NCBI GenBank assembly: GCA_036172245.1
Contig: JAYWIR010000023.1
Span: 2,542,001-2,606,000 of the forward strand
Length of the DNA stretch: 64,000 bases
Origin: Raillietiella orientalis
Lineage: Eukaryota
Reading direction: 5' to 3'
Notes under the pieces: model-generated
What the model was told of the DNA's origin: nothing
Seen by the model: only the letters and a program-made list of their open reading frames with translations
Databases searched by the model: none
Shown: positions 1 to 64,000 of the stretch, in pieces
Numbering within the stretch: position 1 is the stretch's first letter
Layout of the letters: every line of letters begins with the position of its first letter
Program-made: the position numbers and the translations under genes

Positions 1-2419
1 GAGGGAGAGTACGCGATCGCCCGCTGCTCCCTGCCCCACCGGAAGCTCCTGACGAAGGGGATCCACCTGATCCTCTCCGCGGGAGCTTCCCTTGTCTCTC
101 CTGTGGACCTTTCCGCGTGGTTTTCCGGAGGACGGTCGGCGCCTCCCTGAGTTTCCCTTCTGTCCGGGCTCAGAGAAGCAACGGCGGGGTCCGACCGCCC
201 GGATGAAGTTCCTCTTTCGGAGCAACCCGCTCTCCTTCAGGGATGCGAGTCGCGCTCCGGAGTAGGGAGCTAGCGATCTTCGCCAATCTTCTCGGCTCCC
301 CTCCCTGCGCCGTTCGCGATCTCATGTGCTCATCCCTTGCGCTCATGGTTGCAGTTTGCTCCTGCGGCAAGCGATCAGGAACCTCTGGTAGCTGCGTTCC
401 CGGAGGAAACGGTAGAGCATCCTTCCCTCCCCCTGTTGCTACTATGCACCCATGCGACGCGAAGGTGCGCGGACCGAGGTGGGTTGACGCCGTCCCTTGG
501 TCGCCACCGACGCCATGCTCCCCCCCTCCCTTTCCCGACCGAGGGGTGGGGGCGATGCATCTTCCGCCAGAACGGAGGCTGCATCTCGTCCTCGAGGCGA
601 CGACGCTGCCCGTCGCGTCAGCGACCACCTTCCCCGGCAAGCTCCAAGAAGTGGCTTCGCGGAGCGAGCGCGCAGAATGCGCAGCTTCTCGGATGAAAAG
701 TACCGCGCGTCTCCTCGCGCTCAATTCACGTAAGAAGAGCACTAAGAATAATGCGTTGTTTTCTATTTATGGAGTGATTTATTCGTACGGAATTGCTTCT
801 TCTATTTTTTAGTGGGCTGCTGACAAGCACCCGGTTTTCATCTCTCACCTCTGATTTATCGCGTCCTCCGTTCCTCGGCAACCGCCTGGTTTAAAGGATC
901 CGGGAGCGTTTCCCCCACGACTGCCGAAAGGACGAGCGAAAAAAAACGGTATCACTGACGACCTGCTGCTCGGTCGCAGAGGCCTTTTTTTTTTTTTGCC
1001 ATCCTCGGTAGCTGCGCGCACTGGGAGCTCGTGCGCGGGGCCTACTCTGCTGCTGCCCGGGCAACCTCTGCGAGCTCATCCTCTCCAGCCTTCCTCCCGG
1101 CGCCGTCCGCGCGAGTTCCGCTCGCGCGCACCCGTCTCCGGCACCTCCCCCTTGCCTTCTCCCCGGCTACCGCCTCGCCGATTGTGGTCGCCCTCCCTCT
1201 TCTGCCAGTGCGCTCTCTCGCCCGGGTGCCCTTCCGCGTCCCAAGGCCCACCGAGGTCCCTCTGTCTGGTTTGTGGGGTGGCTTGGCTCCAAAGAGAGCG
1301 AGCGCCATTTGAGGGACCGTTGTCTGGACGAGACGCAGCAAGCCCGTGGGCGTGGTATCTGTTCTGCCGTCGTGGGGCTGTGCTGTTGGTCTTCTTCGAG
1401 TGTTGGGTCGTCCTCCGGACACAACTGGATGGCAGTCGGACTTTCCGGTGATGGCGTTGACGAAAGAGGGCGCGGGCGGAGGAAGCCAACCGGGAGGAGG
1501 TGGAGGGTTTGCTACGAGAGCCCTGCTCGTCGACGCGAAGGAACGCCGGAGGTTCCGTGAGTAGGTGGTGCGTTGGATGGGTACTGTCCAGGTACTTTCG
1601 CGGCTTGCGCCTGACGGGCGATGGGGCGCGGCTACGCTGGGAGTCCGCGGAGAGGAGAGAAGATCTGCCAAGAGCTGTGGGCGAGGGCGCTCCCGGAGGC
1701 GATGTGAGACCGCTGGCGCAGACGTGGCATCAGGGGCTCATGGGGATGGGTGCCTCCTTTCCTGCAGCTCCTGCTGCTTTGTGCCAGGCTATTTCCCTGT
1801 GCTCATGGCTTATTCGTGGTCCGTTGGAATCGTGGAAAGGCGCCCGGAGCCACCAGGACGGCGCCTCATGCCGTTCATTGTCTTCGGCGAGCCTTCTGAC
1901 TGCATCCGTGGCGCCAACGGGCGCGGTAGGTCCTTGCGAGACTCTGATGACCTTCCCTATCAGCTGTTGAACTCCGTCCGAACGTCTGAAGGGAGGAAGG
2001 TGCTCAGGTGACCTTTTCTTTTCTCCACTCTCCTTATTTTTCATCTTGGGCCCTTCTGTTCCTTTCTGCAGCCTCGTGCATGCGCAGTCTCTCGCGTGGG
2101 TGGAATGGGAACTCGAGCAGGCAGAGTGCAGGGTGCAGAAGAGCACGCTTCTCGGAAGACCGATGTGTGCACCGGTCTCGGAGGCTGCTCCCGTCCGGAA
2201 GGCGCCGATGAGAGTCGCGCGTTGTTTTCTCAAGTGCGCCCTCAGATCGGTGCACCCTGGCAGACCAGAATCCTCCTGGCCAGCACTTCGGCGACCGAGA
2301 GTGGAGATGGTCCAGAAAGAGAGACCACCGTTTCGCGCTCTGTCCGAGAGTGGAATCCATCGCCACCCTCCTCAGGCGGTGACTCTTCAGTGCGAGGTCC
2401 CCCCTCCTCCCCTTCCGTC

Positions 2420-4720
2420 CACCGGCTTTCCGTAGAGGGCCGCCCGTTCGGCGAGGAATCTCTCTCTCGTGGCTCTTCCTCTTGCTGGGAATGGGGTTCT
2501 TTCGGGGGACCATCATCCCCCGGTGAGAAGAGAGCTCGCCGCTGCTGCTGCTGAGCAGGAGATTCCGGCTGGCGGTGGCCACATCCTTTCGGAGGAATTC
2601 CCGGATCTCAGCCGCGTCTCAGCCGGGGAGTGGCGGTGGCGCGAGCTGGTGGCGGCAGCCAAGCGAACATCTTCGAGGTGACCCTTCCTACTCCCGTGCG
2701 CGCTTGCGCGCACCCGCGAGTGAGCTCCTTCTTCGCCTTGGGCTACCGGACGGTGGGCCATCCTCTCCTCCCCTTCGGAATTCCCGTCTCCTCCTCCTCC
2801 GTGCCTCTTCCGGCGACCCGCCAGCGCCCAATTCCTCCCTGCTTAAGAAAGTTGTCTTCTCTTCGCGTGTCGTCCCCGTTCTGTCCTCGTCCGTCATTTG
2901 TCTCTCCTCGACGGGGAGGGAAGGTTTCGCCCCTACGGCTCCGTCAGGCGCTCTGTGCACCGCGGACGCCTTTCCAGGTTCTTATAGAAGGGGCGCGGGA
3001 AGTAAAACAGGAGGAGGAAAGCTCTCTTCCTCGACCTTCTAGCACTACCGAGGAGGACGGGCTTCCTGGACTGCATTCGAAGAAGGGATCTGAGGGGAGG
3101 AAAGGGGTACTCCTCGAGCCCTCCGGGGGAATGCGCGCCGCCTTCTTCCCCCCTCCCCTCTCCCCTGCTTCAACGTCAGGAGCCCTGTTGTAGCTCTCCC
3201 GGGCGCTCTCGGAGGATCCCGACTTTCCGAACCCTCGACCTCCCTCGTCCGCGCCTAGTCCTCTTTCTCTTCCCTTTCCCCGCGCGGAATTCTTCCTCCC
3301 GCTCTTCTCTTCCCGGGAGCCCGATCGGGATGGCTTCGCTGGCGACTGTTTTCCTTCAGGTCCGCACCTTGTCACTTGGGGAGCGGTTGCCGGGGGGGGG
3401 GGGGACAGATAGCGCGCAACGGGCTGTGATTCGGCAATATTCCCGCCCTGGGACCTCGGCCAGATCGCACACGCTAGGGAAGGTCCCGGACGGCGGTGCT
3501 CCTGCATCCTTGTTTTTTTTCCTTTTTTTTTCAGGCACAACGTGCGGAAAATCGAAGAGATTCCTGAGAAACTGCACAGCCTCAGGCGGATCGTACTCAG
3601 AAAATACACTGTTCCCGGCAGGACCTACGTGCTGAACCAGAAGAACTCCCAAATCTGTTCGGAAATGTTCCCGCCTTCCTGATTTTTCCCTCGTCACTCC
3701 CTCCCCCCCCCCTCGTTTCCCCCGGGAAAGAAGAAGACTCGCGTCGGAGTGCTGCTGCGAGTACAATAAAGAGGCGCAACGGGCCGCTGCGCACGTATCT
3801 CTCTCTCTCTCCTGCCCTCGCTTCCCTCCCGGGACGTAGGCGAGGAGACCGTGGCGTGCCAGCAGTCTCCGCGTACCGTCGTGCGGGAGTATCCTCACTC
3901 CCGATTAGGCGCGCGTCGTCGGGGACGAGGGTCCCGGCGCAGTTTTCCCGAGTATTCCTGGAGACGCGAACTCGAGCGCCGCCGCTGGAGCGCCGGCCTA
4001 CGTCAAGGGTCCTCTTGTGCTCATCGTCCCTCTTCCGGGACGCTCCCTTGCGGCCTTCGAGAACAGGAGTCCCTCGTCGGAGCGCTCGTCCCCTCGCCCT
4101 GCCTGTCTCTCTCCCGCGTCTGCCTTCGCTCTGTGGCGTTGAAAGGCGGACGGGATCGAAGAGCGGGATCGAGGAGCCAACCGCCCGCTTGCGGAGAGGA
4201 CGGCCGCGACCAATCGGAGCCAGGAGAGATGCGGAACGCGTGCTGGCCGGATCCACTTCTCCCTCCTGCTCCAGCGGAGTCGACGTGAGTTGGACCGGAG
4301 GAGGGAGGGGAGTGGGGGGAAAGGATCTCTTGTTCCTCGTTTCCTCCTCCTCTGAGGGACCCCGGCAGCGTGCCAGGAGATGGCAGCGGACTTCTTCAGC
4401 GGCGAGCTGCAGAGCACAAAGGACTGCGGCGAAAGCGGGGAGGGGAGGTTCCTCTGCGACCTTGCGGGCTGCTCAACGCCGCCTCCGCGCCGATGGATGT
4501 GCACCGCCCTCCGCTTCCCGCGGCGGACCGACTGTTCGGCGAGGAATCTCTCTCGCGCGGCTTTTCCTCTTCCCGGGAATGGGGCTCCTTCGAAGGACCA
4601 TCATCCCCTTGCGAGAGGAGAGCGCACTGCCGCCGCTGCTGCTTCTGAGAGGAAGATTCCGACTGGCAGTGGGCACCTGGGGGGGAATTCCCGGATCTCG
4701 GCCGTGCCGCAGCCGGAGGG
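2420..4720. repeat. Diverged direct repeat of ~210 bp (2420-2630 and 4510-4720)
   Basis: Both copies share gttcggcgaggaatctctct...gggaatgggg...gaccatcatcccc...ggaattcccggatctc. Confidence 0.85.
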
Positions 4721-7370
4721 AACAGCAGCACGAGCGCTTGGTGGTTCCGGGAGGACCACATCACGAGACGACACCACGGTCCCGACGTTTCCTCCCTATC
4801 GGCGTATTCTCCCGCATGGGTCCGAACCTACGAGGGATCGTCAGAGTTCCGAGGCGAGCCTTCTTGGCGCGGGAAAAGGGGGAAAACGCCGGAGAGCGCC
4901 AGCTTCTTCCCGGGACTTTGCCACGAGCGCACGCAGCGGGGACTCTGTCCGCGCGACCCCGCAGGAGGTTTTCAGGCCCGTCGCAGCTTCCCGCGCATCG
5001 TTTCGGAGTTTTCATGGCAACGGCACTTCGCCGTCCCTGCGATGGCGAGCAGGAAGCGAGTCTGACGCTCGCTAGGACTAGGGGAAATGGGGGTTTCTGC
5101 AGGTGGTGAAGCGAATCCTCTTCGAGGTCCAGGTGTTCCGCTCTCCTTGCAAGAGTGCAAGCAGCTCGGAGAAGCATCAGCAACGTCCCCCCCCCCTCCT
5201 CCCCCTTCTTTTCATTGCAGCGTCCCCGCGGGATGCACGTTCGGATCTCTCCCGAATCCTGATCCATTTCCCCGTGCTGCTGGCGGATAAAGCCGGAACA
5301 TCTGTCTCTCGGTTGCCCGGGAGCATCGGAGTTGATCTGGTTGCGACGTTCTGGCGTACTCGGCTCACGGGGTCCCCCCGCCCCGCCTCTTCCGCCTGCA
5401 AGCAATCGGGAGCAGCTGACGCGAGGATTAGAGCCCGCAGCGATCGCACCCGGCAAACCTCGTGAGCCACGACGACGTCGCCCTTGCACGGAGCTATGAG
5501 CGGCTCCGCAGCTTCCCTCCGAGCGTGCGAAGCTCCCTTCCGTTCGGCATGCACTCACTGTACAACTCATCCTTTGGTGCGATGCGATTCTCATTCGCCC
5601 CAACGGCGGCAGCTGGAACAGAATGCGGTTTCGCTTAGCAGCGCCAACTCTTCGTGAGCGGTTGCTCGTGGCAACAGCGAAACAAACAAAGAAACCAAAA
5701 AAACGATTCGCGACGTTTTCCCTCATTTCCAAAAAAAAGAAAACGGAGAGAGGACAGAGCAGAAGGACGTAGCATTCTGACTTCCTCCATCCCATGTTCT
5801 TCAGGTCGGAGAACGCATGATGGAGGGGGGATCAAGAGTGGAGTTCTGCACTGGTGCGATGTTATGGAGGGCGGTAGGAATCGTTGATGAGGATGTTGGT
5901 ATTGGTCACGGAAAGCAAGTAGTTCTAGAGCCACGGGGCAAAGGGAGAAGTAGGATGATGACGGCGGCGGACGGGATGCCGTTGTGGGAAGCGGCGGAGG
6001 GAGTGTTCATTCCAGCTGCCTGCTGTGTATCTGCGAGTGCTGCTTCTCTCCTTCCCTCTCCTTCCTCCTGCTGTGCTCCACCTCTTCTCTGCTTCTCTCA
6101 GTGCGCAGAGGGCACCTCGTCGTGATCCTCCATCGAACTTTCTTCCCGTTCTTCCTCTTTACGCTGCTCAGGGGAAAGAGGCGTCGGTACGACCTCTGCG
6201 GAATCCGCCTCAAGGTGCTCCGCCTCTTCCCGACGGAAAGCGGACTGGTGGCCGCATCCGGCTCGGATGAGGGCGGTCTGCTCTGGCGAGCGACTTTTGC
6301 ACACTGGTCCGATCGCTCCCGGAGGACGCGTTCGCCGCCGCGCCTCCTCCGCGGTACGGCGGAGCGCGCAAGCGAAACCCCGCGTGCGGGAAGACCATCC
6401 ATCTCCTCCCCCGAGGAGCTTCGTGCAACTCCTCTTCGCCCTGCATGTGCGAGGAGGCAGCGCGCGGCACGATATCGCGCATTCGTGTTTTTGGGTAACG
6501 CGGGTTGCCGGGGTCACGCAACTCCGTCCGGAGCTCGCACTCTGCCGCTAGAGCAGCGTCCGCTGCGCGCCTGCGCAAGCGGGGGTTGGCTCCGCGGGAA
6601 CGCGCGTCTCAGCGGCGGCGCCTCCTTTCCGGACTTTCAAAGTCAAAGTCACGTCTTCAGATGTTTCGCGGAGACCTCCGGGCCGATTCCTGCCGGAACC
6701 TTCCTGCTCGCCGCCTGTTTCCAGGAAACTTTTCCTGGATCGCGATAAATCACTTCAAACGCGATCCAAAATGAAAATATTTAAATTTAATGAAAGGAAA
6801 TTAAGAAGATGAAAATACCACTTGGCACCTGGAACCTATTAAAACGCGGCGGTGATTTATGAGGAAGATAAATAACAGTAGCTTAAAAATAAACCGCCGC
6901 TCGTGGTGGTTTATTAATAAGAAAGAGAATGTGTTGTTTTCGATGTCTCGCGCATCCAGTGCCAAATGTTAAAGTTAGCAGGGCGGGGAACAATCGTTGG
7001 GCGTTCGCCCTCGACCTGAGGCGAGATTCCCCGTAGCTGGGAGAGCCGGGAAAACCCACTTCCTCCTCCTCCTCCTTCGTCGTCCCCGTAGCGACTCGCC
7101 AGAAGCGTCCCGACTTCCGCCGAGGGCGGAAGGCGCGTTCGGAACTGCCGCCAGATCGGAAGGACATGCGAGCGGTCCCGGATCCCGGGGGAGGGCAGTT
7201 GCAGCGTCCTCCCGGCCACCAGCGGCGGGAAGCGTCGAGAGAAGAGCGTCGGGACTGTTGGCCCGGGGACGGCGGTCGGACGGAAGCGGCGCACGGGACG
7301 GCTGCCACAAGCGGCGCGCGCTCCGGACCGAGTATTTCGACTGGGGCGGCGCATCCTCTCATCCCTTTAC

Positions 7371-8401
7371 CGCACCGCCCTCGGGGATTCGTCCGGAAGG
7401 TTGTGCGCGGAATGGCACACGCTGCAGCGGCAGCACCCATTCTCCCGAAGGAGACATCGTCGCCTATCATTTCCGAGGTCTGGAGGAGAAATGGTGTCGC
7501 GTATAGACAGACGTGACCCAAAACGTGACCGCACCAGGTGGACCTTTTCGATGGGAACGGGATCTCCGAGTGCCTTCGGGGATGCCACCATTTCATCGAG
7601 GAGATCCCCTTCCATCCCTTCCTCAAGGCCACAGTATATTTCAAGAGGAAGCGATTTTCCGAAGAATAAGCGGGGGAGGATAAGGGAAGAGGACCACAGG
7701 TCATTTGAGAAACTCCACGGTCATTTCTAAAGGCACAGGAATCGGCGGGAGAGAAGACCTGCTTTGCCTGCGCTGTTACAGCAGCAGGCTGGGTGAGACT
7801 GAAGCAGAGCTGCGTCGAGGGTCACGGCAGACACGGGCAAAGGGAGAAGGTACCTATCGGATGCAGAGATCATTTGTCCTCGTCTGACGGAAACGAGAGC
7901 GATTTCCAAGGCGGGTCGCTCTTCTGATCTTCCCGGCGGGAAGGAAGCAGGCCCAACGTTCCTCGGAAAGCGGGAACGCTCCTGTCGGAGCTGCCGGATG
8001 CGGCAGGGAAGACGCTTCGCATTTCGTACGTGCGTTGCCTCCGCACGGCGGCGCGTCACTCTCCACCACGTGCTTCTCCGTAAACATCCTGCCTCTTCCC
8101 TCCATGCTCCCCGCCACGCCTCGCCACTTCGAAGCCTTCGGGACTTCGGGAGCCTCCGATCCTTCTATACGTCACAGCAAGCTCTCGCAATGATACGACG
8201 TACAGGAAAACCCGTGAAGGGAGATCGAGGATGGTCGAATGGGATATCAGGAAATCCCGGATGCTTTCCACGTCTTTGGAACGAGCTGCTTCTTGTCCTA
8301 AAAGCTCGAAGCGGAATTTGCTGGCTCCTCTGAGGAAGCTGCGAACCTTGTCGCCGGCGTAGGGCACTGTCTCCACGTTCTCTATCCCGTTTCGGACGAT
8401 C
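7371..8401 (-). CDS. Possible exons of an unidentified minus-strand gene (8401-8347, 7621-7535, 7479-7371)
   Basis: GT-AG boundaries with compatible phases give IVRNGIENVETVPYAGDK / EGMEGDLLDEMVASPKALGDPVPIEKVHL / TSEMIGDD..; one 55-nt intron is similar in size to those in the + gene. No family recognised, and one acceptor is weak. Confidence 0.3.
7696..7993. repeat. Source of the inverted duplication copied to 10447-10741
   Basis: Its reverse complement matches 10447-10741 with 4 substitutions and one 3-bp indel by manual alignment. Confidence 0.95.
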
Positions 8402-9904
8402 CTTGTATTAGCAGCACACACACAAAAAATTTTTTTTTCTGTTTTTTTGGAGAAGGGGGGATACATCCACGCTTAAATCGACTCTGGAGTGACTCCTGTG
8501 ATAGCTTCCGCGCTCGTCTCCAGCCTCTTGTAGGTGCCCTTCGGCGTGTTTGCTGCTCTGTTCTAGTCCTCTGGGCCTTCCTGTCCAAGAGTTTCAGAAC
8601 ACCTTAGATCGCATTTCACGACGAATGCGGGAACCCGTTGTGGAAGCTCCTCGAGCAAAAGTGCGCGCTCAGAAACGTGGAAACTCATTCAGACTTCTTG
8701 TACTTATGTCGTGATGAGTACTTGTTGCTGTTGTTATAGTTGTTGGTGTTCTTGCAAGAGAATAAAAGTAACAGATTTTTACTAGAACGTTCCCACTTCT
8801 CCACGCGACTGCAGGATGTTCCATAATGGCCATTTCCACTTGAGTTTGCGCGGCTACGGCAGTGTTCTGTGTTGCAACTGTGGAAGTTTCACTTCATCAG
8901 CTACGAGACTTTTTCTGTGTCAGTGCTGCAAGACTCTCAGTAACGGTTCTTGCTGCACTCATGGAGCAAAGCCATCATCTGCCTGGCTGATCCGAAACTC
9001 AGCAGCAGCATCGACTTTCGGGATCTGATGGTGAAGGTTCCAGGAAGCCGGAGCTTTTTTGCACTAGGCGAAGCCATGGTTGGCGTCTAACCCCCCTTTT
9101 AAATTTACGCATTGCTCCGTCGATCTGCCTGGGGGGAGCTGTTCCCGGTTTTCGAGCGCTTATCAGGGAAACGGGGAAGTTCTCGACACGTGGCGTCCTC
9201 TTCCTTACCTCTAGCGTGATTAAGATGACCTGCTGAACTTACAACGGGAGCAAAGATGACTTTTGCGATTGGCAACTGCGCAGTTTTGCATGGGAAGTCA
9301 CGCAACCTGCAATTTTAACTCGCACCTGCAGCTAGAGATGATATTCGACTGCTAGTCCAGTGCCTCAGGCCAATCTGCCGGCAGCTGTTTCCCTGATGGT
9401 TTTATTCCTTGGCGCAACACCGCTCCCAACGCAATACATCACCGGCTGCTTATTTGGAGCTCGGAACGTTTCGGGAGGAGGGAAAGGTCAAAATCACGGA
9501 CGAAATCAAATAAACTTCATGATGGTTAAATGGAGCGAAATGTTCGGTGCTGTTATTCTTCAATAGCTATTAATTATTATCCATTTGATATTGGGAGCGC
9601 TCAATTTTTTATAAATCACCATGGAAGCTGAGAAGTATCTCTTGCCGTGTCGGGAGAGTTTACATGAAGGCAGCGCCGAACCGAAAAACCGTTGATGATA
9701 CGAAGCCTGACAAGATCATCTTCCAGGTGCTTTCTTGCATTCCGCACCCGATCCGCGAAAATAAACGAAACAGGAAGGAGGAAAAAATAACGAACACGGA
9801 AAGATTGCGCCGAATGACGGGGAAATGAAACAGAACGGATTCATCTTGATCCTCAGACAATTTCCACTTTATCGAGTGGCAGTAGCGTCAGAGAATCGAT
9901 GGAA

Positions 9905-12700
9905 TCATAGATGCCGGAGGCGTGTTCTGAGTTCATCAGATGCATGATCTCCCCTCCTCTCCCTTTTCCAATCGATCTCCAAAGGTAAAAGAACGCTTCT
10001 CAAGCAATGGCAAGATTGAACCAGTGGATGGCTGTTGCAATGCCTTATCAAGACGCACATGCAGCACGTGCTTCTTTGATGCTCCCGAGAGCATCGTCTG
10101 ATTTGCTGCTTCTTGATGTAGCAACATCCACGCCACCGTCCCACCGTTGCGAGTCTCCTCCAGGAACCCCCGCGAAGCGTTTTGGCGTTTCCTCTTGAAT
10201 GAACGACCCGTTGCGTCCGAGAAGCACGAAAGGAGACTTTACCAGGTCGAGAGACTCTCAGAGTACCGAATCCCACAATGAGGAAGCAACCCGGGGTGGT
10301 GGCGGCGTCTCTCACACTCGCTTCCTCTACCCTCATGGATACAGGAAGCTTCATGGGATTCGGCCATACTTCCCAGTGGAGAAGAGCTCACCTCTTCCTG
10401 ACCACGACCTTGGAGCGAACGGGATCCTGGAAGCGAAACAACAATACAGCTCCGACAGGAGCGTTCCCGCTTTCCGAGGAACATTGGGCCTGCTTCCTTC
10501 CCGCCGGGAAGATCAGAAGAGCGACCCGCCTTGGAAATCGCTCTCGTTTCCGTCAGACGAGGACAAATGATCTCTGCATCCGATAGGTACCTTCTCCCTT
10601 TGCCCGTGTCTGCCGTGACCCTCGACGCAGCTCTGCTTCAGTCTCACCCAGCCTGCTGTAAGAGCGCAGGCAAAGCAGGTCTTCTCTCCCGCCGATTCCT
10701 GTGCCTTTAGAAATGCCCGTGGGGTTTCTCAAATGACCTGTCGGCCCGCGAACAGTACTTACTGGTTGCAGGAAAGCCTTCGCACGTGGGCCCAGATCGA
10801 GGAAGCGAGCCCGGAGTTGCGGCAGCGAATGCTGCTCTCCTATCACAAGAGCCGCTCGCTGCAGGACATCATTGTGCAGCCCACCTTGAGCGCATGGGCT
10901 GAGAGGACCTCCCTTGCCACGGCTCTGTTCCACCTTAGGGAGCACCTGGGCAGTAGCCAGCCGGAGAAATGGGAAGCCCGATGTAGTATCTCTGGAAGAG
11001 AGAAAGAGCAAGGTGGTTGGACCACGGGCCAGTTGACAGACGCTGCGACCCCAAGTGCCCCACCAAAGGGACTATTGCGCTGGGGCGAGCTGCTGAGCAA
11101 CCCCATGGATGTACTCGAGTGGCCCCCGGTGCTGAAGACTACCCGGGCCCTCCCCCTGAAGTGGCAGGAGTCGGCGTTCCTGGTGTTGCACTGGGGACTC
11201 CCCAGCAACGCCCGCCGTTCGCACTGGACGAGGGGGGCTGTGGACCCAAATTGTGTCAGGTGCGGGGAACGGGAAACCCTCCCGCACCTGCTTCTTGACT
11301 GTGTTGCCCTCCGGCCTCTGTGGTTGCGTTTCGCAACGGCCCTAGGAGCACCCACGATCAACCCTAGAGACGTTCTGACGCGCCTCTTTGTGCGTGACGC
11401 CCTTCGGCCTGCCGCAGCCCTTGCAGCCCTCTGCTGCCTACGAGGGATTGTGGCGGCCTGGAGCACCGCCACTGGTGGACTGAACGACAGGGACATCATC
11501 TGCTCCGCCCTGCGTTTCCTAAGGACGGCAGCCAGATGGTCCCATTTGGGGCATATGCGGACCGAACTTGCCGGCATCCTGGAAAGGATGTAGAGGACGA
11601 CTCCAGCGGAATGTGATCCCTTCCCCAACTCCTTCCTGCTTTTGTAAATAGTGTTTTCTTTTTGTTTTTATTTGTCCTTTCCCCCCCCGCTGCCGAGTCG
11701 AACTCGCCAGCCTGCGTGCTTGCTACTCGGCAATTTCAGACTCTTTATTAGAACATTTTTTAGGACGCTGTAGGGGCCATAGCCCTACACTTGCTTGTTT
11801 GTTTTTACTAAAAAATAAACGCCCCGGCGCACCCGGGTGTAAAAACAATACAGAAGTGTTCACAGCAAAGAACTAGCAGAATGCGTAGAATATCAGGGGA
11901 ATGTCATGGAGTCTGGCATGGGTCCCACATTACCCAGCTGAATCGAATTCGATGGCTGCGTGATGGGAGCACTCCGTAGACATTTGATAGAAGCATCGCT
12001 GCCCCGCCTTTTCTGGAAGGAGTCTTTCACGAAAAAGGATCGAAAAGTACTCTGGTCCGTGCCTTACGGCGTCGAGAGGGCGGCACTTCTCACCATCTGA
12101 GACGGCTGAGCACCGCTTGCTGGTGTCCTCGCTTTAGGCGAACCTGTCTTTCCTACCTGGTTGCGTGAGTTTTCTGAAACTGCCTGAGTAGGAATTGTCG
12201 GTCGGTCGCCGCTCCTCCCAACTATGGTCTCAGCTGAATTCACAAGCGATGCCGCTGCCCTCAGCTTTTCTCCTTCAACCACCTCTGTGTCAGCTCCAGC
12301 CTTTGCCACTCATTCGTAAGCTTTATCCCAAGCGTCCTACACGTTTGTGGTGACCTCCTTCCACGATTGCAGGAGCTCGACCTTTCTGACCGTACATTTT
12401 CCGACCAGAGCGCGTATTGCATCAGCAGCGAGGCACTCCTGGACTGGCCTGGTGATGAAGCAGATGCGAGGATCGCGGGGATCGCTTCGGGAACCTGTTG
12501 CTGAGATTGTTCACTCAGCTGGGTCTTCGAATGCATCCCCTAGGGTGGTCCCGGGATTTGATCGATCGACATTTTGCCTTCTCATTCCCATGTATTCCAG
12601 GATTTGTGCCCTGCGTCACTTTTTTCAGCATGCTCTCCATCTGCGTTGTGAGCGAAGGGTGCACAGAGTCCACCGATTTCGATGAACCGTTCCGATGGCG
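9905..12700 (-). mobile_element. Old decayed LINE (APE endonuclease region) interrupted by the 10450-11843 insertion
   Basis: The minus-strand translation runs across the removed insert: LLSNVYG..CCEHFCIVV..RRRHHPG, degenerate forms of LxNVYAP, GDFN and WRxxHP. Boundaries approximate. Confidence 0.55.
10450..11843 (+). mobile_element. Young 5'-truncated L1/Tx1-like LINE insertion with a captured 5' segment, flanked by a 10-bp TSD
   Basis: Uninterrupted ORF2 C-terminus (10742-11593) with zf-RVT-type CVRCGERETLPHLLLDC, then a pyrimidine-rich 3'UTR, AATAAA, hairpin and short A tail. AACAATACAG occurs at both 10440-10449 and 11844-11853. Confidence 0.9.
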
Positions 12701-12789
12701 TCCGGACAGTTTTCTCGCGGTGGTCTTGGGAAGGCTTCCCAGAGGATGCCACTGTCACTTTCTCGTCACATTTTTCAATATCGGCGCAA

Positions 12790-13720
12790 CAGAAACACCT
12801 CTTTCAGACTGATCTCCAAGGCATGCAAAGGTTTGCCTTCTTCGAGAAGTCCGCGTTGGCTGAGGTCTCCGAGCCTGGCACCAAGCATTGCGGGCTCGAA
12901 TACTGCCCAGGGAAGGATCGACGCCTAGAAATGAGTAGACAAACCTTAGACAGCAAAGACGAAGCTTCTGGGGGCGTGGACAACTCGGGAAGTGACGGAC
13001 GCTGCGACCCCGAGTGTCCCACCCCACGGACTTTACACTGGGGAGAGCTGCTGCTCGGCATCCCTCAGGGGGAGGTGAAGTGACCCCAGAGAGCTGAAAC
13101 AGTGACGCCTTCCCCCTCAAGTGGCGGGAGTTGGCACTGCTGGTGGTGCATGGGGAAATCCCGTGCAAAGCGTGCCTCAACCACTGGACACGGGGGAGCG
13201 TGGGCGCTAAGAGCGCGGCAGGTGTGGGAAATCCTCCCGCACCTGCTGCTGCCCTCCAACCCCTTTGGGATCGCCTCGCAGCGACCCTAGGATCTCCGGC
13301 GGGAGGTCCTGGTGACATTTTCAAAGCCTCTTCGCGCGTGCCGCACTTTCGCAAGTCGCTTCCTTAGCAGTTCCCTCCTTCTGTCTTCGCGGGATCACAG
13401 TGACCTGGAACGCCAGAAAAAGAGACCAAAATGACAGGGACGCCATCCACTGGGCGCGGATCTCCCTGAATTTCCATCCCCGCCTCGAGATGGCCCCAGC
13501 TGGGGCGATATACGAACGGGGCTTGCCAGCATCCTGAACAGGATGCAGAGGACTCCAGGCAGCATACTGTGATACCTTCCTCGATCCTCCCCCTCCCCTG
13601 CCCTGTTTTGTTTTTACATTACTGCTTCGTGTGTTTATTTATTTTTATTTTTTTGGTTTTCCCCTTCCCTACGCTGCCGAAGCAGACCTTGCCGGTCTGC
13701 GTACCGCTCTTCGGCAGGTT
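12790..13720 (+). mobile_element. Degenerate 3' fragment of the same L1/Tx1-like family
   Basis: Clear nucleotide similarity to 10800-11730 (gacgctgcgacccc.agtg.ccc..., ctggggagagctgctg, ctcccgcacctgct, gacaggga.); frameshifted. Confidence 0.85.
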
Positions 13721-13749
13721 CATTGCGCGTGGTAGAACCTAGCGTTCTA

Positions 13750-15500
13750 CCACACAAATGTAGTATGACTTTATGTAATAAATGCCCAGGCATAACCGAG
13801 TGATAATTATCGAGAATGCATCCAGAATGGCTAGTCCGTAGTGATGTCACCGGACTTGAGGCTTCCACGTCCTGTGGGAAACCGCTCTATTCCGTAGAGG
13901 AGGTTCGGACGTCAGCGGTATTCCTGTCGATGAATTGGCTCTTGGGCAGAATTTGGATGTTGGAGTACCTTGGACTGATGGCTCTCGTGTAGATACGTAA
14001 TTGTCTTAGGAGACCGTCGAAATTCTCCGTCCACTTGTCCGAGTTCTCTTCCATTTCCTCCCCTTGTTGGGGTGCGATTGGGGTTGGGCTGTGAAGGTAT
14101 TCTAATTTGCGGAGGTCATTCACCATTCCAGCCTACCACCTGCTAATCTCGAGGACAGCTGCGTGGATGTGGCAGTCGCTGCCAGGTTCAGTTTGCTGGA
14201 GCGTCAATTGAGAGCGGAAGAGTTTCGCCGTGTGATGCCCGCTCCTCTTAGCCAGTCCAGCATCCGTGAGTGGTCGACATTGGGGCAAATCCACGTCCTG
14301 TTTCCACGCGAGATACGTTGTGATCTTTGCTTGGACGCCGAGATCGGCGCATCCTGGAACAAAGTAGCAGCCCCCGAAGGAGCAAGTGTGGCGATCGGTA
14401 CTGAGATATCAGCCAGTTGTCCCGTAGACCACGAAAGCACAGCTCTTGTGAAACCGCGACGCTGCTGAAGGAAATGGAGAGACTATTCGTTCTTCGGCCT
14501 GCTTATTTATTTCTGTACCATTTTGTTCACCTCGATGTTCCCACTCACTTGTTCCTAGAGTTCTTTCGCTTCCTTGTTCAGATTTATGGCACTCTCTTGC
14601 TGTCTCCTTTTCCTTTTCTCGTGTTGGTAGGTTTCCAGGAGGGACGGAACTCCAGAAACCCAGGCAACTGCTAACCAATACAGATCAGCTCGAGCCAAGG
14701 GATTCAGCTACGGAGACTCCCATGGATTCGAAACCGAACGACCCAGGTCATAGCAGGCAAAGAGACTGTACATTCGCCGTCGAACAAGAACACGTTTGGC
14801 ACCCACAACTGTGGATGAGGCAGGGTGGGCCCAGGTACAACCACCAACAGTGGTGGCAGAAGTGCTGTTGGTCCATGATCCATCAAGGCGACCGGCTGAA
14901 GGAAACAGAAATGGATGAACGCACACTCGGGAGATCCCCAGTCCTTCATGAAGGATGAGGCAGATCAGCGTCTGTTCCTGGACACCGGCAAATAGACGAA
15001 AAATGAGGGAAACTGACAATCCCTGTCCCCAAATCGAAAACTCCTGACCTCCGGGATCCCGGCATCATCGCTTCAAAGCTAATGGGTTCCGAGCGGTTGC
15101 ACACGATGAGGCCTTCGGGAATCCGCATCTGGAGCGTCTTGGCGCTGGCAGCATGCTGGAAGGAAACCCTGGGAAGAGTTAAATGGAATGATGGAACCAA
15201 GCACAAAGGGTCGCTTCTCTGCTTGAAAGAGGCAGGTCAGCTTGTAGAGAAGCATACAAGGTCATCCAAGGTCATCCAAAGAAGCATCGGAGCGGTCTTC
15301 TACCCGATGAAACGGAAGATCAAGCAACAACCAAAGAAAGGGTCAGCTGTATCCATGGAGGAAGTACATGCCAAAGGTGCACCTGAGGCAGCATTTATTT
15401 CGTCCAGGGAAAGGGGTTTTTCAACTTCGGGATCCTCGGTGGTTTCTGAAGACCACCACTACAGTTGTGGAGAAGCTGAGCCGAATGAACAGTTCCAGCG
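13750..15500 (-). mobile_element. Highly decayed LINE reverse transcriptase fragment
   Basis: Minus-strand remnants YKLTCLFQAEKRPFVLGSIIPFNSSQGFLPA (cf. YKILAK.LA.RL..VL..II...Q.GF.PGR) and FDLGTG (cf. LD.EKAFD). Confidence 0.5.
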
Positions 15501-17712
15501 GTCTCGCGGCAGGCAAGAGGGGTCAGCCCGAGCTGGCAGCCGCATGACTGCGGCTTCAGCGTGCTGCGCCAAGCGTCGTGGGTTCGTATCCCCAACTGAA
15601 GGATCGGCTCCAAGGGGTGAATCCGTACCACGGGTTTCGGGTTCTTCCGGCTAGCTCACGAGGTTCAGGTGTGTAACGCCTGAGCGCGCTGGAAACCGGA
15701 TGTCCCCCTCTGTCTAGTCCGCATCGGGAGCACACCCTCCGGAACCTCCTGGGAATCGTGAAGCAATTCCCTTCTGGATTTCCCTCTAGTTGTGCAGCTT
15801 CTGCTTTTGCCTCGGGGGTTCCTCTCCAGTGTGCTGAAGGTGCCCTCCCATCTGGGAGGTCCAGAAAAAAATTGGAAGTGTTTCCATTCGAAGCTCTCTT
15901 CAGAGGAGCAATTGAGGAGCGGTTCCCTTGTGGGTTGCTCCCGTGGAAAAAATTAGGAGCGGTTCCCTCCAGAGTCCTTTAGCAGGGAACGAGGACGAGT
16001 TTTTTATGGATGTTTTCTTCGGAGACAACCAGGGTGAGGAACGGACTCCAACCTCAGAGCTTTCCTGGATTTATTCAGGTGATTCCCTTCGGGGTTCCTC
16101 TCCCTCCCTCCCAGCTGAGTATGCAGTGAGTCGAGAACTGACTCCCCCCTACTTGACTTTCTCGCCCCGACACGCCTATCGAAAAGGGAAACGAAATCCT
16201 GGAAAACATGTACATTCCCTCTTGCATCCACGCCCAGGTCCGCTTTCCGGTTCCTCTTCTTTCTCCCCTCCGTCTCCTGGACGACGACAGCAGGTTGCGT
16301 CGAGCGTTCGCTAACGAATCAGCAGGTTTCGGATCGACAAATTCCGGTTTCATGGTGGCAAGGATGGCACCGATCTGAAGATCTCACTCGCTTCGGAGGA
16401 TTTTGGTGCAAGAATGGTTCGCGAGATTCCAGTCTTCCATTCTTGCAGGAGTGCGAGCGAGCGGCTTCCCCCTCGTCCGATTTGCTGCAGTAAGCTGGCG
16501 GCAGGAAGAAGAGGAGAGTTCAGTTAGAGGAAAGGTGAGGTGCTCTTCCTGGAGGCGATCTTATGTCCTTGAAGCACTGAAGACGAGTCTCATGAAGGTC
16601 GTTTGGGACTCGTCTTCTTATCCATGGGATTGCGAAACCCGGGAACGAGGAGGTGCTGGAAAAGAACTGAAGATCCCATGACCTCAAGCAGAACATCTCG
16701 GAAAAGAGATGGTGCGTTATCAGCATCCAGTGCCCCGCAACGCACCGGATGCATCGACTGGGTCACGGCAAAGCGAACCAAGCGCCCTTGTGATCCCCGG
16801 CTGAAGGTGGTCCTCAGAAGCGAGGAGCTTTGAGGAGGGAAACTGGCTCCAGCGATCCCCTATTTCCTCCTCAGAGTGTCGCAGACAACAGAAAGGCGGA
16901 CCCGGAGGACACCGGAGGCTCGGTGGGACCACGGTCCCTGCCGAGCGGGAACACGGGAAACCGGATCCAGAGGAATGGCTCCAGAGAGCAGATCCTTGTC
17001 CTGGCAGCTCGCCGGCACCGGACAGCGCGCGCGGGATGATGGAAGTCCTGCCTGCCACTGGAAGTTCGGGATGACCTGGAGTTCGGTCAAGGGATCTCCC
17101 GCGCGGCGCGAGACTTCTTCACATGTGGATTCCCGAGGAAGAGAAGAGCACCTATGAGTGTTCACTCATCGATTCGGGACTGGAGCTTTCTGGGAAGGTG
17201 ACGAGCTTGCGGGAGGGAAATCCCGAGTTCCCTCGTGCACTCCCATGGCCTGCGTCACCGTCCCCTTCTCCGTTACGAGGGCAAAATAGCAGAAGTTCGG
17301 CTAGAAGAGCCCTAACAGCCGTGGAAAGTCCTCACGGAACTGTTGGTGGATAAAAATGGGAGGACCCCGGTCTGGACGCATCTTTAGAAAGATGCAGGAG
17401 GATGCTGCTCTCAGCTCTCCTCCTGCATCTTGCTCAGGTTAACTCCCCAGAGAGACGTGGATGTTCATCGCTAAAGCGTGCGAATGCTGCGGAACAACTC
17501 GGAACTCTTGTGACAATTTTGCCAAGTCTTTGTTTGCATGTTCTCGTTGTTGATCTGTCCTAAATAAATCCCCCCCTCCCATACCTCGTGGCAGACTGGG
17601 AAAAATGCACCCCGAAGGGAGAGGAAGAACATCAGAGATGGAGAGTTAAACACTAGCATCTGCCTCAGCTACAACGGCGAAGGCACTGCTATTCTATGCT
17701 GAGATGGCTCTG

Positions 17713-19950
17713 GGCCCAGTGATCCGAGACATGTATTTATAATGAATAAACATTCAGAGACATAAGAAAGAGAGACAAGTAGTCAGGCAGAGACTGACCA
17801 ATAGGGTACATCTGAGGGGGAAGGGCAGAGATTAGCGAAAGGGGGATTAAGGGGCAAGTTCGTAGATCAATAAGCAAATTGAGCCTCTTATGTAGAGGGC
17901 AGGGAAGGAAAGAAGGAATCACCGAATCAGCAGTGCTGGTCCTCAGGCAAGAGATGAATTTCCACGATGTTCTCGCACTTAGCCCTCTGGTCCAGCAACC
18001 GCCAACGGGCTGCTTCCCTCGAGAGCGGGAGTGCAGTGCTCGTGGCCGACCGGCTCCGGGTGCTGCCTGGGCAGCAGAGGATAGACGTCCGCTGCTGCGA
18101 TGGGGGAACCGTCGCTCCGGAAGAGTCAGCGCAGAAGATACCTCGGATTATCTACCGGGAGGGTAAACGGCACGTGCCAGTCACTCCTAACTCCTAACTA
18201 ACAGCAGTCCGGCAGCACGTGCGAGAGCGATCTCTTTCTCGCCACAACGGCAGCAGCAAAGCTGGGTTGCCACTCCCCTCTGAGCGTGATGCCTCCTAGT
18301 GTTAGCAAGTGCGAAAAGGGGATCGTTGCCGCACACAATGGGGAAGCGTGGAAGGCACAGGGGAGCGATACACAGGCTCTGGAGGTGCCAAACCGAGTAT
18401 GTTGGTTCTCTTAATGCTTCGGTGTCACAAAGGTGGACAGCTGGCTGTCCTTCCACGGCATCAGGGAACGCGCGTTGCCATCCATCTCTCAGCTTACTTT
18501 CCAGGAGGTCTCTCCTAGGCCACACGCCGCTCCCGGAGTTCGCGCCAGAAGACTGCCGGCGGGGTGCTGCGTAGCGTTTCTCTCACTGTGAGGTCGTCCA
18601 TTAAAGACACCGGGATCGTGCTGATCGCTCCTTCGAGGGGGTGCCGAGTTGGCTGCGAAAGTAGCCGTCAGCGCAGTGGCTCCAGGGAAGCGTCACACGG
18701 AACGCTAAACTCCGTGCAGTACGCAAAGGTGAACACGAAACTGAAAACACGGGTGGCCTGCGGGCAAGTCAGATGCTCACGCTGACTTGGTGCGATTCTG
18801 CATGAGCGCCATCTACCATCCAACTGTGAGGGGTATGGTGCTGCTTGGCGCCATATCAGAAAAATGTCGCTTCATTGATGCTGCTTTACTTGTTTCCTCA
18901 GGGTTTCTCCGTTTGCAAAGTTGATGCTGAGCTATTTGCCTCCCTCGTTGTGTGGGGGATTCATCCTAACGGGAAGCAACTCAAAAGAGCCTAGTCTTCC
19001 ACGACTCCTTCAAGTTTGCTAATCTGGTGCGAGTTCCAAGACATCACAGAAGACGGTTCGAGTTTTCTCCTCCTTCCCCTTAGTCTGAAGAAGCTGCTTG
19101 GCAGCATGTACTTTAGGGAAGCAAGGGTCAAAATTGGGAGTCTCCAGTTCGCAGGGTCTGTAGCATCTCCACAGACAGGCACTGGCTGGAGATGCTACAG
19201 ACAAGCTGGAGCCACTCTTCCAAAGAGTTCAACTTCTATTGGCCCATGTCGATGATGCCCGGCATTTGGGCATAGAATCGGAGTATATCCCCGGAACTGC
19301 TTCTGCAAGAGAAAAAGCCAGATCACTTGGTCTTCTACTGACCCCATCCACAAAAGCGCTAATTCTAAAGGGTAAAGGGAGAACGCTGGAAAGGAATGCC
19401 ACAAGTTTCAAACTTGATAGGGAACGGAAAGGAAAGTCTGGAGAAGCAGCCGATGCAAATAACAAGCAGCAACCCCGTACAATAAAGGATGTCAAGGAGG
19501 AAGGTCACTCAGGTCCGGGTCAAGTGGACTCTTCTCAACAAATTATGAAGGGAATAATACTGCTTCCACACCAACGGCACCAGCGCCTCATTGGTGCGAC
19601 TCTCGTCAGACAAGTGCGGGTCGTTGTCAAGAGATTGAAAGAAACCACAGCTCCGGCGATAGAACAGGCATTCACGAATCTGGCAAGCTTGCGTCTGGAG
19701 ATCCAACAGGTCTCGGATGAACAGGACGGCAAGATGGCGAAAGCTTCTGTGCTCCAGTAGCGTGGTGCGCATTTGACAAGAAAGGGGAAGAGGGCAGAAA
19801 CGGCACTCCTAGCAAGAGCACAGCTCCTACAGAAAGAAACACGCATCAGGAGATAGCTCGCAGGTGTGCAGGCATGGAGTGACCTTTATAAAGGGGCCTG
19901 CAACACCATTTGGGCGCACCTCGCCTGGGCGAGGGAAGAATGAAGATTAT
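17713..19950 (-). mobile_element. Decayed L1/Tx1-like LINE (RT 3' half, zf-RVT, 3'UTR)
   Basis: Minus-strand remnants in the expected order: VRPNGVAGPFIKV..CELSP (cf. V.VNG..S..F...RGVRQGCPLSP), AFA..VLFIRD, CCRCGEKE/SLSHVLPDC, then a pyrimidine-rich UTR. Confidence 0.7.
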
Positions 19951-21499
19951 GCGCATTAGGTAGGTAGAGCTGCAGACGACTCTCTCGGTTTACCTGGAGG
20001 AGAGGGTGGAGAGAGGAGGAAAAGAGAAGTCACAAGAAGGAAGTCGACATTGGAGGCCCAAGATAGAACAGAACCCCAAATCTGGGGAAGCGGCAACACA
20101 TTCCCCGTGACAAATCACAAAAACTATGATGGCTATTCACCCCAAGAACTATTCAGGCTGACTTGCAGAGCATCAAAGGACACACGAATCCTGGAAAGCG
20201 AAAAGCAACCATGTGGCTGCTCCATCAGGAGAAAATGTCTTCCCTCCAGTAAGTTCTCCAGGAGAGATATGTAAGGAGCACCCGAATCCGGCCCTAAATC
20301 AGAGAAGGCACCAGGTTCTGAAAGAACAGGGCAGTTCTCGTGAAAAGAGAACTGTCCGAAGCCACCTTAGGACACTCTGGTCTCTGGGAAGCTCGAATCC
20401 TCGGAGTAGGGATGGTTTGGATCGCCAGCATTTCTTGTTTCCTGAAGAACAGGTTTGCATCACTACAGGCAACGATGCGTTCACCTCCTGACGAACATTC
20501 CCCAGAGCGGATGCACATCCAAAGATATCGCCGCGACTAAAGGCGACCTCGACATCAGCATTAACGCCTACAGCACGGAAAGAACAGAGAGCAATTTACA
20601 GAACAGGAATTAGAGGAAACAGCATGGTCTGGCACACCAGAAAGGGAAAGGATGGCTGAGCGCAACATGTGCGCCCATTCACTGTGCTCTTCATATGGGC
20701 GACACAGAGAACTGTGCGCGAAACTTCAGAGAGCCGCACAGCATCCGGTCCCGTTGGAACTTTCTTTAAGATGGGCAAGTCCACGCGCAGCGCGAGGAGA
20801 GGTCTGAGCTCATCATCGCACCTCGTTAGGTTTCTGACTTATCAGCAATTACCTTGGTCCATCCTTCAAAACTCCACCACACTCAGAGACCAGGTGAGAC
20901 GTGCCATCGATCTACTTACAGATTTGCAGCTTGGAAATAGGCATCTAAGGCTACCAGACGCATGATGGAATGAGCATCATGGTGTCCTCAAGCTCTAGGA
21001 AGAATATGAAAGATGCATAGGCAGGAGCGTCAAAGAACAAATCGATATCCTGCAGGGAAAACAAAAAAAGTCACTGCCAGCTTGGATGGATGAACACTAG
21101 AAGGTTCTCTCGTCGCAGCCACCAGTGCAATGCAAAGACCAGGGTCCTGCGATGCAACCAAGTCAGAGTGGGTGAACAGTAGCAACTGCAACTTCGCCTC
21201 TACTGGAGAAGAGGTCAGGACAGCATTCGCGGGACTCTGTGAGGATGCGAAGCCGGAAGAGCTCATGGCTTCCCGATTATTCACACTCTTACCTACTGCC
21301 GCTTCGGACTGCTAGAAAGGGTGAAAAAGGAAGGCATTTTTCTGGACTCCTTCCACTGCATCAGGGAGAGGATGCTGCCCCGATTTGGCTTCACCTGGAT
21401 CACCCATGGGGGACGTCGAGTCCAGATGCCAAATGGTTCGTTGGCCGAAACATTCGGGCGTGGCATCAGTAGCGGTTCAAATGGTTCGTAGACCGGCCT

Positions 21500-24400
21500 C
21501 GGCACGACTTATTTAACACGAAACGAACACACATAAAAGGACCGCCTTCCGGGTACAGTGCAGAAAATGCCGACTTTAGGGAAAGGAGGGATAGTAACAG
21601 AAAAAGGAAGATGTGAATGAGTAAAGCAAAAGTGAGGCAGATTACACGCTGGGCGAAAGCACCTGCCGTCATCGGGGAGTAGAATACATGGGGTGGGAAG
21701 AGATCGCGGGGGGTCTGCACCTCCTTCCTTGCAACCGGCCCGCGACGCAGAAAGAGCCCTCTTTGATTTCCGGTTGGAGGTGGTATTTTTTCATCTTGGT
21801 ATTTCCCTCATTGTGGAGGGCACGAAATGGATGGCTATCCTCTGGTTCTGTTCCGTCGTGCAACGAAGAGAAGAGGACTCAGGCTATCTCCCTGCCAGAT
21901 CCCCCCCCGCACAGGCACGTCGTACTCATGGCAGACGCTCACAGAAATGTTAATCGGCTAGTCGTGCAACGCAGGGATGATGCAAAGCAGTCCGGAAGCG
22001 CCAAAGGGAGGTTCCTGGCTTAGACAGTCAAAGTCACTCTTTCGGATCGAGCGCTTCTCACAGTTGGCTGCCTCGCTTGCCCACCGCGACATGGGAGTTC
22101 AACGCCTTGCGGCTATCTGCGACGCCATGTTACAGCCTGAACCAGGTCCTTGGCCTCCAGGCTTCTCCCTGAAGAGGCGCAGTTCTATTCCGGGCTGATC
22201 ACGGAATTGCCCGCCTGCCCCAGACGCTCAGAGCGCAACGAAAGCGAATTGACGTCCGAATTCACGGTTGCGGTCGCATGCCAGTCATTAAAGATCTGGA
22301 TTCTCTCTGAGGGAGGAGATGTCCTCCCTCAGAGAGAATCCTACCTTCGCCAATCAAAAGGAGACAGGCCCGTCTCTCGTCTCCCTAATTAGCTTTGTCA
22401 GATGCTCAGCCCATCCACTGAGAAAGGATGTAGCTCCCGGGTCAGGTCATCGTCCCGTGCTGCTGCTCTTTCCTTGAGGTTTCCCTCGTCATGGAGGATT
22501 TGCCCTGTCGTGAAAGTAAGTCGAGGATTGCACGTTGCTTCTCCTGTATTCCGGAAGCAGCTTCATGGCGAACTCCACGGTATTCATGTGCATACAAGGA
22601 GGAGGGGGTATGAGCATGCTTGGAAGCGCACCAAGGGCGGGAGTTCGTGACCTTTTTCTCCAGCAGCCATGATGCCTCCGCCTTCTCAAGTCGGCCTCTC
22701 AACATTCCGCTCCCCGTAAGAAGGCACTCCCTTGCCGAAAGAAGCGGTCAGGGAAGCGGAGTTCCCAGATGAAACCTTTACACAACTGGTTCCCAATACC
22801 GGAGTTTGTGGACGAGGAAGTTTCATAGGAAACTGAGGCAGATCTTCGCCTCCAAGTGATCCGCTGAGCCTGCCGATAGGCAAGAAATGCTCATTGTAGG
22901 CCTCTCGCCAAGCGTTCGCTGACGTGCACAGCTCGTTGACCTGGATCCTCTGATTGTGATCCTGAGTGCCACCCGGGGGCAGGGCAGATGCTAAAATCAC
23001 CCACTGTTTATCAGATGTGCCAAGTGGATGCCAGATGCAGTGAGGAGCTGCTGCATCAAAGGAGCATCGACGAATCGACGGCGCTCCGTCTACGCGCGGG
23101 CGAGCCTCTAGGCGCATCACGAATGTAGATGTTACGATCGGGCTAACCGATGACAAGCTGGCACGGCAGACCGTCCCTGTCAAAGCGGACGCTCACGACG
23201 GCGCCCGCGATCTTGAGTCTTACTGGACATGGGGCTCTTCAGGAGTGTGAGGAACTGCACTTCCGGGAATGGGGCGCGCTTGTCCGTTTCGCACTTGGCT
23301 GCTTTGGCCTCCTAGGTCCAGGATCCGCCTCAAAGACTTGGCGGCTCCGCGTCGGGATACCGGCTCGGGACGTCCTGACGTTGGGGAGAATCGGACTGCA
23401 GGTGCAGTTCCGCCTTGCGCCAAGATGTGGACTTCCCCATTTTGCGCTCCAGCACGCCTCATCCTCCGGAGATAGGCGAGCAGCGAAGGACCACACTAGC
23501 TGCCGCCGATCTTCCGATGCAGGATGCGAGGATTTGGATGTCCCCCTGAGGCAACTGGCTTCCCTCCAGGAAGACTATCCGTGGATTTCCTGTCTCTCTC
23601 TGAGCTTTACTGCTTGACAGCAGGAGGCAGTTGTGTCCTCGGATACATACCAGGAAATGAACCCGGAGGAACTTCGTTTCATGCGTCTCTTCCTCAGTCA
23701 TCCTTTGGAAGTGGTGCTGCAGAACTCGACGAAATGGTCCACCGTGGCCGCCAAACCTCTTGTTGCAGCGTTGTCTGCCCTAAGGACAAGAGACGACAGT
23801 AGCACACGGATGAGGTGAGAGTTCTCCTGCACCGTTGCAAGAAAGATGACACTCCTTGGCTGCTGGAAGACGTGCGAGTTGGCGGATGTCGCCACTCCGC
23901 GTATCCAGGAAAAGGGATACTTCGGTGGTCCGAACTGTGAAGTGTTGCTCCCGAAGAACTCGTGGTCTCTGCCTTGTATTTAGACACTTCTGTGTTCCCT
24001 GTGACGTGTAAACAGTAAGTGCTGCTGCTCCTTCTGCGCCGAAGAGTCTAGTGCAATCAGCTCTGGCACCTCGTCTCCGGGGGAGCAGCACCCACGAACT
24101 GTGCCAGGTGCGGATCGGTGGAGTCGATCCTGCATTTGGTTTTGGACTGCGGCGACCTCCAAGAACTGTGGGGGAGGCTGGCTTCTGCGCTCTCGCACCA
24201 GGAGGACACCTCCTGTGACCTGATGAGTCGGTTCTCCGTGCCCGGTGGACTCTCGACCGGAGCAGTGATCGCAGAGAGATGTTGCATCCATGCCATCGTC
24301 ACGATCCGCCATGTTTTGCAGACGCAGACGCAGCGAAGGGAGGTCACCGTGATGGCAGCTGCCTAGATGAGGACAGCTGCAAGGTGGCCTCGCCTGAAGA

Positions 24401-24758
24401 CCACCGGCATCCAGAGTGAGTTCTGAGATAAAGGAACGGCTCACATCGAAGACCTTTGTCCCTTCCCTCCCCTTATTTATTTATTTATTTGTCTCCTCCC
24501 ACAGGTTTTCAACTTTTGCTTTTTTTTTCCCTTCTCTAGAAGGAACGGAACTAACCAAAGACCCGTGTCCCCGCCCTCCCCATTTTGTTCTTCATTTACT
24601 GTCCCCCCCTCCTTCCATTCCCAGCTTTTAGATGTCTCGAACTGCGTGTCGAGTGGACTCTCCCCCTGAACTTTTTCCTTCGGTCAGGAACTCAGCTCTC
24701 AGCTCCCGACTAGTTTTTTCCTATTCAATAAACGCTCCGGCGTTTTCGGGTGATAAAA
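21500..24758 (+). mobile_element. Decayed L1/Tx1-like LINE with an internally inverted segment (~22340-23150)
   Basis: Endonuclease remnants on + (VVLMADAH, FRIERF), linker/RT-start remnants on - (ILDLLSRQGK), and the post-RT region with zf-RVT (CARCGSVESILHLVLDC) on +. It ends AATAAACGCTCCGGCGTTTTCGGGTGATAAAA. Confidence 0.7.
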
Positions 24759-24759
24759 T

Positions 24760-27150
24760 TCCTCGGTCTCCTTAGTGGAGGTCTGGTGAATCTCCTAAAG
24801 GAAGACGAAGCCAAAGGGATGTAGACCACAGCACATCTTTTCTCATTGCCGTGGTGCAGGCCGCTCACATTCCACGAGGTCTTGCGCACGCGGCGAGCTG
24901 CGAACCGAGTTCTATGCTGGTCACGTCAAGATGTTCAACATACATTATACAAGATGATGATGCAAACTGGTTGGCAAGGATCTGGAACAAACTGTCGAGG
25001 TCTATAATGTCATCAGTGACTGATTCTTGGCAAGCATGTGCAATGCCTGACAGGCATATGAGAAACACAAAATGCTCCCTCGTAGGATCCCAGCGAAGTG
25101 CTGGGAGAGATTTCGTTGGCTTCATTTGGAGACACTGAAAAAGCGTTCTACACAGGGGTTACGGGATGCTCATCTGCATGCCGTGGACCTTGAGATTCCC
25201 TCGTGAATTCCACTGTTACATCACAAAAGTGCTGCAAAAAGTGAATGTCAGGGTCAATGGAAGGATGCGCCATAAGGATAGATCCGTCGCACGGAAAGGA
25301 GGTGCTCATCGTCTCGTGTTGTTCGTGCTCTACATGGAAAATGCGTCAACCCTTGGCCAAAAGCGATGGCAGCGGGCCTGAGCGGATGACCTGTTGTTCT
25401 TGCTGAGGAATGAGGTCGACCAAGAGAAATGCCTTAACATCATTCACTCCATACAAACAGGATTGGATCTGAAAGTCAGTAAACCACCAGTCCCAGCTCC
25501 TATTGGAATCCCCGCTTTCACGACGCCGAGGTCACGACGGTTCAGAATGAATGCACCGCCCGAAGAATCTGGGTGCTTACATCGGAAACGCACTAGAGAC
25601 GGAGGAAAGACATCTGGAAAGAATTCCTGTGACTTGTAAGGGGGGAAGCTACTAGGTACGATGGCGCGTACCTTTAGATAGTGGAAGAGGGCTAACATGT
25701 GGACGGGGGGTCCTGTTCTCGAAGATTCTGCGTGGTGCGAGCTTTCACTCTGTACTTCGCAGGAACAGGAAGTAGATCCCTTACATTCAACGACTTTCGT
25801 CCGGGAAGACAGCAAGCTGCAGGTCAGGTTGAAGCTCCTATGTCGTCCGTGGGAGTAAAGTAGGAACGGGACTCAGGAGATGGAGCATGGAGCTTGATTG
25901 TGGGACGCCATCTAAATCCTGAAAAACACTCGCCATTGGAACGAACGGCCACACTTCACTCACGGAGCATACGCAAAATGGATGATTAATGAGACTGGTG
26001 GGATGGTGCCAGTCATCCATGGGGAGCGTTCGGAGCGGGTTAAAACTGATCTCACCGGACCAAGAAGGCAGAATCTGGCACATCACATTGGCTTTAAGAT
26101 TGCACGTACAAGAAATGAACGAGTCGAAGCAGAAGAAAGGGAACTTCCACGTTTTCTTCCTATATGATGGACCGTAGAGGCATGATTTCAAGGGGAGAAA
26201 AGTCTGATAACCACCGACCGTGAAAACTTCTCTTTCAGCAGCAGCCACGTACACGGAGCATGACTATGTGAATGCAAGATCGACATTGAAGGATGTGTCA
26301 AGGATGAGATCTGGTAACTGGGATCTGGGGTGGAAGTCCTATGACTTGGAATGGCTGCGTCCCCTTCATGCAATCTGGCACCACTGAGTCAATTCATTGA
26401 CTCAGTGGTGCCAGAGAATCGTTAGAAAAGATGGCGCCACGAGAGCAGCGAGTGTCAACCCACAAGCAGTTGGAACTGCTTGTGGAATTCCGATCTTCCG
26501 CCTGATGCTTTACCACGGAACGTTTCGTGTGGAGCCAAACCTTGTGATCAAAGATCAAAAATGAAGACATTTGCTAGGGGCATCTCGGGTTACCGTCCAG
26601 GATGCACAGCTGTGATTACGCCTTCGATGGGGTAACAACATGGTGGTAATGGTATATGAAGAATTTCTTTCTTCAGACCAGGTGACCAAGTGGAGAACGC
26701 CTCCAGAGGTTTATTTCACTTACTAAATTTCGGATAGAAATCCTGGGGAAGAAAGCTTTTTTCAGCCTTCAGATCGATCTCATTTCGAATCTCACATTCC
26801 CAAGGCGATCTCGAAATCAGGGCGCCAATGAGCCATCTTCTTTAGCTGCACCCCACAGCAAGGAAAGACGCGAAGCCGTTTGTAACCGGTGTAAGCCGTT
26901 TTTGAGAACCACGAAAAGAGAGGGAAAGGCAGTGCTCCACGCTTTCCAGCAAAGCAGTATCGAAAGAAGCGAGAGAAGGACACAAAGTTGGAGCAGGTCT
27001 GATCCAGGTTGCAGAGGGAAAGGAAACATGCAGACGGACGTTTGGGGAGGCAAGACTTTGGTGGTATTCTCTGTCCATTCCTTCACTCACCCCTCACCCC
27101 CTCCCAATCCCCATCTTTCTTCGCAGCTGATTTCCATCTGGATAAAGAGT
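24760..27150 (-). mobile_element. Decayed Ty3/Gypsy LTR-retrotransposon internal region (gag-protease-RT)
   Basis: Order on minus strand: gag-like LISRSPWECEI, protease-like MTGTIPPVSLI (cf. LDTGA.VSLI, ~26010), then RT-like DGSILM, CIMYVEHL (cf. YVDDIL) and FGFVF. No LTRs identified. Confidence 0.5.
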
Positions 27151-30140
27151 CTCAGTGACGCGAGTATTCGAGCTTTTCTGGTGTCATAGTGAAGTACTTC
27201 AAGCACCTGCAGGATCCTCACGTGGGAATTTCCGGAACCACCTTCCTCAGAGCGGCGACCTCGAGGCCTGTGTGTAGGGCAGGCGGCATGCACTACCAGT
27301 CCCCAATTCGGGTTCCTTCCCATCGATTCCTTATTCTACCCTTGTCCTATTTCGGCACAAGAAGGGGGAGCACGCTCTCATGTTGGGGCACCGCTCCATC
27401 AATGTGAGGTGCAGGTGTTCTCCTCTGGCAAGTCTCAGCTTAACGAGCCAGATGGCCACCGCAGCGACCAGAAGAGTTTGGCGGCGAGCGATCCTCCAAG
27501 CTCTCCTAGTTACTGCTCACCGATAAGCACCTCTGAGTTGGAACCCTCACTTCTGGCAGCGTCCTTGCGGTCCGATGGTTGTCCCTCGTACCTCCCAACG
27601 CTGCGTAGAATCCGCCCCCAGCCGGCAGGCACGACACTTTCGAGAACATTCTCTCCTTGTTCTCGTCCTTGCAGAGAGACACGCACTCCCGTTTTCCGTT
27701 GAACGTTTGGGCGTAACCTGTGATCCGGGAAATCGGGGAACGTTGCCAAGCAGCTCATAAAGACCCATGCATGGCATACAGCTGCTACGAAACGGAGATC
27801 CTGGACCAGCCTTTCTTTTGTTGGGGCGCAGGATCATCTCAACTAAGCCTTGCAAGACACATCTGAGGCTATCATCAGTACTCTTCTTTGCTCCTCTTCT
27901 TCGGAGGATAGGTGAAGATGAAACAGAAAAAAAAATTACTATGGGAATGAATGAATGAGAATGATTCATGAATCATTCTCATTCAGAACACTTGTCCCAT
28001 ACTGAATGGAGGATTCTAATACTCCTGTAGTTATTCTTTATCTGTTATCTGTTCCATCAAATGGTCCTGCATGGTGACCTGAAAATGGTGGTGATAAGAT
28101 TCCGATAATTTCGATGTTACTCACCAATCTCGATAATCGATATTCTTCGTATTAGTTACCGCAGATGATGATAGGATTGGAGTATCAGAGCGCGAAGAAC
28201 AAATCTGATGACACTGCGCCCTGGTAATGACAATGCGTGCGTCGAAGGTGAAATTGCAAGCGACAGCAGAGTCACTTTCGTAGTGCCCACTGACCCACAT
28301 TTTATCCCTCCTTGTGGACGGAACCTTGCCTCGTGTAGCGCCACTGACTTTGGTGACGCTCCGGCACGAGCAGGATTTGTGCTGAGGCATCGATCCCACC
28401 TGCCTTGCAAGGGCGCTGATCGCCTCGTGCGCGCTTCCGAGCCGGGACGGAAGACCGCAAGATACCTTTGGTGATTTTGGAGCCCAAGCCATTGCCTCCA
28501 CACTCTTCAGAACACTTTGTCTTCGACCCGTTCCACACATTCTTCCTAATACTTGGGGGATCCTCTACTCACCGGCCGCAGCGATAGCCTCTACGAGAAA
28601 AGGCACGTCCAGTCGTACCTGGAAAAGAGAAAAGGAAGTGCTCGCCATCACCATGTGAAATGGCCAAGTAATTGTTGACTTGGCCGTCAAGAAGAGAGCG
28701 TACCAAAGCCATAGGGAAACACACAGATGATTGTTGCCAGAGAGCAGGAACGAATGATGCTCCGTCGTTCAACAGGGATTCCCCATCGGTTGGTTAGAGG
28801 AATAAAAAGTTGTTATCCAAGGGAGAGTTTGAATTACTCAGGAATAAGTCAGAGAACTGTAGGTCCGATAGGATTCCAGGACTCCAATCTACCGATGTGT
28901 GCCTCCTTGTCGATGAGAAGCAGAACGGGGGATGTTTCTCCATCTCTGAGACGCCGTCTTCTGCACATTCCTTCCGAGAGATCTCTGGACTTTCTCCTCG
29001 TGTATTCATCAATAACGAGGCCAAGTTGCACCTCGAGTTTTCCTGATTTCTGGACCAAGAAGGGAGGAGGAAGCTTCGCGCCTGCGGTTGCTCTGTCCCT
29101 TCCTTTTTCTCATACATATTCGCACGGAAAACTTCGTCAGGGTCGTTCGGGATGATCTGTACCAGAACGCATGGATGATCTTCGGATTTTTAGGCGAAGG
29201 AAAGAAAGGAAGCAAATGAACTGCGCGGAGACGCAGTTCAGCACCCCGGACCGTAACAACGATGCCAGCGGCACGCACTGAGCGCAGTACTACATGGGCA
29301 GCTGGTGGCACGGCCGCTGCCGACCTGAACGGACGCTACGGGGCCGCGCTGACCGGGTTCAACGTGGGCTCGCAGAATTGCATGAGGCTGAGGAAGGTGG
29401 AGGTAAAGACCGGCCTCTTGCCTCCTCCCCACCGCCGGAGGAGACTCGTTCCCACGCAGTCATGGGGCCAGAGAGTCAGTACGCTGGTCCTCTCCTGCCT
29501 TTCCCCTGCGACCCCCTTCACGCTAGTCCGTCCCGCGATTCTGAGGCGGTCCGGGCGTACCCCCACTCTCGAGCGCCGACCCAACCGTGCTGCAGCCGGA
29601 CGATGCGGTGGCAAAACCAAAGGAACGCGCCTATTCCTTTTTCGAGATTGGACTTGGTGGGCCAAGAACGATCACTGCTGCTCCTCTGTGTGCATGCGAA
29701 AGATGGCTAAAGGCATTCCTCCTCCTACCACCCCCCCGCTCTGTCTGAAATAAAAGAGTGATAAACGGGAATCGGATCGCTCTCAGTTCTTGCGCGGGCG
29801 TCTCCCGGGCTCCGGCTTGCCCGAATGGGTTATGCGCTCCGCCGCGCGGATGAGAGTCGGCACGCGTGGCACGCACACCGGCAGCGAGCGGCTTCCCTCT
29901 CCCTCGAGGCTGGGCTTCAGTGGAGTCACTGGCTGCCTAGGACAGAATTTCGCGCGCACCACGGCGCGGATCCTCCAGGATGCTTCCCTCCCTTGCCGCC
30001 CTTGCTCTGGGCTCTTCCTTTCTGCTGTGGGGCGTTGGTCCCTTGGGCCTCATTTCGAACGAGTGCACGACGCCGCGTGCTGCTGCTTTACGCAGGAAGG
30101 CCTTCCACCGGCTTCCACCTGAGGAATTACGGAACGCAGG

Positions 30141-30150
30141 CTATTTATAG
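30141..30150. promoter_or_regulatory. Perfect MEF2-consensus site CTATTTATAG (reads TATAAATAG, TATA-like, on minus)
   Basis: Matches YTAWWWWTAR and sits as an AT island in GC-rich DNA upstream of a putative muscle Z-disc-type gene. Confidence 0.3.
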
Positions 30151-33100
30151 AAAGGGGGCTACGCAGTGAGGAGCTTTCCCGTCCGATGAAACAGAGAGAT
30201 GATCGTACAAGCGATCGGAGGAGAAGCTCATCCTCCACCGCCGCAGATCCTCATCTGTGGAAAGCTTGGCCAGGGAACTCGCGGAGTGGACGAATCCGTA
30301 AGAGAGGACCTCCCTCTTGGTCGCCGGAAGTCCGACCAGGTATCCCAAGGGAAGAGGGGGTTCAGAGTCGGCAGTTTACCTTTAAGAGCAGAGGGTGCTG
30401 CATGGGTGGACCCCCCAACGGCTCTGAGATCCTTTCTTATTGCCCCTCTGGGACCTTGACCTCGGCGATTGAACCTCCAGAATCTCGCGGTTCCCATGTC
30501 GAGCCACCTCGCCCCATCTTTGAGCACGATGAGGAACCAGCAAGCCAGCTGCGCCCCAGGTAGAGTGGGACGTCCAAGCGCCCCTCCGGGTCCGATCGTC
30601 ACCACTGCAGTGCTGTACATCCTGAGGGAAAATCGCGCCGCAAGGTCTTCCGGCTCTTTTTCCGTCCTCCCCGTGCTTTTATTATTAGTGTCCTGGGACG
30701 GCACTGCTAAATTGCTTTCATCTCTTTTTGGAAAGCTTCCTATTCCTGTGTCATAAGCTCCTTCAGAAGGTGTTGCGTTTTGGGAAGAAGTAATTTTGCG
30801 CAGCTCTGCGGGTCCTCACCTGCCGAAGAGGAACGTTCGAGCTCCCACCTCCAGGGATGCAGGGGAGAGTCCTTTCGTTGACGGTCGGCAGCAAAGACAC
30901 GGAGTCGCTAGCACGCCAGGAGCCCTCGCAGTCAGCCCCCCTTCCTTCCTGCTCCTTGCACTCCTCGGCTCAGCAGCGGCAGCGGCGACTCCCCCACACC
31001 CCCTTCCCGCAGCTCCGCCTTGCCTCCTTCTTGCTGTCCCGGGTCCCGAACATTGCTGAGATGCAAAGCAGGTGGAACGGCTGCTCCGAAGCTGAGCTGA
31101 CTGGAAGCGACAGCTGGAAGGAGGGGGAGGAGAGAGGCAGCTGTCCACTCCTGACCCTGGTGCTGCGAAGAGGACTGACTCAATCGATAGACCGTCCCTC
31201 CTTCCCCCCCTTCCGGTCGTTCTTGAGCAGCGTTCCCACGAGCGCAGGTGCGACCGCATCCCCTTGTGAGCATCACTACCACCCGAGCACACTACTTTTT
31301 CCGTGTTGTCCCCTTTTCTTCCTCGCGACGCAAAGCGCCATCGATGGACTGGAGCTGCACCGCCACTCGCTAGGCAGCATGGATTCCGCCATTCGTCCAC
31401 GGCGATCGGAACTCCAGAAAGCGGCCACCTTCGTGGAGAGAGTCTCTTCTTCCAGGGACCCGTTCCGCCAGGTGGACTCGCCCTCGGGCGGCGGACCCCA
31501 ACCACGGCAAACGACGGGCTTTTACCTAATGGGAGGAGGAGCCTCCAGAGATGGAGGAGATCCCGTAACAAAGGTCAAGTCCCGTTTCTCCTCCCGGCCA
31601 TTCTCCGTCTCGGAGGCCCCGTTTCCTGGAAACTTCCGGAACGGAGGCTCAGAAACCGTTCCGCAGGCCCCGATCCACTTTTTGCGCTCCCCTGGCGGCG
31701 TTTGCCTGGAGGGAAGGGATGTCCGTCCGGGGAGAAAAACCGGCACGTTCGACCCGAAAGCCCTATCCGCCTCCTCTGGCAGTCTGTAGGGCGCGCCTAA
31801 CCCGGAGCTCCACTTCCGACGACGCCTAACGTCTCTAGGAAGGGAGGAAGATCGCAACCGGAGCAGGTGGTTTGACTTGATCCAGTCGTTCCAGGGCGTG
31901 GACCCCTCCTGCCCACAACTCGAAGGCCTCGGATGATGAATCCGGGATTCCGGCTGGACCTGTCCCCCCAGTCGCATCTGTTGCCAGGAACAGGATGACC
32001 CCGAGAACGTAAGACCCCTACACTTACACAGCCTGCTACACACCTTCATTCGCCCACGTCCTACCTCATTCTTCATCCCCTTCCTTGTGTGGCGCCGCCC
32101 TGGCAGGGAGATCTCACACTCGACGAGCCGCCTCTTGCTCTTCGGCCTCTGCCTCCTCTCTTTGTCTCCAGAAGGAAGGGTCCCTCTCCCCGAAATGTCC
32201 CTTCCGGAGATCCCCAGCGGCCGTTGTCTCTGCTGCGCACATCTTCGATCCAGGGGGCGCCCAGAGGGACGCACAGTGGAGAAGGGAACGGACGCGTAGG
32301 AAGGGGGAGGGAAAGGGACAGTCACGAGGGACATGCAACCAGTCGAGCCTGAGATTCCGCTTAAAGAAATGGCGCACATGGCTCAGCAGAAGAGTAGCTG
32401 AGAATGCAGGGAAGATGGAAAACTCTAGGAAGAATTGACGCCTGCGACCTCTTGGAGATTCCACCACCTGAAGCTCTCCAAGTAACGTCAAGAGGTGGGG
32501 AGGGTAGCGTTTCCCGGGACCTACTGCCACGCGGAACTGCTGGCCACCCCTTTCCTTCCAAGGAGGCAGTAGCACCAGGGGGCACTTGACCCGCTCTCAC
32601 AACCAGCCCCCCAACCTCTCTTGCCGCTGGAGGCTTCCGATCTTGGGCGCGCCAGGCGCTTTGGTTAGAGATTCCGAGGGAGCAGAAAGGGCGGGAGGTC
32701 GCGGTCCGACGTTCCCCGCGTTCCTCCGTGCTGCCTCGTCATTTCCATGGACGCGCTTGTCGAACCAACCTGCAGCTTCCGCGGGCAGCAGACTACGTCC
32801 CTGCGGGCGAGTTCGGCTAAGGGTCTTTCTGAGAGGCTAAGATTGGGACCCCCATTCCGGGCCCTACTTCCCGTGGGGGGAGATGGAGCGAGTGATGGCG
32901 ACACGGCGAGGGCGGGGCGAGGGCGCGGAAAGGAGGAGAGGCGGAAAGAGAAAGAAGGACAGAGAACGCGTGGGGTGACACCCGCCAGCGTACGTGCGTG
33001 ATCGGTCTGTGACATCATCGAATGGGTGTCCCCTGAGGAGATCCAACTCTCCACGCGGAAGGATTTCTTCCACTCGAAAAATCCCAGAGTGAAAAGGCAA

Positions 33101-35009
33101 TCCTGCACGCGCCTGGGAGCAGATGCGAGGGAGGGTGCGTCAGTTCCAGCGAGGCGCCAAAGGCACGCCTCATAGGGACGTCGTGGTTCGGCATCGCCGC
33201 GCGCCTGCGGTGGCCCTCGGCGCGGAGGCCGTCGCCAGTCGCTGCTGCAGCAGTGCCGCCGTCCAGGTGGTCACCACGACTACTCTCCACCATGGCGACC
33301 ACGGGCAACGTGATTATGGCCTCTGCCTGTCACTGTTACTGTTGCTACCATCACTGCCATCATTACCATTATTGTTGCTATTTTACTGCTACTACAAGCA
33401 GCGTGGCCGCATGACCCGCCCCTTGTAGTGGTAGCCACTGCTGCTGCTGTCCCTGCGGCTGCTGCTCCGGTCGCCAGCTCTTCCTGCCACCTTTGTAACC
33501 GCGGCGGGTTCTGCTGCAGTCGTCTCCCGGACGAAACTCAGACGCCGGAGAACGCCACGCTCACAGGGGCGCACATGACTGCTCCCTCCACCTCCTGACC
33601 TCCTGGACGCGCGCGCGCGACCCGCGGCTTTCGCCGGGTCTACCAGCGCTATCGGCCGCCCGCGCTACAGAGGACCACGCGCGCCCCCAAAGGTGCGGTG
33701 CGGGTTCCTCCTGGAAGGGGAGCCGACGGTTTTCACCTCTTCTTCTTCTTCTACTTCCTCCCCCCCCGCCCCCTTGGGGAAAGAATAGGCATACCGCGAG
33801 AGGGAACCGCCACTTTCTTTCCCCCCTCTGCTCCCCACGGTCGCGCGCGAGTGTCTATTTATACGCGCGCGCGCGCGCGGGGCGGTTCGCGTTCCTGCCA
33901 AGACCGTCGCTGCGTAACTCGGCAGTGCCTCCCGGTCTCCTCTGGGGGGAAGTGTGCAAAAAAAGGGAGATCCCTCGAGGAAGAGGGAGGAAGCGTTTCC
34001 GGACAAGCCCTGAGGGCCGCCTCGATCGACCCCGACGGAGGAGACGACTTGGCTGAAGAGCAGGGAAGGCTCCAGAACAGCGGGTAAGTCCTCACTCCCC
34101 GTGCGCCATCCCTTTTTCCGACGCGCGGTGTGTTGTGCGTGTGGGGTGTTAGATAGTTCCCCACGGCAGATGGATACTTCGGGTGTGGGGTGCTTCGGTT
34201 CCGAGACCCTTCTCATCCGGAAAGACAGGAAGCTGACGAGAGGGTGGAGAGGGGGGCAGCGCTCCCAGACTTTTGCTCCCTTGGGAAGCAGGGGTGCCCC
34301 CGGAGGCGTCCCGGCCTGGCGGCCTGCCTCCGTTCGTTCCCCTCCTCAAGGATGTGGGCCGGGACCCCGACTCCTCCCCTATTTTCTTTTTCAACCGTCA
34401 GGAAGTCTTCCCCGTGAGCATGGGGGTACCTGGAGCACTGCGGGTACCCCCAAAGGGCAGGACGCTCGATCGCTGATGGGGAGGGCGGGAGGAAGGGGCA
34501 AGATGGGCCAGCGTGGTTTGCGCTTCCAGAGGACGGGGGGGAGTCGCGTCGGCTTACGGCAATCGGAAACTCCCTTGACCGTTCCGCCCCCTGGCGACCT
34601 ACGCGCGGCCACGGGTCGCCGGATGCTTCCGCGATGAGAAGAACCGATGCGACGGGGTCTCTCCCTCCGTCCGCCAGCCCTAGGGGATGGGGACTCAGGG
34701 GAGCCGTCGCGCCCTTTCCTGTGGAGATGCCTCGAGGCCGGAAACCGGAGCAGTTCGAGGGCTGCCCCCCTCCCCACCCTAGCGCTTCCACGGCCCGCTG
34801 CCGGAGGAAACACGAACTGACGCTCCTCGGAGCCTCTATCTGAGATTGGGGTCCGTGAGGGAGGGGTAAGAATCCGAGGGCCCTTGCGGATTGCTTCCCG
34901 GCCCTCTCCCTCCTGCGGGGAGGGGCAACTCCCAAGTTCGTGCCCTCCAGGGACGCCGGGTAAACGCACTCCGGTGGGGTCCGAGAATCCGGGGTCGGGC
35001 GATCCTCCT

Positions 35010-38000
35010 CCAGACTACGCTGCTTCCCTTCGTTTCCCTGTTCCTCGGGAGTGGGAACGACTCTTCCCATCCCAGACGTTCAATCTCTCGAGAGAGCAAC
35101 CCAGTGCTGAGGGGCCTTCTGGACAAGAGAAAAGCATCTTCCAGATTCCCGGGAAGGGCATAAAGATGTTCGTCTTCGGGAAGGGAGAGAAGCAGCATTG
35201 GGGTGCTGCTCCCCTACTGCGCATCCCCTCCCACGCTTCCGCTGAAACCAGGAGGATCCGCTGGGGAGTTTGCCCGGGCGCGGCTCACGGAGTGCGCTCT
35301 CTCTCTCCCCTCCAGGCTGGACTTGGCAGTCCTGTGGACGTTCCCCTCCTTAAGAACAGCCTTCGGCAGCCCTGGGGCTCCTCCTCCCGGAATGGATGAT
35401 TTCCCGCAGGACTCCTTCCTCAACCGATCCGTCTTTCCTCCCGTTGCTCGGATGTGGGTCTTACCCCTTCTCGAAAGCGAACTGAGGGGCAGGCGGCGCG
35501 AGGACTGCGAGAGTGCTCTCCGGCGGAGGGAGGGGGCGCCACCGCTGCAGTCTGCTCCTCCGCGACGCGAGCAGATCCCTCCTGGGAGGAGGCAATCCCG
35601 GCGCATACCCTTCGCCCGCGGTCCGGCGGCTTCTCAGGGAGGTTTCCTTTCCCGCTGGTCCCGGTCGCGGGGCGCGCGCATCTTCGGGAGGCGCGGGCTC
35701 CTCAGACCACCAGAATCCCTGCTCCTCTTTCTCTCTTCTCGACTCCAGGTCGCTCCCGGGGGCACTCGGCGTCCGCTGCGCGCTCCCGAAGCTGGGTCGG
35801 TCTCACGGGAGACCACCTGGATCTGAGGTCCACCTTCCGCTCCGGATGCCTCCTCTTCCCCTGCGCCTGATGTTCATCTCATCATTCCGGACCGCCGCTC
35901 CTTGTCTTGGCCTCCTTCCACCGTGCCTTCTCCCGCCCTTCTCTCCCCCCCCCCCTCTCCTCTCTTCTTCCTGCTTGCAGAGCATCGATAAAAAAAAAAA
36001 AGAGAGAGAAATCCCGGAGAAAAGAACGCGCGCGCTTCACACCTCGTTTCGTCTTTGAGCCGGAGCCAAGCGCCGTCGTCTTGGAAACGCGGAGGGAGTC
36101 AAGGCTGACTCGAGGGTTCGGCAGACACCTCCGCCGCGCGGGGAGCAGCGGGACAGGGAGGAGGAAACGCGGAGAGGGAAGAACCCTCACCGGCTTGCCA
36201 AGAATGCGAGAGAGGCGGTAGATGAGCGGGGGAAGAGACTGCGCTCCCCTTCCTCCTCCCCATCGTCCCCTCCCCTTCCCGCGCAACTGGGGAGCTTGGC
36301 TCGGAGAGCGGGCGCGGCGCCCTCTGACTGCGGCAGGCCGGAAACCGCGGGGATCTTCCCTCGAGCTACACTGCCTGGGAGAGGAGCGGCACTAGGTCTG
36401 AGACCTCCTGCTGGCAGCTGCTGCATCCACGTCCCCTTCTCTCTCTTTTGAAAGGGAGGTCCTCTCCGGGAAGGGAAGGGTCACAGTTTCCACCTCTTCT
36501 TCTTCTACTTCCCCTCCTCTCACCCCCTTCTGGGAAGAATGCGCATCGCGGGACCCAAAGGAAGGAAGAGGGGACCTCCCAGAGGGAGCTGCATCCGCTC
36601 ACCTCTCCCTGTGGGCGCACAGGAGGGAAGGACAATCTCTCTCCGGGAGGGGGACGGGGGAGGAAGAGCCGCAAGCTCGGCCGGATTTGTTGGCTTCCTA
36701 GGGAGTGCAGAGAGTCACCTTACCTTCCTTCATCCCAACCCTTCTCTCTCTTCTTCATGACCCCCCTTGGACCCCGGAGCAGCGCGCCTCTGCCACCGGC
36801 GGAGGAACCAGAGAACGCCCGTTGCTGGGATGATGCGGAGGTGGGGGAGGGAGCTCCGAGGAATCCCCCCGCGGCCAGAGGGTTTGGAAGAGGCAGGGGA
36901 ATTGCATTGGTCCCCTGAACCCGGCTGGAATCCCCCTGGTGTCGCCAGTGGCTTGCGGCTGGAGCTACCGGAGAGAATCCTCCCCTCCCCCCCCCCGAGG
37001 CGTGGTGACTCGCGTCTCGGAGTCACTGGGTCACGGGAGGACTTTGCACCCAGACCCTCCCCCCAACTGGACGCTACCTTGGGTGGCGCCCCGTTGGGCT
37101 TCCCCCGTCTGGGTCCTACACGACAAACCACCTCGTAGCCATGGCGACCACAAAGGAAGCGGACGTGGTAGAATGTGATGGCGGAGGGGTGAAGTCACGC
37201 CCGGGGAACTCGGCGAGCGCGTCGCTAGGACACGACGCTCCTCTGGTCAGGAGCCGGGAGAACACGGATGGCTTACCCGAGCTCCTGGGGGCGTCCAAAG
37301 GGGAAGCAGGGGGGCTGCGATGGCGCCGTTCTTTCCCTTTCCGAGTGCTCCCCCCCCAAAAGACTCATGGGGGCGCACCGTGGACATCCTCGCCCGCGGT
37401 AGAGCAAGGAAGCAGTTCTTCCCGGATCCTCACTTTCTTCTCCCCCCCCCCTTTCGCTCCGCGCAGCACCCCCCCTCACGAGCTCCGAAGTCCTTGGGAA
37501 AAAGGGGGGAACCTGAGGGAATGAGGGTGCCTCCCTCCCCTCTTCCATGGGGAGGTGACTTTCCTCACTTCGTCCCCCCTTCGGGAGGAGATTCCCGGCG
37601 ACGCTCCTCCCTCCGCCCGCACGTCCCGGAGAGAAGGGGAAATTCCAGAGGCGTCTTCTGGAGAAACCGGTGCCGTCCCGGCGGGAGAATCTGTCACCCC
37701 CTCCCCCTCCTCCTTCCAGATCCGGAGGAAAAAAAGACGGGAGGGAACCGGGATCGGCGGGGAGCGTCTCTGGAGAGTCGTTCCCGCCCCCAGCCCTACT
37801 CCTTCGCCCGGGGCGCGCGATGGCCCTCGAAACATGAGGAAGGGGTGGAGCACTCCCGGAAGCAGACCGGGAAACGCCGCCGCGCCGGGGCCTTTGGAGT
37901 TTCGCCCCTCCGCTCCTCCATCCCTTCTGCCCGCTCTCGTGAACGGCGCTCCGGATGCGACTCTCCAGGCTCAAAGAGGGTAACGGAACTTCCGGAGTAA

Positions 38001-39365
38001 GCGGAGTCCGGCAGGTGGAGAACGAGACGTTCCTTCGCCCTTTCTCCCGTACCCCTCCCGGGCTCCTCCCGTGGTCCATTTGAGGTGCCCTTTCTGGCCC
38101 CAAAAAGCAGCAGCAGCGGAAAAGTTTTCTCTCCGACCTCCACCCCTTCTACCGACCCTTGTCCGCAGGAAATGAGTCCTAAGAGCGGGGGGTGGGGTGA
38201 GGAAAAGGGGCCGCCTTTCCCCCCCGCACTGTCCTTCCCAGAATCTGAGTACCGTGCAACGGCCCCTCCGCTTCCCTCCTGCCCCGTTCCCGGTCGGGAT
38301 CTCCCTCTGCTCCTTCCTTCCTCGCTCGCGAGTTTTTGGACCTTCCCAAGGCACGTCGACTCCGAAGCTCTCCGGGAAGACGAAATTTTTCATCCCTTCA
38401 GAAGGGAGACTGGGCGGAAAATGAGGGGTAACAAGGCGGGGGAAAAGGGGGTAGGGCTGCAGCTTCGCTCCTCCACACACTTCGCCCACGCGGCCGCCTC
38501 GCCCCTCCCTCCCCTCCTGGAGCCGCGCGAGAGAAGCCTTGTCCCCTTCCCTTCCCCACTCTTCCTGACTTTGTTCTGTTCAAGGTCCTCTTGGATCCCG
38601 GGTCTGAGAACTCGGGTGCTCCCCCTTCGCCCCACCCTGTTTGGTTCCCTCTCAAGAGCGCGGCCACGCTCAGGGCCCTCTTCTCCGGCTTACCAGACGG
38701 CTGCTGGGGTCCCTCCCTCTCCAGAGGAGTCTCCAAGGTTACCAAGGCCAAGACGGAGATCTTTCTGCATCCTGGGTCCCCTCCTTCTGGACTGTGGGGC
38801 GAGGAGACACGGTGTCGGGGACGAGACAACCGAGGGATACGCCTGTGCCTCGGCACCAGGAACAGAAGGGATTTCGCTGCGGGGCCGGCCCCAGCCAGAT
38901 GCCTTCAGAGGAGAGGGGCAACGGGAAGAGGTTGTCTGCCTTCGAGGACGGCCCTTCTGCCCAGGACATTGAGGTGGTCTAGAACAAGGATGAGCGCGAG
39001 CCTCCAGAGAGACGACCGGGCTCCTCGCAGGGCAGAGATCCGATAAGGGTCAGGAATGACGGGGACCGCAACGCACCTTCGGGGGCCTGCACGCTTCTTT
39101 CCGGTTCTCTCGATCTCCGGAGGCAGCGGGTGCACTGCACTGCCTCCCTCCATTTCGCCGTTCCTCGGGGGTGGAAAGGACTCGTTCCATCTCAGACATT
39201 CGATCTCTCGGGAGCGTGGCCCGGTGCTGAGATGCTTTCTGGACCAGGGAGGGACGTTTTCCAGCTTCCCGGGAAGGGCGTAAAGATGTTCATCTTCGGC
39301 AAGGGAGAGGAAGAACGTTGGGGTGCCACTCCCCTGCTGTGCATTCCTTCCCATGCCTCTGTTGC
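35010..39365. repeat. Diverged direct repeat of ~230 bp (35010-35245 and 39133-39365)
   Basis: Collinear with no indels seen; shared core ttcccgggaagggc.taaagatgttc.tcttcgg.aagggaga. Confidence 0.9.
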
Positions 39366-41316
39366 AGCACGGGACGATGCGCCTCCCCTCCCCTCACATC
39401 TCGTGCCAAGTTATTCGTCTGATCATCTCCCCTTGTCCTATGGTACCCCTGGAGTTGGCAGTGGGATGCAAGAGTGAGATCCCTCGTCGGGTGAGACTCC
39501 GGTCTAACCCTCCTTCCCTCTTCCTTTCTCCCTAGTTTCACCTTCCTCCTCCTCCTCTTCCATCCTCTTCTCCACTGCCCTTGCCTCCTGGTCCCACTCT
39601 CGGGAGCACCAAGATTCCCTGGATCCCGAGACGCTACGAATGCAGGCGGGACCTGCCGCAATCCGTGGGGATCTTCGGAACTCCTCCCTCCCGTTCGATG
39701 GCGTAGGTCCCACGCAGGAAGCTGACTGACCCTGGACCTCGTCTCATGGCAGCGTCTACCCCTGCACAAAGGAGCGGGTGCGGGGAGGAGGTCCAGCCTG
39801 GCAATGCCTGGCGCAAGGAGCTGTTGCCATGCGGACCTTCCCCGTGGCCTCCACCGCGCACTATTTGTTCCCCTCACCTCCCCACTCCGCCTCCATCCTT
39901 CATCACCGCCAGATTTTTATGCCCTGCCATGAAAGCGAAGCGATCCCTAAACCTTCCAGCCAGGCCCTGAGTGGGACGCCTCCGGGAGAGATTCGAGAAA
40001 CGATGGATCTCCGTTCGGAAGCTGCGAGGTTGGGCCCCGCCGGTTCCGGGAGTCCTCTCGTCCTCGGCCGAAGGGGAGCAGGGAGGGAGGACTTGCCGCC
40101 GAGCTTCTGAGGTTCGACTCGCTCAGTGGATCCATGCGGGTCCAGACTGGAAGCTTCTGGGTCGATCCGTTAACTCCTCCCGCAGCTTCCATGCGGGGTG
40201 AAACCCCAAAGATCGTGTGTAGGGGGGCTCGGAATCCGCCCGCCTCTTCCTTCCGAGGTGGGTGTCTTCCTCCTTCCCCCAATCGGGCCCCAAAGCGCCC
40301 CGTGCCTTGCCCCGTGCAGGGCCGCCGGAAGGGAAGGAGGGAGGGAGCGGCAGCTGGGATGCGGGTGCGGCGAGGAGAGTCCGGCGCCTGCCGTGGCTTC
40401 CGCCCTTCTTCGAACGCCCTTGCTCGGATCCCGCGCCCGCCCTCTCGCAGGAGAGGGGGTGGACGCTGTGGATTCTGCTCGGGATTACTCTCCTCTTGGG
40501 GATCGCGCCGATCATCCTGACCCCTCGTGGGAGAGGTGCACCCGTCCGGCACACCTCGCGGCGCGCCTCCCTGGGGGAAGGCATTCGTGCGAAGGAGCAC
40601 TGTGGACCTCCACCGTGGACGCCCTCCTGGAGATCCGAGCGCGATGGAAGGTCAGCCGCTCGCTGAGACCCAGCACTGAATGCAGTACGCGGATGACCGC
40701 GTCCGAGAGAAATGGACCTGCCCGAGAAAGAGGAGCCCCTGAGCCCGGAGAAGCTATCTCGGGGGAAGGGGTGAGAGACAGGAGTGCGCATAGCGGGCCA
40801 GCCCTCGGGTGGCATTTGGGCGTGGAGCGGAAGGGGCGGGTCGAATTCCCTCCGAGAAAGATCACTCGCTTCGGGGAGCCAAGGAGGAAGCGGGAGATCT
40901 TCCTCTCCCCCCCCCCCCTTCCAGGAAAAAGAGGGAGATGAGAGGACTTCAAGGAAAGGGAAGTCTCCTGCTCTTCTGGAGGGGGAATCTCCGGGAGGAG
41001 TTCCTGCCCGGGGGGGGAAGGTTCACGAGACTGAGAACGCCACCCGGAGCGCCCTTGGAGCTCAGTGGGTGAGGAGTTCAGGAAGGCGGCGGCGCTGTGG
41101 GTCCAGGAAAAGTAGGGACGTCGCTCCTCCCCCCGCCACGCACGTCCCGGAGCTAAGGGGAACTCCAGAGGCGTCTTCTGGAGTGGCGAGGAGAGTATGG
41201 CACCTCCTCTCCCACTCCCACTCCTCCTTCCAGATCCAAGGGAGAAAAAAAGACGGGAGGGAACCGGGATCGGCGGGGAGAGTCTGGAGAGTTGTCCCCT
41301 CCCTACCCCTAATCCG
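37597..41316. repeat. Diverged direct repeat of ~200 bp (37597-37802 and 41119-41316)
   Basis: Both copies share gcacgtcccggag..., tccagaggcgtcttctggag, ctcctccttccagatcc and aaaaaaagacgggagggaaccgggatcggcggggag. Confidence 0.9.
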
Positions 41317-42310
41317 CCGCCGGGGGCGCTCCGGACGCTATTCTCCAGGCCCGCAGAGGGCAAGGGATCTCCCGGAGCGAGCGGAACCCGTGGTGGCAGG
41401 TGGGGGGAGAGGCGTCCCTACGCCCTTTCTCCCCTCTCCCTCCCCTGCCCCTCTTGTGGTCTACTTGAGGAGTCCCCTCCCCGCCTTAAGCAGCAGCAGC
41501 GGTGGAAACGTCTCGCACCGGGAAGGTCCTGCGGTAGGTGCAGGCGGACGAGCAAGACGGTCCCGGACGCGGTCGCCCGGCTTTCTGAGTCCCTGCCAGA
41601 GGGAAAGAGGCAGCTTGCCGCCGCACCGGGGCTGGCCTTTTCACTCCTCCTCCAGGCCGGAAGGGGGGAAAAACGGGGCTGTTTTTCCTCCCCTTCCCGG
41701 CTCCATTCGCGGCTCCTAGGAATGTGGAGCGCGCCGAACCCGGAGAATCGCGTGTGATCCCCGGGCTTAAACGGCAAGGAACGGCATGCTAAAAACGGAC
41801 GCGCCCCTCCCTCAGGAACCACTTCCCGAACGCAGGCGTAAGCGTCTTTGGAGCCAGCTGCAGAGGGCCCACGACAGGAGCTGCGATGACACGTCTCCCA
41901 TCCGGCGCGGAAGGAGCGCGCCAAGAAAAGAAGGAACACAGAGAGGAGATTGGCGAGAAGGGGGGGGAGGGGAGGCTCGAGCGGATGCTCCCGCGTGCGA
42001 GCAGCCGTGCAGGCCTTCTTTGCCCCCACCCCCGCCACCCCTTACAGTGCCCATAGCAACAGATACTGGCCGGGCGAGTGCTCGCGAGCTGTTCCGGGCA
42101 CGCCGCTGACTCATGGTCCACGGAGGTGCGCAGAATGGGAGTGCCATACTCCGCGGTCTTCCCCCTCCCCCTGCCCCTTCCTTTTGGAGCTGTGCGCAAC
42201 CGTTGGCAGGCACTCCCATCCCGAAGTATGCGAACCTCATTAAGAGGCACCAGAAAATAAACACGGGAGGCGCGTCATCCCGGCACTGGAGCTTTTTGTT
42301 TCCTTTACAG

Positions 42311-42380
42311 ACAGCATAAACAACGGGTTTCTGGCACCTGCACGGGCATTTCCGTCTACGCGAGACGCTGGAAGTAGCAG
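42311..42380 (+). CDS. Putative exon (..SINNGFLAPARAFPSTRDAGSS..)
   Basis: Acceptor ttttgtttcctttacag, donor cag|gtagtc; phase 1 in and phase 2 out, matching the next exon. Confidence 0.5.
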
Positions 42381-42597
42381 GTAGTCTCCAGGCGCAGGAC
42401 ACGGCCTCGCGGCGCAGAGCGCCATGTGCGCCGCTAGGCGGCTCTGCGTCCGCACGTTGCTCCCCTTTGCGAAGGAGCGCGTGATGCGTCCGGGGAGCCT
42501 GCGCGGTGTTCCGCTCTGGGATGAGTGCGGTGGTCGGGGTGGGGCGCGTTACTTGAATCAGACCTGCCTTCTAAACGCTCCTCCCCTTGTGTTTAAG

Positions 42598-42670
42598 GAA
42601 CTCGGGATACATGGACCCCGGTGCGCAGTCGCACAATGATCCCGGTAGAGCTACCACGAAGTCCACCAAG
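42598..42670 (+). CDS. Putative exon (NSGYMDPGAQSHNDPGRATTKSTK)
   Basis: Acceptor ccttgtgtttaag, donor aag|gtaaca; phase 2 in, phase 0 out; frame open. Confidence 0.55.
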
Positions 42671-43039
42671 GTAACAGATTCTCTGTATCATCTTGCTCGA
42701 ACCGCACGTCTTTGATGGATCTTCCCCGTTCGGATGTGCAGTTCTGTTCTCGAAAGCAGAGGACGTTGCGAGAAAGATGCTGCGTGCGCTCTCCTCGCCT
42801 GTTAACCTAAAGCGGATTGACGTGCTTCGGGATGTTCCCGTTTTCCGTTGTTTCGCTTCCCGTTGTCGGATCGCTGCACACTTTCGGACTGGTCTACACG
42901 GAATTTTCGATGACGGCAGCCAAAGATTTGCGGTTTCGTGCGATGCCACCATGCGAGAGCACAGAGCAACGGGCTCAAACGCGAAGCACGCAGAGTAGCG
43001 ATGGAAGTGAATTCCATCTGTTTACGTCGAGTCGAATCC

Positions 43040-45860
43040 TGGCAGTTTGTTCCAGAACTTTTTTTTTTGCGCCTGTAGGCGATGAGATGGATGTGTAAAC
43101 TCTTTGCTTTTGAAATCTTCCCAGAACCGCCCTCGCAGTCGAAGTTTCCGGTAGGTCAAGATGCACGTCAAAGGGTTGGGAGGGATCCTAAAAACTACAG
43201 ACGCTATCGCATCCGTGAGCTCTAACTGGCATCTATGAATGAACGTGTGAAACCAAAGGAGGCACCGAGAAGGAAGATTCAAACTTCCCCCTGAGTAGAA
43301 ACCAGAGACTTCTTTTCCTAAGGGAACCAAAGAAGCTGTCCCGAAGTGACCTTACATGTCTGTTCGCCAAGCTTTCCTGGTCTGAAAGCTTTCTGCACCA
43401 GGGGACCTTTTCACCACCTTGCGGATCGCTTCTCCAAGTAGACAGGACCATCCGTTCTCAGGCAACAGTCCATTGTGCTAAGATGCACCCGAGAATCACA
43501 CCTCCCCAAACATCATTTCATCTCCTCTTTCAGTTCGCTATCTCCCAGGGATGACACTTTTGTGTGTTCCACCAACCACTTGTGAAAGCGTTGCGACTCG
43601 CAGGTTAAACCTGTAAAAGTAGAAAAATTCATGCAGGAAGCTGGCTGAGCGTGACAAAATGGCGAAGAGGGCCGACGTCGAGATGTTCCCTTTATCTTGT
43701 TCCCCATCCTTTCTGCCGCAAGCTTTGCCTATCACAGCGAATCACAATACATGTAATCACATACTGCACACGAATCACACAATCTAATCGGCATATGTGG
43801 GCGAAATAGAAAATCCAAATGCCTCCCTTCACAAATCTCTTCGATTCTCAGTTCCGAAAAGTCAACTTCATAATACGAAACCCATATCTAACACTGAATT
43901 CATCTAAAACTAAGTTCACCTAAGACTAAATTCACCTAACACTGAAGTCAGCTGACAGTAAATCCATTGAAAACAAAATTGTCCTAACACTAAATTCGTC
44001 TTACACTAAGTTCATCTAAAACAAATCCATCCAAAACTAAGTTCATCTAAGACTAAATTCACCTAACACTACATTCCTATCTAAGATTGTAACTACCAAC
44101 CTTCGAAGTCAGCAGCACCAAATCTTACGACTTCCCACAGAGATGGACTCATATCCACATACTCAGAAGATGTTGGAACACTTCACTTTGGCTTCACTCT
44201 GCCTTCAGAATCTGAGCTGGCACCTTGGGTTCCTCTCTAAGATTCATCATCCGTTCAGAACTCCCCCAGCCAGGCTTCTGAGCATCATGCTCACGCCTTA
44301 CCCACAATCTTCTTCGTAACATCAGCCATAATAAGAGGCTTCGGCGGTTTGACTTGCCTCCCTGTACTCGGTGCACCAGCCCTCCCACGCTGAAACAACT
44401 TCAGATTCTGTCTCTTACCCTCATTTTTCTCCACAATACTCCTTAGTGCCTTGAAAGGACCAAGAGCAGGTTGAACCCTCCACCTGCCCCTTACCAAGAC
44501 CCCCTTCAGTCAATCCATAAGAACTGATTGCGTCATCCCCTCTCTCCGCCTAGTCGGAGTCTCATCCATTCCTAGAGTCATCAATTTTACCACTAACCAC
44601 CGCCTTGTATTTGCCAACGCCACTGAAACAAGAACCTCCTATCGGCCTTTTTCCTTCTTTTTGTCCTGCGAATCCGGGTTCATTTCTTAATGGGAAAGAG
44701 GCGGCAGTTCTGAACGGGTTCCTCTAGCGCAGCCACTGCAAACCAGGACTTGCGATCCCTCATAAATAGCAGCTTCGTTCCTTCTATATTTCTGCCTCAC
44801 CATGACCATCGCAACACCAATGCTATCCCTGCTAAAGAACCTCCCCTCATTGGAACGTTTATGGACCTTGCAGCAGGAGTGAGAAGAGAGCTACACCCGC
44901 TGGGTTCGGGAGGAGAGCCTGAGGAAGATGCTGGGAATCAGGGGTGAACCATCGCGGTTTCTTTCTGGAGTAAGCACGGAAGCATCGGACACCGTTCTTT
45001 GGGAGAGGGTTCAGGACTTCAGAACACCCTTGCTCGAGGCTTACATCAGAGAGTCATCCACCCGCTCTGAGTACTCGGGGAATCTTGTGACTTGCTTTTC
45101 CCCCCGCAGAGGGCTCCGTGTTTTGAGCGCCTCTTGCCCTTCGGTTCATCTCACTGTGATCCTCGTGCTTGAGGGTTTCTGGAGATCTAGCCTGGTCGCT
45201 CTCATCTCCTCACTTGGAAGCATCACAGCCTCTGTGACAATGGGGAGCTTTGTCCTCACTGCAGCGCATCGGCTGAGGTTTTGAGAGAGGGCCGCTCACA
45301 TCTCCACCAAACTGAGGGAGCTGCATCAGAGCAATCTCCTCCCTTTGTTCCCCCGTTCGTTCGTCCTGCCTAAGTCCCAGGCCTTTCTTTCAGCTTCCAC
45401 TCCTCCCGGGCCTTGCCAGAGACTCTCCACTTTCTTGGAAGCTTTAGGGTCCCGGAACCCGGAGCACCTTGCTTCCTGGGAGTCGACTCCGGATTCCGCC
45501 TCCAGCTGCTTCTCGTGTCCCAGCCGGAATCCTGCTCTTCCTCGCGGCCGGGTCCCGTGTCCGGGAACAGGGTGTAGGAAACAAGCAGCTACCGATCTAG
45601 GAGTCTTCCACAGCTTCCAAGAGCTCCATCATCGTCTTCCCGCGGTGGCTGCTGCTCCTCCTCCTCCCGTAGCTTCAGTGGCCTTCCGACGAAAAGACAC
45701 GTCGTTTCCCTTCTTTCCCCGAGCTATGGGCGAGTGTCCCTCTGCTCCATCTGGAGCCACACTCCACCACCTGAATGGTGACCTTGCTAAGATCAACTGC
45801 CTCTTCTGTTGTGAACGTCCTCTCGCGCTCCCCTTAAAAAAAACAAGGATGAGCAAATGA
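43040..45860 (-). mobile_element. Decayed LINE 5' portion (gag-like ORF1 with zinc-knuckle remnants, start of ORF2), intronic
   Basis: CFSVGGLVHRVQGGKS...REHDAQKPG resembles decayed CCHC knuckles; composition matches the other TE blocks. ORF2 motifs are weak. Confidence 0.4.
43888..44070. repeat. 16-bp minisatellite, ~11.5 units, consensus CTAA(A/C/G)ACTAAATTCAY
   Basis: Units read directly: ctaacactgaattcat, ctaaaactaagttcac, ctaagactaaattcac and so on. Confidence 0.9.
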
Positions 45861-46319
45861 TCCACGAGTCGTTTCGAAGGTGGTGACTGGGGTCAGTTGA
45901 AACGAAGGGGAATCTTCAGGTAGCTCCCGACTGCGAATCGTGGACCCAAGAGCTTTTCCATTCTTCTCGCTAGAGACTGCCCGCGTGACATTTCTCGCTA
46001 TGGGTGACCCAAAGCGGCTGTTTCGGGTATTCGAAAGGACATTCCCTCTGCCGAAGCGCAGGCACCACCTCCTCCGAGAGCGATCGGTTCCCTGAGTCGC
46101 GGTCGGATGGCCTGCTTTGCCTTCAGCATCTGTCCGTGACAACAAGGGCCATTTTTTGGATTTTTTTTTTCTTTTCTTCGGGAGGCAGTGGAGCAAGCGG
46201 GTTCTTCAGATCGACTGACCAGTACATGTGGCGTCACATTGCTTACGGCGAAATGGGTCTGAGCGTGCGATTTCATCATCCTCTTTTTTTTTTTTTTTTT
46301 TTGTTCTCTGCTTGGTAAG

Positions 46320-46433
46320 GAGACTGAGGAGACGCCGTCTTCAGATCGCAAATCGCAACAAAACGCCCAAATCAAGGAATCTCGAGTTCCAAAGATCGCG
46401 GAAGCTGCTGCTAAGCAAGCAGGAAGACAAGGG
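46320..46433 (+). CDS. Exon (ETEETPSSDRKSQQ...AGRQG)
   Basis: Follows a long poly-T tract and taag; donor ggg|gtaaaa; 114 nt, phase 0/0; followed by a 52-nt intron. Confidence 0.6.
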
Positions 46434-46485
46434 GTAAAAAGCAAAGCTGTCTTTAGCTGTTTGTCTCATTTCTCTTTTCCTTAAG

Positions 46486-47019
46486 GTCGAAATCGAAAAG
46501 AGGGAGAGCCCTGTAGTTGGGAAAGACTCGAATCGGGATGGACGGACGGTTGTTAGGGATAGCGATTTAGCGAAAGCTGAAAGGAGTGAAGTTAAAGATG
46601 GTGCCTCCGAGTGCAGTCCTCAACAGGAAGGAGAAGAGGAGACAGAGGAAGAGGAAGTGGAAGAAGAGGAAGTAGAAGAGGAGGAAGAGGAAGAGGATGT
46701 GGAGGAAGAAGAGGAGGAAGAAGAGGTGGAGGAGGAAGAGGTGGAAGAGGAAGAAGTAGAAGAGGAGGAGGAAGAGGAAGAGGAACTGCGAAACGACAGT
46801 TCTAAAGAATGTGGCATCTCTGGGAGGAAAGACGAAACTGGACGAAGACAACAAACCAAAGCAAGCTCCAGTGTTCTCGAAGAGAACCGGACAAAATCTG
46901 TTCTCGAAGAGAAGAGTGGCTATCAGGAGCAGGAAGAGAAGGTGAAGAACGATTCAAAATACCATGAACGTGTGGTTCAGGACCAACGGAAGAAACAGAC
47001 TCGTTCTCTTGAAAAGGAG
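46486..47019 (+). CDS. Exon containing a poly-glutamate tract (VEIEKRES...EEEEVEEE...SLEKE)
   Basis: Acceptor tttctcttttccttaag, donor gag|gtaaca; 534 nt open, phase 0/0; mixed GAA/GAG codons at ~46627-46785. Confidence 0.75.
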
Positions 47020-47257
47020 GTAACATTTTGCTGGTATTTTTTCAAAGCCTGATAATACGCGGTTATTTGACAGGATGCTGTCGCAATGGAAGAGAGAAAT
47101 GATCACTCCCGAGTGCCTAAGAACGTTTACAGAAAGGTACAGTCTGATTTGCAAGAGAGCATGACTGGCTAAGTTGCAACTGGAAAAAAAAACAAAAAAC
47201 AAATAAACGTGTACTGCAAGGACTTCTGTGCGAATAACAAACTTTAATCCTTGCCAG

Positions 47258-47659
47258 CTTGAAGAGGGACCTCAATCCGATCTTAAGTCTTCTCTAGTGG
47301 GGAGTGGTGCTCTGAAGGAAGTGAGTAGTGCGAAACCCAGCGACAGAGATGCTTCTCTGCGTGCTGCCGAGGATCATTCCGTTATGGATCCCCCTGCGGA
47401 CACTCTAGTCGAAGTCACGCAAAGACGCACCGAAACGCAAGTCGCACCACCAACAGCCCGCGCCCTGGGTCCTGTCACCGGTAGAGAAGAACCGGGACCT
47501 CAGGACAAGGGCGCGAGCGCTCCCGCTGAGCAACGTGCTGCCCCCACGGCTCACGTCTGCAAAGACAAAGAAGCTCCCCCCTTGCCGGCCGATCCGGTCG
47601 GAGGAGCCTCCACGTTAGCAGAAACCGCTCCAAAGAGCGATTCTCATCGGCACATGCAG
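47258..47659 (+). CDS. Exon (LEEGPQSDLKSS...DSHRHMQ), disordered and Ala/Pro-rich
   Basis: Acceptor atccttgccag, donor cag|gtgaga; 402 nt open, phase 0/0. Confidence 0.7.
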
Positions 47660-47716
47660 GTGAGAGCCACGGGGTTCGCGCCGAAAAAAAGGGAAGGTAT
47701 GAGGAAAGCGGTCTAG

Positions 47717-48133
47717 GACGGGGAGAGAGGTGGCGGCGCCGAGATCACCAAGGAGAAAACCGGGGACAAGGAAAAAACGCAGCAACGCGTCCCGGGGAAG
47801 GTTTCGCAGGATCTCCCAGACGGAGAAAGGCTGCTGCTGCTGCAGCAGCAGCGCGCTTCAGGTGGCTTCGTAAAGGAAGCCTTGTCCCTCGATTCAATCT
47901 GTGGTCTCTTTGAAGGTCCTCCCGAAGACACAAGCGGCAAGGAGGCAAGAGAAGAGCAGCTCGCACATGCGCTTCGCGTCTCCGAGCCTGCGGGTGGCGC
48001 AACGGGTGCTAAGCGCGCCCCGACGACACACACAGTGGAGACTCAAACAGAGTACAAGGAAGAGGAGCACTTCTTCCTTCCCAGGAAAGAACCTGGTTTC
48101 CCGACCAGCCCTCAGCCTTTCCCGCCATATCTG
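47717..48133 (+). CDS. Exon (DGERGGGAEITKEK...QPFPPYL)
   Basis: 417 nt open, phase 0/0; donor ctg|gtaaaa. The acceptor (gtctag) lacks a pyrimidine tract, so the 5' boundary is less certain. Confidence 0.6.
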
Positions 48134-48188
48134 GTAAAAAAGAGGCTCCATGACTGAAAAGGCGCGAATCCCACTTCTGTTTTGGCAG

Positions 48189-48392
48189 AGTCCGCATCAA
48201 TACCCAGCGGCAGAGAACATCTACCCCGTTCCCATCAAGAAGCAGCACCTGACCACCCAGCTCAGAGAGATCATATCCGAGATAGATAGGGAGGTCGAAA
48301 TAGTTGATAGGAAAATCCTGCCCGAGAGAGAGGAGGAGCTCTGGAGCAGAAACGGCGGGCCCCGCGTCGCCTACGGGTCTGAGGGAACCCAG
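48189..48392 (+). CDS. Exon (SPHQYPAAENIYPVPIKKQHLTTQLREIISEIDRE...EGTQ)
   Basis: Acceptor cttctgttttggcag after a 55-nt intron; donor cag|gtttgt; phase 0/0. Confidence 0.65.
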
Positions 48393-48487
48393 GTTTGTTT
48401 CCTCTTTTCCGATGCGACCAGATTGACCCCCCATCATTGGATGAGGAAAAAGACAAGCTCCCCATCCTGACCATTCCTGTCGCACAG

Positions 48488-48529
48488 CTCTTTCCGAGCT
48501 CCGTCCCCGCCTGCTGGCAGCGACGGCCA
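48488..48529 (+). CDS. Small exon (LFPSSVPACWQRRP)
   Basis: Branch-like ctgac plus pyrimidines, then cacag; strong donor cca|gtgagt; phase 0/0. An alternative acceptor exists at 48421. Confidence 0.45.
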
Positions 48530-50112
48530 GTGAGTTCTTCAGCAAAACATGCGGTGGACTTCCGAACAACACAATGTGGACGGGGAGACCTCGCGGGTGT
48601 CCACGGTGAACCCAGGAAACGCTTCCGACGTGACGAAAACTGGAGACGGTCGAAAAGGAGAAAGGGGTTGCTAGGAACGGGGAGGGGAAGGAGGTGTGGG
48701 GGGGAGCGACGAGGAGGGAAGCGAGAAAACAGACGGAACAAAGAGATGCACAGGGCTCACGTGCATCCAGTTTACCCGCGACGCCCCCCTCGGGCACAAC
48801 CGGCGACACCGCAGTCGTGCGACAACAGATGGCGCCTTTCGTACGCATCATCGGTGGCGATGCGGTCGTTCAAAGAAATACAGCAGCAGTACGGTTCCCC
48901 ATAATCATAGACACAAAAAGGTTTTCATCACATTTACAGGCACGCACGCGCGCATATACACGCAAAATACAATCAAGGTCAATGGGATTGGTTTACTACA
49001 TGGGATGCTGGAGAGGAAGGATTTCTGCTTCGACATTTGAACGGAAAGGTCGCGCATGATCTCAAGCTGTTCTCTAAAGGCACACGGACAGAAACGCAGG
49101 ACGCTGCGTTCATCTTACGTTTCTGCTTGGGCGCTTCGACGTTCCGCGCTCCTTTCTTGGATGAATTCGCTGGAGGAAGCTCCGAAGAGTGCATGTTCGA
49201 ACAGCGGCCGCCGCAGAACCGTTTTTCCAGCCCGCTTCCTCTTGTTGCCCTTCAAGATTGCTGCCGGTGGTGTGCGTTTCCGGGAGCTGGTTTTCCTGTC
49301 GGACCGCCCGCTCTTTCTAACTTTCCACCCCTTCACGGTAGATGGCACTGCACCCCAGAAATGCTTGCGGTGTATGTGCGCGCGTGTTTTCTTTCTCCTC
49401 TGTGAGTAGAAAAATGTATTTTTTTTTTTTCATTTTTTTTTTTCTTTGGTGTGATATCTACGTCCCTCAACCGCAAAAGAAAAGCAAAAAGCTGGGGAAA
49501 ATGCGGTCCTCTCCCAGCTAGGTCGAACGGTATACTTCCAGAAATCACTTGAGCAAACCTCTTTCGGAATGAATTAATGAGGAAGTGGAAAATCTGTGAC
49601 GCGCTGTGACGAGGAGCGTGGGAAGCAGAAACGAGCCATGGTACCGCCCGGAGCGCGCGTCTTTCTGCTTCAGCGCTCGCGAATGCAGCCTTTGGGCAGG
49701 GCGCACTTTAAGACTCTTGTTTGAATTTCAGGAGATCCTTCTTTCGAACGATCAATGCGAAGACGGACAGGTGATCGTAAGTTGTGCATCTCCAGGTTAT
49801 AGACACAAAACAGTCTTCTCGTTTGCTGCACGAGAAAAAAAAACACACACACACACTCACACATACGAATCCTCACATGGTTGTTAAGAACAACCGGTAG
49901 CAGCTCTGCAGTGGATACCGATCCGAACATAGGCATCACGACACAGAAGCCATCTCACAGTTCCCAAACACGATTTGTCAGACACTCGCTGCACACCTTC
50001 TTCTCCCTTGATAGAAAGGGTCGAGAAAAAAAAAAAGAAAAGCATTTCCTCATCCTCTGATTCCTCCTCCGAAACTGAGCTTTTAGAAGTTTCACTGTTG
50101 TTCGATATTCAG

Positions 50113-50185
50113 GTTGGCGAGAGACACATCCCGCTGACGAAACTTTTGACACCAGCTATGGATGCCCCCACGATGAAGCATCGAG
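50113..50185 (+). CDS. Exon (VGERHIPLTKLLTPAMDAPTMKHR)
   Basis: Acceptor gatattcag, strong donor gag|gtgagt; phase 0 in and phase 1 out, joining 52140 to read KHRGKMFSSSSFY. Confidence 0.75.
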
Positions 50186-52139
50186 GTGAGTGCACATGGG
50201 TTTAAAATAAATACCGCTTTCGAGAGACAGTTCAAAAAAAAAAAAGGAAGAACAAACGGCAAAAAAAAAAAAAAAAGACAGACATGGGTTGATGAGTGCA
50301 CGGATTTTCTTTCCTAAAGGATGAGGCACCCTTTGAGGAATGCATTCTCAACTTGCGCGAACTCTGCTCGAAGCGTCCGCGTGGAAGCGTGAAGACTTGG
50401 AACAGTATGGATGTTTGGATCCCATTAACAGATCTCGGCATTTCGGCAACAATTCTGCTTCCGTTTCCTATGCTTTCCTTTCATGGTTCCAACCAGAAAA
50501 GCATGCTGATCAGAAAGATAATGGGGGCTCCTCCTTCCCTTCTTTCAGCTGACCTCTGCACATTTGCGTAAAGCACCGTTGTTTTTTTTTTGGTCCACGA
50601 AATAGAGGATTGGTTCACGTAGTCAGGAAACGGTAGCTGGACGTAAATCGGCTTCTTGCGATTGAAATTCCGTAATTCTTCTTGGGCAAGGAGGAGAAAA
50701 GCGTGTTAAAAGAAGAAAACAAACAAATGCAGAGCAGAGTTCGATTTCTCGCAAACAGGAGTGGGAACCCATTCCCTTCCAAGTGAAAGAGGATTCAAGG
50801 TCGCCCAAGTATCCGTCATGCGCAGCTGAAAACGTCGTAGGTTTCTTAAGATTCACAGTCGTTAACTCTTCTCGATGGGCTCCGCAATTAGAAGTGACCT
50901 GACCTCTTTCAAAGGGCAGAGTGCCGAATTTAGGATCGTTAAGATTCCACGATCTTGACGAAAATTCGAACGCCGTGGTAATCGTCAGAGACTTGAAAGA
51001 AACACAGCAGGTACATTAATGGGTGCACCTCCCAAACAGTGATGTATAGGGGGGGGGGGAAAAAATCAAAGGTCAGCTTGTACTGAGTACAACAACAGCA
51101 GCAGCAGCAGCAGTACCAAAATGGCTGAGTTCAAGGTTATTGGAGAGAGAACTGCACTCAGTAGTGATAACAAGAACCAATTTTACTTACAACATAATGC
51201 TTTATGCAACTCGCTCATAGTATTACCTTGCAACTACACTTCCTAGAGACAGTGGTCTGAAACGGCCTTTTTATGTTATGCTTTTTTTTTGGGGGGGGGG
51301 GGGACGGAAAATTCTTGGGTTCTCCGTAGACCCTAAGAAAGTGAAAGCTTTGGAAAGGTGAAGAACAACGAAACCTACAACGACTGCAGTCTACGCGACG
51401 GGATCCACAGCGATCGATTCAAAACTTGAAATTCGACTATTTATTCGAGATGATCAGGGTGAACTTTGAAGATGATGGGGTGAGACGGAGTGGGGCTCTG
51501 AGGACAAAAATTTCGCCTGAAAACAGAGCGTGGGCGCTTGAAATTTAAATCACGTGCTTGTGAATCGTATCTCAATCACGCGAGCGCTCACGGGATTCAG
51601 CAACGTGGTGCAATCCGACCATCATGAGGAAATCATGGAGCACCTGCTTTGCGAAATCAACCGATTCTTATTGGACGATCAAGTCTCAAACTACTCTGTT
51701 TTAGCCCACGAGACAACTTCTAAACAGAAGCCAGAAATGTGCCCTAACCCATTGGTAAATAACACCTCGGTATCTTGGTACTGCTCTATCAGAATCAGAA
51801 TACAGAACGAGTAAACTCTGCTGAGAGAAATAGTCTTGGATGGGTGCTGTGGAGTCTTTTCTTCCATAATCGTGGCGGTCCGTGCGTCGACGACTTGTTA
51901 GGGCCTTCTTGAGCACATTCCGGAGTTCGGAACAGCTCCTTAACATTTACTTTTGCAATTAACTCACGGCTACCTCCTCAGCTCCGCGAGGCGGTACCGG
52001 AATGCTTCCTCTCTGATGTATGCCTGGTCACCCAAAATGATTGTCACACTTCTCACATGATCATTTTTTTTTGTAAAATTGAATTGCGCTGAAAAGTAAA
52101 CAAGAAAAATGACTTCTGGTATATTGTGACCTGAGCCAG

Positions 52140-52322
52140 GCAAGATGTTCAGTTCCTCCAGTTTCTATGAAGAACCACATCACCTGTATCCAACTGTTAA
52201 GGAGCAGCTAGAATTAGCGAAACAGATTTCGAAATCTCTCAGCTCAACTTCTAATAGAGAATCCAAAGGTCAGAAAATGTTTATCAAGAGGATGGAGCGT
52301 TCTTCCAAATGGGTGCATGAAG
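52140..52322 (+). CDS. Exon with first calsarcin/synaptopodin-like motif (GKMFSSSSFYEEPHHLYPTVKEQLELAKQISKSLSSTSNRESKGQKMFIKRMERSSKWVHE)
   Basis: Acceptor gagccag, donor aag|gtaaga; phase 1/1; recognisable conserved motif. Confidence 0.85.
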
Positions 52323-52649
52323 GTAAGATGAGGCTTTAAGATGAGGCCAAAGAAATCACGCGATGGCGGCTGAAAGAGTGTTCATACGTAGAATCTTTGC
52401 TTGCTCCGAACATCGCGCTCCATGTTGCACGGACGGCTCCTCCTTCGAAACGTCGTGAGCAGCAGCTGCTTCGGGTCCAGAAATCGTTTGGGGCCCCCGA
52501 GCGGAAGCGCGGCGCTTTCATTTGCAGCTCCCCGGTTGACGAGAACGGGCGAAGAAGTTCCTCAACGATCTGAGGAAGGACTGCACCCCGCGTGTTCCTG
52601 CCGCTTACGCACGCCGCTGCTCTTCTCCTCGACGCAACCCGTGTAATCG

Positions 52650-52745
52650 TGACAGCCGTCACTGTCGCTACTACTTTTGCTACTATTACTGTTACGGTTA
52701 CTGCCGTTGCTACTAGCATTACTGTTGCTACAGTCATTAGTAGCA
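52650..52745. repeat. Degenerate trinucleotide (ACT/GTT/GCT) simple repeat; a similar tract lies at ~33320-33400
   Basis: Period-3 low-complexity sequence visible directly. Confidence 0.7.
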
Positions 52746-53236
52746 TCTGGGAAACATCCATTCTTTACTTGCGGTGTGACGCCTCTGCGCGGGAAACAAC
52801 ACGAATGGGAAGCTACAGCCGCTGCGCAGTCTGCGATCCGAGAGCGCGCAAGGTATTTCTGTCGCCAAGGAAACGGTCGTCGCCCGCAAACGAAACGGAA
52901 AAACTGGCTCCCGCGTGTTTCCTTTCGCGGTGAGACCACGCTCCCTCTCGGGTTGAAAAAATAAAAACTCTCTTAAGAACCCCCCAGACACGATGAGCCA
53001 TGAGCGTCTCGAGTGTCCTTCACAGCCGTTTCAATTCAGTAATGGATGTTCACCGGCCGATCAGTAAATGACTTCAGGAAAACGAGTTTCTTTCACGGAA
53101 TGTGCCCTCCCAGGGCAAGAGTTGATCTTCTTTCCCTGTTGCATTTCTAGGTGAACTTTGAGAGCAAGAAAAGATGACTTTTCTGTCGCCCGTTTCCAGT
53201 GCGAAAGTCAGTCACAAGCGTCTGCATTTCTTGTAG

Positions 53237-53336
53237 GGACTCCGAGGAACTCTGGCTACGGCATGCCCCTGGAATCTGGCGGGTTGAATTATCCAGCATC
53301 CTTGAGAGCACCGGCCAATCGCATGACGAAGCCACA

Positions 53337-53337
<1 letters not shown>
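53237..53337 (+). CDS. Exon (GTPRNSGYGMPLESGGLNYPASLRAPANRMTKPQ)
   Basis: Acceptor tgcatttcttgtag, donor cag|gtaaaa; phase 1 in and phase 0 out, which bridges 52322 to 56342. Confidence 0.65.

Positions 53338-53339
<2 letters not shown>

Positions 53340-53378
<39 letters not shown>
53340..53378. repeat. Poly-A tract just after an exon donor
   Basis: About 39 consecutive A residues. Confidence 0.95.
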
Positions 53379-53379
<1 letters not shown>

Positions 53380-54769
53380 ATCCGCCACCCTGCTTGTCAT
53401 CTCCTCGCGAGTGAGTTTTTGTCTTCTTAACGGGTGTGAGGATGCGTGGTATCTCCTTTCACAAAACCAGTGAAGTCGATGTTCGCTCGAAGATCGCGTT
53501 CCTCCTTGGCAGTTCATCCTGGGAACTCGACGCGCATTCCTGGAACCTCTCGCCAAGCCGAGAGATCACAAATCAGGTGTATCCGCGAGTCATCTTCCCT
53601 CGCGCGCTTACAGAAATCCACTTCACCCACGATGCAGGTTCCAGCTCTTTTCGCCTTCTCGCGCTCATGCTCTGCGAACTGTGCAACGTGGACAGGAAGA
53701 TTTCTAGTGCGCCCCCCCTTGCTCAGCACCATCTTGACCGTTTCCACGTTAACGAGCAGGAGAGAGAGAGAGAGAGAGAAAAGACAGACGATGCGAATTT
53801 CCTTCCGTTCTCACGATAGAGTGGATGAACCCGACTCCGGAACGACGGGAACTGCAAACGCGCGGCCGATTTTTGGATGAGGGAAAGAAACGAAGCGTTT
53901 CGGGATGCATCCTACGTCTGTAACGAGTTCTTCGCCTCCGAATTTGATTTTCGACTATCAGCAGGCGCTTAATCATTGATTGCTTCATGCATCCCTTCCC
54001 CCTCCCCCCGCTTCCTTTTTCCACTTCCTCCCTCCCCCTGCCTTTAAGGAAGGGGACATGCGAACTTCGAATGCAAATGCAATCTCTGCGGTGGACCAAA
54101 GCCTGAAGTAGAGTTTTTAGTCACCATCGAGAAGAAATGAAAGTGAAAGGGACTGCGAAAGGAGCTTTGCAAAGGTTCAGGAAAATAACCAGCATATAAT
54201 GAGGCCAGACGCGCGGCTGCAGTCTCCGCGCGCGGCACCGAACATTGCGGGTTCGAATCCCTCCTGAGGAAGGATCGACATCGAGAACCGGAGTGAGTCG
54301 TGGGATTCGAGTCCTCCTTGCAGGATGACGCTGGTTGGTCTACGGGCTTCGGGTGCAGCACAAGTGGGAGTCGGAACTCCTCAGATGTCCCCGTTGACTA
54401 GCAGGGATTGGAGACTACCTTCCGGGTCCTTCCAGGACATCCAGAAGCCTTCGGGGTTCCCCTCCGATTGTGGAAATGGAGTCGTCCCCCACCCCCACCC
54501 CCCTCGGGAAGATAGGACTTTCCATCGCGTACCGCAGAGGGCAGAGGATCCGTCGAAAATTGGCGCGAACTCTCGAGTTCCGTGCACTGGCGGACCAAAT
54601 TTCATAAGACCGCAGTGAGAGGGGGGGAAGTTGGGACCTTTCCTCCGGCTTGAAACCGGGCATCGGGGACAGCAGGCGGAGAAGAAGGAAAGTTGCTTTC
54701 CTTGGGGCACATCTCGAATGCGATCTCCACCTGAGGTTATCTGCGGCTGGAGGGATGGCAACATTGTAA

Positions 54770-56200
54770 ACATGACGGTCCAGAGAAAGTAACGAATCTT
54801 CAAAGGCTTTTCGCACGAGTACATGAATGCTGCTAACCCTGTACCAGTGAATTCCTGGATCTGGACTGAATTCCTGGTTCTGCTGTGGAGCTCTTCAATG
54901 ATAAAATCTTCCATTAGTCACTTCCTAATACGGAGTGAAGAAAAAGTGTTTGCTAACGAGAGGTAACGCCTCTTGAGTTTAACCTCATCTAAGCCCATCA
55001 TCGCAAGGACACGATCACCGAATCTTTTGCAATCAAAAAAAGAGACAAGTAAATCCTCCGCAAAGATTTCAAACAGGACATTATTTCCGAAAGAGTCCAT
55101 GAAAATTCCCCTGTACTCCTTGGAGGAATGGTCCATTCGAACTTTTTTCTTTTTTGGGAAAAATCATTGTGCCTCTCGATGAGTTAAACCGCTCATGAGT
55201 GAGAGCACAAGCAGATTTGCTTTCGCCTTTTTCTACATTGTTTTTCCGTCGCCTAGGGATCATGGTTTTCATAGAAAGTGTACAGAAGGAAGAGCACAAT
55301 CTTAGATAGTGCCAAATGGTCAGCAATACCGAGACCATCTGAAACCTCGGAAAGTCAAATCGTGCATGAGCTGTTCTTGTGACTGAACCACATTGACACG
55401 ACAGCACCCACAGGATCCCATACACAGCACCTTATAACTGGATGTCTGATCTGCGAGCGAGGTCAGCCGAGCTCTGAAGGCAAGTAGAAAACTTTTCTCT
55501 TATTAGGCTTTTATCTCGAGTCATCTCCTGCTGCCAAGCGTACTCCTGGTGCTTTCCTTTCATGAGATAGAACGGGAGTTTCAGAAGAATAGGTGAAAGC
55601 ATTAAGGGTTGTGAAGGTAGTCCTCAATGTTCTGGAATTCGTGAGTACCTGCGGGCGTCTGCTTGATTCCCCGAAGCTGGAAGCCAGTGTGCGTTTATAA
55701 TCCGAAAGGAATACGGAATGTAAATACGGAATGTTCCTCTTTTCCTGCTACCAGGCAAACTGATTTCCAGCACATTCGTGATCTCATAGCTGCTTGAGTG
55801 TGGCCATATTCCGATCGTAATGACTATTAGAAACGCTACTCATCACTGCCATATTCTGATTCAGAGAAACTTCTAGAATCCTATCAGAAGCTATTGTGTT
55901 CTACTGCGAATAGCTTTTCGAGTTACTGGAAGTGACTCAAAGAGCCCTTTGCAGTATGAAGTTCGCTACAATATTCCCAGCTTGCTCTTAGGAACGCAAG
56001 TGTGTTCGGAAAAAACCTAGAACTTACCCAAAGTTTGTTACCTAGAAACGAACGCACGAGAATCCCCGAAAAGCCGAGAGTAACTTCCTCTCGAAAGTAA
56101 CTCTGGTTTCGAATGTAGGATCTCTTTTGCTTACCTACAAATCGCAGCATCGTATCCCTGATCGAAAAGCAACTAGAAAATCGCATTCCTAGAAACTCTC
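54770..56200 (-). mobile_element. Decayed non-LTR retrotransposon RT fragment, intronic
   Basis: Minus-strand remnants GILWVLSCQCGSV (cf. WLDL.NAFGSV), KGESKSACALTHERFN (cf. KGVRQGC.LSP.LFN) and IFAEDLLV (cf. FADDL). Confidence 0.55.
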
Positions 56201-56341
56201 AGATCGGAGTAATAGATATGTACACGCGAAGTACATGCTGTTTTTTTTTTTGACTATTGATTCCCAGAGCAAACTGTTGTTAATAACCAAGGATCCCGTT
56301 TTGCTGAACTTTGCTTTTAGTACCTGTGCGATTGTTTCCAG

Positions 56342-56495
56342 GATGTTAGTGATTTGAAGCTAGTGCTGAACCCAGGAGGACAGTTGCTGGATGCAGAGAA
56401 AGTTAAAAATTCCGATATTTATGTCAACCACCGAGTTCTCAGCCCGGAAATTTGTCAAGAAATAGTGAAAGATTTGCATTCTCCTGTGGGGAAGG
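56342..56495 (+). CDS. Exon (DVSDLKLVLNPGGQLLDAEKVKNSDIYVNHRVLSPEICQEIVKDLHSPVGK)
   Basis: Acceptor gattgtttccag, donor aagg|gtaaac; phase 0 in, phase 1 out. Confidence 0.85.
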
Positions 56496-56572
56496 GTAAA
56501 CCATTACTTTTCTTTCGATTTGTGTGTGTTTTCTTCTTTGCTTTCTGAAGAGATTAAAGTTTGCATCAAGTA

Positions 56573-56906
56573 CAAGTGGTATCTCGGTACTCGAAGGTTT
56601 TGGAACTCGTCGAACTCAGTACTCGTCGCATTTTGACGAGAAAAAAAAAATGTTTCGACCCTCGGCGCACGCTTGGAGCTCGACCCCTCATTCTCACGAT
56701 GACCACTTCAGCCTCATGATAGCTCGCGAACGGTGCCAAACACTTTCGTAGAGTAACTCTTGAAGCGTTCCTCTCTTTTTTGTGCTTTCTGTGCATTTTA
56801 AGCGTTAATCATGGGTCCTAAGTCATTGATCGTTCGGTACTCGTCGGTTTCTGGAACTCGTCACGAGTTCCGGAACTAATTACCGACGAGTACCGAGGTG
56901 CCACTG
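56573..56906. mobile_element. MITE of Tc1/mariner-pogo (Tigger-like) type
   Basis: TA flanks at 56571-56572 and 56907-56908. The left end caagtggtatctcggtactcga matches the reverse complement of the right end, cagtggcacctcggtactcgt. Internal cggtactcg/ggaactcgtc repeats; no ORF. Confidence 0.8.
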
Positions 56907-57060
56907 TACGTTTGAACTTGACAGAAAGATTAACAACTTTTAAAATGCTTGGACAATGAGTACTTATGAATGTCCAGGCAGAACGTTCAACTCTTGTTGT
57001 TTTTGTATTCGTCTATAACATAAGCCGCAAGAGCCTGTGATAAATCAATGGAAATTCCAG

Positions 57061-57215
57061 GTGGTGCTTTGTTCGCAAAGAGGAAACAAAAATCGGAAAA
57101 CTGGGTGGTTGAATCCCATCATCCTTCTGTGAGTATCCGTGCTCCGTCGCCACCTCCAAGTGTAGTTTACGAGCGGTGGAATGCGGATCAGCAGCAAAAG
57201 CTGAAGGAACTTCAG
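57061..57215 (+). CDS. Exon with second motif (GGALFAKRKQKSENWVVE...KLKELQ)
   Basis: Acceptor aattccag, donor cag|gtaacc; phase 1 in, phase 0 out. The motif is a repeat homologous to that in the 52140 exon. Confidence 0.85.
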
Positions 57216-57312
57216 GTAACCCTTTCGGGGTCCAAAAGCCCCGCTCTCTAGGGAGCACCTTCCACAGAAAAGAATAAGTCCCCGGTTCCGGCTCGTTCGC
57301 TTGCCCTGGCAG

Positions 57313-57852
57313 GCGATCCTCGAAACAGGAACGGTGAACGCAGCCTTCCAGGAAATCGACTTGGAAAACCTGGCCAAGACGGTCATCTCGAAAGCGGAAG
57401 AAAAAGAGAACGAGCACACCAGGGTGGCTTTCACGGAATCGAGTTTCCCGGAGCACCACCCGAAGCTGCACAGACTCGCGCAAGAGACCACGGGAAAACG
57501 TCCTACGAATCATCCCCACGGCAGGAACACGAGCTACACGCTGCCTCGACCCTTTTCGCTGGAGGTCTGTCCGCGGCGCGTTCTGTCTCCCGTCCGGTTC
57601 AACGCGGGAGGGGACCCATCCGTGAAGTATCCTACCAACTACCAGATCAAGGTTGGTGCCGCAGAAAACGAAGCTGACCACGCACGTGGTCGCCAGAAGG
57701 CGAGGACAGCGAATGCCAAAGAGCCGAACCTTCCATTCGTAGTCAGCTACGACACAGGTACGACGGTCACCCACCCTCTTTGGGGATGGTTGCTACGCGC
57801 TGCATCCATTCGGCCTCCCCTCCAAATCCATTCTTCCCTCCCGTGCAAGTGA
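57313..57852 (+). CDS. Probable last or penultimate coding exon (AILETGTVNAAFQEIDLENLAK...)
   Basis: Acceptor cttgccctggcag, phase 0; open to TGA at 57850-57852. An alternative donor, cag|gtacga, lies at 57757. Confidence 0.6.
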   Translation, partial: AILETGTVNAAFQEIDLENLAKTVISKAEEKENEHTRVAFTESSFPEHHPKLHRLAQETTGKRPTNHPHGRNTSYTLPRPFSLEVCPRRVLSPVRFNAGGDPSVKYPTNYQIKVGAAENEADHARGRQKARTANAKEPNLPFVVSYDTGTTVTHPLWGWLLRAASIRPPLQIHSSLPCK

Positions 57853-58499
57853 TCCAAAAGGCATGACGAGGTCTGCAAGTACAGCGAGACGCGTCATGGA
57901 TGCAGTAGCGATGCCTATCTAACCAAATGCAGCATGCGCTTCCCGGCTTAACTGGATACAGCATGGACGCAGCTTGCCAGATCTAACCGAATGCACCACG
58001 GATGTGCCCATCCCGCTCTTGTTCCGAATTTGCTCGAATTTCATCAAGTCTGTGTTCCTCGCGCTCACACATGGACGAGAAGAAGAGGGAGAGACCCGAG
58101 TCGCTGATGCAACCTTTCACCCTTCCTTCCAGACCGCAGAAGCGCTTCCAGGTCTCCGATATTGAGAGGCGTCCCTCTGAGATCTCGAAGCGTCGGCAGG
58201 AGTGCTCAGCCGCCTTCAGTGGTCGAATTCCCTTGTTACAACACGGCTGCAAGAGGCTGGGGAGAGCTGCGTGGATATTATCGACCTGTGAAGCTGTCCG
58301 CACCCTTCCAACCCAACTTCGTCCACTGACCTCACTCTCTGATGAGGAGGCAGAATCCTGTGTGCAAAGGCTCTTGAGAAAGTACGCTCGCTTGATGCTG
58401 TGGTCCCATCCGAGGGCGCAAAGCAGAAATGGAACCTTATCGGATGTCCTGGGTTGGCAAAAAAAAAAAAAAGAAAAAAAAACAAAAAAAATGGTTTAA

Positions 58500-61190
58500 A
58501 AACTGCCTTTGTAGCTTTCGTAGTGCTTCATCTGATTCCAAGAGTTAGTGAGGAATGCTTCTGGGACCTTGTTCCTCGAAGGCATCCTGAGTTTCCTTCC
58601 TGATCATTGCTATTGAACAACGATGTTAACAAAGCTAACAAAAACTTCTTTGAAAGCTAATAAAGTGATCGATGTCAAAATAAAAAGTGAAGAGAGTCTC
58701 TTCGGAGGTTTCTTCTAGATACGAGTTCCAACCAGAAGCCCGCCGCAGATGGCACGGAGAAACCGGTGAAAATTTCCTCCTGAAACGGGGGGAAGTCAGA
58801 TCTTTTCGTCGGGAAAATTTCGAGTCGGTACACGATGATCTGGATGTTTGGTCAGATGGCTCAGCAGGAGAGGCGAGAAACTCAACAAAGAAATCATGCA
58901 AGAAGCATCTTTCGTTCTGCTCCTCGGCTGCTGACTCTTGGTTCGACCACTGAAGGCCAGAAAAAAATAGCATCGGTAAAGAGATTGACAACTGGTCGCC
59001 TCAGCTCCCGTATGAGACTTTCGCTGTAGATTTCAGACTACAGACTTGCGAGCCGAATCTTAGGAAAGGAACATGTCGCTTCCATAAAGACAATAACCAT
59101 TGAGGATCGTAAGCTGGGAAATGAAGAGACCGAGCGCTAAAGCACTCCTGAAGGATTTCAAGCGCCCTGAAGAGGAAAGTACAGTGGATGCAACGGAAGC
59201 TAGAGTTGCAGCCTTAGGACTCCCGTGGTCCAAAGTCCTGAACAAGTCCTATGTGACGGAAGAGTATATAACTATACAAGTGCTGCAACAGTACACAAGA
59301 AAGTCTTTTAGCCTTCCTATGTGAATTGCTCCGATTTCCTGGAGTTCTTCAAAGTTCCAGGGAGTCCTAGAAATAGCCAACGTCCTTGGAAGACCAACAG
59401 CAGATTACATCCAGCTGCAATTCACCATCAGACACAGTGAGACACGCAGAATCCCCATTTAGATAAGGCAGAAGTACTTGCACGAATGAATCCCATTCCG
59501 GAAGAATGGAATGCGATTCAGTGTGTCCTCCTCCGTGAGGCACTGCTATACACCAAAAGTAGAGGGTTTATGATATGGAGTTCCCTGCGCAAATGTTGGA
59601 TCTTCCCCTTTAGGACTCAGATGAACGTGGTAGCGTGTTATTTTTTAGTCAGTTAGAAGACGTTGCAACAAGTAAACTTCCTTACAAGATAGGGATGCAT
59701 GAAAAGACGATCCAAAAATTGTCCACCTTGGATATTCTCCATGAGTTTGGGGGCTCGTCGGAAGTGCTATGGAACTCAGAAGTCTGTTTGTCCAGAAAAC
59801 ATTTGTTTGATGTTTTCTGGAAAGTTCAAAAGTTCCTGCGTTGAGTTTTTGATAAACTGGTTCCCTGGGCAAAGAAAAAGTCCTAAGGAACTGATCCCTA
59901 TGGAAAAAGATTGATTCGAACTACACATAGACGTAGCAGATAAAAGGATGATCGCGCTGATTTCACAAGCTGTTCTGTAGAATTCGGAATAGCTATAGCT
60001 TCCAGCTGATTAGAGATCATGTTGATTGCCTGTTGAATCATACTTAGTCCTTAGTAGGAAGGGAAAAAATTGATAGAGTGCTTGGATCAATCTTAGGAAT
60101 CCACAACGCATCGCACTGTCGTAGTGCAGCCTCTAAAAAATGGCCAGTGTCGTAAGCAGGACTTTGGGTGACACAAAGAATACCTTTAACACTTTCTCCT
60201 CGATGTCTGATATTTCAATCGAGAGCGGTGGCTTCTCTCTCCATTCTCCAGTCTCTCTTCTTAGAATGGCCACAGGAAAAGGAACTCGCTTTTATTGATC
60301 TCGCTAAAGCATGTGACCTCGAGGGCACCAGGAGATCTAAACAGATGCTGCTCTCTATCTGTTCAGGGCGTCACGGGTGGTTATGTTCACAGATGCGGTT
60401 GACTCGGTAGAAACAGAGCACTTCAAGGACAAATAGACTCTCATAGATCATCGGGCCTGACCGCAACGGTGCAGTCCAATTTAGCTGTCTTGGCTTGTCT
60501 GTGAATGGCACCCATTTCCCCTGCCATAGGTGATTGATACAAGATGATTCATACAAAATCAAGGTAAAGGAGTCGTGTTCAGCCAGTCATTACATAGGTG
60601 ACTTTGTAAACCTGTGAATTCGACCATAATACTTGGAAAAGGAAGCAAGCGACCACTGACACCGAGTCTCAAGAAAACTTCTCTCGTTGATAAAACTGAG
60701 CGCAAACTAGTCCAGGAAAGTCTTCCCCTAAAATAAATCTGGAGCACCTGGGATATGTTCATGCTCCGGAAGATGTACCTTTATTGAAGATGGCATCAGG
60801 AAAAATTCCGGATACAATTGGACAACTGCAAGCCCGAGAAGCTCAAGGAGGGGGGAGGTGTATCGTGTGGACCATTGGGCAGGACTTCTAGAAAAATGCC
60901 ATCAGGTGCAAATTCTCTTGGTGTTTTCTTCAACTTCCCAACCTCCCACTTACAGAAAGAGACGTGCGAAAATGGAGAGAAGTACGGGCAGCACTCTTTT
61001 CCGGAGATGTGATTTGCAGACAAAGAAGCACGCACACAAGTGCTCTGCCATTCTTCACAGACTCCCCCAGTGCATTCACGAACTCCCAGTGCCTTAAGAT
61101 TGGTTCTTTGGATCTGTCCCACGGAGCCTCCGATATGGTGGAACGGAAGTTTCTCAGACGACGGCCGAGCGCGAATAAGGGGGGACGGAG
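58500..61190 (+). mobile_element. Decayed L1-like LINE ORF2
   Basis: Remnants in the expected order: KSPKELIPME (cf. KSPG.DGIP.E), LRNPQRIAL (cf. NWRPI.L), LAFIDLAKACD (cf. FIDL.KAFD) and NSLGV (cf. KYLGV). Confidence 0.65.
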
Positions 61191-61191
61191 A

Positions 61192-62630
61192 GTTCTCACC
61201 CGGTCACGCCGGAGCGTTTATTTTATAAAAAATAAACCAGTTGGGAAAAAAGTTCCCAACAGACGTACAAGCAATAGGGAGGGTCCACTGGCAGACCAGG
61301 CCGGGCGGGATAACGGAAGTTCGGAACGGGACAAGGGATCGGGAGACAACTGAAAAAAAATCAAACGCTGTGGGATGCGACAGGGATGAGAAGAGAAACA
61401 CCAGGGAATTAGCGGAGCCAACGAGGATGGGGGATGAACAAAAAAAAAAAAATGGCGGGAAGGGCAAGGTTCATCGGGGTCTGCCGTTCTTTGCTGTCCA
61501 TCAATAGGCGGTAGATGCCGGCGATCTCGTTTGCTTTTCTTCCAGATGAGGCCACCTTGCAGCCGCCCTCACATGGGCGGCTGCCAGGCGATGGACCTCA
61601 AATTTACGCTGTTGTCTCCATGGCTTAGCGGAGCTTAGCAATGGCGCGAATGCAACTGATTGTTGCGACTACCGCGCCACCTGAAAGCCCGTTGCGCATG
61701 AGGAAACTACACAGCAGTTCTCTTGCAGTGTCCCCCTGGAGCGGGACGGATAAAGCCACCTACGCCACAGTTCGCAGAAGACACCTCAGTCGAGCAAAAC
61801 GTGCGGGAATGACTCGATCGTCTCGCACCTCGAGCAGTTCAGGGAGACTGCTACCCTGGAAAGGGTGTGTCGCCGCAGATTCCAGAGTAATCCCCAGTGT
61901 AAAAACAGCAGCACGTCCTGTTTCCATCTTACGGGAAACACTGAGGTGTACAAACTAGTGGGAGGGACCACTAGTTCTTCGCGGGGCACACTTAAAAGCT
62001 TGCTCCACAGGAGAAGTCCCTTGGCCCGATCCGGAGTGGCGGCATCCATCAGCTCATTTGTCTTCCAGCTGCCAAGGAGCTTGATCTCTCCCGCGATTGT
62101 GCAGAAGAACTCCCACCCTGTCGGTAGGCAACTGTCATTGCTTTCCCTAAGGGCAAGGGGTGTGGCGGCTAGGCGATTCCACTTCTTGTCTGCATGACGT
62201 CTTCCAGAGAGTTACTCAGCAGAAGTCTCAGGCCTCGAAGATCTTCCGGGCGCATTCCCATGTTAGCAGCACATGACGCAATGGACTCCTGCCGCCATGC
62301 AGTGAAGTTCATAGGGCGGCAGGAGATCCAACGTTGGGCTTCCAGTAGCGAAGCAAATTGCCCCAGCGGTAATCCAAATCCTTTCCTGGTGTGCCGAAAG
62401 TGCAGCAGCAACGGAAGCAGTCCTTGACTGTCGGTGCAGCGCTGAAGGAGAAGGTTCTCAGGAAGACATCAAGGAGTACACCAGAGTTTGTCACATAGTT
62501 CCAGCATTCGGAACTGCACCTGCAGTCCGATCTTCTCGATGGCCAGGATGCCCAAGCCTGACGTGGGAGATGGAGATCGAGGTCTTGAAAGACGCACAAC
62601 CAAGTAGCAGCTTCCACTGTTCGCTTGCGT
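61192..62630 (-). mobile_element. 3' fragment of the same L1/Tx1-like family as 10742-11843
   Basis: DAATPDRAKGLLLWSKLL...FLHWGL...NCSRCETIESFPHVLLD aligns to the 10742-11593 protein; same terminal AATAAA+hairpin. Confidence 0.85.
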
Positions 62631-63423
62631 TGCTACGAAAACAAGCTGTGGGCGAAGGAATCATCACGGATGGGTTTAATGTTGTTTGTGTGTTATTTAA
62701 CAGGGAGGATGTATGGAGTGTTAATGGGTGGTTGAGCTAGTAATAGGAAATATAGGTATGTTGGTGTGGTGCGTTCAGTAGCTCAAATGATTTCTTATGA
62801 GGTATGTATGATATGCCAACTCGAAAAGCTGCTGAAGGAAGAGCAGGATGTTAGACCCATCCATGTCGCGATAATGAGAACAGGCACCCATCCCGCCCTA
62901 TCCTGTGTTGGTTTTTTTTTTTCATCTGGCACCTCACGGACCAGAGTAAGGAGTAGGTGGCATCAGGTCTGGCTCACTTTATTGCCTTTGGTGAAGACAG
63001 AATGGCAAGAGTTGAGCGGCTGGCTCGACTGCCTTCTGGAAGAGGGGAGAAACGGGGAAGGGGAAGATTCTAGATCAATCCACGGGGTCTTGTCCATCTG
63101 CTGCCCTGGTGCGGATCCGATCAGGGCGTTCTGCAAGCCTTGGCCTCCGGTGACAGCAGACCGGTCTCAGACCGATGGGAGGTGTTCATAGAGCAGTCTC
63201 CCCTCAAACCTCTTCAATCTGAGGAGAGTCTTGCAGAAGAAGCGGCTGATGGCTTCTCTAAGCATGATGTCGAGGAGCGTCCACTTCATCCTCGTGGCAG
63301 TGTTGAATCGTGGAAAACATCAGCCAATTGTAATCTCCAGAAACACTTCGTTTTGTAAAGGTGATCCTGCTGGGAAAGCACTATTGCAGTGTTCTGTCAA
63401 CAATGGTGTTTGGCATTGAGATG

Positions 63424-63831
63424 AAAAAAAAAACACACACACGATGTAAGAGAGAACAGGAAAAGAAACTGAAAAGAAAGGGTGGATGCCCCACGGAAGC
63501 CTGCAACGCACCTTAGTTTGCGCGAAGACAAAGTTTACAGGGAATATAGTCAGTGACAAACATGGGACATCCGAGCCGCTATCTCCAACTATGGGTCATC
63601 TTACCCATCCAGACTTCCAGACAAAGGCTCGCTCTTAGCGGAGTGGCGTGTCCACTGCTGGTGTCCCAACAGGTGCTTCTGATATCCCTCCCTCTCCTCA
63701 TATCCATCTCCCTGTAAACTTTGTCTTCGTGCAAACTAAGGTGCGTTGCAGGCTTCCGTGGGGCATCCACCCTTTCTTTCCAGTTTCTTTTCCTGTTCTC
63801 TCTTACATCGAGTGTTTTTTTTTTTTTTTTT
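63424..63831. repeat. Long inverted repeat with ~120-bp arms (63424-63543 and 63709-63831)
   Basis: The arms are near-identical reverse complements around a ~165-bp spacer, with poly-A/poly-T outer ends. Confidence 0.9.
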
Positions 63832-64000
63832 AAACTATGTGCGGATTAGTTTTCGATTCGCTCTCATCTTTCTCATGAAGGCTCCGCCATCTTTGGCACT
63901 TCTCCGTGATGCCGCAATCCACGGTTGGTTGAAGCAGCTCGTCGTGGCACATCGCCTTCGCCGGTCGGGGACTGACCTTTTGCTTTTGGTTCGCCAAGTG

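What the first reader, a model, noticed from the sequence alone, without database searches (positions are those of the whole stretch)
10440..11853. Chimeric LINE insertion that captured an inverted copy of DNA lying 2.5 kb away
Seen: a 10-bp TSD (AACAATACAG) encloses both a LINE 3' fragment (10742-11843) and a 292-bp 5' piece that is the reverse complement of 7696-7990 (4 substitutions, one 3-bp indel). The last 3 nt of the left TSD (CAG) also match the source, giving a microhomology. Removing the insert restores the reading of an older LINE endonuclease remnant, which supports a single insertion event. Inference: during target-primed reverse transcription the nascent cDNA switched template to local sequence. 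The captured piece is in the sense of the putative minus-strand pre-mRNA covering 7.4-8.4 kb, so the template could be a nascent host transcript (as in U6-L1 chimeras) or nearby DNA. The result is a ~295-bp inverted repeat able to form dsRNA in read-through transcripts.
Basis: partly seen in the sequence, partly recalled or inferred. Interest (0 to 1): 0.75.

Follow-up and report, generated by a model that had tools for sequence, protein, structure and literature searches.

The report
LINE insertion with inverted local copy
A jumping gene (a LINE) landed here and, in the same event, a flipped 292-base copy of unique DNA from 2.5 kb away was patched in at its front end; this is a real example of an accident known from human LINE-1, unusual mainly for the long reach.

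Summary
One 9-10 bp target-site duplication encloses a 5'-truncated L1-clade LINE (10737-11844) and a 292-bp inverted copy of 7696-7993, which has no other match in the genome. Divergence fits one event. The older 'endonuclease remnant' and the 'minus-strand pre-mRNA' found no support. Orientation cannot identify an RNA template, since either end of the break can prime.

Best reading: one target-primed insertion finished by microhomology-guided copying of nearby chromosomal DNA (about 0.6 for a DNA template, 0.3 for RNA, 0.92 for a single event). Similar inverted copies at kb distance occur in this genome without a LINE joint, as earlier scan notes on other DNA also report. Locally templated additions at L1 5' junctions are published for human L1, typically with templates within 15 bp; this one lies 2.45 kb away. 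Seen in 1 of 55 family copies. No reads were listed. Modest interest.

The parts
10440..10449 (+). Left copy of the target-site duplication (9 bp certain, 10 bp with an ambiguous A); sits in the family's usual CA^RCA cut context
10447..10449 (+). 3-nt microhomology (CAG) shared by the target end and the source (7991-7993)
10450..10741 (+). Captured 292-bp piece, reverse complement of 7696-7990; 4 substitutions and a 3-bp slip in a CTG repeat
10737..10741 (+). 4-5 nt microhomology (CCTGT) shared by source and LINE; with 10742-10747 it forms a 10-bp imperfect pairing to source 7691-7700
   Evidence: (I3)
10737..11844 (+). 5'-truncated L1-clade LINE, 1108 bp, about 98% identical to its nearest copies; ends in GTGTAAAA with no long poly(A)
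10742..11593 (+). Open C-terminal part of ORF2, with zf-RVT at about 11147-11323 (E 9.4e-5, below Pfam's curated cut-off)
11844..11853 (+). Right copy of the target-site duplication
7696..7993 (-). Source of the captured piece: single-copy DNA, no recognised gene or RNA; 2453 bp from the copy
12857..13800 (+). Older, unrelated LINE 3' relic about 1 kb downstream; not part of the event and not an endonuclease region

Best explanation
One target-primed reverse transcription event. SHOWN: the duplication brackets both pieces, the donor is local and unique, both joints carry microhomology, and the two parts are of similar age. INFERRED: the LINE endonuclease cut at its usual CA^RCA context; reverse transcription stopped after about 1.1 kb; a free 3' end at the unfinished 5' junction paired by microhomology with chromosomal DNA 2.5-2.75 kb upstream, about 290 nt were copied, and the other joint was sealed by a second short microhomology, leaving a duplication 2 nt shorter than the family's commonest 11 bp. 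The template was most likely the chromosome itself. Two DNA routes give the same product: (a) the cDNA end pairs with the upstream minus strand (about 0.33; it has the 10-bp anchor); (b) the resected target end folds back on its own strand and is then captured by the cDNA (about 0.27). The product is a neutral scar: a 295-bp inverted repeat with a 2.45-kb spacer.
For: Junction anatomy. Chance of both microhomologies at random joints about 3e-4. Age: 5-6 private changes in 1108 bp of LINE predict 2.6-3.2 differences between the arms; 4 are seen (P 0.27-0.39). DNA template: near-identical inverted copies without a LINE 5' joint occur at similar scale in this genome: 409 bp with a 2781-bp gap (L142), 73 bp with 2286 (L036), 1464 bp with 2589 (L045), 120 bp with 165 (window 63424), plus L090, L105 and a complex event in L148-L150. 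L035, a family copy, carries a hairpin and a 2235-bp, 99.9% inverted copy of itself, best read as self-primed DNA-templated synthesis. Upstream plus inverted is the only geometry that fold-back allows. Published human L1 cases are read as DNA-templated (PMC10191854; 10.1101/2024.08.27.596794; 10.1101/2024.12.14.628481).
Against: Sequence alone cannot tell DNA from unspliced RNA. Fold-back across 2.45 kb on only 3 bp is weak: that site ranks at or near the bottom of the anchored sites, and the one large-loop human case described in detail used 14 bp of homology and gave an inversion, not a duplication. Published templated insertions lie typically within 15 bp of the site. The G-T pair in the anchor would be a G-U pair on RNA, and with RNA parameters the site ranks first or tied first of about 500 at primer length 12 (post hoc, and RNA:RNA energies are only a proxy). 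The anchor's rank falls at longer primer lengths (10 of 28 at 20 nt, DNA parameters). The family's reverse transcriptase appears to jump templates on its own RNA (L039, L072, L075). No reads or empty allele were examined.
Confidence: 0.6

Rival explanations
1. One reading: the LINE reverse transcriptase moved its cDNA end onto a nascent minus-strand RNA transcribed over 7.7-8.0 kb, copied about 290 nt, and joined the target by CAG.
For: The best pairing is at the cDNA end and includes a G-U-compatible pair. The 3-nt target-side joint resembles the family's ordinary 1-2 nt finishing joints (6 of the 11 measurable joints among 14 tried; the other 5 show extra or mismatched bases). One human case of a co-inserted nearby pre-mRNA is published (PMC10191854).
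Against: No gene or transcript is shown on either strand. Look-alike inverted copies arise here without a LINE. The piece is collinear with genomic DNA, with no splicing signature.
Confidence: 0.2
2. Twin priming in trans: the free upstream target end primed the LINE reverse transcriptase on a plus-strand nascent RNA running toward the cut, and the two cDNAs annealed at CCTGT.
For: The upstream end appears to have primed in other family copies: inverted LINE pieces follow the duplication in L072 and L075, and an 8-nt templated piece in L062. Antisense mRNA/L1 chimeras were linked to twin priming (10.1101/2025.02.02.635956, passage).
Against: No plus-strand transcript is shown. It needs a second RNA at the site. 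The DNA-only background is unexplained by it.
Confidence: 0.1
3. Two separate events: an ordinary LINE insertion and an unrelated inverted duplication that happened to land at its 5' joint.
For: Local inverted duplications are common here: 4 events in 264 contiguous kb, including this one.
Against: If the LINE came second, the duplication would flank the LINE alone; it does not. If the copy came second, it had to hit the joint within a few bases and spare the duplication; at roughly one event per 70-90 kb that is about 1e-4 per copy (my estimate). Ages agree.
Confidence: 0.05
4. Assembly artefact.
For: No reads could be laid on the locus.
Against: The arms differ at 4 sites plus an indel; the structure has a duplication in the family's cut context and microhomology at both joints; it lies inside a 3.1-Mb contig.
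Confidence: 0.03

Closest known systems
Templated insertions at human L1 (10.1101/2024.08.27.596794; passages and the end of section 4 read)
   Same: Non-L1 genomic DNA copied into the L1 insertion during integration, duplicating a local segment; rare (22 cases in a set of 3,598); a cDNA strand-annealing route is proposed.
   Different: There the templates are typically under 250 bp and within 15 bp of the site; here 292 bp and 2453 bp away. Those are somatic tumour events; this one is in a reference assembly. Their distance distribution (Supplementary Fig. 4d) could not be seen.
Foldback inversion (inverted duplication) 5' of the L1 target site (PMC10191854 and its preprint 10.1101/2022.05.18.492429; passages)
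   Same: Same geometry: inverted duplicate of upstream target DNA at the 5' head, with TSD. The preprint proposes cDNA extension on the upstream minus strand by a DNA polymerase.
   Different: 52-220 bp, 4 cases (0.3-0.4%), described as short foldbacks; distance to the template is not given in the passages read. The same paper has one nearby pre-mRNA capture.
Inverted duplication at the reciprocal end of an L1-induced break (10.1101/2024.12.14.628481; passages and section 9 read)
   Same: TSD kept, inverted duplicate on the non-priming side, microhomology at the turn; model of resection, self-annealing and synthesis.
   Different: Their two duplications used small hairpins with 2-bp homology; large hairpins gave inversions. 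Here a 2.45-kb loop goes with a duplication.
5' extra nucleotides of zebrafish L2-clade LINEs (PMC4245944, PMC2666801; passages) and yeast foldback insertions at breaks (PMC11724301; passages)
   Same: 5' additions copied from flanking DNA; foldback synthesis followed by end joining.
   Different: Described as several nucleotides for the LINEs, and 2 to about 150 bp next to the break in yeast.
U6/L1 and mRNA/L1 chimeras (10.1101/2025.02.02.635956; passages)
   Same: One TSD around a non-LINE 5' part and a LINE 3' part.
   Different: Those 5' parts are known RNAs or first exons; here the donor is anonymous, local, unspliced DNA with no Rfam match.

Membership tests
TPRT insertion with locally templated 5' addition | One TSD encloses both parts | tested here: met
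TPRT insertion with locally templated 5' addition | 5' part is not element sequence and maps only near the site | tested here: met
TPRT insertion with locally templated 5' addition | Intact family 3' end at the priming side, in the family's target context | tested here: met
TPRT insertion with locally templated 5' addition | Donor retained in place (duplication, not inversion) | tested here: met
TPRT insertion with locally templated 5' addition | Empty allele lacks both parts | not testable with these tools
   No second copy of the site in the assembly; no relatives held
Foldback inverted duplication at the non-priming end | Upstream donor, inverted, microhomology at the turn | tested here: met
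Foldback inverted duplication at the non-priming end | Small hairpin, donor next to the cut | tested here: not met
   2453-bp spacer; 3-bp anchor among the weakest available
RNA/LINE chimera (U6-L1 type) | 5' part is a known or demonstrably transcribed RNA | tested here: inconclusive
   No Rfam, Pfam or protein match; expression not testable
RNA/LINE chimera (U6-L1 type) | RNA signature such as a spliced-out intron or an RNA end | tested here: not met
   Collinear with genomic DNA apart from a 3-bp repeat slip
L1 clade LINE | ORF1 plus ORF2 with APE endonuclease, RT and C-terminal zinc domain | tested here: met
   Near-full copies L046, L051, L052; ORF1 zinc knuckle and zf-RVT hits are below curated cut-offs
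L1 clade LINE | RT groups with L1 in a tree of all LINE clades | tested here: inconclusive
   Best solved-structure match is human L1 ORF2p (E 1.7e-47) over R2-type proteins (3.4e-17 and weaker); no tree built, other clades absent from that set
Tx1 group | Phylogenetic placement with Tx1 elements | not tested
   No named Tx1 protein came up (4 hits, none so named); target preference is Tx1-like (recalled trait)

The most novel reading that the evidence does not exclude
This germline has a DNA-templated copying route with a preferred reach of about 2.3-2.8 kb that makes inverted local duplicates, and unfinished LINE junctions are handed to it. Four of nine local inverted events seen here have spacers of 2286-2781 bp (P 0.03 under a log-uniform null, 0.11 under a linear null; post hoc). 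The TSD-marked case would then fix the break position and let the route's geometry be read genome-wide.
Probability: 0.15. Interest if true: 0.55.

Novelty: new member of a known kind. Interest (0 to 1): 0.28.

Why it matters
It is a clean fossil of a rare L1-type integration outcome outside human cells, in a family without a poly(A) tail, with a donor over a hundred times farther away than the typical published distance. It shows that LINE integration can duplicate unique host DNA and leave a long inverted repeat. As a single scar with no shown function and an unresolved template, it does not settle the DNA-versus-RNA question; a genome-wide count of such junctions could.

Tried and rejected
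No sequencing run was listed for 7000-12500, so no reads were laid; this is no evidence either way. Older endonuclease remnant at the site: three tests negative; a very diverged element of another clade is not excluded. Host gene over the source: no support; the Pfam scans found no convincing host gene among the window ORFs given (not all 262 ORFs were scanned). Piece as a repeat, family sequence or structured RNA: rejected. Reverse direction (10450-10741 as donor): rejected, because the copy would have to match the chimeric segment to within 3 and 5 nt and would leave no other donor. L105 as a second capture: rejected; the LINE sits inside one arm of an older inverted repeat. L142 as a second capture: unresolved; a 12-mer brackets the inverted arm plus 1.08 kb, but that 1.08 kb is not a repeated element. 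Clustering of the arm differences near the LINE joint: 5 events, not tested formally. Only the 200 kb on one side of the window were surveyed for background. Paper searches were aimed at human L1 and zebrafish LINEs; I did not search for invertebrate cases and make no claim that none is in print.

Full report
Observation. The structure is as described in its core. A 10-mer lies at 10440-10449 and 11844-11853, and 10447-10741 is the reverse complement of 7696-7993 with four substitutions and one 3-bp gap. The family ends in GTGTAAAA, so the first A of the right copy is ambiguous and the certain duplication is 9 bp; this 9-mer occurs twice in the window. The piece has two matches in the assembly, itself and the source, and the 2.6 kb around the source are single-copy. 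It is not a known RNA.

The LINE. The 3' part has at least 40 copies at 85-100% identity, counting itself (40 of 5988 candidates scored). Near-full copies carry an ORF1 with a weak zinc-knuckle hit and an ORF2 with APE endonuclease, RT and zf-RVT; the best solved-structure match is human L1 ORF2p. I call it L1-clade; Tx1 membership was not tested. A degenerate 3'-end pattern gave 69 places, some belonging to a sister family that shares only the last 35 or so bases. I tabulated 56 loci, 55 with an intact 3' end; 14 share nearly identical flanks, leaving 42 independent sites. Duplications are mostly 10-15 bp, commonly 11, and start after CA at RCA; the window's site fits that context, as do L060 and L064.

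In 25 of 29 other copies the alignment runs back to 10737, five bases into the captured piece: CCTGT in 12 copies, CCTG in 13. So both joints carry microhomology; random joints give 5 nt or more in 0.5% and 3 nt or more in 5.4% of trials. The LINE-side pairing extends to 10 bp with one bulge and one G-T pair, -8.3 kcal/mol, reached by 0.07% of random anchored pairs. Its rank among minus-strand sites within 5 kb upstream is 1 of 39 at primer length 12, but 4-6 of 31-64 at lengths 8, 10 and 15, and 10 of 28 at 20 (DNA parameters). The target-side anchor is 3 bp and ranks last or nearly last. The test is post hoc.

One event. The LINE part has 6 private changes in 1108 bp against 17 close copies, one of them at the ambiguous end. 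That predicts 2.6-3.2 differences between the arms; 4 are seen. A LINE landing in an older duplicate would have its duplication around the LINE alone, which is not so. A later copy landing exactly on the joint is about 1e-4 per copy by my estimate. I put the single event at about 0.92.

Claims that failed. The empty site does not read as a LINE endonuclease by tblastn, by a profile from this genome's own endonucleases against 100 shuffles, or by Pfam on read-through frames. The nearby older LINE relic starts at 12857 and is a 3' part. No gene could be shown over the source. The orientation argument fails on logic as well: the product can come from the cDNA end on a minus-strand template or from the free target end on a plus-strand template, each DNA or RNA.

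How frequent. Only the window's copy has a host-derived addition over 50 nt between duplication and LINE: 1 of 55 (95% interval 0.05-10%), or 1 of 42 independent sites. By my reading, eight copies have no clear duplication (L034, L035, L037, L041, L042, L043, L049, L106); self-comparison of 60 long loci (578 kb) found no second TSD-bounded inverted capture. Other copies show short templated additions (L062, L044, L094), inverted LINE pieces typical of twin priming (L072, L075), internal deletions (L039, L075) and a self-foldback (L035).

Which template. Near-identical local inverted copies without a LINE 5' joint are common here. In 264 contiguous kb there are four events including this one; L142 matches it in size (409 bp), spacer (2781 bp) and identity (98.5%). 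LINE-centred loci add L036, L045, L090 and L105. This points to a DNA-templated route that needs no RNA. Against pure fold-back stands the weak 3-bp anchor; for a cDNA-initiated switch stands the 10-bp anchor, although a final capture step would also select a good pairing. My split: cDNA onto upstream DNA 0.33, fold-back of the target end 0.27, cDNA onto minus-strand RNA 0.2, target end onto plus-strand RNA 0.1, two events 0.05, artefact 0.03.

Known cases. PMC10191854 (passages) reports four inverted duplications of 52-220 bp upstream of L1 targets and one co-inserted nearby pre-mRNA; its preprint (passages) proposes cDNA extension on the upstream minus strand. 10.1101/2024.08.27.596794 (passages) reports 22 templated insertions, typically under 250 bp and within 15 bp. 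10.1101/2024.12.14.628481 (section 9) reports inverted duplications with retained TSD from small hairpins. PMC4245944 and PMC2666801 (passages) describe flank-derived 5' extras in zebrafish LINEs, and PMC11724301 (passages) the yeast foldback route. Figures and bioRxiv supplements were not seen; Supplementary Fig. 4d of 10.1101/2024.08.27.596794 may hold distant donors and bears on the claim that 2.45 kb is unusual.

Verdict. Real, one event, a new example of a known L1-type outcome with an unusually distant donor. The template is unresolved and more likely DNA. No function is shown; the arms could pair (-647.7 kcal/mol) only in a transcript spanning 3 kb, for which there is no evidence. Earlier scan notes report local inverted duplications elsewhere in this genome but no note matched this junction type in two look-ups. 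The organism is not identified by my calls; unchecked notes call it an animal. Interest 0.28.

Noticed in passing
L033, L036, L040, L049, L051, L057, L062, L085, L091, L104, L110, L111 (3' flanks): This family often inserts antisense into related LINEs at the codons of a W-Q-(E/Q)-(S/T/L)-A/V-L motif near the ORF2 zinc domain: 11 of the 12 flanks I picked and translated show it at the same register, L110 is shifted. Earlier scan notes describe the same habit at other motifs; the word for this motif was met in no note.
   Followed up: partly
L035:3545-8279: Family copy preceded by a 24-bp hairpin with a 9-nt loop, a jump of about 200 nt, and a 2235-bp 99.9% inverted copy of itself; no TSD found. 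Looks like cDNA self-priming.
   Followed up: partly
L045:4311-5774 and 8364-9827: 1464-bp, 99.9% inverted duplicate that replaces the last bases of a family copy's 3' end; spacer 2589 bp.
   Followed up: partly
L142:3265-3673 and 6455-6862: 409-bp, 98.5% inverted copy with a 2781-bp spacer. A 12-mer brackets the second arm plus 1.08 kb of single-copy DNA, like a TSD, but no element is recognisable.
   Followed up: partly
window 63424-63543 and 63709-63828: 120-bp, 96% inverted repeat with a 165-bp spacer and A/T runs at the outer ends.
   Followed up: no
L148:9772 to L150:4451: Complex young rearrangement: several 99-100% inverted pieces 10-12 kb apart and a 1457-bp direct copy 19 kb apart.
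   Followed up: no
L064:1421-1443 and L072:1377-1443: Two copies truncated at the same T-tract of the 3' UTR, each with a long added T run at the 5' joint; L072 also has an inverted LINE piece.
   Followed up: no
L051, L052, L095, L098, L107, L108, L112-L119: Fourteen full-length copies of a sister subfamily share 3' flanks at 90% identity or more, so a LINE-in-LINE composite seems to have been amplified as a unit; their left duplication copies differ in recurrent ways.
   Followed up: partly
L034:3941-6354 and L037:5420-6512: Family copies interrupted antisense at the RT K-A-F-D codons by another LINE, as earlier scan notes describe.
   Followed up: no
window 43865-44086 and 46595-46796: A 16-bp AT-rich tandem array, and a GAA/GAG-rich repeat that would encode a glutamate-rich tract.
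   Followed up: no
window 21865-24400 and 61190-62600: Further LINE relics of related families.
   Followed up: no
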